A stretch of 64,000 bases of DNA from Kondoa subrosea. Taxonomy: Eukaryota. Positions 1-64,000 of this stretch are shown one piece after another (positions within the stretch are counted from its first letter, which is position 1; every line of letters starts with the position of its first letter). Where the stretch lies: positions 2,303,060-2,367,059 of the forward strand of contig BCIN01000003.1 in the NCBI GenBank assembly GCA_039545335.1, read 5' to 3'. The notes beneath the pieces are model-generated. The model did no database searches. It saw only the letters and a program-made list of their open reading frames with translations, and was not told the origin of the DNA. The position numbers and the translations under genes were made by a program.

Positions 1-2
1 TC

Positions 3-815
3 CCGGATTATAGACCAAAAAGGACTCCTTTACCTGCCAAACTAAAACTTCACAAGCGTTTAGATAGCGAGGAAAAGGGATGTATTGAAGAATATCGATC
101 CATGGTTGGCGAATTGCAGCATGCTGCTCGTTGGTCAAAACCTGAAATAGCTTTTGCTGCATCGCTTCTCGGACAATTCTCAGCAGATCCTAGTATTCAT
201 CATATGAAGGCTGCTGAACATGTCTTCCGCTATCTCTCCGGCAGTCTGAACAGTGGTTTAGTTTACAAAAGAGACGGGAATTCAGTTCCATGCATTTACA
301 CCGATGCTAGTTTCTGTGAAGATCAAGACTTGCGAAAGTCCACTTCCGGCTATTTCAACATTCTTGCTGGAGCTGCAGTAGCGTGGAAATCGCACAAACA
401 GATTGACAATGTAACATCAACAACTCAGGCGGAATTGATTGGCATGTCAGAAGGCGCAACTGAAGCAAAGGCCTGTACCATGCTGATGAACGAATTGGGA
501 ATGGGCTGGAACGGTCCAATGCCTTTCAAGGGTGATAATCAGCCGTCAATCGACCTCATATTCAACCCAATTCACCATGAGAGAACCAAACATGTCGATA
601 TTCGCTACTATTACACGCGAGATCTGCAATCTCAAGGTGTCATTGATGTTACGCATACACCAACCAACGATATGATTGCGGATATGTTGACAAAACCTTT
701 GGGCAAGCAACTTTTGAGGAAGCATGCTGCAGGATGTGGACTTGTTGGCTTAGTCGAAGGGGGAGTTCTAGAGCATGAGGAGAGCGAAGTAGATGAAGAA
801 GAGTTGGACGTATAA
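3..815 (+). CDS. pol: Copia pol C-terminus (RT connection + RNase H), 5'-partial
   Basis: Frame open from base 3; YRSMVG..., YTDASF, STTQAE, KGDNQ, HERTKHVDIRYY, ADMLTKPL; D-E-D-D catalytic residues present. Confidence 0.95.
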   Translation, partial: PDYRPKRTPLPAKLKLHKRLDSEEKGCIEEYRSMVGELQHAARWSKPEIAFAASLLGQFSADPSIHHMKAAEHVFRYLSGSLNSGLVYKRDGNSVPCIYTDASFCEDQDLRKSTSGYFNILAGAAVAWKSHKQIDNVTSTTQAELIGMSEGATEAKACTMLMNELGMGWNGPMPFKGDNQPSIDLIFNPIHHERTKHVDIRYYYTRDLQSQGVIDVTHTPTNDMIADMLTKPLGKQLLRKHAAGCGLVGLVEGGVLEHEESEVDEEELDV

Positions 816-994
816 GGTGTAGAGGGTCGACTCAATCCAAAAGTCACAAGAGTCTCATATTACTAATCAAGAGATGGAGATCCGGAATTCTGCAATCCTT
901 TCTCTTCACTGAACTATATATTGAGAAGGATTGCAGGTAAGTGTACATAATACAGACATAACTGAACTATATATTGAGAAGGATTGCAGTTACA
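766..994 (+). repeat. Putative 3' LTR of copia element A (~229 bp)
   Basis: Follows PPT; TATAA at 811; ends in CA; internal 29 bp direct repeat 908-936/961-989; starts TT rather than TG so the left boundary is uncertain. Confidence 0.6.
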
Positions 995-1838
995 GAACAT
1001 TCCTCCTCTTCATGAATGGCGGAACATCTTGTGGGTATTTCTTGAAACATCTATACTTTCCTTCTTTGTTCCCATCCTCAAAATGACCAGTTTTCTTGCA
1101 GTAATTACATTTGAGTAAAGATCTTCCATTGCGGGAATCGTTGACCCTGCCAGCTAACAGAGCTGTTGCATTCTCTTCACTCTGCCTTCTCTCGAAATCA
1201 AGAATTCTTGATTCGACTGCTAATTCAGACATTTGAGGAAGTTCGTTGACCAAGATCTCTTTCACAATAGCGCAAGATGTCGGAAGATTGGCAACAAGTA
1301 GGAACTTATAGAATAGCGTTGAGACCTTTTCATCTACTTGTTCTAAAGCGGTCTTCCTGTCTCTCATGGCTGTAATGAATTCAGATAGGGTTGAGAATTG
1401 TTCGGGTCGGCAAAAGACAAATGCGTTCATGCGCTGAAATGGTACAGATCCTCCTTTTGGCGAGAATTGTTCTTGAAGTATAGACCATGCATCATAGGAA
1501 GTAGTACAATTCTTGATGTGTACCAGCACTTGATCCGTAACATTCATTCTTATGGATGTCAACGCCAATCGATCACTTCTGCCCCATGCCTTCAGATCAA
1601 TTTCATATTGAGCAAACTTTGGATCCAATTGATCTGAGCCTTTGATATTTGAAGAAGAAGAAGAAGAGAAGATCGGCGCAGTAGGTGGTTTGATCTCTCC
1701 AAGTGCAAAGTCTTCGAGCTGGTACGTTGCCAGGTAATCGCTAATGCGAACTTTCCAATCTGAGTAGTTGGTAGCATTTAATTTCTCTTGTACTTGAAAT
1801 GGCTTATAATTTGGTCGATCGTACAAAGAGGTCGACAT
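990..1838 (-). CDS. gag: Copia Gag, truncated just after the zinc knuckle
   Basis: KLNATNYSDWK N-terminal motif, copia gag-like core (AWSILQEQF), CCHC knuckle CNYCKKTGH...C; the stop codon is supplied by element A's LTR end. Confidence 0.9.
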   Translation of the reverse strand: MSTSLYDRPNYKPFQVQEKLNATNYSDWKVRISDYLATYQLEDFALGEIKPPTAPIFSSSSSSNIKGSDQLDPKFAQYEIDLKAWGRSDRLALTSIRMNVTDQVLVHIKNCTTSYDAWSILQEQFSPKGGSVPFQRMNAFVFCRPEQFSTLSEFITAMRDRKTALEQVDEKVSTLFYKFLLVANLPTSCAIVKEILVNELPQMSELAVESRILDFERRQSEENATALLAGRVNDSRNGRSLLKCNYCKKTGHFEDGNKEGKYRCFKKYPQDVPPFMKRRNVL

Positions 1839-1986
1839 CGTAAGATTGATGTGTGAGATAGATAATATCTCAGATGTAAAGATGATACAGATAGAATTTC
1901 AAGAAATTGAGATGATATTGATCCACTCAGTTGAGCAAATTTGAGATTCAAATGAAAATTTGCTGAAGGTCAGAGGAGCGCGCCAA

Positions 1987-1997
1987 GGCTCATAACC
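1987..1997 (-). promoter_or_regulatory. Primer-binding site GGTTATGAGCC (copia-type, internal tRNA-iMet fragment primer)
   Basis: Directly after LTR end ...AACA; resembles the GGTTATGRGCC PBS of copia-like elements. Confidence 0.8.
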
Positions 1998-2278
1998 TGT
2001 TATTCACTGGAGTTCCTCTGATTAGAATGGATGACATTTATACACAAGCTATCTACCTGGAGTTCCTCTGATTAGAATGGATGAGGAACTCCTACCCGTA
2101 ATTCCACCTTGTGATCCTGCTTCCGTTTCATATTCCGAATTCCCGAGTCTTCCCTTATACTCCCTTATACTGAGATGAACGACAAACCTCACAGTTATGG
2201 TCAGCGCCTTCTGGCTTATTTGTATTGACCTTCACTGCCAACTAGCTAGCTACACAAGCAGCGCGTTTATCTTCAACA
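1998..2278 (-). repeat. 5' LTR of copia element B (281 bp)
   Basis: TGTT...AACA termini, duplicated GTATAAGGGA TATA-like motif, 28 bp direct repeat 2007-2034/2057-2084, adjacent PBS. Confidence 0.82.
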
Positions 2279-4695
2279 ATTATCCAGGAATGACGTCTAA
2301 GCCGAATTCAGGCAATTGCAGAAATATAGGACGCCTCCAGCATGCGGTGGCCCGAGACTTCTTCATCTTGTGAGTTGCATAGTGAGATACAGTAGTGCGA
2401 AGGACGAAGCCATGCATATTCAGATGCTGCGTCCAAAGCTTGTCAGAGGGACACAATACAACGATTCTGCCGATTCTATGCGCCCGTCTGAGTGCATCCG
2501 GATGGACATGAAGAGGTTGTCTTATCGATTGCGGACAATTCACAGCAAATTTCTGTAGAAGTCAGCAGAGTTTTTGCACCTAACGAACAAGATTTTAGAC
2601 TTAAAAGAAGCCTATTAGTATTGTTTTTTGACATTTTGCTACAGATTCTCTAATGAACGAGCTAGATTTGTGACTGAGGAGGCGAGTAAAGCAACGAGAC
2701 CAGCGAACTCTCGGTGGACCTGTAGGATTAACATAACGGTTGTTCTAGTAAGGAAGAAAACTTGCGAAGTTTAACGATGCAAACTACATGATCAATGAAA
2801 GTCGCTCAGACCCTTGTTTCCCATTGCTTTTACATGGCCAACAGCAAGCTTTTATACGAAGAACCGGATTGGGTGTGTTCTCTAATCTGCTTATGGGCAA
2901 TAAGAAGTAGTAGTCATTCGGTGAGCTGACCAGATACAATCACCGCTGTAAGTACTGTAGCGTTCCACGTCTGATGGGTCTCTCTATGAATCTAGAGAGC
3001 TTCCACCAGTTGCAAAGTAGATTAGCAGGTGAACGTGAATGCTGAAGAGCGAAGATGCAGGTGCAGGGAACAGGAAAGTGTCTGAAGGCTTTGAATTGCA
3101 AGAAAGAATGTGGAATCCGAGCAAGAGCTGTAAGAGCTGCTTGCATTGTCCAGAGTTTTTTGGAAGCGCTTTTCCAAAGATGTTTAGTCTACAGATTATT
3201 CGACCGGGTTCGTGAACCTTCATCAAAGGTTAACCGGTTCCTAAAGGACAGTGTTCTGCCCATTGAGTGAGGGTATCATACACCGAACCGTTGTTGCGAA
3301 AGCAAGACCAACGCTTAGATTGACACTTGCATGAGAGGAGAGACGAGAATTGAATTTTAAGGAGTGTCAGCGAGAGCGAGTGAGTGAATAGATCCGAGTG
3401 AGAGTGAAGAGGTTGCAGCTATCATGCCCATCCCGACACGCTCGTATAATGTTTCTTTAAGTCAATCGGATTGAAGAGTAAGATGTCGTAAAACAGGGCG
3501 AAGAAAGGTTGGTAGCGCTCACCGTACAAGTTGAAAATCTGTGCTCCTTGTCGACTCCAGATATCCGATTCTACGGCTGATGTTCCACGGCTAATGATGG
3601 GCTGACCTACCATCATTCTTCGGCACAACTAGTCCATTAAACATTTTAAAACTGTCCTTGGTCATTGAAGGATCAAAAGAGGTGGACGAACGGTAAAGCC
3701 CCTCCAGTAATGGCGTTCCAAGACCGGCTTACTCAACAGGGCGAATCTGAAAGGGATGCCGAATAGTATAGTGGAAGACACGGGCAAATAACAGTTATTT
3801 GTTAAATTGCGAGTTACTCATGAAGTTTGACTGTCGACGATCTAGACAAAGCCTGCACGGGGTACAGAAAAAAAAACCATAGGGACGATACTAGAATCAG
3901 ATCTACCACCAAGAAGGAAGGTTTGACGGAAAGAGAACACAAAAACCACGACATGCAATCTCACACTCCTGACAGTATTCGCACGCAACATAAAGAAGGC
4001 TGCTACGAAGGCTGCTGTAGGAGTCACCTTGCAACAGTGCCATCGTACGTAAAATATCTTCTGGTACCATTAATAGACAGGCTAGAAGGGTGAGGCGGAA
4101 AAATCCGCTCCATGCCGGGACCTCGCCTCAAGACCATCTTGAGCACAGAATGTTATATCACCTGGAGTCGGTAGAAGTCGCGGAAAGTATCGCTCGATCA
4201 TGTCAACAACGGATTGTTCGATAAACATATGCTTGTACGTGTGTGCGTGTCTCAGTCGAGTCTAGACGCGAATTGTGTGACTTAGCATCTTGTGTGCGAT
4301 TTTGATTCACCGCCGGATTTTGGCAGACTTTTTGGCAGACTTCTTGCGCTTGAAAAATTCTACTGTAGTCAGTCCCTTTGGCCTGCTCACGGGCAGCATA
4401 GCACAAGTAACTGATTGATTTGACTGTGCGCTGCGGTTGCATCTTTGCCGTGTTAGCTGTTCCACTCCGATAGCGGGTGCAAGCTAGAGCATTTCCCTGA
4501 TTGATCTAGTATATTCGGGATGGCCCTGTGGCTCTTCGCTCTGTAGCGGCATCGCACTTTGATCAAAGCTCATAGTATACATTCACTGATAGCGGTTAAT
4601 TTGACGATGGAATGTTTTAACACTGATGTCGCTTGGGCAAACATTGATGCCAAATGCTCAACGTAGCGCCTGGTCGACCGAGTCTTTGATTTTGA

Positions 4696-5136
4696 CTAGC
4701 GCGCGACGGCAGCTCCAGCAGCTGAGACCTGTTTCTCGCCAACTAGAACGTAATCGAAGCTGATGCTCCTCAGCTTGTTTCGAGGACTAAATGTCAGCTA
4801 CCACCCGTCCGCATCCTTGATCAATGATTTGGTGATTATGCCTGGAATTAGATCCGATCGTACGCTTCCAAGATTGCGAGAGGTTTCAGTCGATAAATTT
4901 GCGAAAGTGACCGGGACATCGCCAAGCCATTGCGTTGCTTCTTCAACCTTGCCCGATGCTACATGCTTGAATACGTCGCAATCAACCTCAAGCCCCAATG
5001 CTTTGATGCGAGACTCTTCGAATAGATTTTTATGACCAATAATGAGATGCGCGGCAGGAGTGAAAGCTGCCTTCTTTGCAAAGGTAAGGGTAGTCATAGT
5101 GCGAGCTGAATATTTGTTGGTGGTGAACTTGAACAT
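4696..5136 (-). pseudogene. Truncated duplicate of the aminopeptidase 5' end (exon 1, diverged intron, part of exon 2)
   Basis: Exon 1 identical to 11875-12206; TAG at 4698-4696; no catalytic domain follows. Confidence 0.8.
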
Positions 5137-5238
5137 ACCTATAGCGCTATTGCATGACGTTGACCCAACACCACGAATGAAATGCGCATGAGTTACGACA
5201 AAGACAGACGCAGTGCATCCAGTCGTCACGAGCTCGTA
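4699..5238 (-). repeat. Left arm of inverted repeat (copy of 11772-12316)
   Basis: 4805-5182 is the exact reverse complement of 11829-12206 (378 bp); flanks align with mismatches and indels. Confidence 0.97.
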
Positions 5239-5854
5239 TTGACTTAACATTCCTGGTGATGGGCCCGGTCCATACCGCGAAGCTAAAAAGTAATTGGTCA
5301 GACCTGCACATGATGATGTGAACTCATCTACCCTTCGGGAAGCTACGACATATGCTCCGTCAGCCCTATACTGCATTGAGCTCCGCCAGCGAGAACTGCT
5401 CCGGTCCTTATACAAAGCAGACCACCAAAAACCCGATCAGATATCTGTCCAGTTTTGCTGTTAGCATTGATGCCGAATGCTTTCGCAGAAGCAGACATGT
5501 AAGAAACGTTCGCTTTGACTGATCCAGTATATCCAACCAAGCCTTTGAGAGCTCCGCTGGCACAGCTTCGCATCATGACGCTCATGTATGCGAGTCCTCT
5601 TGATTGTGTGCCATAATCAAGCTCAATCCGACAGCTGTTCTGCTTTCATCTGCAGGTAAGATGGCTGCATCGATAGCTCGCCTGTGGCCCATTCCGCTGA
5701 AGTAGCTGAAAGCAGCAATATCTGTGCGCAGATTGTACAGATGAGAAGGACACAAGGCCAAATGTCGACACATTGCTTCGCCATGCAGCTCTGAGCCACT
5801 GACAGTCAGATTCCGGGCGGTCGTCGTTTCACCAAAACCACCGAGAACTTTGGG

Positions 5855-7512
5855 ATGAGCGTTTTTGAACCCATTGGTCAGTTCGGTCGCGCCTAAATCA
5901 CAGCACATACTGACTCGAATGGGTAGTCCTGCCATTCTTGGCTCCGAAGTTTCATCAGCCAGGCAAATCATCTGGCATTACAGGTCGGAAAATTTGTTCC
6001 TGTTGCTTTAACGAAGGCTGATGCCTTCGAGATACAGCTCCAGCTACAAAAACCATTTTTCAGGCCGGTCCAGCTTTCTTGGGTCACGCACGAAGAGTTG
6101 TTGGGAACCGTACATTCGAACAAGATGATCAAATTGAAGCAGATCATGAATCTCGTCATGGCACTCCTGTCGACACCGGCAGCGATGACGAAGATCCAGT
6201 AGAGAGTGAACCAGAATCGGCAGCCTTGCTCAACTTGGATCCAAAAGAGTGGAAGGTGAGCTCTCATATGTTGCATCTATGGCTTCTCAAGTGCAAGTTT
6301 CCTGTAGCAACAAGATCACTATGCTGTGCTTGGTCTCTCAAATCTTCGCTGGAGAGCTACCCAAGGTCAAATCAAAAAGGCCCATCGCAAGAAAGTTTTG
6401 AAGCACCATCCTGACAAGAAGGCATCTCAAGCACATGACGCCAACGACGATTCGTTCTTCAAGTGCATTGCTAAAGCCCATGAAATCCTGTCTAACAAGA
6501 CGAAGAGACGTCAGTTTGATTCGGTTGATCCAGCCATTGATAATGAAGACTTCCCCCACAAAACGATTAAACCGGAACAGTTCTTTGCGGCCTGGGGGCC
6601 AGTCTTTGCTCGCGAATGTCGTTTCGGTGAAGACCCTTCAAAAGCGCCTCAACTTGGTGACATCAACAGCAGCAAAGCTCACGTCGAAGGTTTCTATGAT
6701 TACTGGTACAACTTCCAATCTTGGAGGAGCTTTGAATACGACGATAAAGAGGTCAACGAAGGATCAGACAGGTATTTGCATTGTGCCGCCGCTTGACGCC
6801 GACTTATGGCATAATCTAGTCGCGACGACAAACGGTACGCCGAGAAGAAGAACAAGTCTGAACGCGCTCGAAAAAAGAAGGAGGACAACACTCGCCTACG
6901 AACGATTGTCGATTCCGCTTTGGCTACCGATCCTCGTATCAAGAAGTTCAAGCAAGAAGAAAAGGCTGCAAGAGATGCCAAGCGCAAGCCTAAAGCTGCT
7001 GAAGCGGTCAAGGTGGATCCTAGGAAAAAGGCAGAAGAAGAGAAAGCTGCCGCTGCGGAAGCACAAAAGAAATCTGCTGATGAAAAGGTTCGTTACATCA
7101 TAGACCAATCAGCTTGTTGCGAACTGGAATTGTCCTGCTTCAGGTGGCTCGAGATGCTGCAAAGAAGACAAAAGAAGCTGCCAAGAAGAATCTCAAGCGA
7201 GACAAAAAAGCAGTAAGTTAGGCTCCCTCTACCTGTGGCTGAATTCACCTATGATCTCTGTTTGTGCGATGACAGATTGCAGCTCAGGTCACCACTCTCA
7301 ATTACTTCTACTTGCCGGGTCAACCAGTTCCTGCTCTCTCGGTGGAGGGGTATTTGACTGAGCTCGATCGAATTCTTGACGCCCAGGAACTTGAAGATGT
7401 TGCTACCTTACGGGCTGAGACGGATAAGTCAAAAGACGACGGGGCAAAAGTCAAAGCTGCACTTGCACAGGCTGGCGCCGCTAAAGGTGTGGAACTAAAA
7501 TACTTTGCATAA
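5855..7512 (+). CDS. ZUO1: Zuotin, ribosome-associated J-domain protein (spliced)
   Basis: AGPAFLGHARR..RTFEQ N-terminus, J domain with HHPDK, FYDYWYNFQSWRSFEY, DPRIKKFKQEEK; GT-AG introns. Confidence 0.95.
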
Positions 7513-7513
7513 A

Positions 7514-10500
7514 TCAATTTAGATACTTTCTGCATGTCGGTGCTCCGCAAAGGCATGGAATCTGCGCATACATATGAGCAGGACATAAAAATATTGTCTC
7601 CACCTCGCACCTTTAGCTCTTCGGCTTCGGAAGCAAACTTGTAGTCTACGATCGGTCAATTAGCAATGATCTAGGTCGCATGACTATCTCACCATATGTT
7701 ATCTCTTCGCCCGGACTGATGACTGCGTTGACAGATGGATTAGCTCGACAGACTAGAACAGATAGCGCAACTTACGTTGCCGGGCATAGATGACAATTTT
7801 CTTGTTGCCTTGAATCGTGATAATTTTAGCTATGCAATTGGGATTGCAGGAGTGATTAATGAGTCGACTATTCGACAGTCTCAGCAATAGACAACTCAGT
7901 ACAGAATCTTGCATACCTCATACTGCCTTTCTTAGTTGCATCCACTACCCAATCATCATCGACTCGGAAGAGGTACGAGCTACCGATGCCCATGCGTTCG
8001 TAATTCTTCTCTCTGCGATCGGCGATTTGTTGCCTGTGCATTCTGATCAGCACGATCGACGAGGACTGACGAGGTTGTGGCACCTGATGAGTTCCCCAAC
8101 GTATTCTACTATTAGGTCGCCAGGTGGTATCGCTTCCATAGCATAGAGTCCTGATATCGGACGTAAGTAAGCTTAATGATCGATAGAAACCGTACGCTCA
8201 CCCCAGTCGTCTGGATTCATAAAAATTAATTTAAAGGTCGACCGCAAAGGTGAGCGAGAACTCACGGATAGGACTTCTAGCAAATTTGAGTTGCTTCTTT
8301 CGGACCCTCAACTGATTGAATTTCAGCACATCTGTGTCACTAGCTGCTGCTTTGCGTTGCTGCTCAATGCCGTGGACTAGTGCTCTGGTTGAGGCACGAG
8401 CATTGCGCGACACAGAGATTGACGAATTGGCGTTGCTAACATCCACCATGGCTCGATTGCGCTGCGGAAGATAGGACGATTTCTGAGCAGCTGCAATTTT
8501 ATAGTATCCTTCGGTTCGAGCGCTGCCAGTTTGATGCGGCCCCTCGTCGGCTTGCGCGTCGACTCCAATAGCAGGTGTCCTCGAGGTTGCGCTTTGAACG
8601 CGCAGTCGCTCGATTGCCATGCGCAGAAAATACAAATCCTCTTCGTCGCTAGCCAGGCCGCATTCGAAAGGGTCGTTCTCAAGTCGATGAGCTTTGTTCT
8701 GGTTTCGGGCCGGGACAATTTGCTTGGAAGTGATGATACTAGAAGCTGGAAGCAAGCTGGCGGACAGAGGCACTTGCAATCGAGCTTGGACGGGCGCCGC
8801 GGATGGCTGCTTGACCGGCTCATCTTCGCCTTCGCTACTAGTATAGTCAATCTTCCGCAGCTTTGCTGGTTTTCTGCGGATGGCTTGATCGACCGGATCC
8901 TTCTGCGCCGCTTCAATGGCACGATTGAGTGCATCATCATCGATAGGTTGATTGCTGCGCGCAGCTGCCTTTACGGACAGCAGAGACGAATTCTCTGCGA
9001 TCTCCTCTTCGGACTGCTCTTGCTCGGAGGAGTCCAGATCCATTGACACCGCTGGACGTGTATCGGTTTTGCCGGCAATTGATATTTCACGCCGTATTGA
9101 GGAAGTACCAGAAGCTAAATCCTCGTCACCCATTGATTCTGAAAAGATAGATTCCGAGTCAGCTCGAAGGGATGAGTCGTCTGTCCAAGATCGCCGCGGT
9201 AAGGGATGTTTGCCCTTGCCATGCGAGTCGTGTCGTTTCAAAGTATTGCCCTGCGAATGAGGAGATTGAGATACCCTGCCAGATCGTTGCGGCGAACCGA
9301 CCTGGGGAAGGTCTGAAGATCGGTGTCGAGCGAAAGATGGCAACTTCACTTTTCCGCCGATCTGCAGTTGATTCGAAGATGAAGCCCCTCCTTCCTCGTT
9401 CTTGACCGCTCCGTCAGCGGGAACCATCATCGGGGTTGATGAAACCGTATTGACAAGCACAGAAGTAGCCGAAGCCGGATTAGATTTGGAAGCCTTCTTC
9501 TGGTCGAGGTATTGTTGCACCACTGGCGGCGCGAAGCGATGCAATAAGTCACGCTGAAAAGCTTCTCGTAATTCACCGATGATTAAGTGGCAGGCTGTGT
9601 CGATCGCTTGAGCTTTATTCTGCTCTGGCGTCATTGATGGTCCTTGGTCCCAGCGGCTCGTCCGTCCATTGTGTAGCTTCAGCGCCAGTGGCATATTACC
9701 AAACAACTTTCTGTCCATCACAAGATGGCAACGTCCTGCGGCTTCTGAACTGTCAAAAAGTATGTACCACGTTTCGGCATTTTGAAGAACCTGGTACGAC
9801 CAAGCAGCACGTCAGCTGAAGAGAAGCTAGCTGCAACATACATTATACCTTGCTTGGCAGAAAGTCTTTGAAATGCTCGCGAAGCTGCCTCTCAATCATA
9901 TAGCCACTACCCGGCGCTTTTAACAGAGTACTGTCCATTTTGCTGATCGATATATAGCCAAAAGTATTCGACCGTAGTTGGAACTCGACATTTGCCAACG
10001 GCTCTGCGCTAGTAGAAGGTGAAAGCATCTGCAAGTGCCCATCTTGAGACATTCCCGGGGTTGCGCGCATATCTTGCTTCGTTTTCGAGGTCCCAACGGC
10101 GCTTCTAGGGTAGAAGACCTTATCCGCTTCTCTCCGCTTCGACACGTCGGTATCGTCTGTGTCATCTTCCGAGGAAGAATCGGAGTAATACCTGTTGTGG
10201 ATATCGGAACTTCTATTTGAAGAAGGCAGCCGCGTCTGCAAACGAGATTGGGAAGATTGTAGTTTAGGCACATTTGGCGACACATGAGGCATGGGCCCAT
10301 CCGTCGTTTTCTTCCAAGGCGAAGTTCGATCTCGCATCAGTTTCGGTGCGCTTGGTATTGCAGGATCGCTACAATCTTCTTCCCGGGTGCGCTCGACTTT
10401 AGTAGCGGACGATTGATGATCTGATTCGCGAGAGACGCTACTAGAGAGTCTCTGGAGAGTGTGCTCATCGATTCTGCGCAATCTTCGGTCGGCGGAGCCC

Positions 10501-11823
10501 CTTTGTACAGAATTCGAGCAGGAGTATTTGGGTGGCGAATCAGATCGAGCGACTGACGTGGATTGAACGGTATCCGAATGATGCTTTGCTGAGTTGTCCA
10601 TGGTCACTTTGCTCTTGGCTACTTGCTTGCGAGCAGTACTTCTCCGTCGCATTTCAGCATGAAACAAAGCTTTACATCGACTGCCTTTCGGATCCATCTC
10701 GACGGTCACAATTCCTTCGCTTCCAGCAATGAGAGCGATGTTGCCAACTTTCTTCCCATTTGTTTTTGCAATTGCCTGCAGAGCAGCTGCATGCCCATCT
10801 TGACCGTGCCGAGGACAGACACGACGTCCAGCTCCCAATGAATGCAGACCTGTCTCTGAATCGACAGAATCGTCAACGAATTTGACCCAACATAGTCCAC
10901 AGCCAGCTCCGGTTGCGGGATCCATCTCAAATCTGAATTCTGCTATACGTCCGTATTGCATAAAATGCTTGTGGATTTGATCTGCTGATGTCATAGGATG
11001 GATTTTGTTCACGACGATACCGCTTGATGGTGCTGATGGTGCAGGACCAACAGAATTTCGGTCGTACTGAAAGCAGATTGAGTCATGTACTCTGCTATTC
11101 ACGGAGACGACGCACGGCGTAATGTAGCACCGTGACGTGAGTTGCGGCTCGTGCTCCGCCGCGTTGTTCTTCTGAGAGACCTTTTCTGGGATCTAAGACT
11201 GGATCTTCAAGACCTCTACCGGACACTCGTGCAACCGGCGTTTTGGATTGCTTCACGGGCGAAGGATCTAGAAGAGGATCGTAAATGATACGCCAGCTTG
11301 GCTTGAGTGTTTGCTCGCCAAAAGCGGTAGCCTTGACAGGAAGAGACAGATAGGAACCTGGCACAGGCTGGGACGATCTGTTGTCCACCGAAGCAGATCC
11401 AATTCCAGACTGACTATCATTAGAGTGTGTGGTGGAATAGTGTTCTATAGAGTGTTTCGAAGATGTCCATAATTCGACATTCGGTTTGGCTACAGGCTTC
11501 CTTGCAAATTGTATGCTTGAGATAACAGGCTTCTTGCCGCCTTGAGATGGGCGACCCTCTGTCGCGTTGCTCTTGCTTTCGCTGGAAATTTGTTCGTCTC
11601 GCTTGTCCTTTCTCTCGTACTCATCCCTACGGACTGTGTCATGATCATCGCGAACGCAGACATTGCGATGTTCAGGAGTGCTGTCTCGAGGATTGCCGGA
11701 GTAACGCGAAGAACGAGAAGTATCATAATACTGATCGCTTCCTCGAATGCCAGAATATCGGCCATCTGTACTACGAGCCTCGTGACGACTGGATGAAGTG
11801 CGTCTGTCTTTGTCGTAACTCAT
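7514..11823 (-). CDS. SET1: Histone H3K4 methyltransferase Set1 (spliced)
   Basis: [11 protein letters not shown] motif, [27 protein letters not shown] ([25 protein letters not shown]), post-[16 protein letters not shown]. Confidence 0.95.
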
Positions 11824-12316
11824 GCGCGTTTCATTCGTGGTGTTGGGTCAACGTCATGCAATAGCGCTATAGGTATGTTCAAGTTCACCACCAACAAATA
11901 TTCAGCTCGCACTATGACTACCCTTACCTTTGCAAAGAAGGCAGCTTTCACTCCTGCCGCGCATCTCATTATTGGTCATAAAAATCTATTCGAAGAGTCT
12001 CGCATCAAAGCATTGGGGCTTGAGGTTGATTGCGACGTATTCAAGCATGTAGCATCGGGCAAGGTTGAAGAAGCAACGCAATGGCTTGGCGATGTCCCGG
12101 TCACTTTCGCAAATTTATCGACTGAAACCTCTCGCAATCTTGGAAGCGTACGATCGGATCTAATTCCAGGCATAATCACCAAATCATTGATCAAGGATGC
12201 GGACGGTCGGTCTCTCGCATGTAGGTTTCGAATCTAGCTGAGGAGTAGCAGCTTCGATTACGTTCTTGTTGGCCAGCAACGAGCAGGTCTCAGCTGCTGG
12301 AGCTGCCGTCGCACGC
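11772..12316 (+). repeat. Right arm of inverted repeat (SET1 start, bidirectional promoter, aminopeptidase exon 1 to exon 2)
   Basis: Reverse complement of 4699-5238. Confidence 0.97.
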
Positions 12317-13871
12317 GCATTCCCTGCATTCAATGAGAAGGCCAAAAAACCCGCCGATCGCAAGATCAACGTCAGTTTTTCCGTTCCGAACGAGCTCACA
12401 GATGAACAGCTTTCTCATCTTTCTCGCACGGCTGTAAGTCTTTCCATTGGCGCTCGCACGCTGTTCCAGTAATCATCTGGCACAGGACGCAATCTGTTTC
12501 GCGGCTTTGCTCGTCGATAAAGTGAGAACGTCTTCGAGCTTGTCGACAGCTTCTCAAATTTCGCGCAGCCGACCAATTATCTGAACACCAGTACCTATCG
12601 TGATCAGATTAAAGAAGTTGTTGGCAAATATCCTTCTGTCAAGCTGACAATTTTTGAAGGAGAAGATCTAAGGAAAGAAGGCTTGAATGCCATTTACAAC
12701 GTTGGGAAATGTGCATCCTTTCCACCATTGATGGCCGTGCTAGAATATGAGCCTGAGCAGAAGAGTAGCGCCGAACTAGTAGCGCTCGGTAAAGCTTATA
12801 TATCTCTGAAAGTATCAATATTGCTGACAATTCTTCACGCAGTTGGCAAGGGTATTGTCTACGATTCAGGAGGTCTATCGCTCAAGGGAGGTGCCGCTAT
12901 GTGCACCATGAAAGGAGATATGGGTGGATCGGCTGCTATCCTCGCTGGATTCGAAGCACTAGTCAAAGGCAAATATCCTGGTCGACTTGCTGCTGTACTT
13001 TGTATCGGTCAGTGGTTCCAGAAATGGCCATATTGTCTCTGATTCTCTCCTCCGCAGCGGAAAACGCCATTGGTCCTTTGGCTTACAAAAATGTACGTAT
13101 CTGACATAAAAGATGTGTAAGTTTTGGTTAATCATTGGAACCAGGACGACATCATTATACCTTACAGTGGCAAGGCACGTTCGAAAGTGTTACCTCTCTT
13201 TCCTTTCCTTAGTTTGACCTCCGTTCCGCTTACAGTCGATTCTGATCAATAACACAGATGCAGAAGGTCGAGTCGTTTTGGCCGACGGTGTTGCATGGGC
13301 TACCAAGAACCTCAAACCCACCTACATGTTTGATTTTGCTACATTGACCGGTGCACAACTAGTAGCCACCGGAGCCAAACATGCCGCGATTATGGGCAAT
13401 GATGAAAAGTTGGAGCAGCTCGTTCGGAAATCAGGACAGAGTTCAGGAGACTGGACCTTCCCGATTTTATATGCTCCTCAGCTGTTGATGAAAGAGTTTG
13501 ACGCAGTCAACGCAGGTGAGCTACCCAAAAAAACGACATTGCAGCACGTAAAATTGCTTGTTTAGACATGAAGAACTCAGTCAAGGATCGTATGAACGCT
13601 CAATCAAGTTGCGCAGGTAATCTGCTCTCTAAATTTTGATGCTTCAATGCTGATTGCTCTCAGGCCACTTTATCGAAGCGTATGTACTCCTCAACAAGCG
13701 ATGCTTACCAATGCATTGACCTCTGCAAACAGTCACTTCGATGAGAATTGGAAGGGAGGGTGGGTGCATGTGGATATGGCCGGCCCGTCTTTCCAACAAG
13801 AGAGAGGCACTGGCTTTGGGGTAGCTCTTATCGTCCAGGTTGCTCATGATCTGCTTGAAACCGCCAAATGA
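11875..13871 (+). CDS. M17 leucyl aminopeptidase, NPEPL1-like (spliced)
   Basis: GKGIVYDSGG, MKGDMGG, NNTDAEGRVVLADG, DFATLTGAQ, WVHVDMAGP; alternative ATG at 11914. Confidence 0.92.
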
Positions 13872-14173
13872 GGTGTGGCACGATGAACTTTGCAGCACGG
13901 CTGAGCCCGCTCAAATGACTTGTCAGAAGCTACACAGAGAGAGGTTTTCGAGATGCCATAGGGCCAATTCAATTGATTCAGTCGATGTCGGTGATATTCG
14001 GTCGAAAGAGTGTCAACTATATAAAAGATATAGCATGTTACCGGATGTAAACGAAATCAAGCAAATACGTGGGCAGGTCTAGAGAGGTGTTGTGAATGCA
14101 TGAAAATGACAAAATGTCTGTATACTGTTTGAGGATCTATCATCTCGGTGCAGCTTCGTATCCACTAAATTGC

Positions 14174-14815
14174 TCATGCAGTTGACTATCCACAAACATC
14201 AGTGTCTGCCAAGCGCACGACATCAACGACAGGAAGATAGATAGCCTACCTCCTTCAAATATGAGATAAGGTTGTTGCGATCCTTGTCTTTCTTTAAACC
14301 TGCAAATGCCATCTTTGTACCTGGGATATATCTGCGCGCTGGTGTTCAGTAGCTGTGACTTGAGACCAGCTTGAATCTCACTTTTTGGGGTTTTCAAGAC
14401 TGTACTGAAAATTAGCCATTGGCTCACTCAGAGCTGATCGATGACTGACTATTCGAAGAGAGTGTTCTCGTCCCAGTGAACAGCAGCCTTCTTGTTTGCC
14501 TCTGTGTAAGAGTAGCCATCCACCGATCCGGATTGACGACCGAAAAGACCATGGAGGCTGAAAAGAGCCATCAAGATCTGACTGTGCGGGCTGCATAGAT
14601 CTCACTTGGGTCCGACTTTGTTTCCACCATCAGCTACCGTCGAAGTCAGATTCTGTCTGTGAAATGCAGCCCCGAAAACAAACCTTCGACAGTGTGGCAT
14701 TGGGCACAACGAGTTTTGAAAAGCTGTGGTAAACATGAGCATGAGAGCAGAGGTTGATGAGACGCCTGCTACATACCGAAGCGCCCTTTGAAGCGTCACC
14801 AGCTGAGAATCCCAT
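14174..14815 (-). CDS. CYC1: Cytochrome c (multi-intron)
   Basis: Spliced [42 protein letters not shown]...[27 protein letters not shown]; CxxCH heme motif. Confidence 0.95.
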
Positions 14816-16486
14816 ATTGTTTTAGTTTTGTGTTGATTTATCTAAAATCGTGGCAGATCGAAAGCAAGAGAGGAGCAAGGCAATCATCAGCTTGCTATCG
14901 TACTTGATCGTCCTGGTACTGACGAGTAGAGAGCCAAGAATCGGTGGTCGAGGTAAACGAATGGAATCAATCGAATTTTGCTGCACTCACGACCTCTAAT
15001 CTCGCCGACCCACGGAAACCTCTACGCTGTCTACAGTGATCTTCTAAAGGGAAAATTCTGATGGCTCTGCAGCTTTTTGTATGCATAATAATTAGTCCCT
15101 GCCACCTTTCGCTTGATATGGCTGCGGCGGCGATCCTGCGCCGATTAACCATGCATGGTCATACCGCGATGTTCGTCTGCTCCTGTAGCTGATAGCGTAT
15201 TCTCCCCTGCATACAGCAATTCCTCCCCTGCAGCTGCCTCTGTCACATTGATGAGCATACAACGTTCATTCAAGCAGATTGCTGAAGATCGGACAAGCAA
15301 GTAGTCGACTGGTTCTACTGGCAGTGACCGATGATGAAGAAAACGTTTATGCGCAAGCAGTCAAGTTCTGCAGTCTGCAGCTTCAACCTCGATTGCATTG
15401 AAATCCGCTGCTGTCGGGGTAAAGAAGCTCTGAACGTAAAGGAACTTCGGCAGCAAGTTGCGCGAGCCAAGGCTGGATGCAGGAAGATTCACGCTTTGCG
15501 CGTCCATCCCTCTGATAAATACGGTCAAATAACTCAACGCTGCAGCTTGCTGCCTATTTTGAACTTACAAGAGCTCATAAACTATGGTTCTGCACCGACG
15601 CCAGAGTACGAGAACGCTTTGTCATCTACGTCGACTGGGTGTCAAAGTTCGCGCACACGAGAGCGCACTTTCACCAAACATGTGTGGAATAATGCATTTT
15701 GATGAGATACGCGGTAGCAAAAAGCGTATGATCGAACAGCTACTCAAATTTCAAAAGCTTCAGACGTCTGTCGCTAACTATTCAATTATCTTGCAAGCAC
15801 TAGGAATACACATGCTCTCCCAAATCTAAAGGCTTCGTTTGCTATTGGAGCCGATTGTGTTCGCGCGAAGAGCATCATGGCTCACGTTGTCGGCGTTCGG
15901 AACGGAGTACTTCGCGCTTGGTAAACCTCATCGGCTGGCAATACCTAGAAGTCAGAACTTGCTCGTCAAGGAAAGCTACACTTCACACATCTGTCATTGA
16001 GTGACTTTTTTTAAAGCATACTGAGCAAGTTTCGGAGAGGTTGCCTTCTATGCGCAAAACGACACAGGCACATCATCGGCTTGCACATAATCACTGTGCG
16101 CATCTCTGGCATTCTATGTCATCGAGTTCAACAATGCGAGAGGCATCGACGCAAGTACAAAGTCTGTTTCTATGTAATCTTTAGTTCCGGGCCTGAATAA
16201 TGCTTTGCCTTGTTCTCTTGAACAATTGGGGCCTCTCTGCCGTCTTGCGCGTTCCTCATTTCATGTTATATCAGTCTGATCCTGATTATAGGTTGAAAAT
16301 CAATGTAATTCATTAGTGTAGTGAAAAAGTCTACCTTGCTCCCGTTCCATCAGACACTAGTGACCTCAGTTTCTAAGTCCTAAGACACTGGCTCAAGATG
16401 TACTTAATGTTAAGTGGACTTAACATCTTTCCTCGCCAGTTCCGACTTTATCTTTTTCTGTTCTTCTCTCTACTTCTCTCTTCAAA

Positions 16487-17812
16487 ATGCCCTTTGTCAA
16501 ATTGGTGAAGAACAATGCTGTGAGCACTGTTCATCAAAATTCAGGGGAATTTGACCTAATCAGCGACGAATGTAGTACTTCAGCAGATACCAAGTAAAGT
16601 ACAAGAGGAGGAGAGGTAATCTACCCTTCATGCTGCTTCTATCTTGAGATTCTATACCTCGACGTGATGATTTGTTTTATTGGTATAGTTCACACTGAGA
16701 CCTCGGCGGTCAATGTCGACAATTTTGCAAGCATAATGTCTTTCGCTCCTATCTGATCTCTGTCTCTTATTCGTAGCATGAACACTGCTTAGAGAATGCT
16801 CACTGACATGATGTGTCTCATTACAGAGGGCAAAACAGATTACCAGGCAAGAAAGGGTTTGGTCAGTCAAGCAAAGAACAAGTACAACTCCCCCAAATAC
16901 CGCCTGGTCGTCCGTTTCACCAACAAGGACATTGTCGTTCAAATCGTTTCTGCCAAAATTTCTGGCGATGAAGTCCTTACTGCAGCCTACTCACACGAAC
17001 TTCCTCGTTACGGTATTAAGCACGGTCTGAGCAATTGGGCAGCTGGTCAGTCTACTTCTGTAGCAAACCCTTTCTTCAGCTGACGCCATGTATTTTCCAG
17101 CCTACGCAACTGGACTTCTTTGCGCCCGAAGAGTTCTGACCAAGCTCAACCTTGCTGACAAGTATGAAGGCATTTCTGAACCCGATGGCTCTCTTCAACT
17201 CACCGAGGCTATTGAAGACGGCCCACGACCTTTCAAATGCTACCTTGATGTTGGTTTGAAGCGAACTTCAACCGGTTCAAGGGTGTTTGGTGCGATGAAG
17301 GGAGCCAGCGACGGTGGTCTTTACATTCCCCATTCCGCCAAACGTTTCCCTGGCTATGACCCCGAAGCAAAGGAACTTGACGCGGAAGTTTTGAACAAGT
17401 ACATCTATGGCGGACATGTAGGTCTTTTGATTTGTAGTTACAGGCCAGTCCACTCACTAACGGTTGATCTGCCGTAGGTTGCCGAATACATGGAATCGCT
17501 GGAAGAAGAAGATGACGAGCGTTTCAAGAAGCAGTTCGCCTCTTATCTTGCCGATGACTTGGGGTCAGAAGATATCGAAGACATGTACAAGGAAGGTCAC
17601 GCTGCTATTCGTGAGAACCCAGCACCGGAACAAGCAGATCGCAGCAAGCGTGAAGAATATAAAAAAGCGTCGCTCAAGTTCAAGCAGAACAAGATTTCAT
17701 TGCAAGATCGGAAACAGAGGGTCGCCGAAAAGATTGCCCAATTCAAAGTTAGTACCTTACCGTTCCTCTAGTAATAGTGTTTAACAGATTTTTTGCGCAG
17801 GCAAACCAATAG
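16487..17812 (+). CDS. RPL5: 60S ribosomal protein L5 (uL18)
   Basis: [47 protein letters not shown]. Confidence 0.97.
16660..16760 (+). ncRNA. Intronic box C/D snoRNA, snR60/SNORD80-like double guide
   Basis: C box GTGATGA 16664, D' CTGA 16695, D CTGA 16753; guides GGTATAGTTCAC and GTCTTTCGCTCCTAT complement LSU rRNA GUGAACUAUGCC and AUAGGGGCGAAAGAC. Confidence 0.85.
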
Positions 17813-17980
17813 ACCAATTGGTAACTTTGGGCGTCGGAACTGCAAGTCTCGGGATTCATAGCATTTATGAAAGTAGCTCTTGTTTGCAATTCCACTCTTG
17901 GCACGTTAGCTCAGTTGATCGTTCGCTTTCATTGTTTGACATGTTCGCACTCCACCTTGACTTTTTTCGCTACGTCCATC

Positions 17981-19927
17981 ATGTCGCAAGCCACATTGTC
18001 AAGATCTGCTGCCACAGCGGTTCGCTCTTTAACAACAGGCGCAGCATTTCACCAGAGATGCCTGGTAAATCAGACTCTGCCACTCACCGCATCCACTTCG
18101 CGGCGATGCTATGTGACACCCTCGAAAGCCACTCATTTGGCTACGACTTTGGACGTGAATATACCGCAGAAGCACACGACCGATGAACCTCTAGTTCTTA
18201 CCCCTGGCGAAGGCGATTTGGGTTTTGAAGTTACTGAAAAAGAAGTGGTCAGGGAAACCGTAGGCCGACCTATTTACTTGGACGCTCAAGCGACAACACC
18301 TGTAGATCCAAGAGTACTCGATGCTATGCTGCCGTTCATGACGAATCAATACGGCAATCCTCACTCCAGAACGCATGCCTATGGCTGGGAGAGTGAAAAG
18401 GCAGCTGAAGTAGCAAGAGAAGTGCGTTGACCTGCACTTCAAAGTGAATACCGAGAGATCTCATGCCTGGTTAGCACGTGGCGAATTTGATCGGAGCCAA
18501 CCCAAAAGATATCATCTTCACTTCTGGAGCCACTGAATCTAACAATCTTTCCATCAAAGGAGTGGCTCGGTTTTATCGCAGATCTGGAAAGAAGCACATC
18601 ATTACACTACAAACGGAACACAAGTGTGTGTTGGACTCTTGCAGAGTGCTTCAAGACGAAGGCTTCGAAGTCACCTATCTGCCCGTGAATGAGCATGGCC
18701 TTGTAGATCTCCAGCAATTAGAGGCGTCTATTAGACCAGACACATGCCTAGTATCAGTAAGCTACAAACTGATGGACAAATTCGGCATCAACTTACCACT
18801 TGATAGATTATGGCTGTTAATAACGAAATCGGTGTTGTTCAACCAATGCAGGAGATTGGTCAAATGGTCAAGAAGCACAAGGGTGTCTTTTTCCATACCG
18901 ATGCTGCCCAAGCAGTAGGCAAGATTCCAATAGATGTAGACGCCATGAACATCGATCTTATGTCAATTTCCGCTCACAAAGTCTACGGTCCCAAGGGCAT
19001 CGGTGCTTGCTATATTCGTCGGCGGCCAAGAGTCAGGGTTGAGCCCATCATCAACGGAGGTGGACAAGAACGCGGACTGCGAAGTGGAACTTTAGCTCCA
19101 GCATTGGCTGTGGGATTTGGAGAGGCTTGCAGGATCGCGAGATTAGAGATGCAGGTTAGTTGTTCTGCTTTCTTTCTTCTTCTTCTGCGTCTTCAGGATA
19201 CAAGATGGAAATCTGCCCAGAACCGAAATAGCTCAAAATCAGAGTGCTTCGGCAGCGCAATTCGGTGCAGGCTAGTTTGTCAATGCCCCAGGGGATCACA
19301 TTCAGCCAAGCGACCGAATAGTGATGCTTGTGCAGGGGTTCTGATCTCATACTCACAGTTGTGGCCATCCGAGGAGTTTGCTGATTTTGTGTTTTTGCTA
19401 GAATGACTACAAGCACGTGAAGGCCTTGTCAGATCGACTGCATCAAGGTATATTAGCGCAATGTGATCACATCACTCGCAATGGCGATGCCGAAGGTTAT
19501 CCTGGTTGCCTGAATCTCAGCTTCGCTTATATCGAAGGCGAATCAATGCTGATGGCGATGAAGGACGTCGCTGTGTCTTCTGGAAGCGCTTGCACTAGCG
19601 CATCTCTGGAACCGAGTTATGTCTTGCGAGCGTTAGGTACGTTTTGACCTGACTTACCTAGAATTGTGCCTGACACCAACTGCCTGCAGGTGCGGACGAG
19701 GCATTAGCTCACTCATCTATTCGCTTTGGTCTTGGACGTTTCACGACTGAACGTGAAGTTGATTTTGTCGTGAACAAGATTGTCAGTATTGTCAAAAAGC
19801 TTCGCGATATGAGTCCCCTGTACGAAATGGTTTTGGAAGGTATTGATCTGAAGTCTATCGACTGGTACGTGTGCTGTCTATCGTGCTCATCTGATCTGAA
19901 GCTGGTGTCAACAGGGCTCAGCACTAG
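17981..19927 (+). CDS. NFS1: Mitochondrial cysteine desulfurase
   Basis: [37 protein letters not shown] (PLP lysine), SSGSACTS. Confidence 0.97.
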
Positions 19928-20239
19928 ATTAAGCAGATATACTTGTACCATATTTATGTGCAATTTCTTACCGAGACGCGATTTTGTCCATCGAGGTCCC
20001 AAAACTTGTCTGTCATTGTCCTACGTCGTTTCAGAATATCGATGGTGGCTTGTCGAATATTGCCAAATCAGTCTTGCAGCGATTTTTGCTTTCCTTTCGC
20101 GCGCGGCCATTCTCTTGCCAGTAGTGGGTCGTTCACGCGTCTAAAGTGGCATCTTCCGCCTGCTGCTGTTCTGTGCTGTTGCTGCCGCCCTCAGCCAGGA
20201 CGCGCCTTTCTCCTCTTCCTTTCTCCCGTCAAATTCACC

Positions 20240-21736
20240 ATGAATGCTCAGGCTGGCCCGTCAAGCATTAAGATAGAGAAGCAATCAATAGATGAGCGCA
20301 GAAAGCAAGAGTTGCTCGATGCATTAAGCAATCGAGTTAAGCTATCAAAGGTAAATTTTCATCCTGATACATGCCTTGCACGTCCTTCTGCCCTTTTTGC
20401 GGACACGCGCGAGGCTTTGTTTGCGCTTTGATCCTCTGCTCTACGCGTCGATTGCGTCCAGGCTTCAGGCGAACGATTCTGCTTGTTCCAGAGCCTAGTA
20501 CCTTATACACATCACTGATACATCGTTGTCTCGCATCGACAGACTGGGCGTATTCTCTCACAACGACTGGCCCTCGCTTCGTACAAAGCACAGAATGGGT
20601 GGGAAAATGCAAAGCTGGACCAGTTGGAACCACACGCAGAAGAACAGGCGCAAGAGAGGGCTAGGAAGCGTAAAGCACAAGAGGAATTGGAGCGCACACA
20701 ACAAGCAAAGAAGGCTGCCCTCTCTGTAACACTTCAAGACCATCAATCTCGCGCGCATTCCAGGCAGGAAAGCGAACGCGGACTTCCGCCTCAAATGTCG
20801 CTTTACGACGCAATGATGACACCTTCTCTCAATGGAGGACTCTTCGACCCCTATTCACCACGCGTCTCGGACAGCTCGTTCGAGTACCCGGCTCATAACT
20901 CTCAGCAACATGCTTACATGCATATATCGAACACGTTGCGACCATCATCCCGAGCTGCTAACAGTCATCCAGGTCGATCCAACCTGTCTATCCAAACCGG
21001 ACTCGCTAATTCAACCGCCAATCTCCACCATCCTGCGTCGCCTGTTTCTTCAGCTCGCGATACACCTATTCTCAGACCCGGCTCTCCTCTTGGCAAGATC
21101 GACTCGCCTCGTCGACGCAAAGAATCCACTGGATCACAAATTCTGTCGATGCGAGATCCGACTTTCGGCACATCAACAGCAGCAGCAGCAGCCCTTCCCA
21201 GCTTCACATATGGAGGAACAGAGCACGCAATACCTGGACCAAGTCGCATTACACCGCCTCCTCAAGATGTACATCGTCTTGCCCAAGACGATCCTGGTCG
21301 ACAACGAACAGGGCCCAATCCCAATGGCGAACAAGATGCAGCTGAACTGATGCTCTATCTAGCCCAATCACCTAGTCCTGGACCAGCACGCAAAGCTTCG
21401 ATGCCTCAGCTAGCGGAAAAAGAAGGAATGAAAGGGAGACAATTGTTTGCACCTCAAGACGAACCAGAAGAAGCAAGGAAGGCCTTGTCGATGCACGCTG
21501 TGCCTCATGCTGCCCCGTTCCAGCCTCAACATCAAATGACAATGCAAACAAGCAATAATGCTTCATGGCAAAATCATCCAGCTCTGTTCCCGTCAGCACC
21601 ACTATTGCATACGGCAGTTCCGTATGGCAGTCTTCCAGTCCGCTCATCTACGCCCGATCTGCACCGACCCAATTCGCCCTTCGACTTCAACGCCTATCTG
21701 AATGTTTCGCCCGGGCGCCAAAACGCCGTGTGGTAG
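20240..21736 (+). CDS. Whi5/Nrm1-family G1/S transcriptional repressor
   Basis: Spliced exon 2 encodes LSQRLALASYKAQNGWENAKLDQLE (Whi5/GTB motif); SP/TP-rich tail. Confidence 0.75.
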
Positions 21737-21768
21737 CGCCCAAAGTAAATTTGTATAATGTAGTTCTT

Positions 21769-23372
21769 TCACTGTGTCATAATGCCAGTAGAGTTAGCCT
21801 GCTCCAGAGCGTGAACCTTCAATATCGATTCTCGGAAACGATCAACGTTGTATTCTATCAAGGCAGATTGTAGATCCAGTTTATTCGGCTGTAGCAGTCC
21901 GACAAGAGACAAGCGTCTAGGCGAGCAGAAACATGAGCGCAGCAGGGATGCACTCAATAGGCATACTCGTCGAGATCCCAATGAGCCAAAGTCACTCCCG
22001 ATGCAAGTTTCACTTTACTCGTCGCTGGATGTCTGGCTTGTGTTTGACCTACATTGTTGTGAGATCCAGGAAGCGATATTGGGAGTTTGCTTGGTGAGCT
22101 ATGCGTCGTGAGGTCTTTTGAGGAAGTCGAGACTATAGTGTTCGACGGGTTGTCAGGGCTGTATTTCTTAATTTCAGAGCCAATTATTAGTACTTTTTGG
22201 GAAGCTCACCTATACAATCCGCCGAAGTCAACACACAGATCTACAAAGTCGCTACATATTTCGTGGGTTTTCGAGTCTACTGGAGAAGAATCGGTGCCAA
22301 CATAAAGCTTTGTAGGTAGGTGGAAGAGGAAAGCTTTTTCTATGCCGGAACTCTGTGTACACGTGTTTTCAGATATAGCTCAGCCTACACGTGTGCGAGT
22401 GTAATCTCACTTGGCACACCAGATCCATCAATCGCTCGATAGCACCCTGACAAGGCAACAACTTCTGCGTTATTTTCGAAAGCGCTTCGTATATCGAATG
22501 GTCGTATATAGAGGTCAGGTAGAATGAAACGATGGGTATGTAGGCAAAACCGGAAGGGCTGGTAGACGAGCCATCCGGAGATTCTTGCATATCGTCTAGC
22601 AGATGTTGCCGAATGTCTTCCAGCAAGTCTGCCAATTCCTTCAGCGAGAGAATTAATGTGCACACAGGAAATGGCCATACCGCTTTGATAATCGTCTGAC
22701 ATCCCATCTGTCTTGTGTACGAAAACTTCAAAGACTATGCCTGGGCTGGAGTTGTGTAGTAGTAGTATAGACGCTGCTACCTTACGAGCAAGCTCTGTGG
22801 ACTCGCTCTGGAAAGCCTGAGATAATTCAGATTCAGTAGAGGTTCCAGGGTGCATAAGATCACACTGTCTGACTTGACCATCCAAAACATATATGACTGC
22901 TCCCACCGCTGCCAGAGGCACATCCAGGTGTTGAAGGTCCCATTGATTGCCAGGCAAATCCCACAGCTGAAAGTTGGCGAATGCACTGAATTCAATGCTG
23001 TTCAGCGATTTAAACGTGATCAGTACGTGCACATACGTAAAATCTGTGATGTTAGGCTTCCGAGTCGTTTCAATATACAGGGTATCGGTCGGTGCTACGT
23101 AATGCCTATCACTTATTAGGTGTAATCGCGCTACCGAGATACTTACCTGTCCTCTTGAAGATGAAGTCAACAATTCTAAGAGCTCTCAGTTCAGCTGAGA
23201 TTGAGAAAGAAGCTGCTATTCACCGACGACGTCTTGCCAGAGCTGTTTATCTCTGAGAAGTACAAGTTGAGCTTTGACAGAAGTCTCACCTCCGAGGACC
23301 CATCAACAGAATAATTTTCTTGTTGCTGCCACCACTAGATGTACCCGGAGCATTGATATCGTTGTCTTGCAT
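21769..23372 (-). CDS. GTR2: Rag GTPase RagC/D
   Basis: LLMGPRR-SGKTS P-loop, TLYIETT, WDLPG, FEVFVHKTDG, FYLTSIYDHSIYEALS, IEKAFLF, IEYNVDRF. Confidence 0.9.
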
Positions 23373-23576
23373 TTTAGATTCTTGAAGGAATACTAAGCGT
23401 GAATTTCAAAGTCGAGTTTCCGGCCAATGCTGTGTTCTGACGGGTTCCCGCGCTTCTAATCTGAGGCAACACTGGATGGAGTATCTGTGTGTAGCAGCGC
23501 AATTATTTCGAAAGGTTATTTCAGAGAAGAATCGATATTGATTTATTGTTTTTCTTTCCAACACAAACCACATGAT

Positions 23577-25540
23577 ATGACTATCACGCTCTCGCAGGCT
23601 CTTGCGACTCATGAAGCCTATCTATCACGCCTCTATTCAGAACTCGATGACGCCTCATGTCAAGCAACAGTGTGCCAGAAATTAGAGGCATTACACTCTG
23701 CCTTGGTCGACACTATAAACAGTCAAAAGCGCGAAGCTGAGCAAGAGGTCGTGACAGTCAAAGAAGAGTGCGCAGAACTACAACATGACATTGAGCGCAT
23801 TGCCAAAGTGCTGGGACAGAGGCTGGAGGAAGATCCAGATTCCGACGTGCGTGCATAAAACCCCAGCTGCACACAGACACTTGACGATAGCAACACGACA
23901 GTCTCTTCTTACCAAGCGCTCTAATCGCAAGAGCGCTCTAGCCGCCCTCGAAGTGCAATACAAAGACAAGAAGCAGCAACACGATGCTTTACTGAACCAA
24001 CTTCATGCCTATGTGCCAATTTTAGGAGCTACTACAATCTCAAATGTGGCCCAGACCATGTCAGAAGACCTTACACAGACTCGCTTCAACACTCTGCGCG
24101 AAAAGATCGATGAATGCAAAGTCGAAATGGTCAGTCTATGTCTGAAAGAGCCCACATTGAGCTGTAGCTAATACTTGACAGGCGCGTCGACGAGAGTTGC
24201 TTGATTCACAAGTCACAGAACTATATACACTGTATGAAGAATTAGAAATCAGCCCGCCAGCTGAGGCGGTATCGGTACTTTTACTCTCTCTGCCCCGACC
24301 TGCAGAAAATCCTCTCTTGGATCCTACTGAGACCAACTTAAGCCTTGCAGCCTCTCTTCTTTCGTCACTGGAATGTGAACGTCTACAAAGAGAAACTCAG
24401 ATTCAGACAATGTTTGACAATCTTTGGTCGCTGTGGATCAAGCTTGGTGTTGATGAAGACTATTCCGACGAATTTGTGGAAATGCATGCTGGGATTTCGA
24501 ATTCGAGTTTGGCTGCCTATCGTGCTGAATTGGACCACATGGAGACAGTCAAACGAGATAACATGCTGGTTTTCATCCAGAAAGAGAAGGAAGAGGTCAG
24601 ACGGTTGAAACAACAGCTCTTCATGTCGATCACAGTCGACGAAGACCCTTTGGAACAAGAAGAGCCCGCTTCATGCGAAGATGCAGACCTAGCGCGAGTG
24701 GAAGCGCAAAGAAGAGCGCTCGAGGACGAGTTGTCTGATAAGAAGGTGCTGCTCGAACTGGTGACTCGATATTTCGGGCTTTTACATGAAATACGAGAGC
24801 TGGAAGTGAGTAGGACTTTTTTTTACAGATCGTACAATGTATACTCATGGATATATAGGCATCAGCGAACGACCCCAATCGCCTTTTAGGTAAAGGTGTT
24901 CGTGGGGATCCAGGCAGACTGTTGCGGGAAGAAAAAACACGCAAAAGAGTTGCAAAAGAGAAACCAAAGGTATGTCGGCTTCTTCTTGCTATCCAGCATT
25001 AGCTGATGCCTTACCGCATAGCTTCAGCAAGATCTGCAGCGGCTGATTGCAGAATGGGAAGAGTCAAGAAACACTTCCTTCATGATTAGCGGATCGCGGT
25101 TTCTCGATGACTTGGCGGAACGAATAGCCATGGAAAGCTCGTGCAGCAATAAACGAATTCCGGTCAAATCCAAGACTCCATCACAACTGAATGCACAAAG
25201 CACTGGGTCCTCTACAGCCCCGCTAAAGCGTCAGCAAACAGGTCAATCAGTTGCTTCGTCTTCTTCCCAGCAGAGCAAGCGTCCCAGGACCGCCCTAGCC
25301 ACGCCTTCTTCGGCAATGCCCAGGTTAGCACCTCCTTCAATTAATCGCCCTCAGCTCCCCAGCGATTGGGGAATCGCCTCTTCTGCTAAGCCGGCCACTC
25401 AACTTTCACTTTTGGTTGAAGCTAATACCAGGAGAAAGAGTTTCAGGCCGCGTCCCTCATCCACTGCCTTCTCTGCGGCACCGAGCTCCCTTTTCTCTGG
25501 AAGAACAGCGAGCAGTACCAGCTCTGTATTTGCGAAATGA
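23577..25540 (+). CDS. ASE1: MAP65/Ase1/PRC1 microtubule bundler
   Basis: Coiled coils, DPNRLLGKG..RGDPGRLLREEKTRKRVAKEKPK, basic S/P-rich tail. Confidence 0.88.
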
Positions 25541-25592
25541 GTCTGCTGGTTGTATTATGTAATCATCGTATTGTAATAATGCTCGTAGACGG

Positions 25593-26630
25593 TCAACTTA
25601 GAGAGGACAGAAGGATGTCTGTTATCGTACGACCTATGTTAATTCCCTCGTGCTCCAGCGAAGCTCTTTCTCTACTCTCGGCTGCGAAGTCTTTGGACAA
25701 AACACCTTTTCTTTCCCTGACATCAATGATGGGCTTCACGATATCAGCGGTGAATTCGGGATGTCCCTGTAATGTGAAGACATGTATGTTCCGAAGTACA
25801 TCTTCCCGACTGTCTGTGGGTGCCACAGGTCGATAGAATTTGACCAGAGAATGAACAGGACATCTGCTGGTCATGGCAAGGTTCTGGAAATCAGGCGGGA
25901 CCGATACAACGTGATCTTGATGCACTTGTTGGATAGTCTGTGTACCGTTGTACTCAATGGACGTAGCTAACGAAGGCAGAAACTCACTCTGGCCTTTTCT
26001 CCATTCTGGGCTAAAATTCTTCGGCCCAATTCATTCAGCTCAATGCTGTAAACACCAAGCTCCCAGCCCTTCTCATTTTTCTGAACAGTTGACCCAAAAG
26101 CCTGAGCGACAACTGCAGTCACGGCAATCATCGAGCGATCTTCTTCTATTCGGAATGTACTTACCTTGATGACCGAAACACAACCCGATGATTCGGAGAT
26201 GAGGATAAGATGCAGGAAGGCTAGCTATGAAATCCGTCAAGCGCTGAATCCACGGTAGAGGCTGGTAAGCAGAGGCAGCTGTTTCGACTGCGATTTGAGC
26301 ACCACGCTCGTAATGATCTGTGTCCACGGACCCGATCCAGTCATAAGTACACCGTGTGCGCTGCGTAGCATCTCCTCATCCGGCAGCTCTCCATCTACCG
26401 CGTCAAAGCCAAGATATTCTATGGCCGGGTCATTTGATCGCCTTGATTTGTCGAATAACTGGCAGAAAACGTCGTGATACGTTCCATGTGTCTTTTGAAC
26501 TGTTGAACAACTATGGTTTTGGCGTGTTATCTTTGACGCGGAGCTCACCAGCAGGAACAGGCGTGTCACAAATCAAAATGATAACGCGCAATGCAATAGC
26601 TTGCTCGTCGCCTAGAACAGTGCGTTTCAT
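25593..26630 (-). CDS. Class I glutamine amidotransferase-like protein
   Basis: ILICDTP, LMTGS, GLCFGHQ, HQDHV, QGHPEF. Confidence 0.88.
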
Positions 26631-26811
26631 AGCGATGTATGGGCGGAATCCAGGGATTAGACGGAATCTGAGCAAGGCAGTGTTCTCAAGTGTCCATCCC
26701 GCGCGACTTCAAGTCAAAACTTACAAAAAGTCGTCAGTGAGCTAAGGGCAGCCCCATATCGATAGATAGCAGGAAGCTGCGGGCACGTGTACACAATGAT
26801 GCACACGTATT

Positions 26812-27780
26812 CTACAACTTAGCCAGCACAGCCTTTAGTGAAGACGCCTCGATGTCCTTGCCATTCTCAATACCGGCATAGACGACCTTTAGGCTGTCAA
26901 GACCTCGTTAGCCACGAGCGAAGATTCTACTACGAATGTAAATTACTCATCAATGATTCTGACAGGCATTATCATGAGTAACCACTGACCATTCGGGACA
27001 ATTACTCACAGCGCAAATCGCTTGCTCCTAACTCCAAGTCCCAAGCCGCTGAGATCTTGCGTCAGACCAGCTTTTGAGAGCCAAGTTGTGCTGCCATCAG
27101 CGATGAATTTGACATCTCCGCCTTTTAGAACTCTGCCGAAAGAAGTATGGATGAAAAAATCAGAGATTTGGCTAGTTGACTCACTTCGCCCAAGCCGACA
27201 TAACGAACAGGTCGTTGCTGGCCACGACATAAACGGGAATGCCCTTGAGTTTGTCGGATCCTTTCTTAACCTCCTGTATGAATGCTACAAGCCGCTTCTA
27301 GCTTTGGCGAAGCAGAAATCGAAGCAACTCACGAGGAACATGGACCTATACAATGCATGGCTCAGCTCGTCATAGGAATTTCATGAATTCTAGGGCTGAC
27401 CTCTTGACAGCCACTGTGATGACCTTCAGCACTAACTCGATACGTAATAGCTAAGTACAAACGGAGCTGAGATTCAGAAGTTAGCGGAAAGACATGTGCT
27501 TGGAAAGTTCTGTTACACACTGAAGGCTCCAGGTACGCCAACCAAAACGACTGTGCTCGACGGTCAGAATCGTCAATAGGGCTAGCCAATGATGGAGGCT
27601 CACCTGTCTTTCCTTTCCATTCGTTTGTGCTCAACGTCGATGGTCGCTGACACACATCACTGTCACGGACAATTCATTCATCAGCAGACGACATGAACAT
27701 TAATCCTACAGTGGATCATCGTCGGTGACTGCTATGTATGCAAAGTCGCCAGATGGTATGGTGTCGCCTTCTTTGATCAT
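26812..27780 (-). CDS. AHP1: Type II peroxiredoxin (Ahp1/Prx5), multi-intron
   Basis: Spliced MIKEGDTIPSGDF..., GVPGAFS..GCQEVHVP, ASNDLFVMSAW, FIADG, GLGVRSKRFAL-IIDD. Confidence 0.85.
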
Positions 27781-28324
27781 TCTTGTGGGCACCAGGCGAT
27801 GTGTTACGATAAATATTGAGAAAACGGTTGTCGGCGGAAGAACCTGATTAATTTCGTCGGTAATGAAACTGAGCGAGATTCAGGATCTTCTCGTAAACCT
27901 GATAGACCTGTATCTCAACGACATTATTCGATACACAGGCTGCGTCCCTGGCCATTACCACGTCTGACGTGTAATCACTTGTAAGCAGCGGCTGAACCTT
28001 GTACGTGAATAGGACACAAAAGCTATGCCGCCGTGCCCCATCTGCGCTCCTGTAATTTATATTACTTGCAGCAGTCAAGATGGCACCAGACTGCCCTACG
28101 AGACTGTCCCATACACTTCATGTGACTGTTCCAGAACAGGCGAAGCATATTGACGTAGTAGAGGATAACGGGGCCGGCAGTGAAGGCCGGCAGTCGTCAA
28201 AAGCCGTAGTCAGTGGCAGAGCTGACGATCGAGTGAAGGAAAATGCGATGCTCTGTGGATTGCAGTAGTGCAATAACTCGGTCAGCGATGATGACTGCGG
28301 AATGAGACACACAAAGGACCTCAT

Positions 28325-29219
28325 TCAATGTACCACGTGCGCTTTAACAATGTATGGCTGCACGCTGACACTTTGAAATACATGCCGCGTGCAATTGAAG
28401 GTGCGTTGCATTCGATACGCTTCATTTGCAGTTGGCAATTTTACTAGCAGACCTGGGAAGGCATCGGCCCGGCTGTCCGCACTGTTAAATTGACCACGAG
28501 AAGGTATTGCGACTCACTGCGCGACAAAAGCGAAAGCATCATTCGCCGTCTCCTTCATGCGAATCCGTAGCATCTGTTCTGTTGGAATTGGCCCTACAGG
28601 CCCAGGATCTCGCACAGGTTGAAAGTCTTTCTCTTTGAGCATAGCGAGAACTGTGCCCGCTGTTACTTCTTTGGGTATGCCGCTTAATAACACCGAGCGA
28701 CCTCCAAAGCTTCTCCCTTGGGCTTGCCGCTCACGCAAATGTGATCTATTTTGCAATTTTCGATGCTTGTCATTTGAGAGTGGAAGTGGACGGGCAGAGA
28801 GATGACCAGAACCACCTAATTCTGTGGTTTTCAAGCCGGAACAAAAGATTGAAGCTTGCTTAGGATTTTGAAAGGTGACTATGCATGCTCCTGATGGACG
28901 CAGATTCAAATTTGGTATGAGCTCAACTGCAAATGATGCTGAGACATTGTATAAAGCAAGAGCAAAGTAGCATACTGGCTTCGAATTTCGGGTCAGAATC
29001 TTTTGTTACGTCTGCAATAAGTCGCTGTACATCTTCGTGTGTCGTACTGGGCAGCAATCCATTCAACCAAACATGTTTTGGAAGTTGACGTAGCGGTTCC
29101 AGAGCTTCTGTGCGGCTTGATGTTATAGATCTTGACGAAGAGTCAGGCTGTCGAGTGCTGTAGGTTCGCACGCATGGAAAGCGTAATGTGCGTTTTGCAA
29201 GATGTTGAATAGGATTCAT
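28325..29219 (-). CDS. Hypothetical, probably mitochondrial, RRM-like protein
   Basis: Arg-rich presequence-like N-terminus; RNP2-like VWLNGL and VLLSGIP; GT-AG introns. Confidence 0.55.
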
Positions 29220-29273
29220 GGGAGAAGGTTGAAAGCATGATACAATGTATTATTTGTCGAAAACTACAGTCTT

Positions 29274-30319
29274 TCATCCCGATACTGCAAATATGCCCTC
29301 CACCCAGCTCGCCAAACTAAGCTTTAGCTTGCCCAAATCCTGATGCCCTTGCAAAAGCTTCCACTTAGCGTCACCTTTGAGTACAGCAGCATCGCTTGCG
29401 TCGATGCTGTCTGCCTTTGCTTGATACTGATACAATTCGTAATGGCTAAGGACAGCTTGCCGTTGAATACCTAGCGCTTGAAGGCGTCCGAGCTGCATAT
29501 GCTCTTGCTGAATAAGATTAGCGACCATGGGTGCTAATTGGACAGAAACTGGAGCCGATGTCGATCGAGAGGGTAGTAGTAAGATAGCTACCACCAGCAA
29601 CGCAAATATACCATATCTTGCCAGATGTAGGTTGTCATGAAGCTGTGTTGCCAGTAAGGTTGGCCGTTCAAGAACATTTGGATTATACTGACTGGGACAT
29701 TTGTTTGCCAATCTTGCAACAGTACAGCTGCCTCACCAGCTGCCAATAGGACCAAAGGTGCAATCACCCACACTCGCCAGGCGGACCTCGTCTCTTCCAC
29801 CGTCAATATCCCCAGACCCACTGCAAGCACCATGTATTCTAAAAGCTTGCTCGGAAGACTGAATAGAAGGAGATCAACCAAGCTGGTTGAGCAAAAATTG
29901 CAGTCGATAACTGGTTTTGGCCCGAGTCGCATGTAGTTTGCTCGTCCTTCTGAGGTCGTAATACGAGTGAGCAGCCGCATAGTATCCTCTGGCGGATCTC
30001 CGCCGTAAGATAGCCGGACTGCTTGCTGTAGTTGCACCGAAGGTGTATTGATTGGCAAGTTGAGTTTCGAAAACAAAGAAACGGGCCGAAAGAAATAGCC
30101 TCGAGTTACACAATATGCAAGCAGGCCTAGACCTAGCATAATGCGGAGGTAAAAAGTCACTTTGGAATGAGATACGGCAATTGGCGCAATATTGAGTGGA
30201 ATGCCTTGAATGCTTTGTTTCTGTTTCGCAGGCCGCTTGCCATCGATCATTGGCCTGACCCGCTTGTAGACGATAGGTAGAAGCACAACGCCTAGAGTTG
30301 CCAATTTGCTGAAGTCCAT
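29274..30319 (-). CDS. Conserved fungal multi-pass membrane protein
   Basis: Several hydrophobic segments, YMRLGP...DCNFC motif; exon structure approximate. Confidence 0.6.
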
Positions 30320-30380
30320 GTTCAGGTCTCGTTTTGGAACAAGAAACGTGAGCACGTCAAGCCTTTGTTCGGAACTATCA

Positions 30381-32542
30381 ATGGCCAATGTCGATGAAGA
30401 CAAGCTCGCTAGCGAGTTGGAGCAATGCGAGATCACTCCAGCAAGTGATGGACAGGCCGCGGATGAATCCTCGAAGTTGAAGTCCCTGCTTGCTGTATTG
30501 AAGAAGACAGGTAGGTTCACGTACTGCATGCTGCAACAAGGCCTTGACTTTAAGCTGTAGTTGGCGTCAAAGATTTGGCTTCCTTGCGACTCTCGCTACC
30601 AGCAAATCTCCGTGAGTTTGGCTCTCCAGATCTCGCAAGTAATTGCTTATGCGGAGCTCTGTAGTACATCCCGTGCCTAACCTAGATGCATGCGTACTTC
30701 TTCAGACTTGCAACAGCAGTGCTGACTGATTCATTATTGACAGTACTGGAATTGTGAGTTGGCTGGTCAATATGCCTGAATCTTTGACTTACTGTGATCT
30801 TGCAATCGTCCTTGCAGATCAGGACAGACCAGATCTCTTCGCAGCAATAGGCGATAGCGATGATGAGCTAGAGCGTATGAAGGCTGTCTTGCGCTGGTCT
30901 TGTAAGCCTATCTTCATCGGCGGATATTTGACCTTCTGAGCAGAAAGTCAACAGTCTCGAAGGATCTGAAATTTGCAAAGGGAAAAGTGTGCAAGCCATA
31001 TAGTAAGTCTCTTTGTTCTTGGCCAGCGTACTAATTGCTCAATCGCATTTGAAAAGATTCGGTGTGAGTTCGACACAAGTATAGTTGAACGTCTGTCTCA
31101 TCTTCACTGGCAGTCTTGGCGAACAATTCCGTGCTATTTGGGATGTTGCACCCACGCCTATGGATGCAGATGGTGTCACACTCCTGTTTCGTGAGGGACT
31201 TGATTCCAACCCAGATGTATCCGGTATCAACCTACCGTCTACTGCACCATCTTCTCGTCCTTCGTCTGTCCGTTCAATGCCTCCCTCTCCTCGACAACCA
31301 GTGTCTATCAATTCCACCGCAAGTAGCTCGACGTCGAGTATAGCAAGTTTTCGTACTGCTGAGAATGAGAAGGAAGATACACCAGCGACTAGTCTAGGCG
31401 AAGTCGATACAGGGTCCACTCAAGAGGAGCCTTCACAGAAACAAGAGCATAAGGTTCGGGTTGTTTTCTTAAATGAGCAAGTTAGTCATCACCCGCCTGT
31501 TTCTTGTAAGAGTGTTACTCTTTGTCTTTGTGCTTTGCTGACTGTTGTTTTAGCTTTCTGGTACGAGACTGTGCCGGCAGCAGGACAATCGCAGCGAGTC
31601 ATCGCCTATGGAGTAGATCAAATGAGTGCTAAATTCACTGGAACGAGTCTGTCCCGCATGTCCAGGTAGCATCGCTGTTTTACTCAGTGTACTTCCTAGG
31701 TGTGAAAGTCTATGCTGGATCACAAAACAAGGGTATCTTCGTTTCCCTACCCGATCGCGATAACGAGGAATACAATGTAAGTTCGAAGCTCGAGGCAGGC
31801 GAACGGTACTAAAGAGCCTTAAAGATAACACATCCTACTGCCTCAATTACTGGTCTGTTGCGAGGAAGCCCTTACATCACGATCTCCGATCACGCCTATA
31901 TCACATGTCTTTCTCCTTCTGGCAAGCGAGAGGCTGGTAGCACTGCACTACGAGCAATCATCAACTACATCGACGAAAGCTGGGTTGGAAAGGCAAGGTT
32001 TGCGATCGAAGGTGTTGTGTATGAATGCATTATCGGCAGCGAAAGTGAAAGCTATACCAAGATCAAGCAAGTACCCGAAAAATTGATCAAAGGCTGGCTC
32101 GAAGGCAATTGGCGAGGACAGATAATTTGGAAAACTTCTCCCAAACCTAAGACCAAGGTCCGGTTTTCATGTGAGACATCATTCCGCCCAACTCACAATT
32201 TTTAAGGGAACCGTCTTGATCGATATCAACGCGCTGCTGCCGTTGCCGAAACGCATCAAGCCACTGACAGCGCAAGGTCCTTTTGAATCTCACCGATTAT
32301 GGCAAAGCGTCACCGATGCAATCACCGACAAGAAGTTCAGTCAGGCCACTAAGAACAAGCAGGTGATTGAACAAGCACAGCGCGACGCAGCAGCGCAACG
32401 GCAGAAGACTGGTCAAGTCCATGTTCCTATTTTATTTGACGATGCTGCAAGGTTAGAAGCGGATGATGGTCGGGCTAGGTTGAGCGAGGCAGGACGAAAA
32501 GCTCTTCAGACAGAGATAGAGGGTCGAGGTTATGCCTCATGA
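30381..32542 (+). CDS. Oxysterol-binding protein family
   Basis: GVKDLASLRLSLPANL, FLNEQVSHHPPVS fingerprint, ESHRLWQSVTDAI, KQVIEQAQR. Confidence 0.9.
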
Positions 32543-32615
32543 CCAGTTGGCAAATTCTTGGAGGGTGTACAGCAGCAGTATTAGTCGTAATAATATTTAG
32601 CATGTAGTTCTAGTT

Positions 32616-33543
32616 TTAATCCTGCTCGTTATCTTCATCACAATCCGATGGCTCAACTGAGAGGCCTATTGTCGCATCTTGTAAATCTAGATCTATCGCG
32701 TTTGAAGCCACTAGAACCCCTTCGATATCTGGATTGCAATTCACTTTCTTAGCCTTCTTACTGGAATCTGTCATTGAGCACCGACCTCGTGCGCTAGTCT
32801 TCATGCGTCTATCACCCAAACCGACGAGCTGTCGAACCATCTCTCCTTTCCGGTAAATTAGCAACGTGGGTATGTTCTTGTCGCTAAAGGAAATTGGTCA
32901 ACACAAGAAGACACCATGGGATGGCATGAGACTCACGGGTAATTGGGTATACAGCGACTCCCAAATATGGCTACGAACTTGGTCGCTGGGTACCTTTTGG
33001 CTAGCAGCTCTAGATGACTCTTCATCAGGCGGGACTCTGGTATTCTGTTGGTGCATTCAGTCCTGACCTCAGAAGTGATAAGATGGACTGACACATCGTT
33101 GTATAGGAAGCATACCACTCCTGTGCCTCCCTCTTGCTTGCCCTTCAAGTGCTTGCGACTTGCGTCTGTAACTTCACGAGTATAGTCATCCCTACCAATT
33201 TCCCTCAAGCCATGACCATATTGCCAGGTATCTCTCAGAGCGGAGTAGTCTCGCAGCCGTGCTTCTCTGTATGATTCAAGTACCGAAGCGGGCAGATCTT
33301 CTTCAAGCTCATCCAAAAGATCCTCATCTGATAGATCACCGCCAGAATCCCTCAAGCGTTCCAATGAAGTAGGAGCAGCTACAGGAGAAGGTGATCTCTC
33401 CTTTTCTGGAAGGGCTGGAATGATTCCTCTTGCTCGTAACGCATCATTGCTTGAAATGCACAAAGATGACAGTGAGCTTGCAATTTGATTGAAGTCGAGC
33501 AAAGGCCGCACAATTCTGTATCTTCCGATGCTCTTAGAGCCAT
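32616..33543 (-). CDS. PLP2: Phosducin-like protein
   Basis: EDTEF-NDALRARGIIP, YTREVTDAS, CIPNYP-DKNIPTLLIY. Confidence 0.85.
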
Positions 33544-33604
33544 TTATTCCGTGTATTTCGAAATTCGAGCAGCCTTGGTGGTTCTTTCATCTCAACCAAT
33601 ATTC

Positions 33605-34257
33605 ATGTATAAGCAAATGCACGCATTGGGCAATGCCATCGTCAGACGCGGATATGTCACTCGCGCAACAAGATTACCAGATCCTGCCAAATCAGCCTCT
33701 GCAACAAGACATGAACTCGATGATGGGTGTGAATTTTTCATACGTTCACCTCCTTCGGCAGTCCCTGTGGATATTCCATTTCCTCAAGCATCAACGTCAT
33801 CTTCTACTCAGTCTCAAGAGCTTGAAGGCTTAACACACCCTTTAGCCAGACCTACCAAAGCGATACCTTACCAACCAACTCTTTCTCATGATGCGGCGAG
33901 CACAGCACCTTTGCTTCATAAGGCCAAACCTCCTTTGTCAAATCCGCTCTCATCAGATCAATTGGAAGAGCTCAGGCGAGAGAGAAGCAATGGCCGCAGT
34001 CAAACGTATTTGAGCACCAAGTATGGGCTAAGCAGGAGGCAGGTTGCCGTCAGCGGGTTTGCGGCAGGTTCAGAAGGAAGGAAAGCCAGGCGAGCGATAC
34101 AGGAGGATAGATTTCTGACTCAAGATAGGCAGAAAGCTCTTTGGGGCTGGAATAAATGGTGAGTTTTCCTTTGCTGGGATACATCGGATTTTAGGCTTAC
34201 GCGAACACTCTCAGGTTGTCTTGGGAAACGCGCAGAGGAAGAAGAGCATTATGGTAG
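33605..34257 (+). CDS. MRPL20: Mitochondrial ribosomal protein mL58-like
   Basis: SPPSA motif, LSSDQLEELRRER...LSTKYG, C-terminal W...RRGRRALW. Confidence 0.65.
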
Positions 34258-34374
34258 CTTCATCGCGCGAACTATATCAACATGTAATGTTCAGTCTATT
34301 ACATAACATTGTACAACTCTAAACGCTATACACATTACGTACACAACGACATACACAACGCAGTCTTCTAGCCG

Positions 34375-35321
34375 TCAGATACCCGGCAATCGCTCGTTCA
34401 ATCGCGTTTGAGTATCTTGTATCGAGTCTATATCCAATTTGTCAAGCAATTGTTCGCTCTAAATGTTGATACACAGCGTCAGGTCGTACACATCTTTGTA
34501 ATAGACTGTCCTGACCTGATTTAATGCTGACAGAATGGCTTGGATGCGCTTCTGCTTCTCCTGAGTTTCTTGAAATCGCTTTGTTACTCTTTTGGCCTTT
34601 TCTTCTGTAGCTAGCCGAAGCTGAACCATATCTCATCGGTCGAACGGACATACAAATACAGCCAAGCGGTCGAGACATACCTGCTCACGGAGTTCTCGTT
34701 GATGTTCCAATTCAGCACTCAACAACGGTAATGTTTGGGCGGGGAAAGCGAGTGATAGATCAGTTGAGCTGTCGGGAGCACGATATCAGGACCCAAAGAA
34801 ATGCTGGGAAGCGAGGGCAAATACGATGAGAAGGAATTGGGTTCAGCTCCGTCTGCCAAACGAGCTTCTGCTTCTGCTTCTATTCGATCTAAAGCATTTG
34901 CTAACGGTATAAAGTTGCTGAACGAGCCCATTGTTGATAGTGTAGTCCAGGCATGCTGTTGGCAAAGGTCACCATGAAGCATCGGTTTAGAGAGATGCTC
35001 AGCTACTTCGAATGAATGATTGAGCAGCTTCACTGTTTCGCCCGTCAAAGCGGTAATGAACTCAGTATGTTGGGCTGAATGTGTGGGAAAGGATTGCTTC
35101 ATGGTTTCCAGTCTTGCGCACTAGCACTGTCAGCGGGGCTGTCTCCTTCTTAATAAAAGAAAAAAGACTGACGTGATCTTCTCCGAGACCTTCTTTCCAG
35201 CCGTGAGCATAGCTCCCCTGGCGATATTCGCCCTTTTGCTAAATTGGAGTTTGAACATTGCGATGCACAACTTATAAACAAAAACTTACGTGTTTATCTG
35301 CTGAGATCCATGCGAGGCCAT
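34375..35321 (-). CDS. Possible Nnf1-like kinetochore (Mis12 complex) protein
   Basis: KQSFPTHS..., ANALDRIEAEAEAR, C-terminal coiled coil; splicing not fully resolved. Confidence 0.5.
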
Positions 35322-35518
35322 ATCCTGCTAGTATGGAGTCCTAGTAATGCTAGACTCCAATCGCGTCTCTATGATGGATGCAGAGAGGAATCAGAAGTCG
35401 TCCCTTCAAGGCTCCGGATACGAGAACAGGCCGGGCTATATCCGTGTCCTCCTCGCTTTCCAAGATTCGGTGACGAATCGCTTTCCCATCTGCTTGCGAA
35501 CTTCAACTTCACTCAGCC

Positions 35519-36806
35519 ATGTCACGCAGATACGACCAGAGAACGACCACGTACGCGCACCTTAGGGTACTCCTCGAAATTGTACTGAAGAGCTCGAACA
35601 GATTTTCGCCAGAAGGACGACTGTATCAAGTCGAATATGCCCTTGAATCGATCTCGTACGTTGTATGTGGCAGCACTATGACACAACTAAGGGCTTGATA
35701 CAGACATGCTGGATGCGTAATCGGTATTCTGGCTCCAGGCAAATCTGAAGCTGCAGAAATAGCCAATGTACGTCCTCCTCACAAGTCCCATGCGCAGGTG
35801 CTGACACTCTGGTCAAGGCCGAAAACAAGACTGATCCTTCATCTACCATCTCGGGTGTCGCCTCTACTTCAGCAGTAACTTCCGAGGACACAACGATGAC
35901 CGATGTTGACAAGGCGAAGCAAGAAGCAAAGAAGGAGGAAGGTATTCCAAAGCGAGCAGGTATCGTCTTGGCTGCTGAAAAGAGAGTTACGAGCAAGTTA
36001 TTGGACAAAGAAGCGGGCGGAGGAAGGGAGAAGCTCTTCACGGTCAATGAGTGCGTGTCTTAGTCGTCTGTAAAAGGAACTTCCAGCCTCATATGGTGAT
36101 ATAGCAACACTCTAGCAGCTGTAGCCGGTATCACAGCAGATGCCAACTCTCTCATTTCCTTTTCAAGAAACGCCGCGCAATCGTACCTTTCCTCTTACAA
36201 CACCTCCATGCCCATCGAACAGCTTGTCAAGCGTGTGTGTGATCTTAAGCAAGGGTAAACCTCGTCGTATTGTCTTCGCAAGACCCGTTCTGATAGTCTT
36301 CCAGCTACACTCAATATGGCGGTCTTCGTCCCTTTGGCGTGTCATTCCTCTTCGCAGGCTACGATCCAGTCTACCAGTTTCAATTGTATGCTACCGATCC
36401 TTCTGGCAATTACAGCGGTTGGAAGGCCAGCTGTATTGGTGCCAATTCGGGGACTGCGCAAAGCCTGTTGAGGCAGGACTACAAGGATGACATGGACTTA
36501 GATGGGGCTCTCAAACTTGCTGTGGAGGTATTGAGCAAAACTATGGATTCAACATCGCTAGATAGCGAGAAAGGTTAGCCAAATATACCTGCAATCTGAG
36601 TTCCGAGAGCTAAACTCGATGTGTTAGTCGAATTGGCGACTCTTGTACTCAATCAAGAGACTGGACAGCCCGTTACTCATGTCCTCACACCCAGCGAGAT
36701 TGACGCGTTGCTAAAGAAGCACGGACTGAAGAAAGAGACGGAAGGGACTGCGGTTCCAGCGCCTGTAAGCGCGCAGGCCGCTAATACGGATATGCAGACT
36801 TCGTAA
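35519..36806 (+). CDS. PRE9: 20S proteasome subunit alpha3
   Basis: [59 protein letters not shown]. Confidence 0.95.
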
Positions 36807-37083
36807 ATGTGTCATCTGCTGCTACTCGTTGACGGACCTTTTGTGACCTTGGACTCGAACCTAAGAATCTCATCTTCTTCTCCTTGTGCATCAACCCTGA
36901 GTCCGAGTGGCATCAAGCTCTGCAGAAACGCATATCGTTCGAAGGCAGATCGTCGTTGCAGCAGCTGGATCATCTGTTGAAACCTGCGCTATATCCAAGC
37001 AAAGAACTCTCGCTAACTTGTAAATCACCGGATAATTCAATTCCTATTCCTATTGTTTAGCGCCGAACCGCTCGAGTACCATC

Positions 37084-38773
37084 ATGGCCATTTCAGCTTT
37101 CTTCATACTCAACCTCAAGGGTGAAGTCTTGATCTCTCGAGTCTTTCGAGGCGACGTCAAGCAAGTCAAACACCTCATTTCAAGCATTGAGACATGACTG
37201 ATGTGTGATTCTTGGACAGACGCTCTGTAGCGGACATCTTCCGCATTCATGTAGTAGCAAATCCGGACGTGCGATCACCTATCATTACTTTAGGCTCTAC
37301 TTCCTTCTTTCATGTGCGACACCAGAATCTGTATTTGGCGGCTGGTTAGTCAATCTTTTGGTATGCTGTGAATCGTACTGAGATTGAGGCGTAGTCACCA
37401 AGACCAACGTTTCAGCTGCTTTAGTCTTTGAATTTTGCTATAGGGTCATTTCTATCGGTAGAAGCTATTTTGGCAAGTTAGATGAAGAGAGCGTGAAGAA
37501 CAATTTCGTTCTGATTTATGAGTTACTGGATGGTGTGTGCTCGGTTCTGAGGTCCCTTCACGGTGCTCAATCCCGGCGTCAGAAATCCTCGACTTTGGCT
37601 ACCCTCAAAATTCAGAAGCAGACACTTTGAAAATGTACATAACGACGGAAGGAGTCAAATCTGAGGCAGCAGTACGGGAAGATTCGGCAAAGATTACTAT
37701 CCAGGCAACCGGTGCTACATCCTGGCGCAAATCTGATGTCAAGTACCGCAAAAACGAAGCCTTCGTAGATGTAATTGAAACAGTCAATTTGTTGATGAGT
37801 AGCAAAGGAACAGTACTGCGCGCAGATGTGGATGGTCAAGTGCTGATGAGGGCGTACTTGAGCGGAACGCCAGAGTGTAAATTTGGGTTGAATGACAAGC
37901 TGGTGCTGGACCGCGCCGGTCAAAGTGGCAGCAAGAGGAAGCAGGCAGCAAGTACGGAAGCTGAAGGAGATCCTCAGAGCGTGGAGCTGGACGATTGTCA
38001 ATTTCACCAATGCGTCAAATTGGGTAGATTCGATTCGGATCGTACAATTTCCTTCATACCGCCTGACGGCGAATTCGAATTGATGAAGTCAGTCGCATAT
38101 CCTCGCTGCCTTCAAAATGTGTTCAATTCCTGTTCTAGGTATCGCACTACAACAAATGTCAACCTTCCATTTCGAGTGACACCGATCGTAGAAGAAATTG
38201 GTAAATCGTCGGTAGAGTATTCTATCCACGTCAAGGCCAACTTCGATGGTAAACTCAACGCAAACAATGTTGTGCTCAAAATACCCACACCTTTGAACAC
38301 AACCAAAGTAGATTGCAAAGTGCAAATTGGCAAGGCCAAATACATACCAGGCGAAAACCACATTCTTTGGAAGTACGTGCAGTTCTGTGCGAACATTACG
38401 GTGTCAAAGTAATTTATGCTGGACTAACAGAATCCCTCGATTTCAAGGCATGACTGAGACGACTTTGACTGCTGTAGCGTCCTTATCGTCTACTACGCAT
38501 CGCAAAGCGTGGTCTAGACCACCCATAAATCTCGACTTCCAGGTGCTCATGTTCACATCGTCTGGACTACTGGTTAGATTCCTCAAAGTGTTTGCAAAAG
38601 AAGGTTATTCCAGCGTGAAATGGGTCAGGTGAGGAATCCGAAGCATCAGCTGTATTGGTAGAGTGCTAAGTCTTTTCTAAGGTATCTGACCAAGGCCAAT
38701 GGCAGCTATCAAGTAGTGGGTTTCCTGCTTCGCTAATATTGCAAGCGCTCAAGACGTGTTGCAGCGCTTCTGA
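37084..38773 (+). CDS. APM4: AP-2 complex mu subunit
   Basis: [54 protein letters not shown]. Confidence 0.95.
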
Positions 38774-38900
38774 GGGCAATAAACTTGCGTGTATATCGAA
38801 ACGGTGTGTATAGACTGAGAATCTACCCTGCATTATTGATACGTAATACAAAAACTAATGTACACCACGCGTCCGACCTGTCCTTTGTTCGTCATTCATC

Positions 38901-39677
38901 CTAAAACAGCTGACCAGCAGGTCTGATAAATGGTCAGAAGTGGGCCAATGGTCTGGCAAGACATGCTCTCACAAGCTCTGCGTCTTGGCCAATCGATTCC
39001 GAGCGGGCATGAACTTTCTTTGAGGCTGGCCGTCTGGTTGGCTAACCACTTGAAAGATTCCAGCATTGAACGCAGCTTCCTGACTCTCGCTTTCCTCTTC
39101 TATCCGCTCTTCCATTGTCCGCTTCTTGCTTGCGAAAGTAGCTTGAGCTGGTAGCAAGGTCTCGTCAATCACCGTCGAAGTGCCATCCATTTCTACATCT
39201 TCAAAGGTTAGGCCATTCGCGCCAAAGGGATTACTTAGATCGTTTTCTGCGTTTATACGCGTTTGATACTGGTGCTGTAATTCGTTATCGCTCCACCTAT
39301 ATTGCACATAAGCATAGATTGATTTCTAGCATATAGCATATAAGGAAACCAGACATAGGCATCAGTTCTCTTTGCGTCCTCATGCGAGCCTGTTCGCGGA
39401 GCGCCTTTCCGCCTTCAATGACATTACGCGCCGCGTCCAAATCATCTTGAGCCGTGGAAAATATGACTGGCAGAGATTGTGTCCGACCAAGAGCACGATT
39501 TGAGCTGAATGTCTTGTGCCCTCTATTCACAGAAGATCTCGCATTTCTAGCTTGCGCTGCGATAGCTTGAGTTTCAACTGGACTGTAGTATCCAGCAGAT
39601 TGTGGGACATAGATGTCATGCTGACTTTCAGGCGTCGTTTCTCTCTTCAAGCGCTGCTTCGCACGTTCTTCCGACAT
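38901..39677 (-). CDS. Spd1/Dif1-like ribonucleotide reductase inhibitor family (tentative)
   Basis: ARNARSSVNRGHKT resembles the R.RKSV..GYKT motif; RELMP; low-complexity protein. Confidence 0.5.
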
Positions 39678-39726
39678 GACTTGGGTGTTACGACAAGAGA
39701 AACAATTGTGTCTTCCAAATACAGCC

Positions 39727-41575
39727 ATGACCAGTATCGCTTCTGATCCTTTAGCAGCTATTGAAGAGCTATTTGCTGCTTCAGAGGACGAAGACTTTGC
39801 TCTGCAGGTTCTTAGGCAGTTCAAAACCGAGATCTCCCAACTTCAAGATCTTCCGGCGTTACATGACATACATGACGTGGCCAAGAGCAGACACAAGCTC
39901 TGTCGATTTCGCTGCATGATCCAGGAAACAATATCTTCAGAAGTGTATGCAGCTCGAAGTACGTCTAAGGATGGTAAAAAACGATCGAATGCTTTCCATG
40001 AAGGCTTGGACGATGAATCTACCCCTGACATGGATAGTCTTGAGGAAAGGACTGTTCTTTTTGCGGTCTCCGTACCTGCGGAGTCGAGCTGGATCTCGCA
40101 GCAGCAACCTGGGTCTACGCCCGCCGAGCGACTAGCAACCTTGAAGATGAGCGACGATACTTCATCGACGGAGCAGTCTGTACCATTATCTTGGAAGCAT
40201 CCAGTGAAGCAGCCGAAGGCATTTGCAGCGCTCCTCAAGGTAAATTCATTTGGCGCGATGTGTGGACCGGAACTCAGTTTAGATACAAGGTTTATGACCA
40301 AACAGAGTCTTTACGGTCAACCGACATCGTTGAAGTCATTGGAGTTCTTGATACAGCCGAGTAAGCTCATAGATTCCCCGTCATTTCAGTCACCACTAAA
40401 ACAGGTCATTAGATATATCAATAATGGAATGACAGGAGACAGTGATGATGATGCGGCACATACAAATCCACAGATCCCTGCTATCCATGTTCTGTATCAA
40501 CGCAAACCTGTTCTGCCATTGCAATCGCCTGTTTCAGACTCAGATTGGATGGTACATCGCACTGCGTTGGTATCGTTTCTCGCTGCGAATATTTGCGGCG
40601 ACGAAGTAGCAGGAGAGTTCCTTCTACTGGCTCTGTTGTCAAGATTGTGAGACTCGGTCAGCAGCGGCACGAATCGAACGCTTATCCTGGATCTTTAGGT
40701 ATTCGAGAGCGGCAGGTGCCTTGCTGGGTTTTCTTCCAATCAACTTAACGCTGCCCTCCGACGCTACGTGTAATATTGACCAACTTTCTGAAGCATTGGC
40801 GTCTCTGGTTCCACATTTTCATTCTTTACCTTTCACGCTATCAGATCTAAACAACAAAACATCATATAATCCGGTGTCAAAGAACGAATCCCTTTCGGCA
40901 GGGGAATTACAACTACCAGATCAAACATTCCTGCTAGTAGATGAGACCGAAATGAAAGAAGGTCAATTGGCAGATAAGGGTGTCCGCAACGTGCAAGCGA
41001 TGAATCGCGTCATACAAGAGCAGAAACTTGCATACTTGTTTCCATACTCCGAGTTTGACTTTGAAACGAATTTCGGTGTTGCTGTGCTCAGTCGAGGGAA
41101 AAGTTTATTGCCTGTAAGACTATTCAATTACAAGGCGGAATTTTAGAGAGAGCTAATATGCAATGATGAGATTAAATGCATTATTCCAGTCGTATCAGCA
41201 AAAGGGGGAACGCGTCTTGCGGTCAAAGCCGAGGATTTGGGCGTCTGGAGGTCGCAGCTGCACCACATCAAAGCATCCGAAGCCTCTGTAGCGGAAGATA
41301 CATCAAAGGTACGCCTCTCGATGGTATACCAGCGAAGCTATTAATCTGTGCTCCAGTATATTGAGCAGGACTTTGTCGATCTCCGTAAGAAGGACGGCAA
41401 CTCAGTCGGTCACGAAGACCTTATGCTACGCATGACCATTGCTCGCCTGCTGGCATTGAGTTATGGCGAAACGAAAATCGACATGCCAACATACAAATTG
41501 GCAGCTAACTTGGATGATGAGCGTCGGAAACGATTAGCTTCGCTAAACTTGGGGACAGCAGATGCTACAGCATAA
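39727..41575 (+). CDS. MCM complex-binding protein (MCM-BP/Mcb1)
   Basis: CRFRCMIQE, GDEVAGEFLLLALLS, GELQLPDQTFLLVDETEMKEGQL..KGVRN, YLFPY. Confidence 0.9.
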
Positions 41576-41812
41576 ACTTGTACTAGCTTGCAATATGATT
41601 ACATAAGCAAACATCTACAAAATGAAGTTCAAAAGAAACCGACTGGTCAGTCAGCTCACACGACCTGCTATCCTCACGAACAGCCTCGCCACACTGCAAT
41701 TATATCTGTGCTCTGCAGCTCCTCAATCGAAGCTCTTTCCTAGAGCTTCTAGTCTTGCAAGATTCCTTTGTTTTGTTGAAATTTGTCTTCTCATTCTTCG
41801 ACAGCGACTAGC

Positions 41813-44131
41813 ATGCAGAATCTGTTTGGCTCCAAGCATCAGCAAGAACCACCTTCTCCTACAAAGTTGAGGTCTATGTTCACTGGAATTACCTCGCCAG
41901 TCAGCGAAAAGGAACGAACCGCGGGTTGGGATAGCATTCAATTTGATTCCAAATCCTCTGCACGACCCAGTACTCCTCTAGCAATAGAGAACAAAATGCC
42001 AGCAGGGGCTTTTCGTCGACCGAATCCGCAAAATTCATCACCTAGCGTGTTGACACCTCAGCGGGCGGCCGCTATCGCTGCTCCTGCTCAGAGCAGCTCT
42101 GTTGGCACTCAAATTCCCATAACACCGCGAACGAAGACTATCAATGATGCAAAATACGATTTCTTGAACCCTGGCATCAAGAGAGCTCAAACCTCGGGGA
42201 ATGCGACTCCAATATTGCCTCAAGGCACACACTTTGCAATTCCTGCCCGACCACACTTGGAACAGATAGAGACCGTCAACAAGGATCCAAGAACGCCGCC
42301 AGGACAGATCTCACATCGTCGGTTTCCAAGTTTGGGCAATCTTCTCAGCAAATCTACTGGCTGTACTAGCGCAGCAGCTAGTGATAAGCAGCAGAAAATT
42401 GCTGCGGACTTTGAGGATATGATGGTCAGCAAAGCGGGATCGCATCGATCATCTAGGCTGACTTACTGTCCTACAGAAAAACATTGATTGCCCTGCTTCT
42501 GTTCGCACAAAGATGCTAGCTCTGGATATCAACACAAAGGAAGGCATGCTAAATAAGCGAAACGAGAAGCAGACTCTCAGCGAAAGCAGATCTTCCAAGT
42601 CATACCTCCGACGCCCTCGTTCTTTCGCCTCTCTTCGATCTCTCTCCTCGCAACAAACTAAAGAAATGGAAACATACGGTTCTCCTGCTGGCAAAGCGGT
42701 TCCCGACGGCTTTGTTCTCGTCAATCCGGACTCGACAGCGATATCAAAATACTCCAGTCGATCTATATCGCGGCCGGCCTCACCTGTTTTGTCAACACGT
42801 AGCCGCTCAAACTCGATAGCTGCGTCTTCGCCGGGGAATTTGGCTTCAGTCTTGCTCAATTCTGATCGCAAGAATTTGGCTCCTTCGACATTGCACAAAT
42901 TGCGAATGATGTTGAGAAATGAGAGTTCAGTGTGGACACAAGACTGGATCGATGCGGACGGATACGTGGGTCTCATGGCGAGATTGACAGAGCAATTAGA
43001 TTTGGAATGGCGGGAAGAGCAGCGGGATGACACCCTGTTACATGAGATATTGAGATGTTGCAGGTCTTTACTTTACAGCGAGGTGAGTCAACACCATCAT
43101 TTGCAAAGCTCCTCTGAATATCTCACTTCAGCTGGGAAGAGCTTGCTTAGCATCTACTGCTCCAGCTCTACATCGATCCTTGATCTCACTACTCTATAGC
43201 GATCGCAAGCCCGGAGAGGTGACAACTCGACAAGTAATGGTGGAGATGATCTGTGGTCTACTCGACCTCTCTTTGCCGTCCGACACCTTGAAAGCATCCT
43301 TAGACTGGTCAGCAAAGAACGGTTCTATTCCTCACACTTATCCTCTCATCTTGCCGCAAATCGTAATCGGAGGTGACAAGCTGTTCAGTGATCACCCTTC
43401 GCATGCTCTCCTCAAGGCTCTCCTCATAGGACCACCAGACGAAGTCGAGGAATCTAGAGTCGATTTTATACGACAAGCTCATCGCTCAAGACAATTCAAG
43501 AAGTTTGTGATAGAATTGACCGGCTTATTGTCAGATTACTTCTGGATCTTCGCGCATGGCAATAACATGTTCTTACGCTTCGAAGCGCTTACAGAAGATG
43601 AGTTTACGGCGCCTCAGGTACCGTCCGGCATGACCGCGGGCGTAGAGTTTGAGGCCATGCATTATGCTGTGAGTGCATTCGCTTGAGGGAAAAGATCTTT
43701 CATTTCCATCTTACGCGCTTTCGTTTTCGCAAAGGTGGCACTGCTCAAGTTGCTCAATACAGTCTTGGCTTCTGCGCCGTCGGCTGCAGCGACTTGCGAG
43801 ATGCTGCAGGATTTGACCAACAGCGGTATTGACAAGTGTATCTTCGTAAGTGGGACTACGGCAAACAGACCAAATGCTAGATCTTTGACACTAGATGCTA
43901 CGCAAGAGCAATTCCAGCTATTACCGTATGGTACACTACGAGCTGGCTCGCTACATCTACATTGCTAAACACGCTGGATTTGCATTGATCGAGAAGTACG
44001 CACGAACGATGACCACAGATGGGCGTGTGGCACCTCCAGCTCCCAAAATAACTCCAGGCAAACACAAGCGTAATCAGACTGAAGGCAATGCTGCATTCCA
44101 GTTACTGAAGATGGATTTCCAGAGGACTTGA
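41813..44131 (+). CDS. Rid1-like GTPase-binding (Drf GBD) protein
   Basis: LHKLRMMLRNESSVWTQDWI..DGY, EWREEQRDDTLLHEILRC, DYFWIFAH, VPSGMTAGVEFEAM. Confidence 0.75.
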
Positions 44132-44407
44132 TCTTTTCTATTTCAGTCATGCAGTATACAGGTTTAGTTTATTCTCGGGCATCAGTTGCGCCCTTTTGTA
44201 TGTAGCCCATGACAATTGTAATGTCTTATTCTTTTCGCAATGTTTTCGAACTTTCCATGAATCGCCTCCTATCTCTTACACCGCGATACGATGGCTCCAA
44301 TATACCACTGTGAACCTGTATAATACCCCTGGTCCTTTCATAACGCTTCCTCTCAAGCCATCTGTGAACAATCCGTCAGACAACTTCTACACCTGAATAA
44401 AAGAAAC

Positions 44408-46983
44408 ATGAAGTTCGGTATAGTGCTCTGCCTTGGAAGCGCTGTGTGTGCACAATGGACGCCATATACTCCTGTTGCCAGATGGGGTCAAGCTTACGCA
44501 ACAGTTGGAGACAGGCTCTGGCTGATACACGCAGGCAAGACTTCTGGAGACGGAGGGTATACGTATGACTCTGCGCCGGAATCAGCGGATCTGCTGGCTC
44601 TAGACTGTTCTATTGCATTCAACGCTTCGGATCCTCCTTGGCAGCAGTTAACAGCCAGTGCAGGTCCTTCAGTCGCATTTCATACGCTGTCATCATTAAC
44701 AACAAACCAACTTCTTCTGTATGGTGGATCCGCTCAGCAATTGGCAAACCCATCAGGAAACGATTCTGCTTACCTATTGAACATACCGGCGTCCTTTCCA
44801 AGCACGATTGATACCCCTTCTTTCACGCAAGCAACATGGTCGAATCAGCCAATCAGGCGGGAACTATCTGCAGCAGTGACTGCAAGTACGGAGTCAAGTA
44901 CGATGACTTACATCATCGGAGGTGCGAAAAGCGATGGGTCTGGTACGGCTTCCAATGAAGTTTATGGTCTAGAAACTGGTTCAGTGTCCCCTTCCTTTAG
45001 GCCTCTAGCTTCAGCGCCAAAGTCAGTTTTTGGTCACTCAGCCAACATTCTTTCTGCATCAGATGGCAGTGCAAGAGTCATTATCATCGGTGGGGTCAGT
45101 CCAGATGAGAACGGATCAGCATCTGCTATGTCACCCATGGATCAAATATCCGTATACTCGCCTGGCACAAATGAATGGACCACTTTACCAGCAACAGGCG
45201 ATATTCCTCGCCCTCGAAGATCTCCTTCATGCATTCGATTGGACGAAAGCCATATCCTGCTTCATGGTGGCGCGAACGCTGACTTAACAGAAGTATACGA
45301 CGATATGTTTCTCATTGAAATTACAACAAGCTCGGCGATATGGACTCGCATGCATGAAGAGACGCCTTTAGGACCTCGATTTGGTCATTCTGGAATTGCC
45401 GTGGGAAATTCGGCTCTTTTCGCGTTTGGATATGCCCTCAATGGTCCAGCACCCGCGGCAGAAGTTGGCATATATTCCCTTCTGTCCAATACTTGGCAGG
45501 ATTCTTACTCTCCTGTTACAAGCGGAACAAATTCGAGCGATACCCAGGCGAGCTCTGTTGAGGTCATGAGTACAACAATTCGCATGATCAATGGCCAACC
45601 ATCCGCTTCCATCAACGTCCCTGTCGTTTCTGCCAGACCTTCTAGTCAAGCCAAGCCAACTTTTCCTGCTGCCTCTTTTTCAATCCCCGGTCAACCAAAA
45701 GTCACAGCGAGCGTCGTTTCTTCTCCGCAGGCTTCAAAGCAGCAAAGAAACAGTGCTGTTATAGGCAGTGTTGCAGGCGTTTTGGGAGCTTTGATTGCCT
45801 TGGGATCAATGTGGTGGTACCTGCGTAAGCGAAGATCGTCAGAAGCATTAGTGTATAGGCTTGGGACGAGTGACGACGAAGATGCATTCATGACCGAAAA
45901 GAAGCAAGATCCAGACCAGCCGAGGGGATGGGCGACTTTCTTCAATGGTACACCGCATCGTTCAGCTGGAGCGGCGCGCTTCGATATGCTTGCAGACGAG
46001 GAGAGCGACTGGGCTGTCGGCGATGAAGGGAGAAGGAGATCATCAACCTCGACCCGGCACACTCTGGCAGTTGATATGAACGATGAAAGGAGAGGGCTTA
46101 CTGAAGCCAACGAGGAAATAGATCACGCCCTGGATGAAAGTCGGAGAGCGGGAACAGGCATCTGGGACGAGGGGCAGTGGAAACCGACTCGTTCATCAAC
46201 CAGAGCGTCTTTCATGAACAAGTCGCTTGGCTCGTGGCTGTCATCGACGGGAGAAGACTCCTCTGCTCAAGACGATCCTTTCGAAGATCCAGTGAATACC
46301 AATAGCGACCCGTTCGACGAGGTAGCAAGCCTTGCAGATACGACTCGAAATACAGAAGAGAGTGTCCTTTCAACGGTAGAACACAGCTTCACATCCTCTT
46401 TGCCAACTTCCGCTTCTTCTCACTCGTCCCTAAAGCAGCCGCAAGAGCCTACAGCATCCTTCTTCAGTCTTTCGCAGTCGCTTTACGGGTCTACTTTCTC
46501 TGCCACTGGCTTAGGCACGCCTTCACAATACAGTCCGCTCATAAGAAACGGCACTTGGTTCCAGCGCTTCGATAGGGCTCTTTCGCCGACAGCACTGTCT
46601 CCGATCAGAGATTCTACTCCTGTTCCTTCTCCTCCAGTGGCTGATCTGCCCATCTCTGCTCATGAGCCACTCTCGGGACCGAAACCGTATAAGTCAAGGG
46701 GATCAATAGGATCGCATAATTCGATATCAACAGCAAGTAGCTCGGAACTAGAAGCACGCTTCCAGGGCTTACAGTGAGTCTTGCACAAAGACCTGTTTGA
46801 AAGTTGCCAATTTGTCTCGGTAGCGTTATTCAGCGCTTGCGCGATGTCAGCGGCTCGTCTGCTTCAGGAGATTCTCCGGTCATAATTGATGATAACGGCT
46901 TGTGGAGCACAACTTCTCAAGGGGTCTCCACGCCCATTGTCAAAGGGGACAAGGACTGGCCAGCGGGCGTCAAGAAACTGTAA
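44408..46983 (+). CDS. Kelch-repeat single-pass membrane protein
   Basis: Signal peptide, GG...W Kelch repeats, TM AVIGSVAGVLGALIALGSMWWYL followed by RKRR. Confidence 0.8.
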
Positions 46984-47228
46984 GCCGTCTGGCCAGCGAA
47001 CTGTGATTCTGTTCTGATTCTATCATTATAGTGTCGAGCAATTTGAGCAGAAATCGCAGCACAATTCAGCAAGACGCAAGGTGGTTCATGAGTCAATACC
47101 CAGGCCGACATTGTATATCTCGAATCCCGGTAAATAATAAGTTCATATAGTGCGTTGTTCTGCATAGTTTAGACGGACTTATTTGTTCATACGTTATTCG
47201 TTCGGATGTTACACAATCATTGTCCATG

Positions 47229-49503
47229 TCAAGCTTGACTAGCTTCCCTCAGCCTATATTGATCATCGAGACGCTGTACTTCTTCCTTTGCTGTACGTAT
47301 ACCTTGCTTAGAACTCTGTACGATGCACACGCGAACGGAAACACACCTGCTAAGGTACCGGATCGCTGCCGAGAATGAGTTTGCACAGTGTCCGAATCCA
47401 TGGCTTGCTGCACTCTGGAGTCGATAGACGACATGGCTGTAGTAGAAGCAATAGATCTACCGGCGGTAGCATCCGATGGCTTGGATTGCATAACATGTGG
47501 CATGGGGGTAGTAGAGCTATTGTCTCGTTGCGCAGTGAAATTGGTTGAAGGAGATGTTGCACCTGGCGCATTGCTTCTCCTGGACGCAGAGAGCAACACT
47601 CGGATTGCGCTGATCCACTTGATTTCTTGCTCTTCGTCCTAAACAAGCATCGGAATTGAATCACTGTTTCGCACATAGATCAGAAAGACTTACAGTAGCA
47701 CAAAGAACGAAAGTCCTTTTGGCGGTGATAATTTTAAAACAATGCTCGAGCATTCTGTTGCTGCCGAAAGTGGATAAGCCTAGTCCTTCCGTTCTGTCCG
47801 TTTGATCGTTCGTTCCAGCCCTAGAAGGACCACTGGAAGACAAAGGGCCATCTAATTCGACTACATCCAGTATCCGCCCCAAAGGTATTTGACGGTGGAC
47901 TTTCTGATCCTGGAAGACAAAGAACATGTAAATACAGCTCTGACAAGATGTGAGCAACAAATCCACCATGTGAGACCTTGAGTAGGATAAGCGTTGACTG
48001 CTCAAAGTAAACCAACGTTTTCTCCAGTTCTTCCGCTTGCCTTGTTTTGTCAAGTAACCTGAAATTACTATCTTGTCTGGATCTGGATGATTTGATTGAC
48101 TTGCAGGTTGTTGGGTGTTAAAGGTGACTCTGCTTCCTTCTGTTGGGCTTCTGATAGTGGGTGTAGGAAGATCAGCATCTTCTTCGTCCTCTTCATCATC
48201 GTCTTCCGAGCTTGAAACTATCCCACTGGCATTAAGAGAAGATGTAGCCCCAAACGACATCTTTCTGCGATTGGGAGACAAAGGTTGGGGCGAAGAAGGT
48301 GTTGGTAAACCATTGCCGTTGACCGATAAACGGGAGAGGGAAGCATTGACGCCTCCTAATTCAATAGGAGGTGGCAATGTATCCGCATGTCGATTGAGTC
48401 TTTGTGTTTGTGTAGCCGCTGCGCTAGCGGCTAGCGAGTTTGGCGGAACAGTAGGGGGACCGTTGGGGGTTACAGCGCCTGATGAATGTAAATTCGACTG
48501 CTGTGAGGTATACGAGGATGCTAAGGTTTCAGGTTGCGACAGAGGGGAATTGACCGAAGAGCTTGCGGCGGCTGATACGGTACTTGAGTAAGAAGTGGAA
48601 GGATAGGAAGACTGGTACAGCGGATTCTGGTAATATTGCCCACTACCTATGGTGATTGGTTGCGTCGAAGCAGCTTCACGTCCACCAGATGTAGATCTGC
48701 GTTTGAGAGTTGCCGGCGTTTCAGAACCCGATAAATCTGTGTGGTGTGCGATGCCAGCAATTGCTCTGGAGCTGTCATTAGCGCTTTGAGTCTTGTGCTG
48801 CTTGACAGCGCGAGCCGTGCTATCTATTTTAGCAACCCAATCTTCGGCATCTTGTTGACTGATTGCTTTACAATAATAGGTTCGTTTAGCTGTGACGATG
48901 CCAAAAGAATAATCGTGCTTCTTGACTTGTACGGTAGCACAAGTGCGAATATCTGCGAGCGGAATATCTCGTAATAGCTTGTATTCTTTTTCGTCCTTGT
49001 AGTAACCAAATCTGTTTGGCCTGAGCACAAAATAGCGTTTCTTCCAGTTCTAGGATAGCTTAGCTTAGGACTACCTGAAGATTCAATCTCAACGTCTAAC
49101 AGCTCACCTTGCGACGTTCGCCCTTCTTCATGAGATAACCCGATTTGATCGCACTCTCCGAATACAAACCCTTGATTCCATGCTCACGTTCCTCCAATTC
49201 ACCTTCTTCGTCCTCGTCTGAGTCCCCAGCGTCGTCCGTTTCAGATATCGCGGCCAAAGGCGCTGCTACACCTTGCGACCGAGGAGGTGATGTACCACTC
49301 GCTGGCAAAACAGATGCCGAGCTCATGATTGGACTACGCTCGTCTGAGCTCCATTCAACGGCTGTAGGCGAGGTCGGTGAGGTCGGGGGTGCATCCATTG
49401 GTATTTGTGCAGCATGACTACTGGACAATTTCCGTCGCACGGCAGCTAAGTCGACTGGCCGTGCTGGAGGCGACTTGCTAGTGCCGACTACTTCTGTACC
49501 CAT
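47229..49503 (-). CDS. OPY1: Tandem PH-domain protein
   Basis: Two PH domains: SGYLMKKGERRK-NWKKRYFVL and SGYLTKQGKRKNWRKRWF; 3' end approximate. Confidence 0.75.
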
Positions 49504-49576
49504 CTTGAATATTGATGGTTAGGGACAAGAATTGATAATTGTGTCGCAGTTTGTCGTAACCATCCACTCTTCCCAC

Positions 49577-50180
49577 ATGTCTTCCGCTTCTGCTTTTGAG
49601 AAGGCTGTCGAGCTAGTAGGAGCTTTGCCTAAAGACGGGCCTATCAAACCTTCGCAAACGGAGCAACTCAAGGTATTCATACATTTCCTCCTTGACGCAG
49701 CAGTCAACATGATTGATGATGATACGTGTACAGTTCTACTCGCTCTACAAGCAAGGTGTGTCGCCAATGGGTCTCGTAGCGCATCAAGGCTGGTTTGAGC
49801 TTTGACCTTGCAGCTACAATTGGCGATGTCAATACTACCAGGCCAGGCATGATGGATTTCACTGGCAAAGCCAAATGGTAAGCTCCTATCATTGTCAACG
49901 TGCAGAGTACGGCTCTCAGGCCTGTCAAAGGGATGCTTGGAAAGGTGTTGAGGGTACAACAACCGAAGATGCCAAGTCGTAAGTCTGCGCGCTGTATGGG
50001 ACGGATGCTCAGTGCACTGAATGATACCCAAGATCATACGTGGATGCTTTCAGAGCTATTTTGGAAAAGGCCGACTCTGCGGAAGCTACCAAATATCTTG
50101 AAGAGGTACCGTAATTCTTGGTTGGCTATCCTTGTAGTAGCTCATAATGTGCACTCTAGCTCAAGGCTGCTGGAGCTTGA
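49577..50180 (+). CDS. ACB1: Acyl-CoA-binding protein
   Basis: [39 protein letters not shown]. Confidence 0.92.
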
Positions 50181-50360
50181 AAAGCTAGGGTTGAGCAGGG
50201 CAAATATTGGATTATACAATGCATTTTCTACGTCAAATACAGCAGCTGGATTTTATTTGTCCTTTTACACATGTCCTTTATGTCCGTATTCAGTATTTAG
50301 TTGCTATTGGTCGTGTAGGTGTCGATTCCCGTTGCGTTACGGGTAACGCTTCCCATGGCA

Positions 50361-52018
50361 TTACAATACAAATTCTTGCAGATTCTGAGAGATAATGATA
50401 TCTTGTACAGAGGCCATGACCACCTTGAAAGCTTTCGTATCGATAGCACACCTGTTCAAGAAGATTTTTATGAACTACTACTGGCTGACGGCAGGCGTCT
50501 TACGTGTAATGGCAGTAGGTTTGTTTCGCTTTGTTTCGATTCAGTCGCTCGAACTTAGTCTTGAAGTACAGTCTAGTCGCATTATCTAAAAACATCAAAT
50601 TCAGCATCGCAGCATCATTCCGGGCACAGAGCATACAATCTGATCGCGGTCCTTCGTAATCTGGAAAATAAGTCGTGATATCGCTGTTTAGAAGTTTTGT
50701 CTTGAACTGTGATATAGGCAATGACATATCAACCTCTTCTCGTCGGACACTTGAGACATACCAGATCCGTTTTATTCAGAAACAATCTGCTATTGTCAGT
50801 ATTGCTACGTCACACCACGAGATTACAAAAGGCTCACATCTGTACACGCGTCAGACAGTGCGTTATCTATCTGCAAGCGACAACATACGATCGAAGTCTT
50901 TGAAAACCATTTCGAATTCGATATCGAGTCAAAGAGCATTAAAGCTTCTTGCATGGCGTTCTGTTCCGCCAGTCAGCCGAAAGTGTATGTCCGACGCAAG
51001 GCGTGCTACGCACCGAGTCGGAATCCTCCACAAGAACCTGGTCATATCCTGCCAAAGAAACAAGAAAGAGAATTGCGGTAACGTTTTCGACTTGATGGAC
51101 ACTTTCAGCTGCAATCTGTCCGACATTAGCTCTCTTACAGCAATGTATCCATTTCCTCCGCTCGCTTCGCTGCCCGCCACAGTCCTGCTCATCGACATGT
51201 CAGCTATGAAACTTCAATAACCGACTGAAAACGGACGATTAAGGCATATATATAATCGCGCGAATTGAATTGTGTCTCGGTAACACCAGTCGTCTTCCCC
51301 CTGACATGGAGAATGTCTTGATTGGTAGGTGTATAGTCGGGTACAAATAGGCGCTCCAGCTCAGGAAAGAAGTAGTAAATGCTACGGGTAGAAGTCAGTC
51401 AGTTAAAACATGAGGCAATAGATGGGAGGATCACTTTTCAGGGATTGAAAACTCATTGGCACGCAGAAGGACTCGTTGCACGGCTGCATCTTCCCAGAAC
51501 GTTTGCAGTTTGTCTTGGTAGTCTCGCGGGTAGGCTTCTTGATCTTCAAGCATCATGTCGGTCTCAAAGATGGTCACTGCTTCCTGCATAGAATGTTCAG
51601 CATTCAAGGCCTATATTTATTCGGCTACTGACCTCTGTTGCTGATGGCAAAGCAATCTCGCATTCATGGGCCGCGTACATGACCTGCCTGACTGCTTCGC
51701 AAAGATTATCAAACACTTGTTTTCTATAGAACTCTATCTCTTCGGGTCGAAAACCATTCAGATGTATTAGTTTCATTTGCTGTTCAATTGCATCAGGACA
51801 ATCGATGTACTCCTTCATTCCACACAACGAACCTTCAGAACAGTAGTTTTTCCAGATTCCCCTGCTCCTAGCAGTAGAAGCTTGATCTGTCGTTGTACTT
51901 TACGAGCGTCATCTTTGAGCCGTTTCTCAATTTCCCTGCTGTTCTGTATCTCTTGCATGAGTGGTTGCTGCCCTTCAAACTTGCTCGCCGCATCTTCCTT
52001 AGAAGAGCAAGCTCCCAT
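50361..52018 (-). CDS. Heterotrimeric G-protein alpha subunit
   Basis: MGAC lipidation motif, [33 protein letters not shown]. Confidence 0.95.
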
Positions 52019-52407
52019 GCTGTCAAGTGGAACACTAGCTTGCTTCCAATTATGAGTTACGAGACGCGTGGAAAGTCCGATGGAAGCAGAGTCTGCCAGA
52101 TGGCACACAGTACAGGATAAGACATCGAGGAATAAAATCTCGAAGGCCGATCAGCTGATCTGCGATATCCGCTCCCGAGAGCGACTGAAACAAGGGGAAG
52201 ACAAGAGGAATAGATAATTCAGCTTTTTGTTACGGGAAGAAGGTGAAAGTGTGATCGAGATGCCACTTCCAGTCATAATGATAGGCGACAACAGTTGGTG
52301 CAGTCTGTCAGGCAGATGTCGGAAGGAGCAAACTTGCTGCAAATCCGGCCAAAAACGATGCTTGATCACTAACAACCGATATCTGAGTATAAATACCAAA
52401 AGCCAGG

Positions 52408-53419
52408 ATGGGAAATGACGGAGGCAGTATCGTGAAGCGAGACTTTGTAAAAACAAAATCAAAGGGCGAGCAGGCAGACAAGAGCAATCAAAATCGTGCC
52501 ACTTGGAACACTTGTGCTTTGTCCAAGGTAAGCTTCTAGGTTTGTGTTTGAATAGCGCAATGCTCAAGGCACACTGTATACACAGAAAGAGCTGCGCCAA
52601 CCAGTCGTTGCTTGTCCTCTAGGGAAATTATACAACAAAGATGCCCTCCTCGAATTCCTTCTCGTTCCAGCTAGCGAATCTCTACCAGTAGCAAGCACAC
52701 CTTTTGGAGCAGATGGTCAAGCAATAGCGGGTCATATTACTTCACTCAAGGATGTCATCGAATTGAACCTCACTCCCAATCCCGACTATGCCCTCCGAAA
52801 CAGCAAGACTTCTCAAGCAGGAGCTGAAGAGGGATACTCAGTATCAAAATGGATCTGTCCTTTAAGCCAAAGGGAGATGAACGGCGCAGTCAGATTCGTG
52901 GCTTTGTTGCACAGATGCCGAAATGTGGTGGCAGAAGCTAGCTTGAAGGCTATGCGAGCCACATCTGAAAAGGGTCCTACGACTGTTTGCGGCGTCTGTG
53001 GAGAGGACTACGCAGAAGGAGAAAGGGAGGAAACCCTTTTGCTAAATCCTACGGATAAAGCAGAATTGGAAAGGATGAAAGCAGCATGGATTGAGAAGAA
53101 GAGGATGGTCCTCGAATTGAAAAAGTCTAAGAAGTCGACCAAGAAGCGGAAAACCAATGAAGATGAACAAGACGCACCACTTAAAAAGGCAAAATCAGCC
53201 CTGATTACGAATACTCAAAAGAGCACGCCTAGTCTACCTCTAGCTGTTGCTGAAGCTCTTGAAGCCAAGAAGACAACAGGTCCATCTGCAGCTGTTTCAT
53301 CTCTTTACCAGAAAGACCCTTCCAAGAAGGCGACATGTAAGTTCATAGCAGCGTTTCGTCTTACTACTCTCATCGCGTATCTCGCAGGGATGACTATGTC
53401 AGCTGGATTCGGCCGCTAA
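52408..53419 (+). CDS. RTF2: Replication termination factor 2
   Basis: MGNDGGSI, CALSK, LGKLYNKDA, ICPLSQREMNG. Confidence 0.9.
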
Positions 53420-53784
53420 TAGAGTGTTCATTTGCATTATGTTGTAATTGTATCGGAATTGCATGTATATAACCTGCGGATAAGTACAATCTACGAGAAT
53501 TTGCCCCCAGTTTCGTTCGAAGATTGAGCTCGTAATTCCGTTATCCAATGCGAAAGACCACTGAAGCCTTCTTCTGAGTGGAATTGGGCAGTTATTTTTG
53601 GGAGTCGGATGACTGTTACGCTTGACAAAAGACAACCAGCCGAGCTACGACCTTGAAGCCTAATATATTTCAGGAGACTGGGTGGCATACCAAAGCTCCA
53701 TCAACCGAGCGGAGGATCGTCAATCCTTTGATTTCCCCACATCCTATTGTCTTGAAAGTTAAATTATGCCCGATTTCAAAAATC

Positions 53785-54038
53785 ATGGCAAGCTCTCAAG
53801 GTTTGAGCGATTCCGTGCGCCCCTGTCCACTTTAACTACACTCTTTGCTTATTGCATTGACTGTTCCGCTACAGTGAACAAAGTGCTCCCTTATGACAGT
53901 GATGCTGTTGGGTCAGCAAGTGGTGGAAGTGGCAGCACTTTCGCCTGTGCAAGCGGTGCTTGTGGGGCTAGCTATTCTAAACCCAAGAGCAGTACAAAGC
54001 AGCAGGGTCAGTCATCAGGATCAAAAGAGAAAAATTAA
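53785..54038 (+). CDS. Small hypothetical protein (~59 aa, one intron)
   Basis: ATG...CAAG|GTTTGA...CTACAG| splice joins to the open frame ending at 54038. Confidence 0.4.
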
Positions 54039-54362
54039 GGAGATGCACTGAAATCCAAACACGCAGAGCAAGAGAAACCGGCCGACCCATCGCCGGCGTA
54101 TCAGAATTGAACAGCCCTGTCAACGAAGTAAATGTAACATGCTGTACAAGAGTTTGTGTATATTGCGGATTGTGGAATAGGAAGACGATTGAGATGTATT
54201 ATATATGCGCCGATTCTTGACAAAATAATGTAAACGGACACGAACATAGCCTAGAACGATCCAAAGAAGGCGATATCGGTAGGCGGCAAGAATTTAGGCC
54301 AGAATACCACGAGAATACGAGAATACGCGAGATAGAGCCAGCTCTAGCATTTCTTTTCTAGC

Positions 54363-55199
54363 TTACGACATTTGTACATCCTCGGGCTGTACGCTGTTGC
54401 TGTCAACATTCAGCTGAGGAGTCTGCATGATTTCCGGCTCTTGATCTGCTGCGTTCAGTAGAGCATTGAGTGAGGCAGAGCTGGAGGAGACTGGCTTTGT
54501 GATTGTTTCGGGTGCTGCTTGAGTAGATTGAGTAGGCATATCGGATTGTTTTGGCGTTTGAGTCGGCTCAGCTGTGGAAGATTGGGATGGTTGTGAAGTT
54601 GCAGAGGTAGAAGGAGGTGCAGCAACAGAGGGTGCAGGATCGTCTTCGTCTATCTCGCCCGCTTCATCAGCCAATTTCTTTTTGCGAATCTTGACAGCCT
54701 CTTTGACAGGTAATGGAGGTGGAATGACCTCTACGGATGTGTAAGAATCAGCGAGCTATACAAACAAACCACAGGCCAGCTTACCGGAAAGATAGAAGAA
54801 AGATTGATTTCGCTGAATAGCCGTGGCTTCACAAGAGTCGCGTTAATAGAAAGCTAACAATGCGAAGATTCGGCCCACATAGATCTTTGTACTGTACACC
54901 TTTGCGTTTCTCCATTCTAGAGCCAACGTAAGCAGCCTCAGTAAGCTTCTTGACGAAATGTTCCTATTCGATTACGGATCATCAGACTTTGCTATAAGAC
55001 CGCGGAATCCTAGACATACCGCTGCTACAGACATCAGAAATATAGCCTCCTTGCTACACATCGCTATGTCTTTATCTGCCTTGACAATTTTTGTCACTCT
55101 TGCTGCTGGCAAGAACGTTGTCCCTGGTTCTGAAATTGAGGATTTCTTCGCTGCTGGTTTGCGAGAAGCCTTAGCTGGGGCAGAGGATGAAGCGTTCAT
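54363..55199 (-). CDS. Histone-fold protein, Dpb3/CHRAC15-like
   Basis: LPAARVTKIVKADKDI..CSKEAIFLMSVAA-EHFVKKL..KRKGVQYKDL. Confidence 0.8.
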
Positions 55200-56219
55200 T
55201 TCCGCTGTTATCGAACGAGCCCAATATTATTGCACACCGAGGTTGACTAGCAACAATCATGTCCTCAAGTGCTGATATCATCTTGATTATCGTAGCGAGT
55301 AAGCGAAGCGCTGCAATTCGTTGGTAGTAAGCTGATTGAAGTCCCAGTATTGTTTCCTCCGTACGCTTGCCATCGCAATCGTATACTTCCAGCTTTGATT
55401 CTCTCCCCTTCTTGTGTCTGCAGGGCGGCAGCAGCCTTCATGACTGGCTGCAGTTGCGATTTGGCAAGCTTTAGCGAAGAGCTTGAGAGAATAGAATAGC
55501 TGACGTGAGGTCGACAGCTCATCAACATCGCATTGACGCTACTGTGAGCATAGCAATGGACCTCATCTGTCTTTGCTTATACATGCCAATCCCTAGTGGA
55601 TACATCCCGTGAGTTTGGCCTCCTGTCAGTATCATGGCCCCTTCCTGCCTCATGTGTAGTTTGTAGTGGACATATTCACGCTGTATGTCTCTCATCTGAA
55701 AGAGTCTTGCTCTGAGCTGAGCCGTATGAGCAGTTCTGGTTGATCTACAAGAAGATGGTTAGTCATATTCAGTCGTAGTCAATTCTGCGCCGATTGAGTG
55801 CATTTGAGCAGCAAGCAGAGGAAAGATACGGACAAGGAGGATACACGTACGCAGGAAATGTGTTTCACCAACGTCTAAGCAATCACGCATTCATGCTAAT
55901 ATTAATATGAACGCTTACAGGCAACGTAGGTCACACCGACTGGTATAGATACAAGCTAATGCAGAGTAATCAGCTACAAGCCTCTCGGCGAACCTCAACC
56001 TTCAGCTCAGCGTATGTCCGTAAGTTTCCAAATGCCTGCAACTCATTGTGTGCACAGCTCCCTCTTACGGCGCGACTGTGGGAACATCGACTTGAGAACA
56101 ATGCTAGCTTGCGTTGTATCGTACTTTTGTATTATTATCGCGTCTCCAGTTCCGCTCTCGCGCGCATACTTAGTTCAGTTCGTGTCTCGAATCAATAAAT
56201 GTGTCATGCCGCTGCAGCC

Positions 56220-59200
56220 ATGTCGCTGTTGAGTGAACCCGAGTACGACAGTGACGTTCTGTTGAAGCTGCACTGATCCAGCTCGTACAGTTACGTCCTG
56301 CAATGCCTTCGACTACAATTCCTGCGTCGCTCAAATGATCCAGCTGGTCCATCTATCTTGACCTTTCCAGAGTCTTTCTCTTCGTATATTCTACATTCAG
56401 ACCTCAATGATCTATCCGTTTGGCCTGAGCTAGGCATAGTCAAATCACCTGAACCTGTTGCGCTCGAATTACCTAAACGCAGGCAGAAAACAACGGACGA
56501 TAATGAGGGGTCTGGGCTAAAGTACAGCGAGACTATTGTAGGTGAACGGAGTGGGAGAAGTGGTGCTGGTATGCGTGTCGGTGGAAGAACGCGAAGTTGG
56601 ACTGGCAAAGGGAGTGTGCGCAGTACTTCGAAATTGAATGACATGAGCAAGGGTAAAGGCAAAGAGAGGCAGTCTATCGCCGAAGAAGAGGAAGAAGAAG
56701 AAGAGGCGGTATCCAGCGAAGAAGAAGCAGTGTTTGCAACCGGGTCATCACGAAAAGCTATCAACGGAAATTCATTGCATACGTCAGTCAAGTACTTCAG
56801 TCCTCATATTCAGGCTTTAATATGCCACAGTGATGACGAGCTAGAGGAAGGTCAAGATTCAATCACGACCTTGAAGAACAATCCTGGTCAAGGCAGTAGT
56901 GTCCTTCGACCGAGAAGCTCTTTCAAGCGAACAGGATCAAACCCTCGTCGTCTTCCCCCTGTAGTGACCATTCAATCACCTGTCATAACGCCTCAAGGCT
57001 CACCTATGCCCCCGCAAACACCAGCAGAAGGCGAAGAGTACGACTCCGAATCGACGGCTGCCGTCAGTGAACAGTCAGCTGATGAAGCTTCTCGACCAGA
57101 CAGACGTTCTCGCCCTGTAACACTTATCAATTCCCTAGCTTATGCTCACGACAAAGAGCTTTCGGATGCCTTGCGTTGGCAGGCTGACGGGCCTACTTCT
57201 TTCGATGACCGACGATCTGAAGATCCTAATTCGTCAACATCGCCTTTATTCAGTATGCGACCTGATCCATCTGATAGAGATACCAGTGCCGGACAAGACA
57301 CTGAAGATATCGCGCATGAAATGCAAGCGCCAGCATTAACTCGAAGAGACTCAAACATTGACAACACTTCTTCTCTTGATACGTTCAGTTTTGTTCCTGG
57401 ACCTTCCACCCAAGACGACTTCGACTTCATGTCAGAGTCATCAGCAATGAGTGCCTCTTCTTTAGCCGTCAAGAATTCTCGAGCGCGCAAAAGAGTCACG
57501 GCTTCCGATTTGAACCTGCATAAAGCAGATCTGAATACTGCTGCGGAACCTTCAAAAGCCGACGTAAACGCAGATTCTTCGGCTACTCCGCCATCTCCTG
57601 CTATTATCGAGCCCTCCATTGGACGCAAAAGAGAACGCAGGAGAGTCAACATTAGCGGCAAATTTCTACCTCTGCAACCTCCAGCTGGAATGCCGCCCTT
57701 TCGAGCAATACCAGAAGAGTCAGAAATCTCTTCCCAGCCTGTTTCACCCGTTTCACCAACAACAGGTCGAGCTCGAGCAGATACAGAACCCAAAAAGTCG
57801 CCTTTTATACAGCATCAAGGTCCTATACGTAGACAAGCTTCTTCGGAGGCGCTGACGCGGACTCGTGTCAGACCTGCACTCGAAGCTGAGCCCAATTTCC
57901 GCAAACGAGCGTTGTCAAACGTATCAGCTCGTAATCGTTCAGTGTCAGATGTATCTTCTCAACCCGCGTCGACGAAGAAACTGGAATTTAGTCGATTGAA
58001 ACTCAAGCCTGGCCCGAAAGGCTCAGCTTTGACTGCGTTGCTATCTCAGAAAGCCACAGAGGACATATCGTCTAATCCCTACACTTCGCAATACGGGGCT
58101 CTCATCATATCGAATTCTTCCGACGCTGGTCTGAAGCTCAAACTTTTCTTCCCACACTGTGAAGGGCAAGAAGCTCGCAAGCCTCTTGAAGTCAGGATAC
58201 GCAAAGATGTCACTGTTGAAGAGGTCATAGGATCCGGACTGTGGAAGTATTGGGAGGCAGATAAACAGCCAACCCTGATCACTGAAAGCGAGAAAGAACA
58301 CTGGGATGGAAGCGAGTTGAAGGGAAGATTGGACCCTGCGCGATGGAATCTTATGATTGTTGAAGATGACGAAGGAGAAGTAGATGAAGACTTTCCTCGT
58401 CAGTCCATCTGCATTGTTGACCTTTGCTCGCTAAATGAATGGTAGCACTCGACCGGATCCGCAATATCTTAGGGTTTGCTTTTCCTGCCTTTGCCATTGT
58501 CGAAGCTAGTGCAACCCAATGTAAGTGACAGACAGATGTTGGCAGTATCAGACTAATACGATTGATTTCATAGTCCACCAAAACCAGATCATACAGGCTC
58601 AGATACAGCGCAGACCATCGCGTATCATCAACACACAGCCTAAGTTTCTTAACACGAATTCGACACAAGGCGATATTTCGCCAGGCCTGCTCGTGCCTTC
58701 TGCGTCAGCGCTTAATATCGACGCTGATATGCTGTCTACCTCAATGTTAGATGGTAATTCAATGGTCGCTCCCGTGCCTTCATCTTACGCTGCTCCTGGG
58801 GGAGAAGATGTCTATCTTCGAGTCCGTATACCTATGCCAGGACTCGAAGCTGTTGTTTCCACCGTCAAGGTCACAACCAACACCTATCTGGCTGATGTGC
58901 TAGACACGATATGCAAAAAGCGAAAAGAACAACTCGGCGATCCCAAACAATGGGTGCTGATGCTAGGGGACCAAGATATCGTTGTCCCTCTTGATCGGAC
59001 TATCGATAGCTTGCAAGGCTCTCATAATCTAAGACTGGCAAAGAAGGTAGATGTAGCAGATCTGGTCAAAGCCGAAACTAGAGATCGGCTGGGAAGATTG
59101 GTCAATCGAGATCCGAGCGCCAGCATCTTCAAACGCTTGTCGGAGCCCCCTCAACCGAAGTACATCTCTGCTTCAGATGTCACAAGCCTACACAAGGTGC

Positions 59201-59610
59201 GTTGGGGCAGATTACAGGTCGCTGAGTATTACTGATATTTATTGTTCAGCGCTTTACCGTATATCGCAAACATGCTATGTCATTGAGCCGACATGAGCGA
59301 ATCCTAGCCATCGATAGCGAGAAGATCGAGATTCTGCATCCCTCTCATGGTGCTGGGCGGACTACATCTTTCCCAATATCTAGGGTGCATGATTGCAAAA
59401 GTTCAAAGAGAATGCCAAACAGCTTCAAACTCATTGTAGAAGTCAACAAAGAGCTCAAGCGATATGATTTCGAAGCTGAGAATGGCAGGCAATCTCGTAT
59501 GTCATCTGCATTGTCTTGTAGAATTAACCTGATTTATGATAATGCAAATTTCAGAGGAGATTATTCACACTGTGGCTCTTGCAAGGCAGTTGTTCAAGGA
59601 CAGGATCTAG
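56220..59610 (+). CDS. SIN1: TORC2 subunit Sin1/Avo1
   Basis: MSLLSEPDY..LRL N-terminus, SALTALL, CRIM (LKLFFP, VTVEEVIG, EGEVDEDFP), PH (HERILAID, KRYDFEA). Confidence 0.9.
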
Positions 59611-59802
59611 GAAGCAGAGGATGGGTTGATCGCGGCCGCTCGCGTGTCCATTAATTTGATTGTAATTTTGCGTTTGAGGGGTGTCTCTAAGCGACCAAAA
59701 TACTGCTTATTCTTTTGACTGCGACGTGCATTAGCTAGATGTCATAGCTGGCAAATACCAAATACTCTTGAAAAGCAGCGAAGCCAGCTCAGGAGAAAAG
59801 AG

Positions 59803-60945
59803 ATGACAGCTCGGACGACATCTTCTTCGCCGTCCTTTGCGCCTAATGGCACTGCACAAACGTACAAGGATGTGTTACGCTTTGAAAGCAGGTTGATACA
59901 AAACGCGGAACGCCTTTCCCTGCAGAAGAAGAAATATCAAAGTCAGTACAAAACAGGAGGCTTTCCTTTTCATGAGCTGATCTTCCGACAAGGTTTCCTG
60001 CTGGCTCTGGTTATCTCTATCATCTGTTTGGCATATTGCGTATTCATTGATCCAAGCATAGTGAGTTCGGAGGCCTGAACACGGATCTGTTCTTACAGAA
60101 AGCTGATGTCCCATTGGCAGTACACGGTTGTGCATTACACTTTCATTGGATTACTGCTCATAGCCACTACTTCTCTGGTCCTCTTCTTCGCGACTGGGGT
60201 TTATAGCGAGAAAATAGCGGCAGCATACAAGTGAGTCAGGACCTTGCACCCCTTGTTGCCAAAACACTAACGCCAAGACTACAGGTTTGTACCACAGGCC
60301 AACCGATCTCTGAGACCTTTCAACATGCATCTGAACACCAACTCGCAAGGCTTCTTCTCTTTTCTAAACTTTAGGTCAAGACCTATCGAAATCAAACGGA
60401 ACACCCGTTCACCAACGAGATCTCCTGACAGGTCTAGACCTACTTCGCCGTCAGCGAGGCAACCTTTGAAGTCTATGCCTTTGCCATCTGATCCAAGAGG
60501 AGAAATCATGTTCTCCAGCAGAGTTGATTCGAGTTTCGTGGAAGGATATGAGAAATACAAGAGCGAATGGGAAAGGAGGAAGAAATCTGCTAGCTCAGGA
60601 ACCTCGAACTCGACGGCTTTCGCCTCAACTATCCCAAACGAGAACCATCCTGTGCAGCGCTTATCGTCGCGAAGGCTGTCCCGAAGTTCGGATGCATCGT
60701 CTCCACCTCTTTCAAGAGAAGGCTCGCCAGATTCCATTGGAAGTAACAGTGGTCGACATCACCGGGTTGCTCCTTCTTTCTCTTCCGCAACTAGTCTCCC
60801 ATCGCTCTCCCATTCTAGACCAGCTTCAGCCGACTCCTCCGGACCTCCTTCGCCACGAGGAGACCAAGATCCTCCTTTCTTCTTTTACAGCAAAGATGCA
60901 AGCAGAAGTCGAGCGGAATCCTTCAGCGAATACTTGCAACATTGA
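59803..60945 (+). CDS. SPO7: Nem1-Spo7 phosphatase regulatory subunit
   Basis: YKDVLRFESRL, KKKYQ, two TMs, LFFATGVY, FVPQANRSLRPFNMHL. Confidence 0.85.
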
Positions 60946-61089
60946 GTCTTTTCAGACAATCCCCTAGTATCTTTTGTAGTGATAATAACGGTTTATTGGG
61001 TTCACGCAGAACTATACAAGCTCATATTGATTACCCCTGTATATACCTGCGCTTTGTATAGCATGGCTTCCGTTTTTAACTGTATCTTG

Positions 61090-62945
61090 TCATTTTTGCA
61101 ATGCTAACATTCTCTGATGTTCCTGGTAATGTCTAAACCCTAATTCTAGGTTGGTCAGTAGATCTCGAGCGCTTCTGCCGACCTCGCCTCCTCCTTTTCC
61201 AAATCCCACTTCTGCACATGCGATCGCATTCCGAAGGGTGCTGATGGCGAAAGGAAAAGGCATGTTCTGTGCGGATGAGGGATCGAAGATAAGAGGATCG
61301 CACAGGACATGAAAGGTGAGTGGAACTGACCTGACCATGTACATTCTCCAAAAGTTTCTCGAAGGTGATTAATTGCACTACCAAAACTGGATGACAAGGA
61401 GGATAAAGATGTTGCATCGCCAATGACACTTTTGTTGCTATTGCTAAAGCATCGCTGAAAAGACCTGCATCGATGTAGGCTAATTGAGTTGCTCGAAGCA
61501 GAGCGAAAAGGAAATGCGAAGCTGGATGAAGATTTGATGAGAGGGCTTTGACTGAAGCTCGAAGGTGATCAGCTAGATCTATTTGCGCTCATAAGTCAGG
61601 CTTAGAGATCCGCTGACTTATTGTTTCGTTCGCTCACTTTGTCCGTTCGACTTTCCGAGGGAATCGATGATTGATTGACCGACTTTCATTTCCTCCGCAA
61701 GTTCTTCCCTGTTGACAATCCAAGCAAACTTGCATGTTTCGCATTGGACTTCCACTTCCCCATCACTGCTCAAATCAGGTAATCTTGCCATTCCATCGCA
61801 TTTCCCCTTTTTGCAGGCCAAAGTCTCTCTTGGATCCAGCCAATCTTTCAGATTGCAAGCAGAACAATTGCAGTGGAAACGATATCGATCGAATAGTTCG
61901 GCTTTTCGTAATGCTCGAGGAATAGATAAATCGACGTAAGAAGTTAGAATCTCTTCATCTTTTGCTATATCTGTCAGGGCTATGATTTGCATCCCTTCGA
62001 GTTTCAAGGGACCATGCGGAAACACTACTACGCTGTTTGGTGCGCAAGAGTGATTGGCTAAAGTGTCCGAATGAGCTACTAAGGAAGGCGGGTACGAAGT
62101 AAAATGCCAACCTAGCGCAACGACTGGAGATACCGCCACTCCAACGTTGGACAGATCAGGCAAAGTAAGTGAGAAGGTATTGCTGGCAAACTACAAGACA
62201 CAAAGATGCAGTTTAGCTCTGATCAGACATACTACTTGATCAAGACGAACAGCAGAACAGAAATCTAGCAATTCGGTGCCAGAGCTAAAAGCTGCGGTCA
62301 TGGCCTCTTGTCCCACGTATTGACCAAGGAGCATACCCATGCGAGTAAAGTATTCTTTCTGTTCTTCAGGTAAATCTTTGCGGTCTATCTGCCATCCTTT
62401 TACTTTGCTTACAACAATACTTATACAATGTCAACTCACGAGACTGCAGGGTCAAGATTTGTGACCACCATTCATCTCCTTTCACAGATTTAGACCAGAT
62501 AAGTCTGCCTAAGGCTCGTATCGGCGTGTCAGGAATCGCTTTAGCAGCGCCTCGCTTGAGATCAGGTTCGTTTGCTTTGGCGTAGCGTTGCAAAGCAGCA
62601 CATTCTAGCTTGTGTTGATCTATTTTCCAAGCTGCTTTCTGACATGATGCGGAGCAGACTGACATAGGCGTGAGTAGTGTATGCTAATATTTTTCAAGCT
62701 CGGCGCTGACATTTCGAACTCTTGCAACCGCTACACTGAAAGAGCGGTTTGTCCAGATGTTGCTGATCCACACCACAATTTGAACAAAACGATCCAAGGT
62801 TGATCAAATCGAATATAGCTGCATGTGGTGTAGCTTTGACTAGCACAGTGCCTTTCTTGATAGCCTTCTTGACGAAAAGGCCTCTGCCTTTATGTGCTGT
62901 GTTTTTGACTTCCACAAATGATGGTAAATCGGGGTATTCGACCAT
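61090..62945 (-). CDS. SET and MYND domain lysine methyltransferase (SMYD-like)
   Basis: KGRGLF, MYND cysteines (CSNC..CSGC..CSASCQ..HKLEC), NHSCAPN, SYVD, FHCNCSAC. Confidence 0.88.
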
Positions 62946-63114
62946 TCCGACTCTCTGCGTTTGATAGCCAGGCAATTACCTAATTCAGGCGTTCATCGGG
63001 TGAGCAACACACGGATGTTGATGGACAATCAACCTTACTGCATGTTTCCCTCTCTCAACGCGCCTCAGCGTTGTTCTCATTCCGTCTATCGTCTCCAGCA
63101 CAGCATAAGTCGCT

Positions 63115-64000
63115 ATGTCAGCACATTCAGCTGCACCTTATACTCAAGCCAGAACTCCCTTGCGGTGCCCAGCCTTTGGAGATCTGATGCGATCTTGGGA
63201 AGCTTCTGAATTCAACGCGCAAGGATGGGCAACAATGAATCCACCAACAGAGTTGCACTCTGCACTCACTAGTCTTCTAGAAAGCAGCAAGGCTTTCTTT
63301 GCCCTACCGCTTGAGGAGAAACTGAAATACGTCAAGAAGAGTACACAAGCAGATAGCTCGGAAGAAGGTTTCAATGTTGTCAAGGGAGAGAAGGAATTCA
63401 TTACGCTTCGTACGACTGCTTCTGGACCGAAAGATTTGGTTCAAGCAGCTCAAGAGGTGTGGAAATTGGCTGGCAAGGTCTTTCATGGGATGTTGGAAGC
63501 GATCGAGGAAAGCTTGCAACTGCCCGGCGGTGCTCTTACACGTTCGAATCTCTTCTCATCCCAGTATTTACTGCTAAGTCGGGCTGCAGGGTTCTCTGAG
63601 TCGTGCATGCAATTGGATGCACAACGTCGTTCTACTATGCTTCGCCTCTTCCGCTACGAACGCAACGAGAAAGAAGCACGTATCGTCAGCGAACCACACA
63701 ATGATCTTGGCTTGCTTTCTCTGGTAGTCGGCGATGTCCCTGGACTGGACTGCTGGGACCGTGAACTGGAAGAGTCCGTCAGCTTCGCGATCTGGTACTG
63801 CTTGTTCTGATAATCTTTTCAATTAGTTGGTATCCGATTGAAGTCGCTCAAGAACGCAGCCCAACAATATCAGTTCTAGCAGGACAAGTGAGCTGCTTGC
63901 TTCTTGAGTTTCACATCTTCGCTGACTGCAGACCAGCAATTAAACCGCCTGACAAATCATCTCTATCAATCAGGCGGTCACAGGGTCGTCGCTCTTCCTC
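63115..64000 (+). CDS. 2-oxoglutarate/Fe(II) oxygenase, 3'-partial; start uncertain
   Basis: AFFALPLEEK, LRLFRY, EPHNDLGLLSL (HxD). Confidence 0.82.

Follow-up and report, generated by a model that had tools for sequence, protein, structure and literature searches.

We analyzed a 64-kb stretch of DNA (the window), the left part of which contains retroelement fragments, an inverted repeat, and three genes. ZUO1 (zuotin) lies on the plus strand at 6022-7512, where 6022 marks approximately the first recognizable coding sequence, not an assigned start codon, and the stop codon is at 7510-7512. It has Pfam matches to DnaJ (4e-18) and ZUO1-like_ZHD (4.1e-20), and a second scan gave ZHD (1.4e-11) and RAC_head (4.7e-06). 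SET1, encoding the H3K4 methyltransferase, is on the minus strand at 7514-11823, with several introns; based on Pfam matches and open reading frames, it extends from an ATG at 11823 to a stop codon at 7514-7516. It matched N-SET (9.8e-17), RRM_1 (8e-05), and SET (1.8e-07), with SET_assoc below the cut-off. The third gene, on the plus strand at 11914-13871, encodes an NPEPL1-like M17 aminopeptidase (Peptidase_M17, 6.1e-28 and 5.9e-26). Its exon 1 (11914-12205) is followed by a 46-nt GT-AG intron (12206-12251) and by exon 2, beginning at 12252. This gene model was confirmed by an intronless, transcript-like ortholog (L001; a 2.1-kb contig with an ORF of 488 amino acids) that aligns over exon 1, exon 2, and past 12316. 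The Pfam matches in the cassette region were to these three genes only, and they agree with the genes named in the earlier note on this DNA.

At 3-1898 are two fragments of copia-type retroelements, oriented oppositely. The minus-strand gag ORF (990-1898) matched Retrotran_gag_2 (3.4e-13). There was no Pfam match to the plus-strand ORF at 3-815, a C-terminal part of pol that, judging by eye, we take to be the RNase H end of copia pol. No LTR pair was detected by a repeat search within the 64-kb window. The fragments are separated from the repeat by a spacer (2164-4698) that is at single-copy contig depth; the leftmost contig starts at 2164, placing the repeat boundary at approximately this position, 2.5 kb from the left arm. 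None of the nine ORFs in the spacer matched Pfam, and the ORF at 4203-4505 was also without a match.

The sequence at 4805-5182 had been described as the exact reverse complement of 11829-12206, and a script comparison found identity at 378 of 378 bases, with no extension possible by even one base at either end. We refer to these sequences as the core. Homology runs on around the core with substitutions and indels, as had been claimed, to give a left arm of approximately 540 bp (4699-5238, minus strand) and a right arm at 11772-12316 (plus strand). When the window was compared to itself with blastn, the sole non-self match at E ≤1e-5 was that of 4699-5238 to 12316-11772, with 95.2% identity over 545 columns. 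The repeat search covered all 64 kb and reported the arms as two inverted stretches, 4731-5232 with 11779-12280 (502 nt, 96%) and 4699-4731 with 12284-12316 (33 nt, 97%). This pair was the only dispersed repeat in the window, there was no direct repeat family of at least 60 nt, and each of 12 sampled 30-mers from the core occurred once per strand. The repeat search and contig depth (see below) show that what was duplicated is single-copy genic DNA, not a transposon. The arms enclose 6533 bp (6646 bp from core to core), in keeping with the 6.5 kb given previously.

The right arm contains SET1 codons 1-17, a divergent promoter of 90 bp between the head-to-head ATGs of SET1 (11823, minus strand) and the aminopeptidase gene (11914, plus strand), aminopeptidase exon 1 and intron 1, and 65 nt of exon 2. 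The repeat therefore holds the SET1/aminopeptidase promoter, as the earlier note had stated. The core comprises the 85 nt that precede the aminopeptidase ATG, exon 1 in full, and the first base of the intron. The ATG of SET1 is within the right arm, approximately 5-6 nt outside the core on its interior side.

Of the two arms, the right is parental; the left is a gene fragment, truncated and non-functional. The right arm is continuous with the body of SET1 and with the remainder of the aminopeptidase gene, and it matches L001 onward past the repeat, whereas homology of the left copy to L001 ends at 4699. Comparison to L001 also showed that the derived changes are in the left copy. Its splice donor is changed from GT to GG, and its exon 2 has a 4-nt deletion. 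All 16 combinations of donor and acceptor sites tested for the left copy led to a stop after 98-136 amino acids; in the right copy, the reading frame was open in all four GT-AG combinations.

The two arms differ by 3 mismatches and 1 indel in the 57 nt of the inner flank, by 14 of 43 nt (33%) in the intron, which had been called largely rewritten, and by 4 mismatches and the 4-nt deletion in the 67 nt of the exon 2 stretch (6%), yet there are no differences in the 378 bp between them. At a divergence of 5.8%, the rate in the non-intron flanks, the probability of finding no differences in 378 bp is 1.5e-10. Constraint cannot account for this identity, because exon 1 does not evolve slowly and shares 71.9% identity (210/292) with L001. 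The arms are more alike within this genome than are orthologs between species, as judged from one outgroup sequence. With no differences in the core but divergence of 5-33% across the flanks and 28% between species, these sequence comparisons indicate gene conversion between the arms, consistent with the earlier proposal that old edges around an identical core imply recombination. Intrachromosomal conversion would have repeatedly overwritten the central 378 bp, a form of concerted evolution, and the tract would end where the flanks had become too unlike for conversion, at the junction of exon 1 and intron 1 on one side and approximately 5-6 nt before the SET1 ATG on the other. Conversion may be continuing, although in one sample a single recent conversion event would look the same.

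Two details of the arms count against the preferred explanation, an old inverted duplication followed by gene conversion. One end of the tract coincides with the exon/intron junction to within 1 nt, a coincidence for which that explanation accounts only loosely. In addition, the intron is far more diverged than the stretch of exon 2 beyond it. One date of duplication and one conversion tract are insufficient to produce this pattern; it would take a mosaic of tracts or clustered mutations to do so.

We considered whether the left arm could be kept for use, either as an extra promoter for ZUO1 or as the source of a putative small protein (approximately 100-136 amino acids, an aminopeptidase N-terminal domain), with selection and conversion together holding the core identical. 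The identical tract corresponds almost exactly to a functional unit of promoter and exon 1, the intron stretch is still exactly 43 nt despite 14 substitutions, and the copy of the SET1-side promoter faces ZUO1 from approximately 0.8 kb upstream. In some splice forms, the 4-nt deletion combined with a 1-nt shift of the donor restores the parental reading frame (…QVSAAGAAVAR), and the stop falls precisely where homology ends. However, the canonical donor is gone, the catalytic domain is missing, and exon 1 alone has no Pfam domain of its own. Conversion by itself accounts for the identity, so that selection is not needed, and we consider a use for the left arm improbable.

The borders of the left arm bear on how it arose. 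The motif TTGACT is present on the plus strand at 4692-4697, with 1 nt (A4698) between it and the left arm, and again at 5239-5244, directly after the arm, an arrangement resembling a target-site duplication. Neither border of the right arm has this motif. The chance of a 6-mer repeat within 1-2 nt of both borders is 0.12-0.24%, a value to be read in light of the short length (6 bp) and of the motif having been picked post hoc. Both parental junctions are in the right arm and the TTGACT repeat is direct rather than inverted, an arrangement that would fit either an even number of flips or an origin by insertion. By one route, a fragment containing the SET1/aminopeptidase promoter and first exon would have been inserted into a break with a 6-nt stagger. 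By the other, the ZUO1-SET1 segment would first have been inverted at staggered breaks and then re-inverted once through the repeat. Either route, which we infer as the mechanism of origin, would yield exactly the arrangement found here: TTGACT, left arm, TTGACT, ZUO1, SET1, right arm. As an alternative, the earlier note had listed an old event at a staggered break, with gene conversion; it fits best, and the direct 6-bp repeat at the left arm adds support. We think it likely that 540 bp of unique DNA was duplicated once, long ago, in inverted orientation, and that the result is a passive structural relic.

Inverted duplications that accompany inversions through staggered breaks have been described in Drosophila, with lengths of 46 bp to 1.9 kb and a median of 321 bp (Ranz et al. 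2007, PMC1885836). The arm of 540 bp is within this range, and in both cases unique gene sequence is inverted at the ends of a segment and one copy is usually degenerate. In the simple model, each copy would keep one of the parental junctions and a short second duplication is inverted. In contrast, both junctions are in one arm of the cassette and the repeat of 6 bp is in direct orientation, so that under this model an additional re-inversion or a plain insertion is needed. The Drosophila duplicates, as described there, average 88% identity without a perfectly homogenized core, unlike the 378 of 378 identical bases found here.

The anatomy of the region also resembles that of flip/flop mating-type switching in Komagataella (PMC4238957) and in Ogataea polymorpha, in which identical inverted repeats include a non-functional truncated copy of a gene and the left repeat is next to a centromere at which Ty5-like LTRs serve as markers (PMC5720833). 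The two yeasts and the cassette have in common an identical inverted repeat with a truncated gene copy and one arm toward a region marked by retrotransposons, and inversion would swap the end of the segment that is proximal to that region. By this parallel, the cassette would be a programmed switch: induced recombination between the arms would set the promoter of SET1 or ZUO1 approximately 3 kb from a silencing, centromere-like block of retroelements, creating a position-effect toggle on the H3K4 methyltransferase, the reading put forward in the earlier note. There are copia gag and pol fragments at 3-1898, with single-copy DNA beginning at approximately 2164, and none of the three genes would be broken by a crossover in the core. 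The distance from the start of SET1 to the boundary of the retroelement block at 2164 is approximately 9.6 kb and would be approximately 3.0 kb after a flip, so the distances of 9.5 and 2.9 kb proposed previously were about right.

Several properties of the cassette argue against such a switch, which we regard as very unlikely. Identical inverted repeats are present (a 378-bp core in 540-bp arms, 6.5 kb apart), but the sets of MAT genes at the ends of the segment are absent. Pfam scans detected no MAT, homeodomain, HMG, alpha-box, pheromone-receptor, or recombinase families in the cassette, the spacer, or the region upstream of ZUO1 (0 of 17 ORFs in the latter two regions; 22 ORFs scanned in all), consistent with the earlier note, in which neither a MAT gene nor a recombinase was recognized. 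The cargo is two housekeeping genes, and approximately 2.5 kb of single-copy spacer plus an arm separate the cassette from the nearest repeat. SET1 and ZUO1 would each keep their own promoter-bearing arm of approximately 0.5 kb in both orientations. The identical core is 378 bp, compared to repeats of 2 kb flanking a 19-kb segment with MATa and MATalpha at its ends in the yeast systems, and those yeasts are further set apart from the cassette by inversion that nitrogen starvation induces and by silencing demonstrated at the centromere. If the cassette were such a switch, it would be an Ogataea-style epigenetic toggle, without MAT genes, on the H3K4 methyltransferase itself, in a Pucciniomycotina-like basidiomycete.

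Identical repeats in draft assemblies are sometimes created by polishing, and the two-copy state was therefore compared to k-mer (de Bruijn) contigs made separately from two runs (X1 and X2) of one sample. In both, the core was a single contig of exactly 378 nt, covering 4805-5182, with no bubble. Its depth was 111.8 in X1, with flanks at 53-56, and 289.8 in X2, with flanks at 139-150, a ratio of 2.0-2.1 in each run. The flanking contigs end 30 nt into the core, and an interior contig of 6706 nt has the last 30 nt of the core at each end. The left-arm junctions at 4699 and 5238 are both within full-depth contigs, all junctions outside the core are at single-copy depth, and no alternative letters were reported over 2400-11828 in the contigs of either run. 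The repeat is real and has two true copies, because a single 378-nt contig has twice the depth of its flanks. Homogenization by assembly or polishing, in which the cores would truly differ or only one arm would exist, had been raised as an alternative; it is rejected by these data and has almost no chance of being correct, even allowing that the runs may be the source data of the assembly.

Judging from geometry, ZUO1 and SET1 would be turned around by a crossover in the core without damage to any of the three genes, since the part competent for crossover contains only the aminopeptidase 5' leader and exon 1, and the ATG of SET1 is outside it. The positions of the core and the gene models agree in this respect with what had been claimed. 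Conversion and crossover arise from the same recombination intermediates, so the 6.5-kb cassette may occasionally invert without breaking a gene; events of this kind would be rare and unregulated and would serve no designed regulatory role. The contig graph was symmetric with respect to the orientation of the cassette in the two runs of one sample. In humans, inverted repeats mediate recurrent inversions, of which FLNA-EMD is an example. Human inverted repeats and the palindromes of the Y and X chromosomes have near-identical arms maintained by gene conversion, with rare or recurrent inversion of the spacer (PMC3961182, PMC3723533). From what these reports describe, conversion from arm to arm and inversion without a regulatory purpose would be shared with the cassette, although the human arms are kilobases to megabases in length, compared to approximately 0.54 kb, and the organisms are very different.

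By analogy, the closest precedent is the neutral flip/flop region of Saccharomyces chromosome XIV, 24 kb with a homogenized 4-kb inverted repeat, where inversion is recurrent and unregulated, both orientations are found across species, and no flip was seen in approximately 53,800 mitoses and 950 meioses (Salzberg et al. 2022, PMC9731477). Both regions consist of a non-MAT segment between inverted repeats of duplicated gene sequence with arms evolving in concert, genes are intact in either orientation, the region is near a centromere or repeat-rich DNA, and inversion in Saccharomyces is a by-product of homogenization, to which the cassette may be likened. The Saccharomyces repeat contains two intact, functional gene pairs, whereas the repeat described here is 0.54 kb (0.38 kb identical) and one arm is a truncated relic; both orientations are documented in Saccharomyces, compared to one orientation in one sample here. 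In a weaker version of the switch reading, which we consider less likely than not, the orientation of the cassette would simply vary within the species because the repeat mediates recurrent flips. One such flip would then already be recorded in the direct TTGACT repeats.

The locus is an inverted duplication with concerted evolution between its arms and latent invertibility, a type of structure that is already known. A repeat search of 3500-13500 recovered inverted arms at 4731-5232 and 11779-12280 (502 nt, 96%) and a second inverted piece at 4699-4731 and 12284-12316 (33 nt, 97%), with no direct repeats. When all 64 kb were searched, there were no other repeats of at least 60 nt besides the inverted pair. 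A blastn comparison of the whole window with itself (E≤1e-5) gave 4699-5238 (left arm) against 12316-11772 (right arm) as the sole non-self match, at 95.2% over 545 columns. The earlier note had described an exact inverted core of 378 bp, and a script bore this out: 4805-5182 and the reverse complement of 11829-12206 agreed at every one of the 378 positions, and the identity could not be extended by even one base at either end. Past the arms, both outside and inside, five region pairs compared by blastn (word size 7, E≤1) had only chance matches of 14-19 nt. These comparisons point to a duplication of 540 bp with sharp limits and rule out the remnant or core of a larger decayed palindrome. A tRNA scan found no tRNA genes in the window.

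Two genes lie between the two copies of the core. ZUO1 (+) has Pfam matches to DnaJ, the zuotin homology domain and RAC_head, and SET1 (-) has matches to RRM, SET_assoc (below the cut-off), N-SET and SET, with a post-SET-like motif recognized by eye at the end of its last exon. The ZUO1 stop (7510-7512, +) and the SET1 stop (7514-7516, -) are separated by one base, so the 3' UTRs of these convergent genes must overlap fully. SET1 has its first in-frame ATG at 11823, on the strand opposite to that of an M17 aminopeptidase gene (+; Pfam Peptidase_M17 in two exons). Based on a splice test and alignment to a metagenome contig (L001), the aminopeptidase model starts with an ATG at 11914; exon 1 ends at 12205, and exon 2 begins at 12252 after a GT-AG intron of 46 nt (12206-12251). 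The start codons of SET1 and the aminopeptidase gene are thus 90 bp apart, both within the right arm.

The metagenome scan gave two loci from 205 pattern matches, and L001 was the one used. It is 2123 nt long and intronless, with a 488-aa open reading frame whose protein is 75% identical over the query exon. Judged from its sequence, L001 behaves as a spliced ortholog transcript, fixing the gene model. The second locus, a distant M17 peptidase (32% identity) on a 186-kb contig, was set aside. Beyond the aminopeptidase stop, L001 (1700-2030) matches a conserved coding region of the opposite strand at 14250-14820 in the window (up to 97% over 36 aa), so convergent transcripts overlap in the relative too.

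The right arm is the parental copy, because it is contiguous with the body of SET1 on one side and the match to L001 runs past 12316 on the other. Homology of the left arm ends at 4699 and 5238. In the left arm, the intron donor has changed from GT to GG, and the exon-2 stretch has four substitutions and a 4-nt deletion at places where the right arm agrees with L001. A stop is reached after 98-136 residues in all 16 donor/acceptor combinations tried for the left copy; the right copy was open in 4 of 4. The SET1 stub in the left arm is 17 codons long, reaching a stop almost immediately. The lost donor, the deletion and the early stops identify the left arm as a relic, a truncated copy of the promoter and exon 1, and it should be annotated as a pseudo-exon, not as a second aminopeptidase gene.

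Differences between the arms amounted to three mismatches and one indel in the 57 nt of the inner flank, none in the 378 nt of the core, 14 in the 43 nt of the intron stretch, and four in 67 nt of the exon-2 stretch in addition to its deletion. If the core had diverged as much as the non-intron flanks (5.8%), all 378 nt would be free of differences with a probability of 1.5e-10; with the pooled divergence (12.9%), the probability is 2e-23. Constraint is ruled out as the cause of this identity, as exon 1 is only 71.9% identical (210/292) to that of the L001 ortholog. Given the diverged flanks and the exclusion of constraint, it follows that gene conversion overwrote the core long after the duplication arose. 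One end of the conversion tract is at the first base of the intron and the other is 5 nt short of the SET1 ATG; we infer that these are sites where accumulated heterology now stops conversion. The intron stretch is far more diverged than the exon-2 stretch beyond it, which would require either several conversion tracts in a mosaic or mutations clustered locally. RIP-like mutation was ruled out by eye as the source of the flank divergence, many of the differences being transversions.

The earlier note had also raised the alternative that the two cores were made identical by polishing of the assembly. Two public runs cover the stretch (X1 and X2). They come from a single sample in a single study, which may also have supplied the assembly, and were used as k-mer (Logan) contigs. 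Contigs were placed on 2400-11828, which takes in the left arm, everything between the arms, and the right arm as far as its core. Stopping there, short of the right core and its outer flank, avoided placing any contig twice. In each run, 4805-5182 was a single contig of exactly 378 nt. Its depth was 111.8 in X1, compared with 53.4 and 56 for the adjoining contigs, and 289.8 in X2, compared with 149.6 and 139.3, or 2.0-2.1 times that of the flanks in both runs. The left flanking contig (3267-4834) ends 30 nt within the core, and one contig of 6706 nt covers the whole interior, with the last 30 nt of the core at both of its ends. Both junctions of the left arm, 4699 and 5238, are within full-depth contigs, and no other letters or indels were reported for the contigs of either run over 2400-11828. 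Two copies of one identical core were thus found by an assembler blind to the finished assembly, although the sample is probably the same, and the single core contig at twofold depth rules out polishing homogenization. The contig graph is the same for either orientation of the interior, and the assembly orientation of 5183-11828 should be taken as provisional until long reads cross the arms.

Several local features of the contigs were recorded separately. At 4699, one X2 contig has a loose end, a tail whose 24 letters match the outer flank of the right arm (about 12317-12340) except at two positions. Possible sources of this tail are a minor variant, an error branch and another diverged copy; it was not seen in X1, and sampled words were present at 1.00 in X1 compared with 0.98 in X2. 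A stretch of approximately 30 nt at 3265-3296 interrupts the contigs of both runs and is a short element with more than one copy in the genome (in X1, contigs of 32 and 40 nt at depths of 130 and 77, compared with about 55 around them). In the SET1 5' region, 11134-11221 is an 88-nt contig in X2 (depth 106) accompanied by two low-depth variant contigs (6.1 and 4.1) with one or two other letters. X1 is uninterrupted there, and the break in X2 probably reflects sequencing-error branches or a rare variant. A listed joint from 4207 to 4529, based on a 24-28-nt match of a 35-kb contig, was treated as spurious.

The left arm is bordered by TTGACT, at 4692-4697 (one base before the arm) and 5239-5244 (directly after it); the motif is absent from the borders of the right arm. 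When the window was resampled, a 6-mer lying this close (1-2 nt) to both borders had a probability of 0.12-0.24%. As a footprint of origin, this direct repeat, noticed post hoc and only 6 bp long, is suggestive. It resembles a target-site duplication and fits two routes with the same end sequence. In the first, a break staggered by 6 nt would have taken up a 540-bp fragment in inverted orientation. In the second, which applies the staggered-break inversion model (Ranz et al., PMC1885836), the two breaks of an inversion would have been staggered by 540 nt at the promoter and by 6 nt upstream of ZUO1. With t for TTGACT, d for the duplicated 540 nt, A for the left-hand flank and a prime for inverted sequence, the first product would be A-t-d'-SET1...ZUO1-t'-d-aminopeptidase, and one recombination between d' and d would then yield the observed A-t-d'-t-ZUO1...SET1-d-aminopeptidase. 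An origin by the second route would mean that one repeat-mediated flip is already recorded in the locus. An RNA- or cDNA-mediated origin is ruled out, since the left arm has kept intron 1 and spans both sides of the divergent promoter.

A crossover anywhere in the core would invert 5183-11828. SET1 would retain its ATG and inner flank, the aminopeptidase gene would retain an identical exon 1 and its own intron, and ZUO1 would be unaffected. With the left single-copy contig starting at 2164, the SET1 start is now about 9.6 kb from the repeat block; a flip would shorten this distance to about 3.0 kb and shift the ZUO1 upstream region the opposite way. The flip geometry proposed earlier, with all three genes intact, therefore agrees with the gene models and the contig start. 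Recombination between the arms, and inversion compatible with intact genes, are supported. The further proposal of a regulated flip acting as a switch on SET1 was unsupported, and we regard it as highly improbable. Pfam searches found no MAT-type, recombinase or other regulatory families in the 17 ORFs of the single-copy spacer and the ZUO1 upstream region, nor in the cassette; the cargo is two housekeeping genes, and each is accompanied by a promoter-bearing arm of roughly 0.5 kb in either orientation.

The repeat block contains copia-type gag and pol fragments at 3-1898. The pol C-terminus (+), which we take to be copia-type, ends at 815 and faces gag (990-1898, -), which has nowhere to continue. 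This arrangement indicates a nested or truncated insertion; no LTR pair was found within the window.

The aminopeptidase (11914-13871) is of the NPEPL1-like M17 type, and its matches carry PF00883 and PF18295. Among the best 120 of 242 matches, its best named relatives were only about 41% identical (Allomyces, Trypanosoma) and none were from Pucciniomycotina; L001, a transcript-like metagenome contig, was the only close relative found. In contrast, the closest named relatives of a housekeeping gene of the window, by its AP-2 mu exon (37522-38412), were Mixia (77%), rust fungi (74-76%) and Microbotryomycetes (72-74%), with one further, unnamed protein at 88%. By this one protein, the window is placed nearest to Pucciniomycotina, and the remainder of the window holds ordinary fungal genes. 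The comparison suggests that the aminopeptidase gene is patchily distributed in fungi.

The flip/flop region of Saccharomyces chromosome XIV is a better model for the locus than Ogataea MAT. It shows that a block of genes able to invert can stay enclosed by a homogenized inverted repeat over millions of years, as a by-product of concerted evolution, and the region flipped many times in evolution but not once in about 53,800 mitoses and 950 meioses (PMC9731477). Ogataea MAT is similar in that its repeat is identical and includes a truncated copy of a gene, and in that the adjoining centromere has Ty-like LTRs (PMC5720833). The defining MAT cargo is absent from the ZUO1-SET1 cassette. A topic search on inverted-repeat inversions gave no comparable cassette in the Pucciniomycotina literature among the matches listed.

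If its flipping were regulated, the cassette would be a first: a chromatin writer controlled by a flip/flop element that is not part of a mating-type locus. As it stands, the locus is a clean, small case of an inverted duplication whose arms evolve in concert, from a fungal lineage that has been little studied, and it probably preserves a trace of the event that produced the duplication. It is relevant to how frequently inverted repeats of less than 0.5 kb survive in compact fungal genomes and cause inversions there.
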